A DNA stretch of 63,362 bases, the filler included, from Octopus bimaculoides (Eukaryota): NCBI RefSeq assembly GCF_001194135.2. It is 7 parts of 7 records of this genome, joined end to end, with 100 filler letters (N's around TTAATTAATTAA, not from the genome) between each part and the next. Parts side by side here need not be neighbours in the genome. Positions count along the whole stretch, not along the records: positions 47,844 to 53,130 come from NC_069000.1; 6 more parts are not named here. One strand, written 5' to 3'. The first letter of the stretch is position 1, and each line of letters starts with the position of its first letter. This document shows positions 1-63,362 of the stretch, in pieces. The notes below the pieces were generated by a model, which saw nothing but the letters and a program-made list of their open reading frames with translations, was not told the DNA's origin and did not search any database. The translations under genes were made by a program, and so were the position numbers.

Positions 1-32
<32 letters not shown>

Positions 33-746
33 ACACCATCAAATTTTACCACAAATCTAAATGCAACATAAAGAACCACACAGCATGTATCCACAACACC
101 CCTTAAGTAATCCCCAATAACCCTACTTAACTTTGCTTTATCTCCAATTTAATTCTTAATCTGCAAATTTTTGACTCCCCAATCTTACTCTAAGGATGTC
201 AATCATTTTAATGCTACATATATGGACATACAAGCGGATACATGTGCGTGAGTAAATGTGTGTGCATGTATTTTTACATATGTATGTATACGTATGTGAG
301 TATATGCATGTATATATATATATAGGTATATATATATATANNNNNNNNNNNNNNNNNNNNNNNNNNNNNNNNNNNNNNNNNNNNNNNNNNNNNNNNNNNN
401 NNNNNNNNNNNNNNNNNNNNNNNNNNNNNNNNNNNNNNNNNNNNNNNNNNNNNNNNNNNNNNNNNNNNNNNNNNNNNNNNNGTGTGTGTATGTTTAAGTA
501 CGTGCTTATGTTTATATAAATATATACGAGTGAGTGTGTGTATGTGTATATATGCATACGTAAATACCTGTATGCGCGCTTGCGTGTGACTGTATAAGCG
601 CATGTGCGCCGGAACGCGTGTATGTGCGTGTACGTTTATATGTATATGTATGCGCACACATATGCGTGTATGAATACACATACGGATGCGCGTGAGCATA
701 CACCTATATATATATGTATGTGTATGTATATGCGTATATATATATC

Positions 747-789
<43 letters not shown>

Positions 790-974
790 ATATGTATGTA
801 TGCCTATGCGCACCTGTATATGTACCTGTGTGCGCGCGTCCGTCCGTCATAATACCTTCTTTCCTCCTCGCGGATTCCTACCTATCATTAACTTATCACA
901 TACGTCTATTTATAGGAATTTGACATTCTTCTATTCTTCCCCTCCACTTTTAATTTTAAATTTTACTCACAACC

Positions 975-1960
975 CTCTACCAGGCGGGTAATGGGATCGG
1001 TGGATGTTCCGCTTTAGAAATTTATAGAGGATTAGTAGTGAGAAACTACGACAACGTTGTCAAGGCGGCCCTAGGCATCGAAGAAAATGAACTGGCCAGA
1101 AAATGAACTGTTCCGGAGGACTTTACGGTCGGAAACCATCATGGATGATTTCCAGATGTCCTTGATCTGGCAATGCTACCAGGGAGCACTAACGGTTCGA
1201 GATAAACTATACAGACACGGATCTGATGTCAGAGGGGCTGGGCTCGTCCGAGATGCGCGCAGAGTGACGGAACCGTACTGCACGCTCTCATTCAGTATCT
1301 GGGCAATGCTGACTTGTGGTTTATATCGAACAGCTGTTGTCACATATGGGACGTATCCGTCAATTGTCTAAATCCATAGTGATGATTGCCCCACCGCCCT
1401 CCTTTACTCGGGCAGGCAAGGCAATTTTCCTTTACCTGGTGACTGTGGCGAAAGGGGTTGTCTGGTGGACGAGGTCGAAAGGCATTAGGACAGATACATT
1501 CTTCTTTTGCAAAGTTCTCATTGACATAGTTTCACTTGAAAAGTAAATTGAGAGTGGAGAGTGAAGTGCTGTCGTCGAGTGAGTTTATGGAAGGTGGATG
1601 AAAGCTGCGAAAATGGCAAGAGTGGATGGTAACTCTCTAAGACCTGCGTGTCGGAGAAAATAATTGGAGAGGGTATTTGCCCTTGATGTTCATAGAGATC
1701 TTGGTCAGTGGGATTATTCGATTATCCCTAGAGGTCATCCTATATCAGGACTACATCTCTATCACCCCCCTCTTCTTTTTGAGGCTTTGTATATTACGTA
1801 TATTCCCCTTCATTTTCATTGTATACAGTATGTACTTAGTCATGTTTCTTTTTATATTTCTCTTATCATTTCATTGTAAGTAATCCCCCCCCCGCACACT
1901 TTACGTCTGTTTTGTATCGACCCTGGCATCCTTCATTCTGGTGGCAAATAAATGAAATCA
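975..1960 (+). mobile_element. 5'-truncated L1/Tx1-type non-LTR retrotransposon: ORF2 C-terminus plus 3' UTR, decayed
   Basis: Frameshifted translation ..SLIWQCYQGALTVRDKLYRHG.. and LVTVAKGVVWWTRSKG resembles Tx1/L1 ORF2 C-terminal regions; 13-bp duplication agaaaatgaactg breaks the frame; ends aaataaatgaaat followed by (ATT)n. Confidence 0.6.
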
Positions 1961-2026
<66 letters not shown>

Positions 2027-2027
<1 letters not shown>

Positions 2028-2611
2028 GCGCATCGCCGCCCTCCTTCAATTGAGCAGGCAAAGCAGTCTTCCTTTGCCTGGTGGCTGTGGCGAAAGAGGT
2101 TGTTTGATGGACAAGGCTGAAAGGCATGAGGACAGATACATTCCACTTTGATAGAGCACTCATTGACGTCTTCAAGTTTCACTGGAAGAGGAAATTGAGA
2201 GCGGAGAGAGGAGTGTCGTTCTCAAAAGAGTCTATTGAATGGTGGGTGAGAGTTGCAAAAATGACAAGAGTGGATGGTACCTCTCTCAGTGTAGACCTGT
2301 GAGTCGGAGAGAATGAATTGGAGAGGACACTTGCACTTGGGGTTTCAGGGAAAGCGCAGACAGAGGGCTTCCTCGACTGTCCCTAGAGACCTTCCTGTAT
2401 CTGGAGGGCCACAGCTCTATCATCTTCTCTGCCCCTTTTATCCTAAAACCTTTCTATGCTATGCATGTGTCCCTTCCTTTTCAGTGTATACCGTGAATAC
2501 TTAATTTTTTCTTACCCTTTTTTTCCCATTTCATAATATGTAAACCCCTACACTTTATGTTTGTCTTTGTACTGTCCCCCTCATCCTTCACCACAGTAAC
2601 AAATAAGTGAA
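2027..2611 (+). mobile_element. Second, shorter copy of the same L1/Tx1-type family
   Basis: Colinear with about 1380-1960 (gtggcgaaagaggttg..ggacagatacatt..); ends aaataagtgaaat followed by (ATT)n. Confidence 0.7.
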
Positions 2612-2633
2612 ATTATTATTATTATTATTATTA

Positions 2634-2698
<65 letters not shown>

Positions 2699-2790
2699 AT
2701 TATTGTTATAATAATAATAATAATAATTATTATTATTATTATTATTGTTATAATAATAATAATAATTATTATTATTATTAATATTATTTA
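2612..2790. repeat. (ATT)n/(AAT)n compound microsatellite; another pure (ATT)n at 1961-2026
   Basis: Seen directly. Confidence 0.95.
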
Positions 2791-3097
2791 AAAGATTTTG
2801 TTTCGGCTCAATGTAGCTTAAAGTTTCATAGGCTCCTGAGAACAATCCATTGAATTGATCTCACTTTTTTACTGTTATTTATTTTAATCCACTTCCATCA
2901 CCCATCACCAACACCACCAACGCCGCCGTCGAACAAGATTAACCCCCCCCCCAATTGACCATTGTGTGTTTCGAAATTCTGACATAATGTACCGAAACTA
3001 TATAATGCATTAAGTTCGGCCTCAGCCGTTTTCGCAATCTTAACAAGTAACCAATACCTTCTATTACGACTACACACATGATCTCACTATATCTAGC

Positions 3098-3145
<48 letters not shown>

Positions 3146-3656
3146 TCTCTATCTCCCTTTCTGTCTGTCTTTCCGTCTGTCTCTCCTTTTCATACACGGT
3201 CTGTATCTACGCTTCTCTTCTCTTTTCTTCCAAAGAAACATCAGTTCGCATGGATATATGTCTTAAATATTATCTGGTTAAATTAATATTAAGCCTATTA
3301 ACAAACATCGCTGATGAATTACGTGTAACTCTGAACATTTTAACACTTTTACTGTTAATGTACGGAGATAATATGATATTCAGACTTTACCTAATTATAA
3401 GACGAATAAACAATCTTTTGCGCCGCTGTATTTTATTTAGATTTTAGTTCCTATGAAATTATTATTTTTTTCTTCTTAATTACTTCTGATTAAAAACGGC
3501 GGAGTTGGTACAAACAAACATAAATACCCGTATGCATGCACATACATACATACATATATACATACATACATACACGTACTCACACATGTATATGTATATG
3601 TATATATGTATGCGTGCAAGTAACTATGTATTTATATAAGTATGTATGTTTGTGCC

Positions 3657-4017
3657 GTGGAGGCGCAATGGCCCAGTGGTTAGGGCAGCGGTTTCGATTG
3701 CCAGACCGGGCGTTGTGAGTGTTTATTGAGCGAAAACACCTAAAATCTCCACGCGGCTCCGGCAGGGGATGGTGGCGAACCCTGCTGTACTCTTTCACCA
3801 CAACTTTCTCTCACTCTTACTTCCTGTTTCTGTTGTGCTTGTAATTCAAAGGGTCAGCCTTGTCACACTGTGTCACGCTGAATATCCCCGAGAACTACGT
3901 TAAGGGTACACGTGTCTGCGGAGTGCTCAGCCACTTGCACGTTAATATCACGAGCAGGCTGTTCCGTTGATCAACTGGAACCCTCGACGTCGTAAGCGAT
4001 GGAGTGCCAACAACAAC
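3657..4017 (+). mobile_element. tRNA-derived SINE, family A variant
   Basis: tRNA-like head gaggcgcaatggcccagtggttag; 3' half matches the reverse complement of 38683-38860. Confidence 0.8.
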
Positions 4018-4077
4018 GTATGTTTGTGCCAACACTGCCTTTTTTAATCAGAAGTAACTAAGGAAAAACTATGTATG

Positions 4078-4108
<31 letters not shown>

Positions 4109-4127
4109 GCAATAAAAGTCAGGCGGT

Positions 4128-4361
4128 ATGAGAAGCGAATATATGTATTTCTTTATTGCTCACAGGAGGCTAAACATAGGGGGAACAGACAAAGAGATTA
4201 AGTCGATTTTATCGACCCCAGTGCGTAATTGGCACTTATTTAATTGACTCCGAAAGGATGAAAGGTAAAGTCGACCTCGGCGGAATTTGAACTCAGAATG
4301 TAACGGCAGACGAAATACCGCTAAGCATTTGACCCGACGTGCTAATGAGAAGCGAATATAT
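4128..4361 (-). mobile_element. SINE family B single unit with 17-bp target-site duplication
   Basis: Body matches 9200-9628; atgagaagcgaatatat at both 4128-4144 and 4345-4361. Confidence 0.85.
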
Positions 4362-4926
4362 TGATTTAACCACTCGTCAAACTTGGGGGTTACAGCCGTT
4401 TCGCACGCAGTATTCATCATGTGATAATAATTTCAGCGTATAATAAATCATTGTATAAGTTTGCATGAATATGCATGTTACGCTTAATAGAACACAATTG
4501 TATATTTACAAATCAGTGCAGATGAACAAAGCTAGCTCATCAGATCATTAGGAACATTATGGTTATATTAATGCTTCGAGTCAACTATGGTCTGCTAGAA
4601 GAAATTTCCGTGATAACCACGTTTCTATAAATCAGTATCTTACACTACAAATGTACGTGCGTATGTATGTATGTATGTATGTATGTATGTATGTATGTAT
4701 GCATGTGTGTATGTATGTGTGTATGCATGTGTGTGTGCCTGCCTCTGTGTGTGTGTGTTTGTGTGTATGTGTGTGTGCGTGTGTGTGTGNNNNNNNNNNN
4801 NNNNNNNNNNNNNNNNNNNNNNNNNNNNNNNNNNNNNNNNNNNNNNNNNNNNNNNNNNNNNNNNNNNNNNNNNNNNNNNNNNNNNNNNNNNNNNNNNNNN
4901 NNNNNNNNNNNNNNNNNNNNNNNNNN

Positions 4927-4981
<55 letters not shown>

Positions 4982-4994
4982 AACACATGCTATA

Positions 4995-5272
4995 CATATA
5001 TTCGTTCTTTACTCGTTTATTACTGTTCTTATTCTAACTCATGTACAGTGACACATCATAGAAGAACAAAATGGAATAAGCAAAACAAGAGCACACACGA
5101 AGACGGAAAGTGTCGCTGAAGAGGTCACAGATGTGTGACGAAAGATTTCCGGACAATGGACATGAGTTAGAATAAGAACAGTAATGAAAGAATGAAGAAC
5201 GATTATATAGTGCATGTGTTTATTTGGCAAAAAGAAAAAGAATTTAATCATCCCGAAATACAACAATATATA
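4995..5272 (+). mobile_element. Penelope-like terminal repeat fragment with hammerhead-like motif and inverted arm
   Basis: Homologous to 17840-18070; CTGAAGA-hairpin-GAAA at 5116-5143; 26-bp perfect inverted repeat 5019-5044 / 5160-5185. Confidence 0.5.
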
Positions 5273-5789
5273 TAATAGGGACAGACTCAGTAGTAATAGT
5301 AAAAGATAACGTTAAACTTAATGTGGAGGCTTTTAGAACACAGGATGCTACGTTGTTCATAAGGATTCGTGCTGCATAAAAGAAGACGTATTTATATAGT
5401 TTCACAGACAGAAACTATCTTCTGCGGTCATCAAAAATGTCAGATCACGCGATTTCACCTTGCTGTGGGTTCTTCAGTGACAGTAACCCATAGCACAATA
5501 ACAGCCGAATACCTTAAACCCAGCAGCGGGGTAACACCCGAATCTACAGTTAAGAATATAAAGAATTTCAGTGTCTATTCAAGCGCAAATCTTACAAATA
5601 GACAGTAGGCTTATAAAAAAAAATTATTAGTAGTAATAGAAGCAGTATTAATACCAAATAGTATTCTTGGTCTTCAACTTAAAGTGGAGGTTGTGTAAGA
5701 GCACATAATATCGCGTTATTAATCTTGAAAGGATCTTGTAGTTTTACGCATGAAGAGTCTCCATGAGAGATCCTCTGAAGATGAATAAT

Positions 5790-6181
5790 ACAGTATATTG
5801 TGTCCCTACAGAAACATCCACCGTTAAGTTGGGATCAAGATTTAAAAAGGTAAAGGGCAAAGACTGACCGTGGGATTGCACCTAAAATGTTACCTTCCAG
5901 GGTGAAAGTCCGGGCAAGGTTGTTTGTGGAAGACCAGCAGTTACCCATGCATACCGGCCTCCCCTGTCTATGCCACTGATTTTATCCAAGGGAAAGGCAA
6001 AGGGGCCGATACAGCTTGGCACCACTGACGTCGCAACTTATTTCTACAGCGGAATGAACTGGAGCAACGTGAAGTAAAGTATCTTGCACAAGAACACAAC
6101 ATACAGCCCGGTCCGGTAATCGAACTCACTGCCACATGATTGTAACTCCGACGCTCTAGCCATTGAGCCACGCGCCTTCAC
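5790..6181 (-). mobile_element. tRNA-derived SINE, family A
   Basis: Minus-strand head gtgaaggcgcgtggctcaatggctagagcg..gttcgattacc (A and B boxes); body shared with 23700-23905 and 61551-61665. Confidence 0.85.
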
Positions 6182-6563
6182 AGGGATCACAAAATGTTCA
6201 CGAATATATTTTGGTATTGACATTGTTTCTATTGTTATCGATTATTAAAAAAAAATATAGTGACAGAAAACCGAGGATCGATATTTTTGCGGGATTTGTA
6301 TTATAATGTCGATACAATGTCTTGTTACGCATATAGCAATATTCTTCTGATAAAAGTATCGATGAGACATATCTATGATAATGTAAGAAAACGAATTGCA
6401 CAATCAATTTCCTCTCTTAATATTCATATAAACACTGCGGATACTTATAGATTTTGATTTGTATAATCAGTAAAACTATTGGTTTCTGGTTTATGCTTGT
6501 ATCTGATAGCCGGTACCCGTGAACGAGCTTAATAAGACAAGCACCATGTTTAAAACCCAAATG

Positions 6564-6594
<31 letters not shown>

Positions 6595-7244
6595 TGTATG
6601 TATGTATGTATGTATATGTATGTGCGTGAGTGTTTGTATGTAAGTATATATGTATATAATACAAATGATATAAGAGCATATGCATGTATACATACATATA
6701 TGTACATACCTACATCTACATGTATATATAGATGCATATCCGGGTACAGGATGTCAGNNNNNNNNNNNNNNNNNNNNNNNNNNNNNNNNNNNNNNNNNNN
6801 NNNNNNNNNNNNNNNNNNNNNNNNNNNNNNNNNNNNNNNNNNNNNNNNNNNNNNNNNNNNNNNNNNNNNNNNNNNNNNNNNNNNNNNNNNNNNNNNNNNN
6901 NNNNNNNNNNNNNNNNNNNNNNNNNNNNNNNNNNNNNNNNNNNNNNNNNNNNNNNNNNNNNNNNNNNNNNNNNNNNNNNNNNNNNNNNNNNNNNNNNNNN
7001 NNNNNNNNNNNNNNNNNNNNNNNNNNNNNNNNNNNNNNNNNNNNNNNNNNNNNNNNNNNNNNNNNNNNNNNNNNNNNNNNNNNNNNNNNNNNNNNNNNNN
7101 NNNNNNNNNNNNNNNNNNNNNNNNNNNNNNNNNNNNNNNNNNNNNNNNNNNNNNNNNNNNNNNNNNNNNNNNNNNNNNNNNNNNNNNNNNNNNNNNNNNN
7201 NNNNNNNNNNNNNNNNNNNNNNNNNNNNNNNNNNNNNNNNNNNN

Positions 7245-7279
<35 letters not shown>

Positions 7280-7397
7280 AGCATACAGATACATAGTTAC
7301 GGGAAATCTCTCTCTTTATCCACAAATTCTTTCCGTCTCTCTCTCACTCTACTCTCTCTACTCCCTCTCTGTCTGTCTCTCTCTGTCTGTCTGTCTC

Positions 7398-7429
<32 letters not shown>

Positions 7430-8123
7430 ATACACACACACACACACACACTCGTAGACATACATTTTCTTTTACCTAAGCTTATCTCGTCTTCTAATCT
7501 GTACACTTCTCGATGAGGTGGATTCCAATTGTAGCACCATTGCTATCTCGCTATCTTTGCACTATACATCACCAGCACCCAGCGCCAGCGCCACCGCCAC
7601 TGCGGCTACCAGCAACAGCAACAACGACAACTTTCTCTATCTCATCACCATCATCATCATCATCATCAACAACAACCGCAACCATGTCTCTTTAATATGT
7701 ATTGGTATCTTTCTCTTTCTTTCCCTATCTCTTTCAACTTAAGATTGTTATCCCTAGAGGCGAGATGCTCAAAGGATTTTAACCCAACCTTTCTTTTTCT
7801 TCTTTTTTTTTCTTTTTCTTCAATTAAACCTGAAATCGAACTCTTGATAGAAGAAATTAATTCCACAACATTTTATAATCCTTTTCTTCTTCGTTTTCTT
7901 GTTTTGTTTCTAAGTTCTCACCACGTCTTCCTTTCTTCTTTGTTTCTTTCCCTCTTCCTTCCGACCCATCTTTTGTTCCTTTTATCTGTCTATCTTCTTT
8001 CTTTCTTTCTTTCTTTCTTCGTACTCCTTCTTATACATGCATCTTTATACGTACAACACATACACACATATGCACATACATACATATAAATATACATATA
8101 AATATAAATATAAATATATACAC

Positions 8124-8160
<37 letters not shown>

Positions 8161-8219
8161 NNNNNNNNNNNNNNNNNNNNNNNNNNNNNNNNNNNNNNNN
8201 NNNNNNNNNNNNNNNNNNN

Positions 8220-8261
<42 letters not shown>

Positions 8262-8363
8262 ATAGATAGACAGACAGACAGACAGAGAGATAGAGAAATA
8301 AATAAATAGACAAATACATGCATACATACATAAATACATACATACATACATGCGTACATGCAT

Positions 8364-8422
<59 letters not shown>

Positions 8423-8430
8423 AAGTGGGT

Positions 8431-8461
<31 letters not shown>

Positions 8462-9199
8462 GGACAGAGACAGACAGACAGACAGACAGATAGATAGATA
8501 GATAGATAGATAGAAAGATAGATAGATAGAAAGATAGATAGATAGATGGATTAATTGTATGACTCAATGGAATCTAGGCACATGAACACATAAGACGCCA
8601 AAAATGGTTAGGTACAATAAAAAAGCTTTCAAGATGGAGTAAAACAATCATGAAGGTATCAGGTGTTGGCAGGATACCGTAAATATGTAAGTCCCAAATC
8701 CAATTTCAAACCGTAGATACAACTGAACCTAGTACTGTGCATATGTATATGTATATATATCTCATATGAGTTTGTATCAATGTCTTTGCATCAATGCTGA
8801 CCTGTGAATTGAAGTAGGTACGGTCGAATAGTGAAGAATTTTTCTTTTGTAACCATGATGCTTCATCATGTATCAAATACATTTTATCACAATCTTAAAT
8901 TGACTTAAGTATCATGAATTCAATTTGAAAGAAAATCTACAGTGATCTGTCATACGAACTGTATCCCGACATGCAACTGTACCGTGCATGTTAAATTTGT
9001 CCCCGAGATACAAAAATGGCTTATGTCAAATACTCAGTTATTTTTACATCTTGATTAAATGAATAAGCCGCACAGTCGATCTTGCAACTAAAATACTCAG
9101 CGGCGAAATCGGCGGAGAACCCGTTCACCTTTTACGTCTACCTGTGATAACATATGCCTTTGGGTGTTTGTATGAATACTTCAGTATCTATGTATAATA

Positions 9200-9628
9200 A
9201 TCTTTTCTACTCTAGGCACAAGGCCCTAAATTTTTGGGGAGGGCCTAGTGGATTAGATCGACCCAGTACGCAACTGGTACGTAATTTATCGACCTCGAAA
9301 TGAAAGGCTAAGTCGACCTCGGCGGAATTTGAACTCAGAACATAAAGACAGACGAAATACTGCTAAGCGTTCCGCCCGACGTGCTAACGTTTCTTATTTC
9401 TTTATTGCCCATAAGGGGCTAAACATAGAGGGGACAAACAAAAACAGACAAACGGATTAAGTGGATTATATCGACCTCAGTGCGTAACTGGTACTTAATT
9501 TATGGACCACGAAAGGATGAAAGGCAAAGTCGACCTCGGAGGAATTTGAACTCAGAACGTAACGGCAGACGAAATGCCACTAAGCAATTCGCCCGGCGTG
9601 CTAACGTTTCTGCCAGCTCGCCGCCTTA
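9200..9628 (-). mobile_element. SINE family B, head-to-tail dimer
   Basis: Head aggcggcgagctggcagaaacgttagc; two tandem copies of gttcaaattcc..gaggtcgactttgcctttcatcctttcg. Confidence 0.9.
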
Positions 9629-10767
9629 GCATCTATTTATAGTAATCGCTGATATAATCATTGGTTGGTTTGTTGGTTGAATGGTTGACTAGATAGACAG
9701 GCAGACGTTTTCCCTTGTATAGAGAGAGGGAGCGAGAAATAAAGTGAGATATAGAGACAGTTAACATAAGAGGTTGAAGAGGAGTGCACATAGATGGCTT
9801 GATGACAGGCAATGATGAGTCGCTGATAAACATTAATTCTTAATGAAATTTTGCAGGTAAGTCTTCTGTGGTTGGCGAAAAGGTTGAGAAAATTTAGAAA
9901 AATAATAACATAAATTTATTGCAAATACACAAATGAGAAATTCATATATTTAATTATATTTTAAGATAAAAAATATTTGCTTTTGTGTTCTTTATTTGAA
10001 AATTAGTATTCATTTCATCATTTTGTATTAGCACCAAGACATTTGAAAGAAAAGCAAAAGTATAAGTATTGTATGCCTACCATATTTTCTGATAGTACCA
10101 ATGGCGCCAAAAATATACTTCCAAAGTTACTAGTCATTTATATATTAAAAGTTAATAGTCGTCTATGTATTAAAATACAGTGAGTTTGTGATAACCAAAT
10201 AACCTGAATACAAATAACACATAGTAGAGCACAGATGAATTTGAACTTAAATTCCGACATCCTTGTCCGAGGCAGGGCCTACAGCTAGGAAAGTGTACTG
10301 ATCGGGTTGTTATGCAATTAGGCTTGAGACATATATTGACATAGAATAGAAAATACAGATTATAAAAATTTTACTAGAAAAATCAGGCTTAAACATTACA
10401 AGATATACGTATAACACATAAAAATAGGACTATATNNNNNNNNNNNNNNNNNNNNNNNNNNNNNNNNNNNNNNNNNNNNNNNNNNNNNNNNNNNNNNNNN
10501 NNNNNNNNNNNNNNNNNNNNNNNNNNNNNNNNNNNNNNNNNNNNNNNNNNNNNNNNNNNNNNNNNNNNNNNNNNNNNNNNNNNNNNNNNNNNNNNNNNNN
10601 NNNNNNNNNNNNNNNNNNNNNNNNNNNNNNNNNNNNNNNNNNNNNNNNNNNNNNNNNNNNNNNNNNNNNNNNNNNNNNNNNNNNNNNNNNNNNNNNNNNN
10701 NNNNNNNNNNNNNNNNNNNNNNNNNNNNNNNNNNNNNNNNNNNNNNNNNNNNNNNNNNNNNNNNNNN

Positions 10768-11170
10768 CCTACATCTACTTTGTGCAAGTTCCTCAGGCTT
10801 TTTGGGAGAATATTAAAAAGCTGTGGGCCCCTGAAACCCAGGCTGTTGCAGTAACAGGTCTTGAAGCGCGATGGCATTGCTGGGATCTTTGGCACTATGC
10901 AGTGTCGTCCCGTTCTGACATTGGTGTAGCTTTCAATGCCAAAATTTGGCACAATTTCTTCCAGGATCTTCCAGATGTATATTACTGCATGCCTCTCCCG
11001 CCTTCTCTCCAGGGAGTAGAGTCTTAGCTGTTTCAGCCTTTCCCAGTAGCTGAGCAGTTGCAAAGAAACGATCATCTTTGTGAACCTTCTCTGGATTGCT
11101 TCAAGGTCCGCTGTCAATTTCACACTGGTGGGTGACCATAGCTGTGAGCAGTAATCCAGGCGTAATACAG
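10768..11170 (-). mobile_element. CR1/L2-group LINE ORF2 C-terminal fragment
   Basis: RLDYCSQLWSP..LEAIQRRFTKMI..LSYWERLKQLRLYSLERRR..GPQLFNILP is the typical post-RT tail of CR1/L2-group elements; truncated by a gap. Confidence 0.85.
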
Positions 11171-12724
11171 TGCAGAGCAGTAATACAGTGTACATCTAAA
11201 CACATAAGAGGTATCCATCATAAGATTCATTGCACGCTAGAAAGAACAGCTAAATTCCAAACCACTATTAGGGATAAAACTTCGAAGGGAAAGAAAAATA
11301 AAAACAAGTATATATATAGGTAATCGTTGTTTATTTTGTATATTTTTCTTTGTCTTGCTCATTTTTACATTTTGACGTTTTGCTGAAATTTTTCTTGAGA
11401 ACACACTCTTCGTGGTAAGGCGATTTGACGTCTATCTTTAGCATATTAGAAGTTCACCTTCGTGGTCATTCCTCTTTATTTTGTATGTCATATAATCTTT
11501 AATCTTCGGATTTTTAAAATTTGCTAAGCCACTGGTTTTAATTGATTAATATCAATTTCTACCCTCATTATTTAATTATATATATATATATATATATGCG
11601 TGTGTGTTTGTGTCTATGTTTGTTNNNNNNNNNNNNNNNNNNNNNNNNNNNNNNNNNNNNNNNNNNNNNNNNNNNNNNNNNNNNNNNNNNNNNNNNNNNN
11701 NNNNNNNNNNNNNNNNNNNNNNNNNNNNNNNNNNNNNNNNNNNNNNNNNNNNNNNNNNNNNNNNNNNNNNNNNNNNNNNNNNNNNNNNNNNNNNNNNNNN
11801 NNNNNNNNNNNNNNNNNNNNNNNNNNNNNNNNNNNNNNNNNNNNNNNNNNNNNNNNNNNNNNNNNNNNNNNNNNNNNNNNNNNNNNNNNNNNNNNNNNNN
11901 NNNNNNNNNNNNNNNNNNNNNNNNNNNNNNNNNNNNNNNNNNNNNNNNNNNNNNNNNNNNNNNNNNNNNNNNNNNNNNNNNNNNNNNNNNNNNNNNNNNN
12001 NNNNNNNNNNNNNNNNNNNNNNNNNNNNNNNNNNNNNNNNNNNNNNNNNNNNNNNNNNNNNNNNNNNNNNNNTGTATAAGCATGGATAAATGTGTCCATG
12101 CATGTACATGTGTGCATGCTTTTATATATATGTAAGTAAGTATGCATGTATGTATAAGTGTTTGTCTTTCTGTGTCTTTGTGCGTGTGTACGTGTGCTTG
12201 TGTGCTCGTCTGTGCGTGTATAGTTAATTTAAATGAAAGCCATTTTATTAAAGTTTTATCATCTCCCTTAATCGCAACGCAGACAAGTTGTTGTTTCATT
12301 CCAAACATTTACTAATCCAATCCTTTGATATCAATCGAAGTCTACGTTACTAGAGCAGGCGTTTTTAATTACCTATTTCTAGAAAATTTTACTGCAACAG
12401 CAAGCAAAGGACGGGGAGCCGATACCTAGATGATCGACTTGCTAGAAATAGCAGTCAGATTTCATTGAAACTGCATCTTACCGTTTCAGTAAGCACACAC
12501 TATACAATTTGCTTCAAGAATATCCCATCTATAGATCCAAAATACCCAATTTCCATACTGGAAATAAAGAAGGCACCAATAATCAACATATTAGCAAGAA
12601 ATACTAGCCGCACCTCTTTGAGACCACGCCTCGTTGTTTCAGAATAGTGTACGGACACAACTTGTATAACAGAATTTAGTCCTAGACACGACTAAATGGA
12701 TAAAATGTTGCAAGAATGTACTGA

Positions 12725-12900
12725 GTGCAGGAATGGCAGTTTGGTTATGAAGCTTGCTTTACAACAAGGTAGTTTCAGGTTAAGTGCCTTTGCGTGGCAA
12801 CTTGGTCATGTGTCTTCTAGAATAACTTTGGGCCGACCAACACCCTGTGAGAGTGTTTACGAGACGTATGCTTTTGAAGACCGCCGCATATGTAAATATC
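12725..12900 (+). mobile_element. Degenerate SINE family C 5' part followed by (CA)n at 12907-12991
   Basis: Similar to 61775-61970 (gcgtggca..gtgtcttcta..gggccgaccaa). Confidence 0.65.
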
Positions 12901-12902
12901 TA

Positions 12903-12994
<92 letters not shown>

Positions 12995-13039
12995 TTACAG
13001 GATTTAAGAGAATCGGATACTTAAATAATGAAAGCACGT

Positions 13040-14400
13040 AGGTGTTTCTCACTGCCAAGATTAATTTTAATGAGTGTAATTGGATTAGAAATGACTCTAT
13101 GAACTACTTCGACATCACTATGGATTCTTCTGATACGGCCCAGGTGGCAGACCTTGTGGGTTTATATCTCCTTTCTCAAATCAAGAAAGCCTTTCCAAAC
13201 GTCTCTAGTGGTCTTTATAGGGACGACACTCTCTTGGCAGGAAATGGTTTATCTAAAATGGATGTCAAACGCATTAAGAAATCTCTAAAAATTTATTTTT
13301 GAAATTTCAAATCTTAATATTGTATTTGATACCGATACTAGGATTGCAAACTTTTTAGACGACACACTCAATTTAAACACCAAATTAAATTACCCTTACC
13401 GTAAACCAAATCAAACACTACAATATATAAACGTTTCTTCCATTATCCTAAATTAACCCTCGATAGTGTCATTACGGCCATCTTTATTAGAATCTCCAAC
13501 CCATCGGCAAACGAAGAAATCATCAATGCACATGCCCAATTTTATAATGAAGCTCTAAAACTAAGCGGTTTTCACGATGATATTTTCTACATTCCTGACA
13601 CCTAACTCAAAACTAAATAGCTAACCTCTCCTCTGACATTAATCCTGAATTTATTAATACGAATTCTTCCTTAAAAAAAAACTTTTGTTAACCATACTGA
13701 ACAAGATAACGCACATTTTAGTAATCGTAACAAATATAAACCCACTACATCAAGACATTCTAATGTAGTAACACACTCTAAATTAAAAAAATTACCAAGT
13801 TTATTCTTTAAGATTCTGAAATCTAATTTTCCTAAACACCACAAGTATTGCCCTATCTTTAACAAATCCTCTATAAAATTATCTTACTCTAACATACCTA
13901 ATTTGGGATCTATTATTGCATCCATAAATTGAAATAAACTCAAATTTCAAATGATTAAAAACTTATATTATCATAAGGCATGTAAATCCGAACAATACAA
14001 AGAAATCAAGAATAGTTATTCTTTTATAAGCCATGTAAATCCGAACAATACAAAGAAATCAAGAATAGTTATTCTATCTATATCTAAACGTAATCAATCC
14101 CAACTAAACGTAGGCAAACCCGATTCAACCTTAATAAATACGAGTAAAACTATAGATAGGAGTAATATATAGTAAAACCATAGATTACAAAAACATGTAA
14201 TTGTAGGGTGTCCAACTTATGCCCTCTCTCTGGATTCTGTCTACGTAACAATGTAATTCATAAATGCAGCGTGGCAAACGACACACATCAAGCAAGAGTA
14301 TATCCAGGAAGCACCATAGATTTTAAGAAACGGTATAGAACCCATTTAAATTCTTTCAATAAGATAAAATAGAAAAACTCAAAGACCCTAGCAAGGTATA
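13040..14400 (+). mobile_element. Decayed Penelope-like element (RT plus GIY-YIG)
   Basis: ITMDSSDTAQVADLVGLYLL..GLYRDD RT motifs; PYRKPNQTLQYINVS; LKILKSNFPKHHK..IFNKSSIKLSYS; downstream CNCR..CPLSG and KKRYRTH segments; many stops; internal 53-bp tandem duplication at about 13973-14075. Confidence 0.85.
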
Positions 14401-15275
14401 TATATNNNNNNNNNNNNNNNNNNNNNNNNNNNNNNNNNNNNNNNNNNNNNNNNNNNNNNNNNNNNNNNNNNNNNNNNNNNNNNNNNNNNNNNNNNNNNNN
14501 NNNNNNNNNNNNNNNNNNNNNNNNNNNNNNNNNNNNNNNNNNNNNNNNNNNNNNNNNNNNNNNNNNNNNNNNNNNNNNNNNNNNNNNNNNNNNNNNNNNN
14601 NNNNNNNNNNNNNNNNNNNNNNNNNNNNNNNNNNNNNNNNNNNNNNNNNNNNNNNNNNNNNNNNNNNNNNNNNNNNNNNNNNNNNNNNNNNNNNNNNNNN
14701 NNNNNNNNNNNNNNNNNNNNNNNNNNNNNNNNNNNNNNNNNNNNNNNNNNNNNNNNNNNNNNNNNNNNNNNNNNNNNNNNNNNNNNNNNNNNNNNNNNNN
14801 NNNNNNNNNNNNNNNNNNNNNNNNNNNNNNNNNNNNNNNNNNNNNNNNNNNNNNNNNNNNNNNNNNNNNNNNNNNNNNNNNNNNNNNNNNNNNNNNNNNN
14901 NNNNNNNNNNNNNNNNNNNNNNNNNNNNNNNNNNNNNNNNNNNNNNNNNNNNNNNNNNNNNNNNNNNNNNNNNNNNNNNNNNNNNNNNNNNNNNNNNNNN
15001 NNNNNNNNNNNNNNNNNNNNNNNNNNNNNNNNNNNNNNNNNNNNNNNNNNNNNNNNNNNNNNNNNNNNNNNNNNNNNNNNNNNNNNNNNNNNNNNNNNNN
15101 NNNNNNNNNNNNNNNNNNNNNNNNNNNNNNNNNNNNNNNNNNNNNNNNNNNNNNNNNNNNNNNNNNNNNNNNNNNNNNNNNNNNNNNNNNNNNNNNNNNN
15201 NNNNNNNNNNNNNNNNNNNNNNNNNNNNNNNNNNNNNNNNNNNNNNNNNNNNNNNNNNNNNNNNNNNNNNNNNNA

Positions 15276-15572
15276 ACTCAGAGCGTAACGGCAGACGAAA
15301 TACCGCTAAGAATTTCGCCAGGCCTGCTAACGTTTCTTATTTCTTTATTGCCCACAAGGGGCTACACATAGAGGGGACAAACAAGGACAGGCAAAGGAAT
15401 TAAGTCGATTATATCGATCCCCAGTGCGTAACTGGTACTTATTTAATCGACTCCGAAAAGATGAAAGGCGAAGTCGACCTCGGCGGAATCTGAACTCAGA
15501 ACGTAAAAGACAGATGAAATACCGCTAAGCATTTCGCCTGGCGTGCTAACAATTCTTCCAACTCGCCGCCTT
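15276..15572 (-). mobile_element. SINE family B dimer, partial
   Basis: Matches 9330-9628. Confidence 0.9.
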
Positions 15573-17839
15573 ATAATAGGCTGGATATTGTTTGGGACAG
15601 AGAAGAAAAAGCATGTATCGTCATAGTGGTTCGCTGCCCTGCTGATGTGAATATCTCTTCGAAAATCAAAAAGAGAGAAAGCCTATGGAGAACTCCTCCG
15701 AAATATCCAGCTTCTACACCCAAATTATAAATTCACATGTATACCAGTAACCTTAGATGCACTTGGTTTTGCGAATAAATGCAATAAGCAAAGAATTTCC
15801 GAAAAATAAATCAACCAGCTAACATGCATATTACAACCATAATCTGTAAGTGGAACAGTAAAAACATACAAGATTTTCTTAAAATTCAAAATGTAAATTT
15901 GTTTTTGTTAGCTACATGCTAATGAGTAAAACGTGTGCCTTTATTAGAAACCAGCCCCGTCCTTAGAGTAAGTCCTCAAATGATTAAATGATTAAACATA
16001 AATGAGAAAATAGCTACATTCACACAAACACACGCATATATATGTGTATATACATTTATTTACTATAATGTTCCGTCTATAGCAGGGTCAACAAAAAAGT
16101 ATTCCATCCAATGAGAGATAAATATCATTTATTATGCACATTATTTAAAATTGAGCTACAAATAGTTTCATGCTGGGAGAACACAACAGCATTGTGTAAC
16201 ACGATTTTTGTCTTTAGGTAGAGACTGTTATTTCCGATTTTCTTACTCTTAAAAAGTAGGATTTATGGCTAATGTTTCCTTCAGACTTTGCTTTTGTTAT
16301 GTTACATTTATTCAAATCCCAAAGAATCTCTCTCAACATATGGCTATGATGCTCTTCCACTACTCCTGCTCATGATCAGAGATGCACATATCGTCAGCCA
16401 CTAACGGACATACTCAAGTGGTTAAGGTCAAGTAACTGACCAGCAAATCTGTGGTATTGAGTAGAATATTTACTATAACGATATTTCTGCTTCAGCAACT
16501 CAGCGCTGAATCTATCCGAAATATAATGCAAAAGCGATCAGTTTCAAAACATGGATGTTGAGGCCGTAAAAGAGAGTGTAAAGGGAATGGTAATCATTTT
16601 CTTTGATAGAAGCAAATAGGAAATAGCACTTATTGACCAAAGACAAAAAATGAAAATGTGTTATGTCTCAAGCTACTGCTATCTAGCACCTTCGGAAGAT
16701 CTCTACTCAACCGCTACACAACTGCTACTCGACTGCTACTCGATACTCCTACAACGGCCAGACTACCTCTATTTATATTTCTTGGGAGATCCTACTTCTT
16801 CACCGGGGGGCGTCGATACAACAAAATGAATAAATATAAATTACGGCAGATTTATATTCAAGCCTTTTGTCTCCAATCAATCCTTTAGGCTCGAATACAT
16901 AACATGACTAGTCTGCGAGAAAACACGAGAGAAAGCGAAAGGAAGGTGAATGCAAAATCTGGAATAAGAAAACCGGTACGAGAAAACAGAATGTAAAAAA
17001 AAAACTGAAAAAGAAAGGAAAGAAAACCAAGATATTCTGTTTAAAGTCTTGGGCCATGCCACAGTATTTTTCTCTTTTCATTTTACTTGTTGATTGTTAC
17101 CAATTCCATAGCTTCAAAAATTTAAGGAAAGGGTCCTTCAGTCGCACAACCATTTATCATTACAAAATTTGACATGCAGAGACTTTAGAGATTTTCTTCT
17201 TCTTTTTCTGAAACGCAATTCAGCTCAAGGGAAACTTCGAACGTCAAACAGAAAGCGGATTTGTTTAATGCCGAAATGAAGACATGAAACGAGTTAATGA
17301 AAATGGAGTACCACTTTCCCTAGTTCACGTCTTGCGGAGGTCAGCGAATGTAAAACAAATGACGGATAAAATAACATGGCATCATGGCCTGAGTGACTGA
17401 GCTCTTATTGACGACTCACCGGTATCTAGGAAGTGCATTTTAATGCTTACCAACCATACTGTTGTGTGTCTCCGTCCTCATCGTCGAAGGATGACGTTAT
17501 GATTGTAAAACGAAAGCCAAACACGTTGAGCATCAACCGCATGCCGGCTGCTACCATATGTATACATATGTATTTGTGTGTGGGTGTGTGCATGCGTTTT
17601 GAGTATGTCTATATTATTTATATGTATAAATAAATGTCTGTGTAGATATGCATGTATGCAAGCACGGATGCAGATATTATTGGTTTCAAAAGCTGTTCGT
17701 TCAAAAGCATGAATCCACACACACACACACACACACACATATATTTATATATGAATTCATAGATATATATCACACACACACACACACACACACACGCATA
17801 CACACACACGAATGAACAGGGGCAGAGACGCGCGCGTAA

Positions 17840-18063
17840 GGATACACATCTTAGAAAAAACAGAATGGAGTAAGTGGAGCAAGAACATACACGGAACGCA
17901 AAAGTGTCGCTGAAGAGGTCACAGATGTGTGGCGAGAGATTTCCGGACAATGGACATGAGTTAAAATAATCAAATAAGAACAGTAATAAACGAGTGAAGA
18001 ACAAGTATATAGCGTGTGTGTGGTTTAGTTAGCAAAAGAAAAACAGAACGACCACCCCGAAAT

Positions 18064-18070
<7 letters not shown>
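17840..18070 (+). mobile_element. Second copy of the Penelope-like terminal fragment
   Basis: aaagtgtcgctgaagaggtcacagatgtgtg..gatttccggacaatggacatgagtt..cccgaaatacaacaat shared with 5107-5270. Confidence 0.55.
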
Positions 18071-18097
<27 letters not shown>

Positions 18098-18761
18098 NNN
18101 NNNNNNNNNNNNNNNNNNNNNNNNNNNNNNNNNNNNNNNNNTTAATTAATTAANNNNNNNNNNNNNNNNNNNNNNNNNNNNNNNNNNNNNNNNNNNNGGG
18201 AGATAGTTAAACAAATAGGCAGAGAGGCAGACAATTGAATCGATAGATAGATAGATACATACATACATACATACATACATACATACATACATACATACAT
18301 ACATACATACATACATCCGTACATATTTTCTCCGGGGCATTGATTTCCAACTAGAAATCGAAATCGGTCTGTTGACACGAATCGATTAATCTGGATGTTA
18401 GTTTTTGCTACATTAATCTTGTATGAAACCAATTGTGATATTAAAATCACTCAGTAAGAAAATTACATTATCAAAATTGTCTGTTACTGAAAGACGTTTC
18501 TTTCAATAATGACATCTTAACTGTCATAATACCAAAAGGAAAACGTACAACAAAGAAGGAAAAAAAACACTAAGAACGGGACAGAGTAAACATTAAGTGA
18601 AATATTTACAAACTGATACTTCATAGAGTTAGTTGTGGATAGTTAAATTGTCCTGCTTCATAGAGTTGGAATCTGGTTTGATATTTGACTATATAATAAT
18701 TTTGTTGTTGTTAAACAAAGATTTTAATGTGGGGATTAAGAAATATTAGTATTAGTTTCTA

Positions 18762-19175
18762 ATTTTGGCAGAAGGCTAGAAATTTCATGGAAGGGGCTAA
18801 GTCGATTAGGTTGACCTCAGGGCTCAGCTGGCATTTATTTTATCGACCCCGAAAGGCATAGTCGACCTCGAGGGATTTTGATCCCAGAACGTAAAGACGG
18901 GCGAATTATTGTTAAGTATTTTGCCCGGCGTGCTAACGATTCTGCCAGCTCCCCGCCCTAAGAAATAATGGATTAAAGTTTTTACATAGGGCCAGAAATT
19001 TCGGGGAAAAGTGTAAGTCGATTACATTGACCCAAGCATTCAACTGCTACTTATTTCATTGAGCCTGAAGCTGATGGAGTGTAAGATCGACCTCGGTGTA
19101 ATTTAAACTTAGACCGTAAAGACAGAATCAATGCTGGTAAGCATTTTGTCCGGCATGCTAATGATTCTCCCAGCT
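18762..19175 (-). mobile_element. Two tandem older SINE family B copies
   Basis: gtcgacctcg..cagaacgtaaagac..tgctaa motif occurs twice. Confidence 0.75.
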
Positions 19176-19235
19176 TGAATCTTGCTTCCTTGCTTCCGAT
19201 GTTACCCAGCCAAAGTGGAGCATAATGGGAAAATA

Positions 19236-19463
19236 CTATACTCTTTAATCTTTTACTATTTTACATGTTTCAGTCATTTGACTGCGACCATGCTGGAGCA
19301 CCGCCTTTAGTCGGGCAAATCAACCCCAGGACTTATTCTTTGTAAGCCTAGTACTTATCTTATTCTATCGATCTCTTTTGCCGAACCGCTAAGTTACGGG
19401 GACGTAAACACACCACCGTCGGTTGTCAAGTGATGTTGGGACGACAAACACAGACACACAAAG

Positions 19464-19536
<73 letters not shown>

Positions 19537-20572
19537 NNNNNNNNNNNNNNNNNNNNNNNNNNNNNNNNNNNNNNNNNNNNNNNNNNNNNNNNNNNNNNNN
19601 NNNNNNNNNNNNNNNNNNNNNNNNNNNNNNNNNNNNNNNNNNNNNNNNNNNNNNNNNNNNNNNNNNNNNNNNNNNNNNNNNNNNNNNNNNNNNNNNNNNN
19701 NNNNNNNNNNNNNNNNNNNNNNNNNNNNNNNNNNNNNNNNNNNNNNNNNNNNNNNNNNNNNNNNNNNNNNNNNNNNNNNNNNNNNNNNNNNNNNNNNNNN
19801 NNNNNNNNNNNNNNNNNNNNNNNNNNNNNNNNNNNNNNNNNNNNNNNNNNNNNNNNNNNNNNNNNNNNNNNNNNNNNNNNNNNNNNNNNNNNNNNNNNNN
19901 NNNNNNNNNNNNNNNNNNNNNNNNNNNNNNNNNNNNNNNNNNNNNNNNNNNNNNNNNNNNNNNNNNNNNNNNNNNNNNNNNNNNNNNNNNNNNNNNNNNN
20001 NNNNNNNNNNNNNNNNNNNNNNNNNNNNNNNNNNNNNNNNNNNNNNNNNNNNNNNNNNNNNNNNNNNNNNNNNNNNNNNNNNNNNNNNNNNNNNNNNNNN
20101 NNNNNNNNNNNNNNNNNNNNNNNNNNNNNNNNNNNNNNNNNNNNNNNNNNNNNNNNNNNNNNNNNNNNNNNNNNNNNNNNNNNNNNNNNNNNNNNNNNNN
20201 NNNNNNNNNNNNNNNNNNNNNNNNNNNNNNNNNNNNNNNNNNNNNNNNNNNNNNNNNNNNNNNNNNNNNNNNNNNNNNNNNNNNNNNNNNNNNNNNNNNN
20301 NNNNNNNNNNNNNNNNNNNNNNNNNNNNNNNNNNNNNNNNNNNNNNNNNNNNNNNNNNNNNNNNNNNNNNGTATGTATGTATGTATGTATACATATATAT
20401 ATATACGACGGGCTTCTTTCAGTTTCCGTATACCAAATCCATTCACAAGGCTTTGGTCGGCCCGAGGGTATAGTAGAAGACACTTGCCCAAGGTTCCACG
20501 CAGTGGGACTGAACCCGGAACCATGTGGTTGATAAGCAGGCTACTTACCACACAGCCACTCCTATGCCTATG
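19236..20572 (-). mobile_element. SINE family C with expanded internal (CA)n(TA)n spanning an N gap
   Basis: Head ggcataggagtggctgtgtggtaag..gttcagtccc at 20572-20500; tail cagtcaaatgactgaaac at about 19265-19285. Confidence 0.85.
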
Positions 20573-20589
20573 GATATATATTCACCCTG

Positions 20590-21941
20590 AAATGTGAATG
20601 CAAACGAAATAAAACAAGTTTCACGTAAATCGGACAACTCGTTGTAGAGATATTAGGGGTTTTCGGCGTATAAGTACCCAAACGGTGCATAATAGGAAAA
20701 TACTCCGAAAATTACTTAATCCTGAAAGGGAAGAAACTTTAACCATTCGATTTGACACATTAGTGTCTTGACAACAAAAAAATGAGTTGTTCTTCACAGC
20801 AAATGTTTCTATTTACGCTTTTGTTAAACTTAATGTTTTAATCATTTAGTGAATGTGATTTCAAAATTGTACGGTAAGTATTTATATTTTAGCTTTCTAT
20901 AAACAGACAATATTTTGATTATTTTTAAATTTATTTTCAAGTGAATACCATTGCATAAACTTCTTTAGTATATTTTTAAAATATTTTCAAGTGAAAAGTT
21001 ACTTTCAAAATAGGGTAAATATTTCGTAAAAGACCTTTGTAACCTCGGTGTGAAATAATTTTATCCATAGTTTTTCGAGTGCATTCAACGTCTCTCACCT
21101 CCAAAGATTTGGCTGCTATTTCTAGCACGCCATGCTACCACGTAACTGCAATTTGCGAAAAAGTACCTAAAATAGCTGTTACGTGATAGCAAGGCGTGCA
21201 AGAAATAGCAGCCAAATATTTCCCTTTCTGGGGAAAGGAGCCGTTTACATGTGATTTCATTTACGCGTCACATTCGTTGAAAGCATGCAAATTAACCTGG
21301 AAAAGAAAAAAACTCACCTAACAAAACTCCGTCGGTGGGAAACTCAGAGTTTCCTGAGAAGCTCCGAGGTTACCACAACCCTTCTCCCCTTTCTTTTCCG
21401 AAAGAAAGTGGCTTGCGGTGGGTTTGGAGGTGGTATATGTCGAATGCACTCTAAGAAACCTGTGGAGAAAATTATTTCACACCGAAGCACGAAGGGGTCC
21501 TTTACGAAATATTTACCCAAGATCGGGATAGGCATGCGAATAGAAGGGTCGATGAGACTGTTTAAACAACGGCTGAGCGTCTGGCGAAACAGAGGGAAAT
21601 AAACAGCAGCAAGAGGATCAGGAATCGGACACTCGGAGAGCTGAGCGTCTAGTGAAATAGAAGAAAAGAGACAAAAGCAGGAGAAACCATGAATCAGATG
21701 CTCATGTGAATACAAATAGAATAAAACAAGTTTTGCGTAAAATGGACCACAGGTTACCGAGATACACGGTGTTTTCGGGTACTTTTATAAATAGCCAAAC
21801 TGGCGTATAATGGGGAAAATGCATTGCCACTAATGTACCACGGAATACGTTTCGCGTAAATCGGACTACGGATTCTGGAGATATGCGTTTTTTTCGGGTA
21901 CCTTGAAATATTGATGACCCAACGGGTTACGGATAGGCTAA
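20590..21941 (+). mobile_element. Probable non-autonomous Helitron/Helentron-type element
   Basis: Three copies of gtttc.cgtaaatcggac..gagata (about 20623, 21730, 21849); 3' hairpin ACCC-AAC-GGGT followed by ggCTAA and then (GATA)n, consistent with the Helitron hairpin+CTRR end; 5' end not defined. Confidence 0.4.
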
Positions 21942-21944
21942 TAT

Positions 21945-21997
<53 letters not shown>

Positions 21998-22701
21998 ACG
22001 CCCGTGTTTCGTCTTAATTTGAACCCCTCGGTGTAATAGAGACCTGGAAATTTTGAGCGAAGTTGAAACTTTGGTTCTGATATAAAGATCAGCAAACAAA
22101 ACGTTAACTATTTTTTCACCAGAAACTGGGTGGGTTCAAAATTAATTAATGTCGACATCTGAAACAGAATTAGATCAAATTAATGATGTACAAATAAATA
22201 TCACTTTGCGGTTATACGTTTGAAAGATGTCATATGCGAATAAATTATAAACAAAGCTTATTTAAAATATATATTCGTCTAAAGGCCATAAGCATAAAAC
22301 TTAAAGAATTACTACAATGGAATTTTCCAGTGAAAACATGTTCATAAGATTGTTGGAGTTGTAATTCGCGTCTATTATAATTATTGAAGTGAACATTTTG
22401 AATACTCGCACACATCTATTTAAATTGCTTCTAAACGGGAAAATAGACATCTAACAAATAGATATCAGTCAGAGGTTTTAGGCATGAGTTATCAGGTTCT
22501 AAACATATTAATCTAAGAAGTTCTTTGACTTCAATTTAAGTGACCGATTATCCATAGATACATTTCTCGTTAATAATATTTTCAGGTTGAATAAGTTTCA
22601 CACTATAACATGACTAGATCATTGAATTAAAGGGTATAATCCACCCAAAGGATTTACACAACGACGAATTATATTTACTTATTAATTTTATGGGTTAAAT
22701 T

Positions 22702-22907
22702 AAGGCGGCGAGTTGGCAGAATCGTAGTACGCCGAGAAAAAGGATTAGCGGAATTTCGTCCGTCTTTACATAGTGAGTTCAAAATCCACCGAAGCTGATA
22801 TCCCTTTCAGAATCGATAAAATACGTACTAGTTGAGTACTGGGGTTGCTGGAATGAACTTAGTCCCTCTCCTAACTTGCTGGCCCTGTGCCAAAATTTGA
22901 AACCAAT
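22702..22907 (+). mobile_element. SINE family B, diverged
   Basis: aaggcggcgagttggcagaatcgtag..gagttcaaaatcc. Confidence 0.8.
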
Positions 22908-23699
22908 ATTAGGGATTAAATTTCTTAAAATGTTTAGCGAGTTGTTACAACTGTTAATATAAAATTATTTTTCACTAGGGTTATTGTGGAAAATGAGCTT
23001 ATATTTATCAATACATCAGGATGATATCTAAATGAAGAGAATATCCACCGTAATATATACAGCTACTTATCAGGGACCTTGTACTAGGCCTTTTCTAAAT
23101 CTATAAATCTTATGTCTACACTTGTTTCGCGATATTAAATGTCCATCGTTTCTATAAATACCTCTTGTAACTTCAGGATTGTCTTGTGAAACTACAAACT
23201 GTTAAACATTCCAATAAATTTACTCAACTGAGTACCATCATATGCATTCAAAGAGACAAAGTGATACAATTCATCTCCGTTTTTCTTAAGCCAAGAGCAA
23301 TTGTCATAAAACAAACGCTATTTCCTTTTAATATTGATCTCGCTAATTGGTGTGTGATGGTATTTTGACCTTACATTTATGCATATTCTCTAAATTTGAC
23401 TGAGTTCTCTTATACATAAAAATCTTGTAATTATTCATTCAAACAACACTTACACGGTACTGCTGAGAAGAAAGAAGTTTATACTCCCTTCTAAATACAT
23501 CCATACTCATAAAATAGCATCCCCTTTGTGTCGGATATTATTTTTTGAAATGTTAGCAATGTTTACCGATTGGCTGCCGAAAATTATTTCTAAGAACGTA
23601 TTAAATTAGTTCAAAATGCCCTATATGTTCTGGCATAAAAAGTTTATCGATTTTATTGATACCATACACGAACACACACCATGCATACCACTCTCCACT

Positions 23700-23905
23700 A
23701 TCCACACCACCGATGTTATCGAGGGAAAAGGGAAGGGCCGATACAGCGTGGCACCTGTGACGTTGTGACTCATTTCTACAGCTGAGTGAACGGAAGCAAC
23801 TTGAAATAAAGTGTCTTGCTCAAGAACACAACGCGCAGCCCGGTCCGGGATTCGAACTCACAACCTCACGATCGTAAGCTCGACGCTCTAACCACTGAGC
23901 CATAA
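23700..23905 (-). mobile_element. SINE family A, 5' part
   Basis: Matches 5985-6175. Confidence 0.85.
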
Positions 23906-24013
23906 GACTTTACACACACACACACACACACACACATACACACATATATATATACATACATACATACATACATATATATATACGTATGCATATGCAGGTA
24001 TATATATATATAA

Positions 24014-24054
<41 letters not shown>

Positions 24055-24442
24055 NNNNNNNNNNNNNNNNNNNNNNNNNNNNNNNNNNNNNNNNNNNNNN
24101 NNNNNNNNNNNNNNNNNNNNNNNNNNNNNNNNNNNNNNNNNNNNNNNNNNNNNNNNNNNNNNNNNNNNNNNNNNNNNNNNNNNNNNNNNNNNNNNNNNNN
24201 NNNNNNNNNNNNNNNNNNNNNNNNNNNNNNNNNNNNNNNNNNNNNNNNNNNNNNNNNNNNNNNNNNNNNNNNNNNNNNNNNNNNNNNNNNNNNNNNNNNN
24301 NNNNNNNNNNNNNNNNNNNNNNNNNNNNNNNNNNNNNNNNNNNNNNNNNNNNNNNNNNNNNNNNNNNNNNNNNNNNNNNNNNNNNNNNNNNNNNNNNNNN
24401 NNNNNNNNNNNNNNNNNNNNNNNNNNNNNNNNNNTATATATA

Positions 24443-24477
<35 letters not shown>

Positions 24478-24521
24478 ATACATATACATCCAGATTCATA
24501 AAGCTATATACATATATACAT

Positions 24522-24552
<31 letters not shown>

Positions 24553-25933
24553 AAAACCCAGACACACACACTCACATACACAGGTATATGTACATACAAA
24601 TCTAACATAAATTAAATTCGCGATGTAAAATTAGTTCTTTGATTATTTTATTTGCTTATTTTATCTGAATTTATGTAAAGATTTTCTTGGAAATGATTGC
24701 GCTTCTGATATATTTTCGTACAACAGTGTGTAGAACAACAACAATACTTTTGACATTATTCTACAGTGAAAGGAATCCCCGGCTAGCAACCTTTCAGTAA
24801 ATTTATACAGAAAATATTACATGAAAATATCAATAACTCCTGACATTAAAAACGTATTAAATTAAGTGGCATATGAAAATTTGAGAATCTTCCTTTGAGC
24901 TTGGTTGTGTATGTGTACGTAAGTTTGTGTAGGTAAGGATACGCAATGAGGAAGGCAGGCAATCAGGCAGACAGGCAAACGGACAGGCAGCCAAGATGAC
25001 AGGCAAAGAAGCAGGGAGATAGGTATGTTGGTAAATAGGCAGAATCGCCGACAATAAGTCTTTGTATTTCCCCATAACTATGTCAACCGAAAGAGTGGTA
25101 GTGGATCTACCAAATTACATTTGCATGATCTTAGACCGAAATGCCAAAAGCTCAATTATATCAATCAATAGCTAAGATAACACAAAGTCTTACAGCAAAA
25201 GTAATTGTTAGATTCTATGACAATGCAGAATACACGATGAAGCCATTCTACGTTGCTTTCATCTGACATCTTCAGACAGCGCTAGATTTCAAAACACATA
25301 TGTCGTCCGTGTGTTAACATACAAAGTGAGAAACCAAACAAAACATAGTGATTCATGTTATTACACAGTCTGATGTGTACATTTACTTCATAATGACATA
25401 TTCACTTTCGTTTCTTTCAGGGTAATACTTGGTTCTGATTTCTTTGTTAGGAAACAAATAGAAATATTGATTCGTAAAGAAGGCACAAGGCAAGAATTTA
25501 ACAGTATATGATGAAAAGTAATAAGACTTTGTGTCGTTCGTGATTTTCTGGTGTGTTCTATCGATTGGTGAGGGGAATGTTACAATATCTATACTAAAAT
25601 TTTGACAAATATAGAAACATATATATGCATGATTGTACCTACATAAATACACACATACACACACACACACACACATATACGCATATATTTTTATATATTT
25701 ATATGTATGTATATCAATGGGTGGTTGTATTCATTTATAGAATGGTGTGTGCGTGCATAGATAACTATATATATATGTGTGTGTGTGCGTGTGTGTGTGT
25801 GTGTGTGAGTGTGTGTGTGTGTATAAAGAGAGTGAAAGGAGACTCACAGAGATAAGAATATATATAAGTATATAGGTATATAGATGTGCATATGTGTGTT
25901 TGTATATATATATATGAAAATATATATATATAT

Positions 25934-25971
<38 letters not shown>

Positions 25972-26504
25972 GATATATACACACACACACACAGCACATA
26001 TATACATTTATAGATAGATACATATACATACATACTTACATACATATGTGTATGCTTATTTGTGTATGTGTCGGCGTCACTTTAAAACAGTGATTATTCG
26101 TTATTTCGCTTATTAAATCACTTTCGGTTCGAAGTGTCTATGAATATAAAAAGATTTTTTTATTAACTGCTGCAAATTTAATTTTAATTACCTTCACAAA
26201 ATTATTATTAGCATTGCTATTTGTTTCTAATTTAGACACAGGGCCAGTAATGTTGAGGAGAGAGTATTCGTTGCTACCGCGACCCCATTGACTGATATGT
26301 TATTTTGTTCACTCCAGGGGTGTGAAAGGCAAAGTTCACCTTGGCAGTATGTGAACTCAGTATCAAAGAAGCCAGAGGAAATAAGCCAAAGCATTCTACC
26401 AATCCACCTTCTCATTGGTTGTATCAATTTGGCCACAAAAGTAAAGATTGTTTAACATAGGAGCATTTTAGTTAAATTACTTTAATTTTGTTGGACAAGT
26501 ATCT

Positions 26505-26800
26505 TCTGCTGTACTTACGGGCCGATCGAAGCCTTCTGAGTAGCTTTGGTAAGTGGAAACTGAAAGAAGCCCATCACATATATGTGTGTATATGTATATG
26601 TGTACGACTGTGTGTTATTTCTCTGTCCCCCACCACGACTTGACAACTGGTATTAGTTGGTTTATACCACTGTGCCATAGCGGTTTGGCAAAAGAAACCG
26701 TTAAAATAAGTTCCAACTTTGAAAGTAAATGCTAGAGTTGATTTGTTCGAGACGATACCCCAGCACGGTTGCAGTTCAATAATTGAAACCGGTAAAAGAA
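26505..26800 (+). mobile_element. SINE family C, diverged 3' two-thirds
   Basis: gggccga..ggaaactgaaagaagccc..cacgacttgacaac..ccagcacggttgcagt. Confidence 0.7.
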
Positions 26801-28120
26801 AAGAACGAATAGATATCATACTCTATCTAGGTAATATAGACTATTAATAGTTATGTGGTTATATCAGTGAAAAGACTGTTGTGATAAATAAATAAAGCAT
26901 GCTTTTCATTAGAGACGCAATCGAGAATTGTCAAACTGCATAAGATGAAGTGGAATTTGCAAGCTATATCTGCTGATACAGGATGCTCAGTAATTGTTGC
27001 TTACTATGTTATGGACATCTTCAAAGAAACTGGTGGCTTTTTTCAACGTTCTTGATCAGGGAAGCCTCGCAAAACTGTTGAAAGAACGACTAGACATATT
27101 AATCGTTTATCGATGGAAAAAGAGAAAAATCAACGTGGCTGACAGTTTCAGAAGACGTTCGAAAGTGTTACCACATGCATATTGCTTTCATCGCCAACAA
27201 AAATCGAATAAAACAGTTTGGATGATAGTAGATATAAAATATCTGACAGAGTTATTTAAAAGATAAATGTATTACTGTCATTTTAAATAGCATCACGTTC
27301 TTAATCTATTCTTGGTTTTCTCTTCAGATATGATAGCAGGATAGCGTAAATAATTGTTCATAGCTCTGTGCACAGTTTTATAACTTTGAATAGAAAAGTA
27401 AAGAAATACTGAAATAAAAAGTGTATCTTTGGTTATTATAAATCGTTTCGCTTAAGCTAAGATGAAAATTCTATTTAAAATGGCGAAAGAGTTCTCCGTG
27501 TTGAAATACATGCGCAAAGCTAAACAAAGGCGGGATATATAGACGAAGACTGGTGACTGGTATTTGAGTGTGATCATCAGTCACCGGTTGAGAGTCCCCT
27601 TTGAAGTGACCCATTAAAGAAGTATTAACGATTTGTGACTAAGAACTAGTAACATAAAACATTTGATTAGATGGGAGTGGTTAATTTGCTGGTTATATTC
27701 GCCAATTTGACAAGGGACTATGGCGAAATCGTAAATCCACGAATAACAGCCGCTTCGATTAGCTGTTTCGAATCCTGCTCGAGACTGACACACTTAAATA
27801 ACCACTAAATAAACACATGGACTATATATTAACACACACTTTTTCCATTTTATTTTTCCTATTAACCGTCCCCGCGACCCCCTTCGTATCTACGATGGGG
27901 CCACGAACTATACGATGAAAATCTAGAGTTACTCGTGGTCGGTGAATTTTTAATAGAAACGCGAAGGTGGTTTACCGATTCAAAAATCAATTTCAACGAA
28001 ATAATGATACTTTCTAATTTTTTTATGCTAAGAACCTCCTGACGACCGACTTTGTAAATCCGAAAAATATCGTAACCATTGGTCCACTTGTCTGGCATTG
28101 AAGAGGGAACAGACAAAGAG

Positions 28121-28167
<47 letters not shown>

Positions 28168-30375
28168 ATTGCTGCTGCTACTGCTGCTGTTGTTGTTTAT
28201 AACGTACGAGGGCTGAGGACTGGCAGAATCGCCAAAGCATCCAAACATATGGTGTTATTCGTCCCAGCTTTTTGCACTTAGACTTCACGTTACCTTTCAT
28301 TCTTTCGGGATCGATAAAATAAAGAAGGACTCAAGTACTGAAGTCAATGGTGTTGATTAACATCACCATTACAAACATATCGCCCAGATTTTCAATCAGA
28401 ACCAATAATTTTTAACATAGTCAAGGGCTCACAAGGTTTGACCGCGACGTATAGATGACAGGATAGTTCCCTGTGTCTTCTTGTGTTACGTTAACGTCGT
28501 TATCTAACCACCGTACAAAGTTTATTATACATTTCGATGATGGTGCTGTAGAATTAACAATGTCTAAACTACCAGACTGCGAAATATTATATCAGTCTCA
28601 AGAGCAGCAGATGAAAGTAAAAGCCAATTTAGAAAGAATTCGAAATTAGAGGCCTTGAAATTGATATTAGAGTCCACTAGGTATTGCGTCTGATACTCTA
28701 ATATTTCTATCTGTCTATTTCCTGGTGTACTAAACAGATATACTGTAATGAAATATAACATCACAACTCGATGATTTTTGTTTTATTTTATTCTCAATAC
28801 AAGCTTTTCAATGAAATTGTCGTGGACAAAATTGCTCCATTCAGGTAAGAAATCAATATTCCACTTTTATAGTCATATTCAGTCCTTCAGTTGACAGGCA
28901 GTGTTATCGCCAACGTGGTTGGCTATTTCTACTACCTAGAAATCGATTGTGAATCCATAATAACACCGCCAGGTTTAATTTTAATGTCTGACATTATAAC
29001 TAAATTATGTTCCATATAATTGCAGTTCTGACATTGTGTTCTTTATTTTATCTTCTGTCAGGAGATTTGAAGAATTGTTTATTTTCCTATTCGATATTTC
29101 ACTTGATTTATGCTTAATCATAAATCATCTCAAAAATGAATGTTTTAATCAAAACTTAAAATAAATACGATAATAGATAAAGAATAATTTAGCCATGAAT
29201 ATCTCGCACATGGATTTAAAGAAGCGGTGAGAATATGCATTAGTTATAGTAATATCTATTGTGGTAGAGTTGTTTGGCAGTAATAAAAGTTCATTTGACT
29301 GACGTTTTCTGATGTCCAGCCTCACAGTAGGTCGACAGCTTCCTGGACGCGTGTTTGCGATGATATTTGCTTGCACAGGACAACTGAACACTCACCGTTT
29401 AATCCAACAATGATTCATATACTTATTGTGATATCTTTTTTACAACAGGGAGAATCAAAAATCTAATCCTAAGTATTTATGTCATGAGGTAATGACTTTT
29501 GTTCAATTTCTTTGCGTGATTCTGGTTCTCAAAATATATTAGCTCCCATTCTTAGAAATATTAAGATTAATCCAAATGTACGTGGAGGACAGGTTTGGGT
29601 GTAGGACAGGTGTGGGTGTAGGACAGGTGTGGGTGTAGGACTTATCATCAGTCGCCTTCATATCTGAATGTTTTTTTTGCCGTTAAGTAGATATAAGCCT
29701 TTGCTACACGAAACTGTCGTCTTGACATCGATATACACTTAAGTCTTGATATCGATATACATTTGTGTATTGACATCGATATACACATATGTACGTATGT
29801 GGCAACATATCGTTGCTATTATGCAAAAGTGTCGGAAGTCAAAAACGTTGCTTTTTCAGAAAACGAAAAGATAGTTTCACCATTCCATTTCTGTTTACAT
29901 TAGCAACAGACTCAGCTTAACAATAATACTTTATTGGGTGCGTAAAGTCGTACCTCTATGCATGTATATTTTCAGCCAGAAATATTTTTGCAAAACTGTC
30001 GTATGTAGGACTTACTACACTTTAAAAAAGTGCTAAATTGTTGTAATATACTTTGACAATTTTCATATCTTGGCATCTGAAGCAGCTACAGATACGATAG
30101 TTTTACCCAAAGAACCGGCTAATGCAAGCAAAATTTAAATTTAAAAAAGACGCATACGGCCAAATTTGGACATACGACAGTTTAACATATTAGCTACGAG
30201 TGTGTAGTTAATGTTGAAAACATCAAAAATAATGTAGAACTAATTATTCTCCGAGGTAAAGAAAATATCAACTTAATCATCAATGTAATCTTAATTATAT
30301 TTGCAAGTAGAGAAAACAATTTCGGGCATGCTTCGAGCATTGAGGCATATATGTATGTGTGTGTGTGTGTATGTG

Positions 30376-30421
<46 letters not shown>

Positions 30422-31323
30422 CATGTGTGTATTGGTTCAGTATATATCTTCTATTCCTTTCAAATAACGTGTGAATATATGTATATTATAATATATACAA
30501 ATGTATGTATGTATGTATGTATACCAACAACTCTGGCCGAATTAAATCGGTGAAGGGATATATAAACATCAGCAAATCAAAACAAAGCAAAAAACGCTGC
30601 TAAACGCACGCCTTGCCACTTGCAAGCCTTTTGCAAAATAGTTAGACGCATTCTTCTCACTATTGCCATAATAGATACTAAGTGATCCAATGATTAACCG
30701 ATTTGGAAACGTGTAGCCAACGACGCTATTGTTCACAAATTACTACATAGAATAAATACATAAACATTAAATAAAATAAACAAACATCAAATTTCCACAA
30801 ATAGCTTTTTATTCTGCAGTCAGAGAATATACAAATTGTGAAGTAGATATCGCGGTCAATCTCCGTGCATGCGTGTAATTGTTGTTGAGGTTATTAAATT
30901 CTCAACGACAAAGATTTCTTCAAATCAGGCGATTCGCACATAGCCTGAGGGATATTATCCGAGTAAATTAGAAGTAAGCGGACGAATATTTTTGTCATGC
31001 TGCGAATGGTTCATTTATATGAAGTGGTGAGTGAATAAATGTTTTGATGTTTTGAAGTTTTGATGTTTTCTTTCGCTTTCTGGTTGGTTAATTGTTACCA
31101 ACTTTCGTCGAAGTATGTGCTTCATGATAACTCGATCTTCTTACTGGCATTCGCTTTTTGAATTCAAAAATACGATTTCCCCTGTGTTTGTTTATATACA
31201 TTTATGTGTATGTATATACATATATATATATACATGAGTGTATCTGCGTGTGGGTCTTGAATATGATTGTACATGTGCATGCATAGGTATATATGTGTAT
31301 GTGTATCTCTGATTATGTATGTA

Positions 31324-31362
<39 letters not shown>

Positions 31363-31562
31363 TTATGTATAAGCGTGTGTGAGTGTATATGGACATGTGC
31401 GTATAAAATACGTACACAGACATATATAAATATATGTGCAAACAAAACCACGAACACATATATATATACATATATTAATGCATACACAATAAACGTGTGC
31501 GTGCGTGTGAGTGTTTGTATCCGTGTGCTTATGTATATATGTATGTATATATGAATATAAAC

Positions 31563-31596
<34 letters not shown>

Positions 31597-31974
31597 AATG
31601 TATATACATATATATATGTATATACATATACATATATATATATGTATGCATATANNNNNNNNNNNNNNNNNNNNNNNNNNNNNNNNNNNNNNNNNNNNNN
31701 NNNNNNNNNNNNNNNNNNNNNNNNNNNNNNNNNNNNNNNNNNNNNNNNNNNNNNNNNNNNNNNNNNNNNNNNNNNNNNNNNNNNNNNNNNNNNNNNNNNN
31801 NNNNNNNNNNNNNNNNNNNNNNNNNNNNNNNNNNNAATATTGTTCACTAGACTCTTAAGAGAAATCTTTCTAGTTTGATGTCCTCGCATTTATGATTATT
31901 GCAAGGTTTCTTCTTATCGAAACCAAAGAAAGACAATAAAACTAAGGAAAGTAGATGAAACACGCAATGACAAA

Positions 31975-32193
31975 ATATTGGTTTCAAATTTTGGCACACA
32001 AAACCAGCAATTTTAGGAGCAGGGTAAGTCGATTTCATCGAACCCAGTGGTCGATTCGTACTTATTTCATCGACCCCGAAAGGATGAAAGGTAAAGTCGA
32101 CATCGGTAGAAATTAAACTGAGAACGTAAGGGCGGACGAAATGTCAGTAAGCATTCTGCTCGGCATACTAATGATTCTGCCATCTCATCGCCT
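31975..32193 (-). mobile_element. SINE family B; further diverged copies at about 26225-26410 (-), 28210-28345 (+), 45250-45400 (-) and 56085-56265 (+)
   Basis: cgaccccgaaaggatgaaaggtaaagtcgac core. Confidence 0.8.
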
Positions 32194-32216
32194 CACACTA
32201 CAACAAAATATCGATA

Positions 32217-32248
<32 letters not shown>

Positions 32249-33432
32249 TTGACCTCAGAAGAAATAGACTAGAAATATAGTGGACGAAATGCTGCTCAGC
32301 ATTTTTAACGAACCTGCCAGCTTGCCGAATTAAATTTACTCTATATTAATTCTAAAAAATATTTCTAATGGTTTTCCCAAACACTTCATTTATTGTCTTT
32401 CCCTTCATTTTAATGTTTTTTTGTGTCTTACACTTCGTATGTTTTTATACTAATATTTTATAGAATGAAGTAATTGAGACAAGAGATAAACAATATTGGA
32501 TCAGGTATTTCGCATTACTTTCTGGAATTTAGTTCTGCTAACGACTCTCTTTCATTATTACCTTATTTACTTACCATCCTTGCATTTAGGTTCCAACACA
32601 GTTATTTGTCAATCATCTTTTTTTCCGTAATTGCAATGTAAGGCAAAACGAAAACACAAAAGAGAAGAACGTAAGTAAATTCAGTCGTTTTATCTGTTGC
32701 CAACTGGATATCATTACGATGGCGACACCTTCCAGTAATGATCATCAAGTCCAGTGGTGTCAACAGCACAAATTTGCTTGGTTATAGACGCATAGAAGAT
32801 AAAATTGAAGAAAAGTGGAGAAAACTATCAAATGAAATTTAGTATACGAGGACACTAAGGGGGGAAATGTGAAAACAAATCCAATGTAGAAATAGATAAA
32901 ACAAATCCTTTCAACGTAAACGACAAATGTAAGACAAGGCCGTGTGAAATAGTACTACTGGCTTGAAATTGTAATAAGACTATTAAAATCAGAGAAGGTT
33001 GTGACAATCATTGAATTCAAGGTGAAAACAGTTATAAGACAAGGAAAACAGAGATTGTTACAATGACAGAAAAGAAGAAACAACTGAACGGAAGGAGTAT
33101 AAAATAGCAATGGCATCAGACAGTAAAACAGAGAGAGAGTGGGGAAGAGTAAGAGGAAGTTTTAAAATGGCTTCAAAGTTTCTTCGCTTTATATCTTCGC
33201 CAGATACTAAAAATTTAGTATTTCTAGCCGCTGTATATATTTTGTATATATTTTGGTATATCTTGTGGGTGGGAGTTTAATGATTGCAATCTAGTTGCTG
33301 TTTAATGTAGTATTTTTATAAATTAAAAAAAAAACGTTTTATTGGATTGCTTGATCGGATGAGCAAAAGCGTGTGTTATATATATACCATTAAACTAGAG
33401 TTAAGATTTTTCGGTGGATGTAATCAAACAAG

Positions 33433-33649
33433 ATGAGGATGGTAGTGGAGGTGGTGGTGATGATGAAGGAGGAGGAGGAGGAGGAGGAGAAGCAAAAGAT
33501 GAAGAAAAAGAGCAAAAGAAGGAGGAAGAAGAAAGATGAGGGAGAGGAGGAGCAAAGAAGAGGAAGAAGAAGAAGGAAGAAAGAGGAAGAGGAAAGAGGA
33601 GGAAGAGGAAAGAGCAGGAAGAGGAAAGAGGAGGAAGAGGAAAGAGGAG
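33433..33649. repeat. Purine-rich (GAG/GAA)n low-complexity tract running into a gap
   Basis: Seen directly. Confidence 0.9.
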
Positions 33650-34986
33650 NNNNNNNNNNNNNNNNNNNNNNNNNNNNNNNNNNNNNNNNNNNNNNNNNNN
33701 NNNNNNNNNNNNNNNNNNNNNNNNNNNNNNNNNNNNNNNNNNNNNNNNNNNNNNNNNNNNNNNNNNNNNNNNNNNNNNNNNNNNNNNNNNNNNNNNNNNN
33801 NNNNNNNNNNNNNNNNNNNNNNNNNNNNNNNNNNNNNNNNNNNNNNNNNNNNNNNNNNNNNNNNNNNNNNNNNNNNNNNNNNNNNNNNNNNNNNNNNNNN
33901 NNNNNNNNNNNNNNNNNNNNNNNNNNNNNNNNNNNNNNNNNNNNNNNNNNNNNNNNNNNNNNNNNNNNNNNNNNNNNNNNNNNNNNNNNNNNNNNNNNNN
34001 NNNNNNNNNNNNNNNNNNNNNNNNNNNNNNNNNNNNNNNNNNNNNNNNNNNNNNNNNNNNNNNNNNNNNNNNNNNNNNNNNNNNNNNNNNNNNNNNNNNN
34101 NNNNNNNNNNNNNNNNNNNNNNNNNNNNNNNNNNNNNNNNNNNNNNNNNNNNNNNNNNNNNNNNNNNNNNNNNNCAAACGCTTTCCAGTAAAAATAGATT
34201 TAAATTCATTGAGGAATCTGCCTGACGTTAGAGAGATGACAGACGGAACCCACGTAAGTTTAACCTATCTTCTTAGAAATGACTGAATATACTGAATAAG
34301 TTTTGTTTATCTCAGAAAGGATGGTAGGTCACGATTAGAATGTCGATTGGAGAATACGTTCCAGTGACAGGAAGCCATTATAACTGATCTATAAGTAATC
34401 ACACAGTAAAGTCTCCATTTTGAAAACAACCTCAGAATTAAGCATAGAACAAGAGCGAAAATACTTTGAAAGGTATGAACAGGCAAATAACAATAACTTC
34501 ATATACATAAAACTATCAAAACCTCGCATAAATACATACCAGATCACAACAAAACAAAAGAAAGGTCATCCGGAAGTGCTGCCATTTTGTTCTGTCTCAT
34601 ATTCATAAATCATAATAGTGGAGTAAGTTTAAAGAACATACATAAAATACAAACAAAGAAAGCAAGTAACCAAAAATTAACTGCAAAAGATGTAACCCTC
34701 AAGAAATACATCACAAATAATCTATTGTGAAGAATTATATATAGGCCATTCTGCAGCTTCCTAAATTATTCAGTAAAAGATGCTTTTGTTACAATTACAT
34801 ACAACAGAGAAGAAGATAGGCTGAACGAGAGTGAAATAATCGTAGGAGTAAATATTGAAGTATACATTCCTTTAGACACTCTATACGCCTTCACGCCAAT
34901 TGAGGTAACGCTGCCATGGTATAGGAAAGTATGTTTATATATGCATATGAATAGAAACATGGATATGCGCACACGCACGAACACGC

Positions 34987-35028
<42 letters not shown>

Positions 35029-35716
35029 AGAAGCATATCTATATATACATATACATATATACTTAGCTAGACAAACACACTTACGTATACTCATATGTGA
35101 TATGTGTATATGTTTGTACACAATACTATGTATGAAAACATTTAAACTTGAATGTATACATGCGTGTATGTAAATGTCCGTATTCATATATCCATGTGCG
35201 TGCGTGCATATGTTTAGGCTTTATATTATATCTGTCTAACGAATTATATTATTTGTCGTTGAAATTAAACACACAGGCTTCTTAACATCAGCGGATGTCG
35301 ATTGTCCATTCATTTCGTGTAGTATGTTCTTCTGATAAAGATCGTGGTACACAATCGTAAAATAATTCAATGAACACGTCATTAATTAGCATTCAAATAT
35401 GTAACTTCCATTTCCTGATTTCAGAATTAATTTTGAATGATTACTAGAAAGCTTCGCTTTATGTGACGTTTCGGTGTTCGATCGGAGTTGCTTTTATACA
35501 GTTAATTACACACGAGTCAGTTTTCTTGTTATGAATATTAACTGCATAGCTTAGCGTTGATTGAAAATTATTGATTCTCTACGAGTATTCCATTCGTGAA
35601 AGTGTGTACATGTGTATGAACCTTTCTATATACGTCTCTCTGTAATGTATATGTATAAATATATATACATAAATATATATACACATATATACATACATAT
35701 ATATACATTTATACAT

Positions 35717-35757
<41 letters not shown>

Positions 35758-35782
35758 TATGTATATATATATATATACATAC

Positions 35783-35835
<53 letters not shown>

Positions 35836-36055
35836 NNNNNNNNNNNNNNNNNNNNNNNNNNNNNNNNNNNNNNNNNNNNNNNNNNNNNNNNNNNNNNNNN
35901 NNNNNNNNNNNNNNNNNNNNNNNNNNNNNNNNNNNNNNNNNNNNNNNNNNNNNNNNNNNNNNNNNNNNNNNNNNNNNNNNNNNNNNNNNNNNNNNNNNNN
36001 NNNNNNNNNNNNNNNNNNNNNNNNNNNNNNNNNNNNNNNNNNNNNNNNNNNNNNN

Positions 36056-36098
<43 letters not shown>

Positions 36099-36353
36099 GT
36101 TTTTGTGTATGTATGTATGTATGTATGTATACACATATTCACAAATATATATGAGTCACTGTGATTGATTGTGCTGGTGCATCGTGATGAGGATGAAATA
36201 TGAGTATATTTTTACGGATAGATTACGTGTGTATATATATGCCCACACAGACACACATATACACACACAGACACACATATACACACACAGACACACATAT
36301 ACACACACATACACACGTGCACATGCACAAAAACATAGATATGCGTGTGTATG

Positions 36354-36511
<158 letters not shown>

Positions 36512-36889
36512 TGTGTGTATATATAGGTATGTATATATATATATATATATGAAAATAATCGATAAATTCATACCATTGTTACTCCACTTGCCACTGTTAC
36601 ACACAAGAAGAATGTGGCTGCGATCCTTCCGACGATAATATACATTGGCGGAAATATTTATCATATTCATGAGTGCACCTGCACTATCAGTATTCAGTTG
36701 TTAAGGCCGTCCATATGTACGACCTTATTGCAACCTTCAAAGCTATACTCTCTGAATTATTGCAGCACAAATTTCATTGGGAGGCGACTAAGTGTTTCTA
36801 TCTTTAAGGGATGTAAATTCCAAAATGTGAACTTCATATTCGGGCCCAATTTCAATAAGTTGTAGCTATTGTGTTTGAGAATTCTGGAA

Positions 36890-37288
36890 CAAAGGTTCTC
36901 AACAGGGGTCATATGGCCACTCGGGGGCCGTTTGGAGCTCGAGGGGGGCGTTTGGAGAAAAGAGGTACTGGGGGTGTTAAGGGACTAGGGGCGCTGGAAG
37001 ACCTCATTTTTGGTAAGTTTAATTTGAAATTAACGAATTGTAGCCATATTTTCACATCTCTGCGACAGTCAGTTTTAAAAAACCATGTATGTTTGCTTCA
37101 AATTTTCAGAAACATAAAAGACACTTTTTCCACTTTAACGACACAAAGATTATTCCTGGTGCCATGTGTAACAGGTGTCGCTAAACTGAAAACCCTAAAA
37201 TAAAGAACAAAAACTGAAAACAGATGATTAGTGACAGACGATTAAAAGAGAACAAGCAATGAATAAAAACGAAAAGCTGAATGTGTGC

Positions 37289-37325
<37 letters not shown>

Positions 37326-38064
37326 AGAGAGAGTGTGTGTGTGTGTGTGTGTGTGTGTGAGAGGGAGAGAGAACGAGAGAGTGTGTGTGCAACCGATTTT
37401 CAGGTTTGTTTTTACTTCCTTTTAAAAAATGCAGATTTTGTGAATGAAACAAACTAAGTCCTGAATAAAACATGAATGTTTAATATGACAAATTTTCAGA
37501 TTTTTTTTCTTCATTTAAAAACGAGGTTGATTTTGTGACTCAAACTAACTGGATCCAAATACACTAAATATCATCCTCCACAATTTGCTACTCAAATGAA
37601 GTACATATTTATTTCAACAATTTCTATCAAATACAATCTCTTTCTTGAGCATAAAAAATCCTCTTCTCCGGTAACAATATCTTATATGTCAGATTGTTGC
37701 ACGATTTCTAACTGTTTTGATAAAGGAAATCAGAAAGGTCTGAAATGATTTCATCGGCATTTACTTGGACCAAAGAGCACTCTTTCGATATACAACACGT
37801 TGATCTCATAAGTGTCGCGTGGTTGAAATAAACAAAATTACCAAACTTTTAATTCATTATTTTGCTTGTTTACATTTCAATTTGTACATCTGTACTCCCG
37901 TACAAGCGCATATGTAAAACGTCGTCCTTTATTTTTTTTAATCATTATCTGCTGATATCAAAATGAGTAATATATTGAAAAATAAAAATATTTCCTAGGT
38001 GGGACCATTTGTAACTCCAAGGGTCAAAAGGAAGCCTTTGGCCAAAATGGGTTGAGAACCTTTG
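36890..38064. mobile_element. Non-autonomous hAT (Charlie-like) DNA transposon, 1175 bp
   Basis: 14-bp TIRs CAAAGGTTCTCAAC / GTTGAGAACCTTTG; 8-bp TSD ttctggaa (36882-36889) / ttctagaa (38065-38072), matching the NTCTAGAN target preference known for Charlie elements. Confidence 0.85.
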
Positions 38065-38682
38065 TTCTAGAAGGAAAACAATATTGTCGCCAGAGGCGAC
38101 ATTGGATGAATTTTCTTATGTCCGGTTCAGAGAAGTGTTCCATTAGTCTATAGATTATTCGAACAAACAACGTCTACATCTCTATCTCCATCTAAAATTG
38201 GCCTAGTTCTATCATTCATTTTCCATGATTTGGGAGAACACATCTGTTGTTAGACCCAAACTTTCCAGTCCAGTTTTAATAGCAGCAAATATACCCAGCT
38301 TCTCTACCTAAACGATTTGTGATGCTGAAGGTAGGGACCATTGAATGTGTTTGCTTAACACCACTCGTTTCTTTCAATACCATCCGAACGTCTTATCATT
38401 ATTTTGTGTATCATATGAGATATATGATTCATCTGTTATGTACTGGTTGAAGATATGGTGGTTCTATTACTGTTTATACAATTGATATTTAAACGTGTTA
38501 TGAGGATAACTACAATATACATGCTACATTTTTTCTCTCCAGGAACTTTATATATAAAAGAAATGTAATGTTGGCTGCATGAACATGTGTGCGTTCTTAT
38601 ATAAATCAGTATATAGGCGTGCGTAGTAATCCACAATTAAATGTTATGGGTATTATAAAATAGTCTAAAAAAAAGTCATAAT

Positions 38683-39007
38683 ACTGACACTCCGTCGGTT
38701 ACGGCGGCGAAGTTTCCAGTTAATCTGACCAACGGAACAGCCTCCTCTTGTAATTAAGGCGCAAGTGGCTGAGCGCTCCACAGACACGCATACACTTAAC
38801 GTAGTTCTCAGTGAGACTCATCGTGACAGACAATGCGACAGGGCTGGCCCTTTGAAATATAAGTACTACTCGTTTTTAGCAGCTGAGTGGACTAGAGCAA
38901 CGTGGAATAAAGTGCCTTGTTCAAGGACACGACACGCTGCCGGGAATCGCACTCATGACCTGACGATCGTGAGCCGAAATCCCTAACCATTGAGCCACGC
39001 GCCTTCA
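38683..39007 (-). mobile_element. tRNA-derived SINE, family A variant
   Basis: Head gtgaaggcgcgtggctcaatggttaggg; tail shared with 3850-4010. Confidence 0.8.
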
Positions 39008-39082
39008 CTAAAAACAGGAAACTGGAGGGGAATAATGTCAGGGCCTTTATGTGTAGCCGGCAAACAGAAGGCAGATATAGGT

Positions 39083-39385
39083 ACTCTTTTACTTGTTTCA
39101 GTCATTTGACTGCGGTCATGCTACAGCACCACCATTTAGTCGTACACATCGACCCCAGGACTTTTTCTTTGTAAGCCTAGCACTTGTTCTATCGCGCTCT
39201 TTTTGCCGGACCGCTAAGTTATGGGGACGTAAACACACCAGCGTTGGTTGTCAAGCGATGGTGGATGGATAAACACATACATACACACAAATATATAAAT
39301 GTGTGTGCGCGCGTGCTCGGGTGTGTGTGTGCGACGAGCTTCTTTCTGTTTTCCATATATCAAATCCACTCACAAGACTTCGGTG
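39083..39385 (-). mobile_element. SINE family C, 3' part
   Basis: Matches 19260-19450. Confidence 0.85.
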
Positions 39386-39551
39386 ACAATTTACCCATCG
39401 CACTCTGTTTATGTAGGCGTATGTGCGTGTATGTACATGTTTTTGTTAATCGGTGCGTCGAACTCATTAAAGGAAAGGAAGGTAAATGTGTGCTTTAGAG
39501 TGTTATGATGTGTATGCGTTGCTTTAACGAAAGAACATACAGAGAGGAAAA

Positions 39552-39592
<41 letters not shown>

Positions 39593-39732
39593 ATGTGAAT
39601 GGAAAAAGAGACATACACAAGAATTAGTTCTTTTTGCATTATGAGTTCTCATGGGAAATCATTAAAAAAAANNNNNNNNNNAATAATGATAATAATAATA
39701 ATAATAATAATAATGATAATAATAATAATAAC

Positions 39733-39799
<67 letters not shown>

Positions 39800-40059
39800 G
39801 TAATGATAATATTTGTATTGCTTGTACTGATGAACATCTAACATCTCAAATGGAAATCTGATCGTTATAATGAAAATCTATTGTAAGAGATCGATTAAAT
39901 GAACAGCAAAACAAACATTTGAATTAAATAGGTGAAATAATCATATTGTTTAAATCAGCTTTTTAAAAAAAAAGAAAAAAAAGAAATGAAATGAAATGTA
40001 TGAAAACACCCCCGTCAACCAGCCACGGCAACTAGAAACCACATCAAAGTCTTCGATAT

Positions 40060-40103
40060 CATGATCGCCATTATCGTCTTCCCCACTATTGTCGTTGTGG
40101 TCT

Positions 40104-40135
<32 letters not shown>

Positions 40136-40466
40136 TTCGTTGTCATCGCCACGACCACTGCCGCCATCATCATGATCATCATAATCATGATAATGATCAT
40201 CATCAGCATCGTCGTCATCACTACCACCACTACCCCTATCATCTTCATAAGCAGCAGCAGCAGCAGCAGCAGCAACAGCAACAGCATGACCAGCATCCCT
40301 AGTGTCATCATCTCCATCACCACCACCCCCATCATCATCATTATCGTCATTACCACCGCTACATCTTCGCCATCCCTTCTATCACCATCATCATCATCAT
40401 CATCGGCAGCAGCAGCAGCAGCAGTAGTAGCTGTAGCACAACCACAATTACCACCGTTACCATCAC

Positions 40467-40501
<35 letters not shown>

Positions 40502-40640
40502 CTGCTGTTGAACATAGAATTTGAAATCTTAAACAATCGTGATTTAAATCAACTTCGAATAAGTCCAACAAATATCAATAATTATCCAACATAATCGTTC
40601 TTATCAACATCGTCGTCATCATCATCATCATCATCATCAT
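40060..40640. repeat. Compound trinucleotide tract (GTC/CAT/CAG/CAC); (AAT)n at 39681-39800
   Basis: Seen directly; source of the poly-D/S/I/V pseudo-ORFs. Confidence 0.9.
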
Positions 40641-40925
40641 GCTCATCACCAGCCTTATGAGTAACATATAGCGATGACCCATTCGTGTCTAGGTAGCATG
40701 TGGATGGTTAGATGTGGCAGGTTAGACAAGAATAAAATTGACTGTCTATGAACGAGCACCGTCGGAGGTGATTGGTGTGTAAGAAGGTCGTTGATGTATT
40801 AAAGTTAGAGAATGAGGAACAAAACGAAATTTGGGGCGGCACCAAATGATAAAGTATTGATCAACACACTACTTCTTCGATATGATATGAGAGAGAGAGA
40901 AAGAAAAAGAGAGAAAGAGAGAAAG

Positions 40926-40989
<64 letters not shown>

Positions 40990-41079
40990 CTACTGGTTCA
41001 AAAGCCGAGTGTTCGTTACNNNNNNNNNNAAAAGCCGAGTGTTCGTTACTGCCAATGGGTTAGCAGATATTCTTGACAT

Positions 41080-41311
41080 AGGCGCAGCCGTGGCTGTGTG
41101 GTAAGAAATTTGCCTCCCAACCCCGTGGTTCCACGTTTAGTCCTATTGCGTGGCACCTTGGGCAAGTGTCTTCTAATATAGCCTAGGGGCCGACCAAAGC
41201 CTTTTGAGTGAATTTTGGTAGACAGAAACTGTAAGAAGCGCGTCGTGTGTGTGTGTGTGTGTGTGTGTGTTTGTCCCCCACCGCTGCTCGGCAACTGATT
41301 TAGGTGTGTTT
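41080..41311 (+). mobile_element. SINE family C, 5' part; a 3' fragment lies at about 41790-41870 (-)
   Basis: ggcgcagccgtggctgtgtggtaag..ttgggcaagtgtcttcta. Confidence 0.85.
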
Positions 41312-43616
41312 NNNNNNNNNNNNNNNNNNNNNNNNNNNNNNNNNNNNNNNNNNNNTTAATTAATTAANNNNNNNNNNNNNNNNNNNNNNNNNNNNNNNNN
41401 NNNNNNNNNNNAAAAAATTCAAAGTCTTTGAATTTTTTCCAATAGTAATAATGTATATGACTTGAAATGTTTGTATTGCCTTAATGTTTGTTGTCCTCTT
41501 TAACAATTATATATCTGCTGCATCGGAAGTCAGTAATGGTGCCATCACTACCGTCTCGGCTATAACCTCGGAACCCTAGCAATCCGTTACAGCACTTACC
41601 TAGTGTAACTAATCGTTTAGATCACCTGTGAACTAAACACTTATACCTTGTGTGTGTGTGAATACACACACATACACACACACACACACACACATACACA
41701 CACACACACANNNNNNNNNNACACATATATCTACATATATATATATATACATATATATGCACACGCATACGCACACACATATATATATTCTTTTATTCTT
41801 TGACTTGTTTCAGTCAATTGATTGTGGCCATGCTAGACCGGAGAAATCGGCCCCTGGACTTATTCATATTGTAGTTGAATGCTCGAAATAAGGATTAGAT
41901 AGACAGCCGACAACTGATGAAGAGTCGTTCTCTGTGTTTACTTGTCCTATTTTCATTTTTTCTCTCGTTGTTTGCATATTTGCATGTTTGCATATTTAAC
42001 TCGTTTGTATTCGTATTTCATGTTGCTTATTTCTGAATCTTTCTAAAGATATATATATATATATATATATNNNNNNNNNNNNNNNNNNNNNNNNNNNNNN
42101 NNNNNNNNNNNNNNNNNNNNNNNNNNNNNNNNNNNNNNNNNNNNNNNNNNNNNNNNNNNNNNNNNNNNNNNNNNNNNNNNNNNNNNNNNNNNNNNNNNNN
42201 NNNNNNNNNNNNNNNNNNNNNNNNNNNNNNNNNNNNNNNNNNNNNNNNNNNNNNNNNNNNNNNNNNNNNNNNNNNNNNNNNNNNNNNNNNNNNNNNNNNN
42301 NNNNNNNNNNNNNNNNNNNNNNNNNNNNNNNNNNNNNNNNNNNNNNNNNNNNNNNNNNNNNNNNNNNNNNNNNNNNNNNNNNNNNNNNNNNNNNNNNNNN
42401 NNNNNNNNNNNNNNNNNNNNNNNNNNNNNNNNNNNNNNNNNNNNNNNNNNNNNNNNNNNNNNNNNNNNNNNNNNNNNNNNNNNNNNNNNNNNNNNNNNNN
42501 NNNNNNNNNNNNNNNNNNNNNNNNNNNNNNNNNNNNNNNNNNNNNNNNNNNNNNNNNNNNNNNNNNNNNNNNNNNNNNNNNNNNNNNNNNNNNNNNNNNN
42601 NNNNNNNNNNNNNNNNNNNNNNNNNNNNNNNNNNNNNNNNNNNNNNNNNNNNNNNNNNNNNNNNNNNNNNNNNNNNNNNNNNNNNNNNNNNNNNNNNNNN
42701 NNNNNNNNNNNNNNNNNNNNNNNNNNNNNNNNNNNNNNNNNNNNNNNNNNNNNNNNNNNNNNNNGATGAGCAAATGAATAGAAAAAAAGACAAATAGAAA
42801 ATAGAAAAATAATCGGTGGGCTGATCTTTTTGTAGGGATACGAGAATGTATAAATAATAAGAAAATAAAGCAAGTACTTTAGTATAACTGGATTCGGCAA
42901 CACACTGGTACCCCTAAAGAAAGATTAACCTACTAATTATTTTTCTAGTTTATTTATTTGCTCATCGAGGCCCTCTGCTTTCGTCTTCCCTCTTCTCTTC
43001 TTTTATTTTATGTATTTGTCTTCACTCTCATGAAGCTCTATGTACCAGATCGGATATGCTATAAAATATGAGCAATATTATTCTCATAATTTTCTTTGGC
43101 ATCACCGACTGACATAGATAGCAGAATCGGCTGTTAGCAATGTTAATGTTTTGTATTAAAAAGAATAATAACCAATGGTAGTCAATTTTCTGCTTTATTT
43201 AAATTTGATTCCTGATACACTCTTGCTTATTTTGTTATTGCCTGTTTCCTATGAGCATAGTATGCTTGCATATCCATACCCAGGGTTAACATAGGTAATT
43301 TATACCGGTAGTAATATCCCTTAGATGATTAGTCCAACTGCTAACTCTACTTACCTATACATATATATGTGTGTGCGCGCGCGTGTGTGTGTGCGTGTAT
43401 ATATGGATAGATAAACAGATATATAATCCAAGAAAGTTAGGGGTTGTGAATCCAACCCACTAAGGGATAATATGTATCCAATATACTGCCGGAAGGATAC
43501 CCAATTATTACTACACTAGTGATTGTCCTCTTTGTCGAAAAATAAACAGGTAAATTGACATAATACAATGTCTGCAAGGTGATGAGTACCACATATTCCC
43601 CTCCATTTTCTTATTG

Positions 43617-43663
<47 letters not shown>

Positions 43664-43709
43664 CGTATATATGTGTGTGTATACATATATGTATAGAATA
43701 CATAAACAG

Positions 43710-43740
<31 letters not shown>

Positions 43741-44753
43741 CAAATTTATTTATATATANNNNNNNNNNNNNNNNNNNNNNNNNNNNNNNNNNNNNNNNNN
43801 NNNNNNNNNNNNNNNNNNNNNNNNNNNNNNNNNNNNNNNNNNNNNNNNNNNNNNNNNNNNNNNNNNNNNNNNNNNNNNNNNNNNNNNNNNNNNNNNNNNN
43901 NNNNNNNNNNNNNNNNNNNNNNNNNNNNNNNNNNNNNNNNNNNNNNNNNNNNNNNNNNNNNNNNNNNNNNNNNNNNNNNNNNNNNNNNNNNNNNNNNNNN
44001 NNNNNNNNNNNNNNNNNNNNNNNNNNNNNNNNNNNNNNNNNNNNNNNNNNNNNNNNNNNNNNNNNNNNNNNNNNNNNNNNNNNNNNNNNNNNNNNNNNNN
44101 NNNNNNNNNNNNNNNNNNNNNNNNNNNNNNNNNNNNNNNNNNNNNNNNNNNNNNNNNNNNNNNNNNNNNNNNNNNNNNNNNNNNNNNNNNNNNNNNNNNN
44201 NNNNNNNNNNNNNNNNNNNNNNNNNNNNNNNNNNNNNNNNNNNNNNNNNNNNNNNNNNNNNNNNNNNNNNNNNNNNNNNNNNNNNNNNNNNNNNNNNNNN
44301 NNNNNNNNNNNNNNNNNNNNNNNNNNNNNNNNNNNNNNNNNNNNNNNNNNNNNNNNNNNNNNNNNNNNNNNNNNNNNNNNNNNNNNNNNNNNNNNNNNNN
44401 NNNNNNNNNNNNNNNNNNNNNNNNNNNNNNNNNNNNNNNNNNNNNNNNNNNNNNNNNNNNNNNNNNNNNNNNNNNNNNNNNNNNNNNNNNNNNNNNNNNN
44501 NNNNNNNNNNNNNNNNNNNNNNNNNNNNNNNNNNNNNNNNNNNNNNNNNNNNNNNNNNNNNNNNNNNNNNNNNNNNNNNNNNNNNNNNNNNNNNNNNNNN
44601 NNNNNNNNNNNNNNNNNNNNNNNNNNNNNNNNNNNNNNNNNNNNNNNNNNNNNNNNNNNNNNNNNNNNNNNNNNNNNNNNNNNNNNNNNNNNNNNNNNNN
44701 NNNNNNNNNNNNNNNNNNNNNNNNNNNNNNNNNNNNNNTATATATATATATAT

Positions 44754-44810
<57 letters not shown>

Positions 44811-46169
44811 CACAAAGACAGACACAAAGACAGACACAAAGACAGACACAAAGACAGATACATACATACATATAAGTGAGCGTATTTCAATAAAACATTA
44901 AGTTATCCACGGTTCTAAAAAGATTGAATGCATATAAAAAACGGACAGTAAAATAAACATTCAATATGACATGTTTCGCTACTTGAAGGCAGTTCATCAA
45001 CTTTGATGATGAAGGACCTGCAAGCTGTGAAAGGTGTCATAACAAGTCAGATATCGTCTTAAATGACATATATGTATATACTATATGTAATATATATGTG
45101 TACGAGAGAAAGTGGAGGGAAAGAGATTTGTACGCGCACACGCACGTGTTCAAATAGGCCTTGAGCTTTAGGAGTTAAGTTATATACTGAAAAATAATTA
45201 TGCAAAAACTGGTTAAGGTAAATGTTGCTCTTACATAATATTGGATTTCTGATAAGGCACAACATCAGCAATCCTAAGGGGGAGAGATGAATTGATACCA
45301 TCGATCCCAGTACTTGGCTGGTACTTTATTTTCTCACCCTCAGGGCTGAAAGTCATATGTAAGGTCGGTGATTTCAACTCAGAATGTAAAAAAGAACAAA
45401 CGTCCAAAAACATTTTTTTTTGTTTTTGTTTTTTTTTGCACACTCTAACGAGAGTAACATGCTTGTGGAGTTCACAAAGTTAGTGTATCGTGAAAAGCTG
45501 GGGTAAAAACAGTGAGAGATCTTTAGATAGGATTCACACACACACACACTCACGCCCGAAACCAAAGGCGAAGACTTAAGTTAAAGTTTACTTTTCGTTA
45601 AATTTCTGCTAGAATACAACTAACCTATGACTAACAAAAATATATGACAATATGAAATAGCACATAAGATAATGTAGTCTTCAATCTATGTATGAACATG
45701 ACTGGGTTATGTTAGCTGAAATATGTTAGATCATAAGTTTTATACAAAGAAGTTTTGAAGTGTTGTAAGGGCATTCACTACTTCATTTCATTAAGAGAAA
45801 GAAAGTGTTGCAAGTTCGATACCCGAATACCTATGTCTATGGTATAATTAAGTTGAGATGAATGTACGCCTGTCTAACTTCAGAGAGATCTCAGTGCTAG
45901 AGTGTGACATGGTCTACCTTCATACCTTCTCCCAGTAACTACGAGATATGACCATCGGTGGAATTTTTATTCCTTGGTGAAAATGGAACGCCGATCACAA
46001 AGAACCAGAATCGAAGTGTGAAGCATCGAGTCAGGTGTGTGCATGAATGTGTATGTTTAGGGGATATGTTTAGAAACGTAAATAAGCATATATATATGTG
46101 TATATGTGTTTGTTTTTTTTACACGCATGTGAGTATGTATTAAATAGCAAACGCGAATTACGATTAAAG

Positions 46170-46720
46170 GAATTCGTCTAACTGTTTCTGAAGGTATGGC
46201 AAAGACCTGAATCCTGCTACCATGCATACGGCCTTCCAGCAGCAATCCTCTCCAGGGTTTGATCAAAACAGGGTTTGATCAAAGTTTCCAGCAGCTTCAC
46301 ATAACTGTTTGAATTAAGCCTAAGGTCCTATTCAAAGATGAGGAGCAGCATAACGTCAATGAACATCACAGTTTAGAGAAACTTGCTTTTCATGATACGT
46401 GGGGTGTCACATAGATTGTAGGTAATTTAGTTGGTGTTTTAGGTGTTGTGCAACTGGTCCTGACAGAAGTTCTTTTCGTCTCAGAAGAATCAGATCATCG
46501 TCGGTTTAACAGGATGTCTCAGCTTGTTCAGGAGATTCTTTGCCATCATCAAGCAATTCTCCTTGACCTTGACTGTCAGAATTTGTCCTTTGCGCCTCTT
46601 GTAGGAATGGTAGCGAACGCTCTCATTCAATGCCAGTTTCATGGTGGCTACTCCAACACCCGTCATACAGCCTTTACAGTATTCAGAGAGCATTGAGCAG
46701 CAATCATGATGCGGCATTTT
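46170..46720 (-). mobile_element. Tc1/mariner-superfamily (maT-like) transposase relic
   Basis: Minus-strand VRYHSYKRRKGQIL..KNLLNKLRHP..FF*DEKNFCQDQ..LRLNS..AAGRPYAW*QDSGLCHT corresponds to the FSDEK and QQDSAPCH catalytic motifs; stops and frameshifts. Confidence 0.8.
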
Positions 46721-47113
46721 GATACTCAGCGCGAATCATTATGATAGAAAAAACTCTTTTATAATATTCATATGGCTTCCAGTACTCTATATTAGTAAAT
46801 TTTTTTCTTAACTGCCACTTTAATATTTATGCTGTCCAAAGTCGTTGACTGTTAACCATAACAAAAAGTTGTTCCTGAAAAAGATGAGACGTAAAAAGCG
46901 TCAAACTTTAGCCTGAACAGTATGCATGTATATATCATTGTCTTATAATTTCATAGATCTCCAGAGTTAATCAGTTTTCATTGTTAAACTTACTATATGT
47001 AAACTGTTCTATATGTATTTACGTTTGTGTAAATCATACTTATTTTTCACACATGTATACATTCACGTATATGCATTTCTATATGCAAATAACAATATAT
47101 ATGTGTGTGCATG

Positions 47114-47176
<63 letters not shown>

Positions 47177-47683
47177 GCGCATGTGTGTGTTTGTGTGAGT
47201 ATGTATATATATATATACACATACAAACATGTAAATCTATGTGTGCATAAATATATATAAATGTATGTATATATACATTATAGATATATATTATATACAC
47301 ATATAAATAACATACATACATACACACACACATACATACATACATACATACATACATACATACATACATACATACATACATACACAGGCACATACCTACA
47401 TACATAGACACATTCACAGAACAATATGCGTCAATACATATATGCCATCTCTTCACGCATGAAATAAAGTTTAAAAAACGGATTAGCTGCAGATATCTAG
47501 GAAATATGAGACAAATGCTACCTCGAAAAGTATTAAAATTTTGAAATCAGCAACCAAGGGAAATAACTCATTTATTTAAATGAAAAGTGATTTCGATAAA
47601 GGAGTGGATCACTAAACAAATCCATGGCTGCAACAGACAGGTTTTGACTCCATCAGATGTCTTGCAAGAGGTATGGTAATGGA

Positions 47684-47743
<60 letters not shown>

Positions 47744-47843
47744 NNNNNNNNNNNNNNNNNNNNNNNNNNNNNNNNNNNNNNNNNNNNTTAATTAATTAAN
47801 NNNNNNNNNNNNNNNNNNNNNNNNNNNNNNNNNNNNNNNNNNN

Positions 47844-48502
47844 CCATTAGTGGCACAATTCCCACCAACGGAGCTTCGGGACACGCCGGCGGTACACTAC
47901 CGGGCTCCGGCCGTGTTCCGTTCTTCTTTTTCTTCTTTTTTTTGGGGAGCACTGGAATAGGACGCACTTCTACCTTGGCAGAAGGTCCTCCTCCTCCCCC
48001 ACAACTTTTGGTGAGCAACCATTGTTGCTCACCTTTCTTTTCTTCCCTTTCTTTGAGGAGGTTTCCACCTCCTCTCCCTCCACTGGGAGAGCGGAGTGAA
48101 TAACATTTATTAACTATTCCAGGACCTTACTCTGGTCCTGGGGGCAGTCTTTCTTAATGTGACCAGGCTCCAGACACAGGTGACACTTGGGTGGACGTCC
48201 TTCAAGAATTACAGGATATCTGTGCCCAGCCATCATAAAAAAATCTGGAAATACCAGATCTTTGGCTGATTGGGTCCACATGGTCAAAACAGCTTTTGAC
48301 CCAACCCAATCAGCCGATGGAAGTATTTTCACATTAAGGAGCTTGGCTCCGCTGCCACCCGGCCCCTGGTGGATTGTGTCCTCAATCCACTCAGGCTCAA
48401 TACTGAGTGGCAGCCCACACACCCAAGCTCTTCCCACAGTATGTGGGAAGAGACAGAATTTTTTCCCCTTCTAAGGGCTGGCTCGCAAACTTGCGAGCCA
48501 CC
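47844..48502 (-). mobile_element. Non-LTR retrotransposon ORF1 fragment (L1/Tx1-type) with CCHC zinc knuckle
   Basis: VILEGRPPKCHLCLEPGHIKKDC (CX2CX4HX4C) in ORF 48114-48437; both sides bounded by gaps. Confidence 0.65.
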
Positions 48503-48602
48503 NNNNNNNNNNNNNNNNNNNNNNNNNNNNNNNNNNNNNNNNNNNNNNNNNNNNNNNNNNNNNNNNNNNNNNNNNNNNNNNNNNNNNNNNNNNNNNNNNN
48601 NN

Positions 48603-49250
48603 TCTTTCATCGTCGTTCAAACGTCTGAATTTCAAAATAGCCAGTAGTATTACAGAACAGTGAGCGAACGGTAATACAAGAAATTTTCGACAAAAGATTA
48701 AACACGTGTAAAGTGTTTGAAGAATGAATTTCTTTGTAATGTAAAGAAAACGTATTTTTATATAAATTGAACGTGTGACATATTGCTTCCGTTCAACAAA
48801 TGTATTCTTTGCAGGATGTATAGCAAAGTGGTAGTTAAACACATTAGTAGCTGCAAAAGAAAACAGGAACTAATATGTAAAATAAACACACAGACAGACA
48901 CAACTGCATGCTTGCTTACATACTGACATTTGACAAGAAACAATTTCATACTAGTATGTAAGGTGGCTATTCCGTTTAATATCCTGGCTTACACACCGAA
49001 CAATATATAATAATAATTACATAATTACCTACACTTATGAATTTGTCGTATTTGTTACGTAAATAAACATTATTTGAAATATAAAAATCATGCTGAAAAA
49101 TCCGAAGAAATCGCGATTATATATAGCTGAAATGAGTTTTCGCATGTATGATGCAGCAAATTCATATTGTCTACACATGTGATTAGAAGGAAGATGTGTA
49201 AATCGTGAAAAGTGCAACAAAGTACAATAAAAACTGCATATATATATATA
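48603..49250 (+). repeat. Direct repeat copy 1 (about 0.64 kb) upstream of the microexon array
   Basis: Colinear, roughly 90% identical by eye, with 52477-53110; starts tctttcatcgtcgtt and ends in the same ctgca(ta)n; 5' side bounded by an N gap. Confidence 0.9.
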
Positions 49251-49270
49251 TATGTGTGTGTGTTTGTGTT

Positions 49271-49301
<31 letters not shown>

Positions 49302-49308
49302 ACATGTG

Positions 49309-49381
<73 letters not shown>

Positions 49382-49548
49382 ATTCATACATGTATATATT
49401 ACTGAAAATACGAGTGCTGTTGAGAAAATTTGAGATCTACAAGACGTAGTTAGCTACTATGATTCCCTATGTAATCGCCACATAACTATGCATTCTGCTT
49501 TAAAGCATCTTTCCAAATATTTAATTACATATTTCATTAATTTCACAG

Positions 49549-49578
49549 AAGTTATAACGGAGAAAGTAACACGCACAG
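49549..49578 (+). CDS. 30-nt coding microexon 1 (class X), phase 1-1, (E)VITEKVTRT
   Basis: ttaatttcacag|AAGTTATAACGGAGAAAGTAACACGCACAG|gtaagc; similar to exon 5 at 51302; phase 1 is the only frame open across all six exons. Confidence 0.8.
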
Positions 49579-49910
49579 GTAAGCTGCCGAAGAATCTTTT
49601 CTCATGATGTGTACCAATAAGCTAGATATGTAACATATATTTCGACGTTAATTCTTTAGTAAAATGAAAGCAAAATTCCTCCAACTAATCAATTAGTATT
49701 TCTTTCATGTAAGCAATTTCGATTCTGTTAAAGTATGACGATAGGTTTGTAAAGTGTTTCCTTGAATTGTGGTAACTGGATTGGACTCGTAAATTTATCA
49801 TTTGAAAACCACTCATTCTATATGACTTCAATATATTTAATAGTTGTCTGTCATAATAAATAGTGTGATGTAAGTGTTGAGGGTTTATATTTACGTTTGC
49901 CTTTCTCTAG

Positions 49911-49940
49911 AAACTCGTTCTGAAGTGGAGTCTACAGTTG
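49911..49940 (+). CDS. 30-nt coding microexon 2 (class S), phase 1-1, (E)TRSEVESTV
   Basis: tttgcctttctctag|AAACTCGTTCTGAAGTGGAGTCTACAGTTG|gtgagt; paralogous to exons 4 and 6. Confidence 0.85.
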
Positions 49941-50490
49941 GTGAGTGAGAGATTATTTTCGTGATTTCCTGCTTATGCTTGTCGCTGAGTTACCTTAGAG
50001 AAGTCTTCGTAAATATTGTTGAAAGAGAATAAATATTCATTAAGAAATAAGATAATTAGTAATGGACGAAGGATAGCATCTTAAAGATTGAGATGCTGTG
50101 ATACTTTATTTGCATTTCAATATAATAGCTTGTAAACCGAGTCGCTTCCTACATCTGAAACGTATTGTGTAATTTTATCATGTTAAAATTGAAGTGCCTA
50201 TGATTATTTGCAGAGAAACTTTATTTGATAGAAAGTAACTCGTCTGAAAATATATTCACATCGCACTAACGTGTAAATTAATAATCGCAATAAATATTTC
50301 GATATATATTCTCTGCGCTACATATATATACTATGAAAAAGTATTGAAAGAATAAAGCGAATCATGCAGTGCGAAATCGCTGGGTGAAATGCTTTGCAAT
50401 TGCAAAACAAGATTGATATATTGGTAGAGATTAGTGATGTATTCTTCAGCTCTCAGCATGAAATTCACATTTCATTTAATTATTTCACAG

Positions 50491-50520
50491 ATGTTGTGCA
50501 ACAGGACGAGCGTCCTAAAG
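50491..50520 (+). CDS. 30-nt coding microexon 3 (divergent class X), phase 1-1, (D)VVQQDERPK
   Basis: ttaattatttcacag|ATGTTGTGCAACAGGACGAGCGTCCTAAAG|gtgaga; same length, phase and atttcacag acceptor as exons 1 and 5. Confidence 0.75.
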
Positions 50521-50916
50521 GTGAGAGAACTTCAGTTTACGAACTTATCTCGATAGATCTAGCTTTCTATTTAACTACCTCACTATAACTTGTTTGGAAA
50601 TGCGTAATGTATTAAACGAAATGAATCGTGTATTGTTGATATATGCTTGTAATATATCAAATTTGACGTCGCTTTTACCAAAAGTTACTGTTTACTGTCT
50701 CCCTCCTATATAATCGAAGTGAACCTATATTGTCGCATTGAATTTAAGATAATATATTGTTCTGCATTTTATTGCAATACTTTATGAAATATAACTTTAA
50801 AATAGGTATGTGTATTTTTGTGAATGAATGTTTGGTTATCTACCTAACTATGTCTACGTATATTATATCTGTATGAGGTGAAATGCTGATTATATTGTCT
50901 TTCATTCCCTATTCAG

Positions 50917-50946
50917 AACAACCATCTGAGGCTGAAGCCACAGTTG
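50917..50946 (+). CDS. 30-nt coding microexon 4 (class S), phase 1-1, (E)QPSEAEATV
   Basis: ctttcattccctattcag|AACAACCATCTGAGGCTGAAGCCACAGTTG|gtaagt. Confidence 0.85.
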
Positions 50947-51301
50947 GTAAGTGTCTCCGAATTTGCTACCGTTTTAATGTAACAAATCCCTATGATTAAT
51001 AGTTATAGTACATCATTATTAATTTTGAATTTACTATATATAGTGGGAGGTGTGCTAGAAAAATAATCGCTCAGTTAATAACTTATTGTGGCGGATTTCT
51101 TTTATATAGAAATTACCGAATTTCTACATAACATTTTCATGTTAAATTATATTATTTACAAATTTATCAGAAATATTTATCTACGCGTTTTCGTGCGTCA
51201 CCTCCTTGCTAATATTTAATTGTATCAAACGTCATTAAAAATCTTGACTGTTGCGAAATGGCCGATGACATAGTTAACGATTTACGTTTTGAATTTCACA
51301 G

Positions 51302-51331
51302 AAATTATCAGAGAAACCGAAACTCGCATAG
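51302..51331 (+). CDS. 30-nt coding microexon 5 (class X), phase 1-1, (E)IIRETETRI
   Basis: ttttgaatttcacag|AAATTATCAGAGAAACCGAAACTCGCATAG|gtaaga. Confidence 0.8.
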   Translation, partial: KLSEKPKLA

Positions 51332-51692
51332 GTAAGAAGATTTGATATTATGGCATAGAGTTAGTTAAAATTCAATATATACTGTCCGTATATTTTCCTG
51401 TATAAATGTTTTCTCTTAAATTCGCGAATTAATTTTGAATTTGCTTAGTGAACGTCGGAGTTTTATCAAATAATCATAAATCTTTATTGAATACATAATG
51501 ATGCTCCATTCAACTACAGACCGAATATGTAACGTTAACGTATGAGTGTATCAGTGTAATAAAAGCATTTTACAGAGATCATATGTGGTCTGTTACTTAA
51601 GAAGACATATGAACGAACATTTACACAGTATATATTTTCCTATCGAATAATTTAGCAACATTCTTATTGTACTTTATTTTGATTTCGTTCAG

Positions 51693-51722
51693 AAAAACCA
51701 TCTGAAGTTGAATCTACCGTTG
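51693..51722 (+). CDS. 30-nt coding microexon 6 (class S), phase 1-1, (E)KPSEVESTV
   Basis: ttttgatttcgttcag|AAAAACCATCTGAAGTTGAATCTACCGTTG|gtgagt. Confidence 0.85.
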
Positions 51723-52476
51723 GTGAGTTTAATATGTAATAATTTCATTCGCTTTCAATGTTTAGGCTTACTGTCACTTGTCAGGTATATCAGAAATTGC
51801 TAGCTAAAGAAAGTCACGCAAAAATATATTTCATTACACCTAACATTGTCTACTCACAGACATACATTGATACGATCACACTGCTTGCTTTTACGAAGGA
51901 AATCAAATAGAGGCATCGATTCCTGGTCCGGATTTACATGAACAATTTCCATATGCTACACTGCAGAAGTGGCGAGATATCGAGCGATATATGCTATATT
52001 AAGAAGGGAAACAATATAATACGCAACCCCATTTCGAATTCTTTGCATATCGCACCATATCGTCTTGAATGTGGATGTATATTAAACTATTACTGCCCAA
52101 TTTCTTTTGTTTAATTTATTACCAACATTTCTTATTTATACGACTTTATCTCATTCTAAATATATAAAAAATATCTTTATTACAATCTTTTGAATGACAC
52201 TCCAATCTAGATGACGAACTAAAGATATCTAAAAGGAATACAAGTTTTGCAGAAATATGTTAGATTATCATTCTGGTCGTTAAAAAAGGACCATGGGCAC
52301 TAATGGTCTAAGATTGTTGAAAATGCAGAACACTCAGAAATATATCCATGTTTTTTCCACATTGCATTGCGCTTTCTCCACACACGTGTTTGCTTTGCGA
52401 ATTTCAAACGTGCTACTTAGCAGTTGTTGGTGTCAAATGTTTCGTCGCTTCGTTGTGACAGTCGATTTGTTCCATT

Positions 52477-53110
52477 TCTTTCATCGTCGTTTAAACGTCT
52501 GAAGTTCAAAATAGCCGGTAGTAATAGAGAACAGTGAGCAAACGGAAATACAAGAAATTTTCGACAATAGATTAGACTCGTGAAAAGTGTTTGAAGAATG
52601 AACTTGTTTGTAATGTAAAGAAAACGTATTTTTATATAAATTGAATGTGTGACATATTGCTTCCGTTCAACACATGTATTCTTTGCAGTATGTATAGCAA
52701 AGTGGTAGTTAAACACATTAGTAGCTGCAAAAGAAAACGGAAACTAATATGTACAATAAACACAAAGACAGACACAGCTGCATGCTGGCTTACATACTGA
52801 CATTTGACAAGAAACAATTTCATACTAGTATGTAAGGTGGCTATTCCGTTTAACATCCTGACTTACACACCGAACAATATATATTAGTAATTACATAATT
52901 ACCTAAACTTATGAATTTGTCGTCTTTGTTACGTAAATAAACATTATTTGAAATATAAAAATCATGCGGAAAAGTCCGAGGAGATCGCGATTATATATAG
53001 CTGAAATGATGTTTCGTATGGATGATGCAGCAAACTCATATTGTCTACACATGTGATTAGAAGGAAGATGTGTAAATCGTAAAAAGTGCAACAAAGTACA
53101 AAATAATCTG
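52477..53110 (+). repeat. Direct repeat copy 2, 3874 bp downstream of copy 1
   Basis: Matches 48603-49250 and runs through (TA)n into the 100-N linker gap at 53131-53230. Confidence 0.9.
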
Positions 53111-53130
53111 CATATATATATATATATATA

Positions 53131-53230
53131 NNNNNNNNNNNNNNNNNNNNNNNNNNNNNNNNNNNNNNNNNNNNTTAATTAATTAANNNNNNNNNNNNNN
53201 NNNNNNNNNNNNNNNNNNNNNNNNNNNNNN
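53131..53230. other. Assembly gap containing an artificial TTAATTAATTAA linker (also at 18142, 41356, 47788, 61041, 62205)
   Basis: Identical 12-mer, with stops in all six frames, centred in about 100 N; a scaffolding artefact marking joins of unknown size. Confidence 0.9.
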
Positions 53231-54138
53231 ATATATGAAAATAAAAACTAATAATAATAATAAAGCAGAATGCTAAACTGATAGCATATTTTAATATAGA
53301 TGTGTATAAGGAAGATTTAAAAGGATTTCTAGCCGGCTTTCACTGCATGGCAAATTTTCAAGAAGAGGGAAAATGAAAATAATGTTTTTTACAAAAAAAG
53401 AAAATATATATTAAAAAAATAAATGTACCAATATATTATATTGCCTTTGAGCTTTTAAAGTTCAATGCGAGAGAAAAGCCGAAGAAATTTTTCCTGATAT
53501 TGTTTGAAGTTGATTCGCTTTTTCTCTCCTTTGATTTCTTTGAGGATAATGCCACAAAGTGACGGACATGTGTTTGGAAAGTAATCGTGTTGCACTATGT
53601 CTATGTGTTATAATCCCGAGTTGTGCAGGTGGCGCAAGGGAGGGTGTCCTGACCTTGCACAAATTCTAAATTTCATTTTAAGGTCATCTGAGGAACGCTC
53701 GTGGTTTATTCTCCCTATTATGCAAATGATTTAATGTTGACGGTTGAAAGTTTTGTTCGGGGAAATTAAGTTTCAATACATTCAAAAGTCGAGATCTGTC
53801 ATGATTCTTATTCCTTAGAGATTGTTGTCTGGTGTACTTCAGTTCTGGCAATATGTAGCTTGGTGTGTGAAGACAACAAGTGACATCAGCATTCTAGACA
53901 AATAGATAGTAAATACATACATATGCATATATATATATATATAACGAAAGCAGAAAATGGAGAAATATCGATGAACAACAATTCACTTACATCAGTTATT
54001 ATTATTATTATTGTTTATTCAATACAAATACACTGCATATGGTTAAGCATATGTAATATACCAGTAGTGTAGTGGATACTTTAACCCCTTAGTCGGTCAT
54101 TTTAACCTCTAACTCAGCTAGCCTATCTATCTATCTAT

Positions 54139-54201
<63 letters not shown>

Positions 54202-55605
54202 CTTACATTCACACACACACATGAGATATCTTATAGGAGACAAAGTGGTGTAGACCTGTGTGTATGAATTAGATATAAAAATCATATAATGATTTAGGTA
54301 AGTGAATTGGTCACATCTCATAGGAAGTAACAAGACATCCTTATAATCAAAAAAGATAATAAACTCAATATAAATATAGAAAGGCTAAGATTTAGTTCTT
54401 GAAGAGTGGAAGTAAAAAGTCAAGGACGAAAAATATAAGGAAAAATCTAAGTGGCAAAAGTCAAACCGATGAAAATACTACTTCAGTAGTAGAATATAAA
54501 GACCATTATGTTAAAAAGACTATGAGTCTCAGTTATAAATTCGGGAAATTAGATTTACATATGTATCTCTTCTATTTAAAGAATAAGTTGGTATAAACCA
54601 AGTGCTATTTACTAGAGAAATATTTGAAGCCTTTTATATATCTACATGAGCAATTATGGTTCTAGAATGTAACAAATTTAATTTTGAGATAAGCATATCG
54701 AACATTTTCTCCTGGCAAATTTGACATTTAAAATAATCGGTAGTGTACGGTGGAACGCTACTTAGAATGGACCATTGATGTTCTTGCCTTTACATTCCAT
54801 TTGCATTTAATTAGATAAGTGCAATTAATATTTTTCCTAAATGCAAATAAAGGGAGATTGTTATATAACTTACATTTAAAGTTAGTGGCACAGAAACGTA
54901 TGTAATAGTATGTAACATCTTCAGTTGATACCGTAAGTTGATAGATTAACTTCTTGAAGTACTCATATTTTACTGGACATTTAAGGCAGTATCTACAATT
55001 ACAGAGGATATATTGCTGTCTAAGTACTTACGGGTTAAGACGTTTGGTGTAAACTTTATTTGTAGAACTAAGTCTTAAAATAGGATTATTAAATAGGTTA
55101 TCATTATTACTATGTAGTATGCCCAAAGTAATATGATTGGAGCTAACTGCACCTGGAGTGACAAATTTCGGACGAGATAAACATCTAGTTCTTCATTAAT
55201 ATAGACTTTATGGGAAAAGTTACAATTCCCATTACTACTAACATCAACATCTCCATACGTATTACTAACATAAGGCAATTTCCATTATAGTTCTTCGCGC
55301 AATGAACATTATACTTTCTATGGTTTACTACTTTCAAACTTTTAATGTTGCGTGCTGCATTAATTTCGCTCCAAAAAATCACCCAAATAACGAAATACAT
55401 GATTTAACTACAATGCGCTGACTTTTTTTCTTATAACTCATCGTTTTGGCTTTTCCCAAAAATTAAAAGCTTTCAGTATATATGTTTGTGTGTTTGTGAG
55501 TGAGTGTGTGTGTGCGTGCCTGCGTGTGTGTGTGTGTGTGTGTGTGCGTGCGTGCGCGCGTGCGTTTGTGTGCGCGTGTGTATGTGTGTATTTGTACGTA
55601 CATGT

Positions 55606-56085
55606 ATATATTATTATTATTATCATCATCATCAACTTCATCATTATTTCCATATTACTTCTCAGAACTCCCCATTTTATTTGCTCTGGTTAATTCTCGA
55701 AGAGCGAATAGCAAGCTTTTGCCAAAGGTCTGTCGGGCTCTTTCCGCGATACTTAACACCCAAGTACCAATCACAAAATCCTAGCTGCCCCTAATTGAGG
55801 AGTTTTCTGAGCATGTTCAACCGTCATGTCAATTCCAATTTCTCCAGCATATTTCTCAAACATGCTTGTTAGTTTTCCCACTGTCTCTACAACTACTGGA
55901 ATTACAGATACTCCCTTCATTGTCTCTATTCATGCAATTTCGTCATTTAATAGCTTGTACCTTTCAATATTTTCCAGCTCTTTGTCTCCTACTCGTGCAT
56001 CCCCAGGTATGTCGATATTCACTACAAGAATGTCTGGTTTCCAAGCATCAATCACTGAGTCACACTGGATTAGCATGCCGGGCAA
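55606..56085 (-). mobile_element. R4/Dong-type LINE 3' fragment (RLE domain) with (TGA)n(TAA)n tail
   Basis: IQCDSVIDAWKPDILVVNIDIPGDARVGDKELE..YKLLNDEIA..VIPVVVETVG is a PD..D..EK-type RLE; tail at 55606-55640. Confidence 0.7.
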
Positions 56086-56289
56086 AATGCTTAGCGGCAT
56101 TTCGTCCGTCCTTATGTTCTGAATTCAAATTTCGCCGAGGTCGACTTTGCCTTTCATCCTTTCGGGATCGACAAATTAAGTACAAGTGAAACACTGCAGT
56201 TGTCGTCATCGATTTGTTCCCTCCACCAAAATTTCAAGCCTTGTGCCTATAGTACAAAGGATTATTCAGTAGTCTTATATTTATCATGT

Positions 56290-58960
56290 GCTTTCGCTGC
56301 ACTACCAAATGCAGTTCGTGTGCTTTGGAAATGTGCTGTGGTTTGTTGTGGTGCGCTTATTTTCATTGTATTGAAAGTTCTTTACGTAGGATGTGCACGG
56401 TACCTAGTAGTGTTATTTTCTGTATGATATATACATTTGTAAGTCCTGGTGCTTTGGTTGTGTGTCCGCCTGAATGCATTTTAATCATACGTAATGCATC
56501 TCTTATTATAGGAATTGTTTCTGTTTTTAGATTCCACATTCGGGTTACATTTTTTTCCAGGTCCTTGTATTCTGAGAGTTTCTCCGTTTCTTTTAGAGAT
56601 ATATTGTCATCTGTTGGTATTGATATATCGAATAGAAGGCATTGTTTTTCTTGATTATCACTGACAGTTATGTCCAGTTTATTACCCTTGATTACCCCGT
56701 CTGTTAGTATTGGCATATTCCAGAGTACGGTGGCTTTGTCATTTTTGAGACCTTTTCTGAGGTGTGCTTATACCATCTTTTCCGTTGTCATTCCATAGTG
56801 TTGGCATAGCTTCGAGTGTACATAGGTTCCACGTCTCTCATATCTGAGGATTTATTCCTTCTTAGCCAGGACTGGGTAACCAGAGACTATATAATTTATT
56901 GTTTCTTCTCCATCACCACATATTTTTCAGTTACTTGTTTTATTTTTCTTCATTATGTGTTTCTGATGATTTCTGGTCGGGAGCCGTTCTTGTTCTACAG
57001 CTAAAAATCCTTCAAGTCTCTGCTTTCAGCCCTGAGCTTCTCAGCCATTGCCGTGTAAGAGCTTTTCTTGCCATCATTTTATGATGATACTTTGTTCGAG
57101 TTTTAGTTTAGAATTCAGTTGTTTTACACCTTTTGTTGTTTCCTCTTTTTCTTCATAGCTACCAGATACTATGACCTCTTTCTTGTATTTTTCAGCTTCT
57201 TTAAAAACAGAAAACAGTTTTTGTTTTGCTCGTGTTTTCTGGCTATTTGTACTAGTTTTGCTTGCTTCAGAATCACGTATTTCAATAATCCTATGGTAGT
57301 TGCATTATAAAAGTTTTCTAGTTGTATAAGGCCTCTACCACCTTAAATTCATTTACGTATAGAACTTTTATATCAGATATTGAGTGGTGTATCCAAAATT
57401 CTTTCATTATTTTTATTGTTTTCCTGTTTAATTTGGTTAATTTATTTAGAGTCCAATTAAGAATATCGTGGCAGTAACATAACTGGGACGGTTAGAGCGG
57501 TGATACATATTATCTTGTTTGTCACATTGAGCTCTGTTTTAAGTATTAATCTAATTCGTCTATAGTATTCCTTTGTTACCTTCTCTTTCATTTGTCTGTG
57601 TTGTGGTATTTTTACTCTTTCTGTCATTTCTTTTTTCATCAATATATCTATTTCCAGAATCCCTAAGTACTTATAGCTCGTCTCTTCTATCTGCTTCATA
57701 ACCTTTCCCGATGGTATCGTTAGCCTGTCCATACATTTGATCTTGCCTCTCTTCAAAACTAATACACCACACTCAGTCCGAACTTCATTCTGATACTACC
57801 ACTGAAGATATACCCCGCATCAACGAGGGAACTGACCATAAAGAATTTTACCATTAAGTTTGAGTTCATCCATGAATAACAAATAGTTGACTTTTAGCTG
57901 GCGGCTTTTGAATACATACCCAGATTTAACTTTTCTCAGAATCAGTGTTAATGGTATCGAGTACAGTACAATGATCAGTGGGGACAAGCAGTCACCTTGG
58001 AAGATGCCACTCCCAATTTCTACTGTCCTTAAATTTCTTCTGTGTGCTGTCAGGTCCATCCTCGAATCCGCCATACTTTTTCCAATCAATCCCTGAACAT
58101 TCGATGCAATACCAAATAGGTTCATACACTCCATAATCCAAAAATGTGGGATCATATCGTACGCCTAACGGTAATCGATCCATGACATGGCTAAGTTACT
58201 TTTCCTCCTCTTGTAGTCTCTAAGTAGTTTTGTCTATCAGGAGATGATCCTTGATACTTCTGCACTTAAGCTTGCAACCCTTCTGCTCATGTGGCAGGAC
58301 CCAGATGTTCGCACATTGACTCTTCGAGTATTCCAGTCAATGACATCCGCATAAGTGGCAAATAGGATATCGGCCTGTAATTGTCTACCGTATTGCTTTT
58401 TTCGATGTTTTCAGGCACAGAACTGTTCTACCCAATGTCAACCACTCTGATATTACTTGGTCGACATTTAACAAGGTGTTAAGTTGCACAGCTATTCGTG
58501 CATGACATTCACCAAATCTTTGATCCAGTAGCCTTGAACTCCATCTGCCCCGGGGTCTTCCAGATCCTTAATTTTTTGCTGATTTCTTTCACTTCCCTAA
58601 CTAGAATGACTAGTTCTGCCTGTTTTGGACATAGTACTGTTTGTTTCAGTTCTTGCAACCATTCAGCATCCTTCTTGTGCTCCTTGTCTTCGCTCCAGAT
58701 GTCACTCCAAAACTTTTGACTTTCAATGTTATCTGTTATTAACTTTTCATCTGTACAGTTTCCATTTATTTATTTATAGAATCTCTTCCGATCTACTCTG
58801 AATAAGCTATTCTGGTGGTAACCCTTCATTCTTTGGTCGTATCTTACCATCTTTGAAATGAGGCACTATTGCAGTTCCTCCACGACTACTTTCAGGCCCT
58901 TTCTTTCAATATTATACTTCCTTTTCAGTGCCCTGTATTTATGTTCGCTTTATAGACAGT
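56290..58960 (-). mobile_element. Decayed R4/Dong-type LINE (RT plus C-terminal RLE), about 2.7 kb
   Basis: GIFQGDCLSPL..YLLFMDELKL RT motifs; ILTD..NKLDITV..LFDISIPTDDNISLKETEKLSEYKDL..RMW RLE; N-terminal QNSLFRVDRKRFY..FWSDIW..AEWL; many stops and frameshifts. Confidence 0.85.
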
Positions 58961-60945
58961 TAATTTATAGTAATCCTAGAAATCTTGACAATATTTATGA
59001 CTATACGCAGTTATGTGTTGTCATCTCACTCCTGCCATCCATTCTAAACAGACACAGTCCTCTAGTCTTAGATTTGGTAGTTGATAAAAAGACTAAACAT
59101 TTAAAAATGAACCACAATCCTTTACAAGCTATGACCCCAACAAACTTCATACAGCTCTTACAAGTGTAGTATATTCATAGGTACATTAGTGGCAGCATGG
59201 ACTCTTTCCGTCTTCTTGTTCTATTAGAGCATTTGAGTAAAATTATATTAATGTGTCCAACTGATTAAAAATTTATTTATTCATTTATGCAGCTGAGGAT
59301 AGCCCTGCATTTTAAATGATTTAATGATTGCATTGTTCAATTAAANNNNNNNNNNNNNNNNNNNNNNNNNNNNNNNNNNNNNNNNNNNNNNNNNNNNNNN
59401 NNNNNNNNNNNNNNNNNNNNNNNNNNATATATATATATATATATATATAATTGAAATGTACGTATATGTGTATGTTTGTATGTGTGTGTGTATTTATAGC
59501 GAGAGAGAGAGAAATAAGAGGCATAAAAAAAAAGTACAGATAATGCATTTCTGCTACTAATGCTGTTTAGAATCACAGTTTCGACACAGATTACATACAC
59601 TTAGGCTTGTTTTACAGAAACTAAAATATGTCATATAGACTTAGACACAATAAGCGAAATATTTTCTGAATATATTCTGACTATATGAATCTATTTCTTA
59701 TTTGCTTTGTAAATATGTTTCAATTTCAGAATTTTAATTTGTACACACACCCAAACTCGATCCCTCTTTTGTGCTGTGCTGTTGATTTTAAACAATGCTT
59801 ATTTAAATCTGATAAAATGTATTATATATCTATCTACGTTTAATATTGTGAGCAGCCATCTGTTGCTGAGATGAATGAGAAATGTAATATGCAACACATA
59901 TCGCCTCCTTTGGAAGACTGATAGAATTATTCATTTTTGTCACTGTTGTCCTTTTATGACTGCGCACCAAAATGCATATATAGACAGATATACAAGTAAA
60001 AGTATGTTTCTATGGATGCATGTTGTGTGTATCGATATGTACATATATCTCTGTATACTTGTATACATAAAAATATACACAAATATTTCCTATTTAAAAA
60101 CAATACTGAGTAATAATTCACATACCGATGATAATTAAAACTGAATGGCATTATTTATATTTATAGAGCTGGAAACTATATAATATTTTCTGTATTACAG
60201 CAACGTTTGGGTGAATGTAATTTTGAAATATATTTAGATTCCAGTAAATATTATTGTCTATTCAGTGATGAATTGAACTTTCCTCTCAAATTCTTCTATT
60301 TATTGCTGTTTCCTTCGCTTGAAACACAAAGTTTAGAAAAATTAGAATAACAAAAATGACACTATAGTTGCGTGTTCACAAATGACTGCATAGTGGAATC
60401 ACTCTGACATCAGGTTTCCAAATGTGTTGCTCGTGTACCCGCATTGGCTCTCACAATGACTGTCCAATCTTGATCGAGTAAATTAGATTTCCGCTTTTGC
60501 TATTAATATTTGTGTTTTGTAAATAGTTTGTTCCCTCTTTTAGTGTTTCGATAGCTCTATTCAAATATATTTATACACACATATATGCGTGTATGCGTAT
60601 CTGTGAGTGTATGCATGTGTAAATATAAATACACGTACACGTATATGTACTAGACACATACGGGAGAGCGTGACGATTGATATTTGAAACAAATTTTAAC
60701 TTCAATACATGATTCAATTCACCGTAGAAGACATTGTACAAACATGTGCAGGAACAATTACACTAGCACATATGCATACTATGCGCATAGATCTGCGCTA
60801 ACACATCGGTGTAATCTTAAAACATTCGGTATTGTATAATTTACATTAACACATATGAATATTATATATATAACTCTCCCTCTCTCTCTCTCTCCCTCTC
60901 TCTCCCCCTCTCTCTCTCTCCCTCTCTCTCTCCCTCTCTATCTCC

Positions 60946-60990
<45 letters not shown>

Positions 60991-61550
60991 GATATANNNN
61001 NNNNNNNNNNNNNNNNNNNNNNNNNNNNNNNNNNNNNNNNTTAATTAATTAANNNNNNNNNNNNNNNNNNNNNNNNNNNNNNNNNNNNNNNNNNNNAAAA
61101 ATATATATAATGCATATACACACACATATACATATGTATGTATATGAATATAGGTATGTGTATTGGTGCGATTGTGTTCACTGTGTTGGAAATCCGTATA
61201 GCTTGTTAGTGTCCACAATCTGTAGTGTTAATTTTCATAGATTATTGTAAAATCAATTCAGTGCAATGACGACTTATACTAGTGGACAGTTAATTTATAT
61301 AACTTATCGTTTATCAATGCTAATTCGAAGTTCATATTTAATTTACACTTTTACTCACCTTTTATAAATACATCTCAAGGCATATATTTATATAAATACA
61401 CAGTCTCAGACACACATATAAGCAAGGAAAGCTTCCTCGTGCTCTCTTTCTCAAAGAATATATAATGACCATTATTTATACTTTTTCTATATACATATAC
61501 ATACATGCATATATATATTTAGTCTGTATTTTAGTCTGTGTTCTTTAGCA

Positions 61551-61665
61551 AGACACTATTTCACGTTGCTCCAGTTCACTCAGCTGTAGAAATGAGTTGC
61601 GACATCACTGGTGCCAAGCTGTATTGGACTTTGCCTTTTCCTTGGATAACATCTGTGGTGTGGTG
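61551..61665 (+). mobile_element. SINE family A internal fragment
   Basis: gcaagacactatttcacgttgctccagttcactcagctgtag. Confidence 0.75.
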
Positions 61666-61774
61666 AGGCGAGGCAACAGTGAGAAAAGAAAAAGCGAGAA
61701 AAAGATGTCAAAAAGAAGGCTTTATTATATTATGTATTATAACGTGTTTCATCCAAAAATAAAAATATAAACAA

Positions 61775-62160
61775 GGCGCAGATGTCACTGCGTGATAAGA
61801 AGCTTGGCTCTCAACTGCATGGTTCCGGTTTCAGTCGTACTGCGTGGCACTGTCGGCGAGTGTCTTCTACTATAACCTTCGCACTGCGTGGCAATTGTCT
61901 TCTACTATAGCCTCGAGCCGACCAAAGCCTTGTGAGTGGATTTGGTAGACGGAAACTGAATGAAGGCCGTCGTATATATATATATATATATATGTGTGTG
62001 TTTGTGTGTCTGTGTTTGTCCCCCCAACATCGTTTGACAACCGATGCTGGCGTGTTTACATACCCGTCATTTAGCGCTTCGGCAAGAGAGAACGATAGAA
62101 TAAGTACTAAGCTTACAAAGAATAAGTCCTGGGTCGATTTGTTCGACTAAAGGCGGTGCT
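61775..62160 (+). mobile_element. SINE family C, near full length, with a short internal duplication; a head fragment lies at 62261-62305 (-)
   Basis: ggcgcagatgtcactgcgtgataagaagcttgg..aaagaataagtcctgggtcgatttg..aaggcggtgct. Confidence 0.85.
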
Positions 62161-62806
62161 NNNNNNNNNNNNNNNNNNNNNNNNNNNNNNNNNNNNNNNN
62201 NNNNTTAATTAATTAANNNNNNNNNNNNNNNNNNNNNNNNNNNNNNNNNNNNNNNNNNNNCGGAACCATGTGGTTGGTAAGCAAGCTACTTACCACACAG
62301 CCTCTCCTAAAATAATAATAATAAAAGTGTAAAAGTGTAAAGAATGATATATCAGTTGAATAAAGTTAAAACATGATCTGGTTTTACCGTTTTTTATTAT
62401 TGTATTTAAAAAGATTCTTTTTACAATGTTGAAGTGTGTTAAACATTAAAAAATATTTAGTAATGTTCATGAAATTCAATTAGTGCTTTCATACATTCGT
62501 AGTAATCATTAGATTTCAAAATGTATTTAACTGAGAGTTGAGTGTTTGACATACAAAAGGTAATGTTTATATCCAACTTCACGTGATTTTTTTGTTGGAA
62601 CGCAGAATACTATGGTAATTTCCTTGTGAGAGCCTCTCATATGGATGCATCGTGTATAAAAGAATCCATATTTATATCCTTCGCAGACGAAAATTGTGTG
62701 TTTCGGGCACCGAATGAGCCAGATAAAGTAATTTAGATCTACTGTGTCTCCTAAATGAAAGCCATCGACTGCCCATTTGTCACCCTAATCTCACTGCCAA
62801 CTATAT

Positions 62807-62841
<35 letters not shown>

Positions 62842-63109
62842 TGTGTTTCAGCCAAGTGGCTGCGGTCATGCTGGTGCACCACCGTGAAGAGCCTCTCATA
62901 TATATAGGATTCTGGTGACTTCAGATACTGATGTCATAAATAGCTAGTAGACTTATTAAGAATTAATTATTAGCGACAGAAGTAGTATCATTATGAATTA
63001 TTATAGCTATTATACACACATAGAAGCATATATACCATACATCTCCTTCTGTGTATATATATATATATATATATATACTACCAAACACATTTTGTTGAAC
63101 ACTTTTAAA

Positions 63110-63224
63110 ACTGTTTTAAACATTTTCATATTATCAAAGAATGTATATATGTATTTTAATACTTGAACTGTTTTCAACATTTTCTTAATATTATCAAAGA
63201 ATGTATATATGCATTTTAATACTT
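63110..63224. repeat. Two-copy tandem repeat, about 57-bp period
   Basis: actgtttt..atattatcaaagaatgtatatatg.attttaatactt occurs twice. Confidence 0.85.
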
Positions 63225-63362
63225 TTGTGTCAACCAGTACTTAACACAACAAAGCTTATACAGAGCCTTACGTTTTACTTTTGACAAACTTTTTCTAAAA
63301 AAGTGAAAAGGTCAAGTGAATAAACATCTTTAAAATTGCATTTTCAGACCGTCTTTCATATA

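What the first reader, a model, noticed from the sequence alone, without database searches (positions are those of the whole stretch)
49549..51722. Array of six 30-nt, phase 1-1 microexons encoding an acidic repeat peptide (micro-exon-gene-like locus)
Seen: six segments, each exactly 30 nt, preceded by a pyrimidine-rich YAG and followed by GTRAG, separated by 0.33-0.55-kb AT-rich introns. Each ends in G, so every junction codon is GAA or GAT. Phase 1 is the only frame open in all six (phase 0 is closed in exons 1 and 5; phase 2 in exons 2, 3, 4 and 6). Spliced product: EVITEKVTRT ETRSEVESTV DVVQQDERPK EQPSEAEATV EIIRETETRI EKPSEVESTV (17 acidic residues of 60). Established: symmetric short exons can be skipped in any combination without frameshift, as in Schistosoma micro-exon genes and the cassette exons of titin/projectin PEVK regions. 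Inference: this is part of a cephalopod gene whose repeat length or composition may be tuned by combinatorial exon skipping, for example an elastic or disordered linker or a variable secreted protein. I do not recognise the gene, and ORF finders miss it. At 30 nt the exons are just above the 27-nt cut-off often used for neural microexons.
Basis: partly seen in the sequence, partly recalled or inferred. Interest (0 to 1): 0.9.

Follow-up and report, generated by a model that had tools for sequence, protein, structure and literature searches.

The report
Six 30-base coding micro-exons in a row
Six tiny 30-base exons with strong splice signals lie in a row and spell an acidic repeated peptide; they look like real, selected exons of an unidentified animal gene that gene finders and huge protein databases miss, but nothing here shows expression or exon skipping.

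Summary
The only six AG|30 nt|GTRAG matches on the + strand are at the stated coordinates; about 0.33 are expected by chance.

Internal evidence says these are selected coding exons:
- They form two alternating classes, a 20-residue repeat split over two exons and present three times.
- Exon bodies, exact length, phase and splice signals are kept, while the five introns show no similarity above shuffled controls.
- Differences between sister exons are most often synonymous in the proposed frame.
- Exon GC is 43% against 30% in the introns.

A 651-nt direct repeat (93.7% identical, 3,874 bp apart) flanks the block. The block may therefore be one unit of a larger tandem repeat.

Every outside search was empty: two very large protein collections, Pfam, PDB, metagenome DNA and paper text. 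Host gene, organism, expression and skipping remain untested.

The architecture resembles tropoelastin, titin PEVK and schistosome micro-exon genes, but composition or sequence fails membership in each. Best reading: an acidic, probably extended spacer in an unannotated modular protein. The feature is real, moderately interesting, and needs transcript data.

The parts
49549..49578 (+). Micro-exon 1 (odd class), 30 nt, phase 1-1, encodes (E)VITEKVTRT. Acceptor tttcacAG, donor CAG|GTAAGC.
   Evidence: donor matches CAG|GTRAGT at 8 of 9 positions, the best of 285 GT sites; acceptor is at the 93rd percentile of 215 AG sites.
49911..49940 (+). Micro-exon 2 (even class), 30 nt, phase 1-1, encodes ETRSEVESTV. 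Acceptor ctttctctAG, donor TTG|GTGAGT.
   Evidence: acceptor at the 99th percentile. 77% identical to exon 6.
50491..50520 (+). Micro-exon 3 (odd class, the most diverged), 30 nt, phase 1-1, encodes DVVQQDERPK. Acceptor tatttcacAG, donor AAG|GTGAGA.
   Evidence: Shares the ATTTCACAG|A acceptor with exons 1 and 5 (family D6). Its body is only 43-47% identical to them.
50917..50946 (+). Micro-exon 4 (even class), 30 nt, phase 1-1, encodes EQPSEAEATV. Acceptor ccctattcAG, donor TTG|GTAAGT.
   Evidence: 80% identical to exon 6.
51302..51331 (+). Micro-exon 5 (odd class), 30 nt, phase 1-1, encodes EIIRETETRI. Acceptor gaatttcacAG, donor TAG|GTAAGA.
   Evidence: 67% identical to exon 1. The 67-nt stretch around it is 70% identical to the stretch around exon 1 (family D4).
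51693..51722 (+). Micro-exon 6 (even class), 30 nt, phase 1-1, encodes EKPSEVESTV. Acceptor gatttcgttcAG, donor TTG|GTGAGT.
49579..51692 (+). Span holding the five short AT-rich introns (332, 550, 396, 355 and 361 nt), interrupted by exons 2-5. Away from the splice sites the introns share no detectable similarity.
   Evidence: local alignment scores of all ten intron pairs lie within the range of shuffled controls. GC 0.30 against 0.43 in the exons.
48603..49253 (+). Upstream copy of a 651-nt direct repeat. It begins at the edge of the N gap and ends at a (TA)n(TG)n(TA)n microsatellite.
   Evidence: colinear with 52477-53127, no indels, 93.7% identical, K2P distance 0.066.
52477..53127 (+). 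Downstream copy of the same direct repeat, 3,874 bp after the first and cut off by the end of the piece. If the block repeats in tandem, the next exon 1 would lie near 53423, outside the piece.

Best explanation
The six segments are genuine protein-coding internal exons, all phase 1-1, on the + strand of a multi-exon animal gene that could not be identified.

Origin (inferred from the sequence). They are three old copies of a two-exon module. The odd exon reads E-[VI]-[IV]-x-[EQ]-x-[VE]-[TR]-[RP]-x. The even exon reads E-x-[PR]-S-E-[VA]-E-[SA]-T-V. The protein therefore carries a 20-residue repeat with each half on its own 30-nt exon. Selection has held the exon bodies, their exact length and phase and their splice signals, while the introns have diverged beyond recognition.

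Splicing (inferred). Ordinary U2-type splicing is likely. The introns are short (332-550 nt), which would allow recognition across the intron. The donors are strong (G|GTRAG), the acceptors have pyrimidine tracts, and the exon bodies are purine-rich with many GAR triplets that could act as splicing enhancers.

Product (inferred). It is acidic (net charge -9 per 60 residues), rich in E, V and T, and has no Cys, Gly or aromatic residues. No confident fold is predicted. It is most likely an extended, flexible, charged spacer or spring segment within a larger modular protein.

Skipping (a property of the sequence; its use is untested). Every exon starts with A[AT] and ends with G. Any subset can therefore be skipped in frame, and each new junction again makes a GAA or GAT codon.

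Higher-order repeat (inferred). The block lies between two copies of a 651-nt direct repeat spaced 3,874 bp apart. The simplest reading is that the six-exon block is one unit of a younger tandem duplication and that more units lie beyond the piece.
For: - Six exact AG|30 nt|GTRAG sites against 0.33 expected by chance, with a maximum of 3 in 2000 simulations.
- One common open frame across all six.
- Similarity between sister exons stays within the exon, about 25 nt of acceptor and 6 nt of donor. Even-class exons are 63-80% identical and the donor hexamers 83-100%. Flanks further out are 20-40% identical, which is background. All ten intron pairs score no better than shuffles.
- Codon differences between sister exons are 11 synonymous to 32 non-synonymous in the proposed frame, against 5:41 and 2:40 in the other two frames. 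In the four closer pairs, 19 of 34 differences fall at codon position 3.
- The donors take 6 of the 12 best U1-consensus scores among 285 GT sites. The acceptors are at the 93rd-99th percentile of 215 AG sites.
- Exon GC is 0.43 against 0.30 in the introns. Purine content is 0.59 against 0.48. GAR triplets are 2.5 times denser in the exons.
- A degenerate pattern for the even-class exon matches only these three sites in the whole window, with 0 expected.
- The flanking direct repeat is shown.
- No confident fold is predicted: mean pLDDT 67 with pTM 0.29 for the 60-mer, and pLDDT 51 for a doubled 120-mer.
Against: - There is no evidence of expression of any kind.
- No protein in a 5.8-billion-sequence word index shares even three 5-residue words with the peptide. 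A full HMMER scan of 1.84 billion representatives gave one compositional hit, a bacterial coiled-coil protein. If the source genome's annotation or transcript assemblies are in those collections, they do not contain these exons.
- The sample is small: six exons and 180 nt.
- The synonymous and non-synonymous counts come from non-independent pairs.
- The shared open frame alone has a chance probability of only 0.03-0.07.
- The body of exon 3 is barely more similar to exons 1 and 5 than chance would give.
- The flanking repeat could be two copies of a dispersed element rather than a tandem unit. Both of its outer ends are hidden.
- No other exon or domain of the supposed host gene is visible in the 5.3 kb.
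Confidence: 0.7

Rival explanations
1. The exons are the spring region of a giant muscle protein of the titin / sallimus / projectin kind. An array of symmetric exons encodes an extensible segment whose length is set per muscle type by exon skipping. This is a more specific version of the best explanation.
For: - Same-phase short repeat exons fit the pattern: TTN has 85% symmetric exons and NEB 97% (PMC9222585).
- PEVK-coding exons of Drosophila sls are spliced out or retained according to muscle type, and molluscs are reported to have two titin homologues (bioRxiv 10.1101/2024.09.30.615857).
- The peptide is E/V/T-rich and acidic, with no confident fold.
- A young segmental repeat lies around the block.
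Against: - P+E+V+K is 50% of residues and proline only 5%. From my own knowledge, about 70% or more is typical of titin PEVK.
- No similarity to any titin-like protein was found in 1.84 billion representatives.
- No Ig or Fn3-like open stretch lies in the piece.
- The exons are 30 nt, whereas vertebrate PEVK exons are roughly 75-85 nt (own knowledge).
Confidence: 0.25
2. The array belongs to a micro-exon gene in the schistosome sense. Such a gene encodes a small secreted protein made mostly of tiny symmetric exons, and exon skipping produces a pool of variants.
For: Very small symmetric exons make up all the coding sequence visible in the piece. MEGs are described in exactly those terms (PMC4350168).
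Against: - MEG products all have a signal peptide, and the families appear restricted to platyhelminths. No signal-peptide exon is in the piece.
- No sequence relative exists in the databases, which should hold annotated schistosome MEGs.
- The exons here are uniform in length and are tandem repeats of one module. From my own knowledge this is not typical of MEGs.
Confidence: 0.1
3. The islands are real or former exons that are no longer translated: non-coding RNA exons, or a decaying duplicated exon array in a dead gene.
For: No protein or transcript evidence was found anywhere. The neighbourhood holds a retroelement fragment, a microsatellite and a scaffold gap.
Against: All six keep intact AG and GTRAG signals, an exact length of 30 nt and one open frame, even though the introns are saturated with change. 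Changes are biased to the third codon position and towards synonymous differences in that frame. Long neutral decay would have broken several of these features.
Confidence: 0.1
4. The block is the interior of a non-autonomous repeat element bounded by long direct repeats (LTR-like). The 'exons' would then be captured or fortuitous sequence carried by that element.
For: Two direct repeats of at least 651 nt at 93.7% identity bracket a 3.2-kb interior with no long ORF.
Against: The ends of the repeat cannot be seen, so no TG...CA termini or target-site duplication can be checked. This reading does not explain the selective conservation of six splice-flanked, frame-preserving 30-mers inside otherwise diverged sequence.
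Confidence: 0.05
5. The pattern is a chance coincidence of splice-like motifs in AT-rich DNA.
For: AT-rich sequence holds many AG and GT dinucleotides: 215 and 285 in 4.5 kb.
Against: Six observed against 0.33 expected, and never more than 3 in 2000 simulations. The exons are also paralogous to one another, share one frame and are richer in GC than their surroundings.
Confidence: 0.01

Closest known systems
Tropoelastin (ELN) gene architecture
   Same: In tropoelastin every splice site is phase 1:1 and two classes of short exon alternate along the gene. Any exon can therefore be removed like a cassette without a frameshift (bioRxiv 10.1101/2024.12.03.626628). Here too all six exons are 1-1 and two classes alternate strictly.
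   Different: Tropoelastin exons vary in length. They encode Gly/Val/Pro-rich hydrophobic domains and Lys-Ala cross-linking domains. This peptide has no Gly, is strongly acidic and shows no sequence similarity. Elastin is a vertebrate protein (own knowledge).
PEVK spring region of titin (and insect Sallimus / projectin)
   Same: It is a long run of short symmetric exons encoding a low-complexity, E- and V-rich, unfolded segment. TTN has 85% symmetric exons (PMC9222585). The sls PEVK exons are included or skipped according to muscle type.
   Different: Here the exons are 30 nt, and P+E+V+K is only 50% with 5% Pro. No Ig or Fn3 exon lies nearby and no homology was found.
Schistosome micro-exon genes (MEGs)
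   Same: Most of the coding region is made of very small symmetric exons, which allows protein variation by skipping (PMC4350168).
   Different: MEG products are secreted, with a signal peptide, and the families appear restricted to platyhelminths. Their micro-exons are of mixed lengths rather than a uniform tandem repeat (own knowledge). No sequence relation was found.
5' alternative mini-exons of fast skeletal troponin T (TNNT3)
   Same: A cluster of very short exons (exons 4-8) is alternatively spliced (PMC2447309). It encodes an acidic hypervariable N-terminal segment (own knowledge).
   Different: Only about five exons of differing lengths are involved, in a small well-known gene. They are not a periodic 10+10-residue repeat and show no homology to this peptide.
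54-bp exons of fibrillar collagen genes
   Same: Many exons of one fixed short length each encode a whole number of peptide repeats (own knowledge).
   Different: Collagen exons are phase 0-0 and encode Gly-X-Y. The exons here are phase 1-1 and contain no glycine.

Membership tests
Schistosome micro-exon genes (MEG) | Most of the coding region consists of very small symmetric exons (PMC4350168) | tested here: inconclusive
   True for the 5.3-kb piece: six 30-nt 1-1 exons and no other coding candidate. The rest of the gene is outside the piece.
Schistosome micro-exon genes (MEG) | The product has a signal peptide and is secreted or membrane-anchored | not testable with these tools
   The 5' end of the gene is not in the piece. 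No Met-initiated hydrophobic exon is visible.
Schistosome micro-exon genes (MEG) | Sequence belongs to one of the described MEG families, which are restricted to platyhelminths | tested here: not met
   No protein shares words with the peptide. HMMER against 1.84 billion representatives gave only a bacterial coiled-coil protein.
Schistosome micro-exon genes (MEG) | Transcript variants are generated by skipping of micro-exons | not testable with these tools
   No transcript data are available.
Titin-type PEVK spring segment | Tandem run of short exons, all in the same phase | tested here: met
   Six consecutive phase 1-1 exons.
Titin-type PEVK spring segment | Composition dominated by P, E, V and K (about 70% or more; own knowledge) | tested here: not met
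   P+E+V+K is 30 of 60 residues, with only 3 prolines. T (9), R (5) and S (5) are prominent.
Titin-type PEVK spring segment | Embedded in a gene with Ig / Fn3 domain exons | tested here: inconclusive
   No stop-free stretch in the piece looks like a domain, but only 5.3 kb can be seen.
Titin-type PEVK spring segment | Detectable similarity to known titin, sallimus or projectin sequences | tested here: not met
   No hits (Pfam) or 42 (PDB sequences).
Tropoelastin | All exon borders are phase 1:1 and two exon classes alternate | tested here: met
   The feature is defined in bioRxiv 10.1101/2024.12.03.626628.
Tropoelastin | Hydrophobic Gly/Val/Pro exons alternate with Lys-rich cross-linking exons | tested here: not met
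   No Gly, 15 Glu, net charge -9.
Neural microexon programme (SRRM4 / eMIC-dependent) | Exons of 27 nt or less with a UGC motif just upstream of the 3' splice site (own knowledge) | tested here: not met
   The exons are 30 nt. TGC lies within 20 nt of the acceptor only at exon 2, at -13.
Fibrillar collagen 54-bp exon array | Phase 0-0 exons encoding Gly-X-Y triplets | tested here: not met
   Phase 1-1 and no glycine.

The most novel reading that the evidence does not exclude
The piece samples a long, unannotated, lineage-restricted gene region built from many 3.9-kb units of six uniform 30-nt phase-1-1 micro-exons. It would encode a sequence-orphan acidic 20-residue repeat whose copy number in the protein is set tissue by tissue through combinatorial exon skipping. 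That would be a micro-exon repeat gene outside flatworms, and one invisible to standard annotation and short-read spliced alignment.
Probability: 0.15. Interest if true: 0.7.

Novelty: new member of a known kind. Interest (0 to 1): 0.5.

Why it matters
Arrays of 30-nt exons are a blind spot. ORF finders see nothing. Ab initio gene predictors rarely call such exons. A 100-150-nt read crossing them would need four or five junctions with anchors of 30 nt or less.

If the block is one unit of a larger tandem array, a sizeable repeat-coding region of some gene is missing from the annotation. That would fit the complete absence of the peptide from protein collections of billions of sequences.

The locus is also a clean small example of how a peptide repeat can be built and kept at the exon level. 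Half a repeat sits on each exon, with fixed length and phase, and the junction codon is recreated whatever exons are joined. This is the architecture that lets elastin, titin and schistosome MEGs vary a protein by exon skipping. Whether that variation is used here can be tested directly once the source species is known.

Tried and rejected
- Word-indexed protein search with the 60-residue peptide: no candidate.
- Full HMMER scan of 1.84 billion representative proteins: one hit at E = 5.7e-06, a bacterial coiled-coil repeat protein. I judged it compositional.
- Pfam scan of the peptide: nothing.
- PDB sequence search at E up to 10: nothing.
- Full-text search of papers for the six peptide strings: nothing.
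- Paper searches for '30-bp exons', 'tandem microexons' and similar terms: nothing relevant.
- Organism identification through the gag-like ORF at 48114-48437: only a CCHC zinc knuckle and no homologue.
- Two exact-pattern scans of metagenome contigs, one with the even-exon consensus and one with a conserved 28-mer from the spacer: empty.
- Exact look-up of two window ORFs in the assembly index: not on record.
- Rfam search: only sub-threshold microRNA matches on the (TA)n/(TG)n microsatellite, rejected as artefacts.
- Search for further exons: no other 10-residue window on either strand resembles the six peptides. No stop-free stretch of 45 or more codons looks like a protein domain.
- Structure prediction: a beta-hairpin at residues 2-25 of the 60-mer (pLDDT 81-86) was not reproduced with confidence in a doubled 120-mer (pLDDT 51). 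I draw no fold from it and did not run a fold search on such weak models.
- An alignment of circular permutations of the modules, meant to feed the predictor, only re-aligned identical segments and was dropped.
- One protein search was left unused because no query would add new words.
Full report
**What was checked.** I read the piece (47844-53130) in full. It has three parts:
- A fragment of about 50% GC at 47844-48502.
- A 100-N scaffold gap at 48503-48602.
- 4.5 kb of about 31% GC sequence that holds the finding.

- A scan for AG + 30 nt + GT[AG]AG finds six sites on the + strand, at 49549-49578, 49911-49940, 50491-50520, 50917-50946, 51302-51331 and 51693-51722. There are no others.
- 2000 first-order Markov simulations of the same sequence give a mean of 0.33 sites per strand and never more than 3. 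The - strand has 1.
- Among all YAG...GTRAG spacings from 9 to 149 nt, 30 is the only one that occurs more than three times.
- Introns are 332, 550, 396, 355 and 361 nt.
- The translation is EVITEKVTRT ETRSEVESTV DVVQQDERPK EQPSEAEATV EIIRETETRI EKPSEVESTV, with 17 acidic and 8 basic residues.
- A shared open frame alone would occur in 3-7% of sets of six random 30-mers. It is supporting evidence, not decisive.

**Are they real exons?** No outside data could be brought to bear, so the case rests on internal comparison. That comparison is fairly strong.
- The exons fall into two strictly alternating classes. Even exons 2, 4 and 6 are 63-80% identical to each other. Odd exons 1 and 5 are 67% identical. 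Exon 3 is the diverged member at 43-47%, but it keeps the class-specific acceptor ATTTCACAG|A.
- Similarity stops at the exon edges. It covers about 25 nt of acceptor region and the 6-nt donor (donors 83-100% identical within the even class, 67-83% within the odd). Flanks further out are 20-40% identical, which is background.
- None of the ten intron pairs gives a local alignment score above its shuffled controls. The three two-exon modules are therefore old duplicates. Their introns are saturated with change, yet exon sequence, exact length, phase and splice signals have been held. This is what purifying selection on exons looks like.
- In the proposed frame, codon differences between sister exons are 11 synonymous to 32 non-synonymous, against 5:41 and 2:40 in the other two frames. 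In the four closer pairs, 19 of 34 nucleotide differences fall at codon position 3. For example, SEVESTV in exons 2 and 6 differs at three bases, all synonymous. The pairs are not independent and the numbers are small.
- The six donors take half of the 12 best matches to CAG|GTRAGT among 285 GT dinucleotides. The six acceptors rank at the 93rd-99th percentile of 215 AG sites on a simple pyrimidine-tract score.
- Exons are 43% GC against 30% for the introns. They are richer in purines (0.59 against 0.48) and carry 2.5 times more GAR triplets. This is the usual contrast between exon and intron, and GAR triplets are a plausible splicing-enhancer content for very short exons (that last point is inference).

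**Surroundings.**
- No other 10-residue window on either strand resembles the six peptides.
- No stop-free stretch of 45 or more codons looks like a protein domain.
48603-49253 matches 52477-53127 colinearly, without indels, at 93.7% identity (K2P 0.066), with a start-to-start spacing of 3,874 bp.
- The upstream copy starts at the N gap and the downstream copy runs into the end of the piece, so the true ends of the repeat are unknown.
- The simplest reading is that the six-exon block plus a spacer of about 1.7 kb is one unit of a younger tandem duplication, with the next exon 1 near 53423. Two copies of a dispersed or LTR-like element remain possible and cannot be excluded here.

**Searches outside the window were all empty.**
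- Word-indexed search of 5.8 billion proteins: no candidate shares three 5-residue words with the peptide. Even a single one of these exons in any stored protein would have been enough.
- HMMER scan of 1.84 billion representatives: one hit, a bacterial coiled-coil repeat protein, which I judged compositional.
- Pfam, PDB sequences, two metagenome DNA scans, exact-product look-ups and full-text peptide searches: nothing.
- The gag-like ORF next to the gap has only a CCHC zinc knuckle and no homologue.
- The absence of the peptide from such large collections has two possible readings. The source's annotation and transcripts may miss these exons, which is plausible for 30-nt exons. Or the exons may not be expressed. 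I cannot tell which.

**The product.**
- Composition is E 15, V 9, T 9, R 5, S 5, I 4, K 3, Q 3, P 3, D 2, A 2. Net charge is -9 per 60 residues. There is no Cys, Gly, Met, His or aromatic residue.
- AlphaFold2 without an alignment gave mean pLDDT 67 and pTM 0.29, with a beta-hairpin at residues 2-25 (pLDDT 81-86).
- A doubled 120-mer gave pLDDT 51 and pTM 0.28, with long low-confidence strands.
- I take this as no confident fold, with some beta-strand propensity from the alternating V/I/T pattern. It is compatible with an extended flexible segment, but the evidence is weak.

**How it most likely works.**
- Shown by the sequence: six splice-competent, frame-compatible, selectively maintained 30-nt exons encode a 20-residue repeat three times. 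Every exon begins with A[AT] and ends with G, so any join between two of them recreates GAA or GAT and keeps the frame.
- Inferred: ordinary U2-type splicing across short introns, an acidic extended spacer or spring within a larger modular protein, and more blocks beyond the piece.
- Untested: expression, tissue, and whether exons are ever skipped.

**Comparison with known systems.**
- *Tropoelastin.* This is the closest architecture. All its borders are phase 1:1, two exon classes alternate, and cassette-like removal is used. Composition fails membership.
- *Titin-type PEVK regions.* These are runs of symmetric short exons. TTN has 85% symmetric exons, and the sls PEVK exons are muscle-type specific. 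Composition (P+E+V+K 50%, Pro 5%) and the lack of homology fail membership.
- *Schistosome MEGs.* They share the tiny symmetric exons, but MEGs are secreted, carry a signal peptide and appear restricted to flatworms. Nothing here meets those criteria.
- *Neural microexons.* This class does not fit: the exons are 30 nt and only one of six acceptors has a nearby UGC.
- *Collagen 54-bp exons.* Phase 0 and Gly-X-Y do not fit.

**Verdict.** The feature is real and very unlikely to be chance. It is best read as a new, sequence-orphan example of a known kind of gene architecture: a tandem array of short symmetric exons encoding a peptide repeat. The unusual points are the uniform 30-nt length, the half-repeat-per-exon layout and the complete absence of relatives. 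Interest is moderate. It would rise if transcripts show a long array with combinatorial skipping.

Noticed in passing
window 47844-48502 (- strand ORF 48114-48437): A fragment of about 50% GC, unlike the 31% GC of the rest. It carries a 107-codon ORF ending ...CHLCLEPGHIKKDCPQDQSKVLE with a CCHC zinc knuckle (Pfam PF00098, E 6.2e-05). It is probably a gag-like remnant of a retroelement. No homologue was found in the protein collection. It is joined to the micro-exon sequence only through the scaffold gap, so the adjacency is unverified.
   Followed up: partly
window 48503-48602: A run of exactly 100 N, a conventional scaffold gap. It hides the upstream end of the 651-nt direct repeat and any preceding exon block.
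   Followed up: no
window 49236-49378: A compound microsatellite (TA)n(TG)n(TA)n of about 140 nt lies 170 nt upstream of exon 1. The second copy of the flanking repeat also ends in (TA)n at the edge of the piece. Weak Rfam matches here (mir-297, mir-466, mir-1277; 23-33 bits against gathering scores of 81-90) are repeat artefacts.
   Followed up: yes
window 48603-49253 and 52477-53127: A 651-nt direct repeat, 93.7% identical with no indels, 18 transitions and 23 transversions. It has no ORF of note and no match to Rfam. It could be a tandem-unit spacer or a dispersed element. Its true boundaries are not visible.
   Followed up: partly
window 50388-50585: Exon 3 sits inside a 66-codon stop-free stretch in the coding frame. 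An ORF finder therefore lists a 64-residue 'ORF' (50394-50588) whose only meaningful part is the 10 residues of the exon.
   Followed up: yes
window 47924-47943: A T-rich run (ttctttttcttctttttttt) that reads as a lysine run on the - strand, inside the GC-rich fragment. It may be a poly(A)-like tail or a low-complexity part of the retroelement remnant.
   Followed up: no
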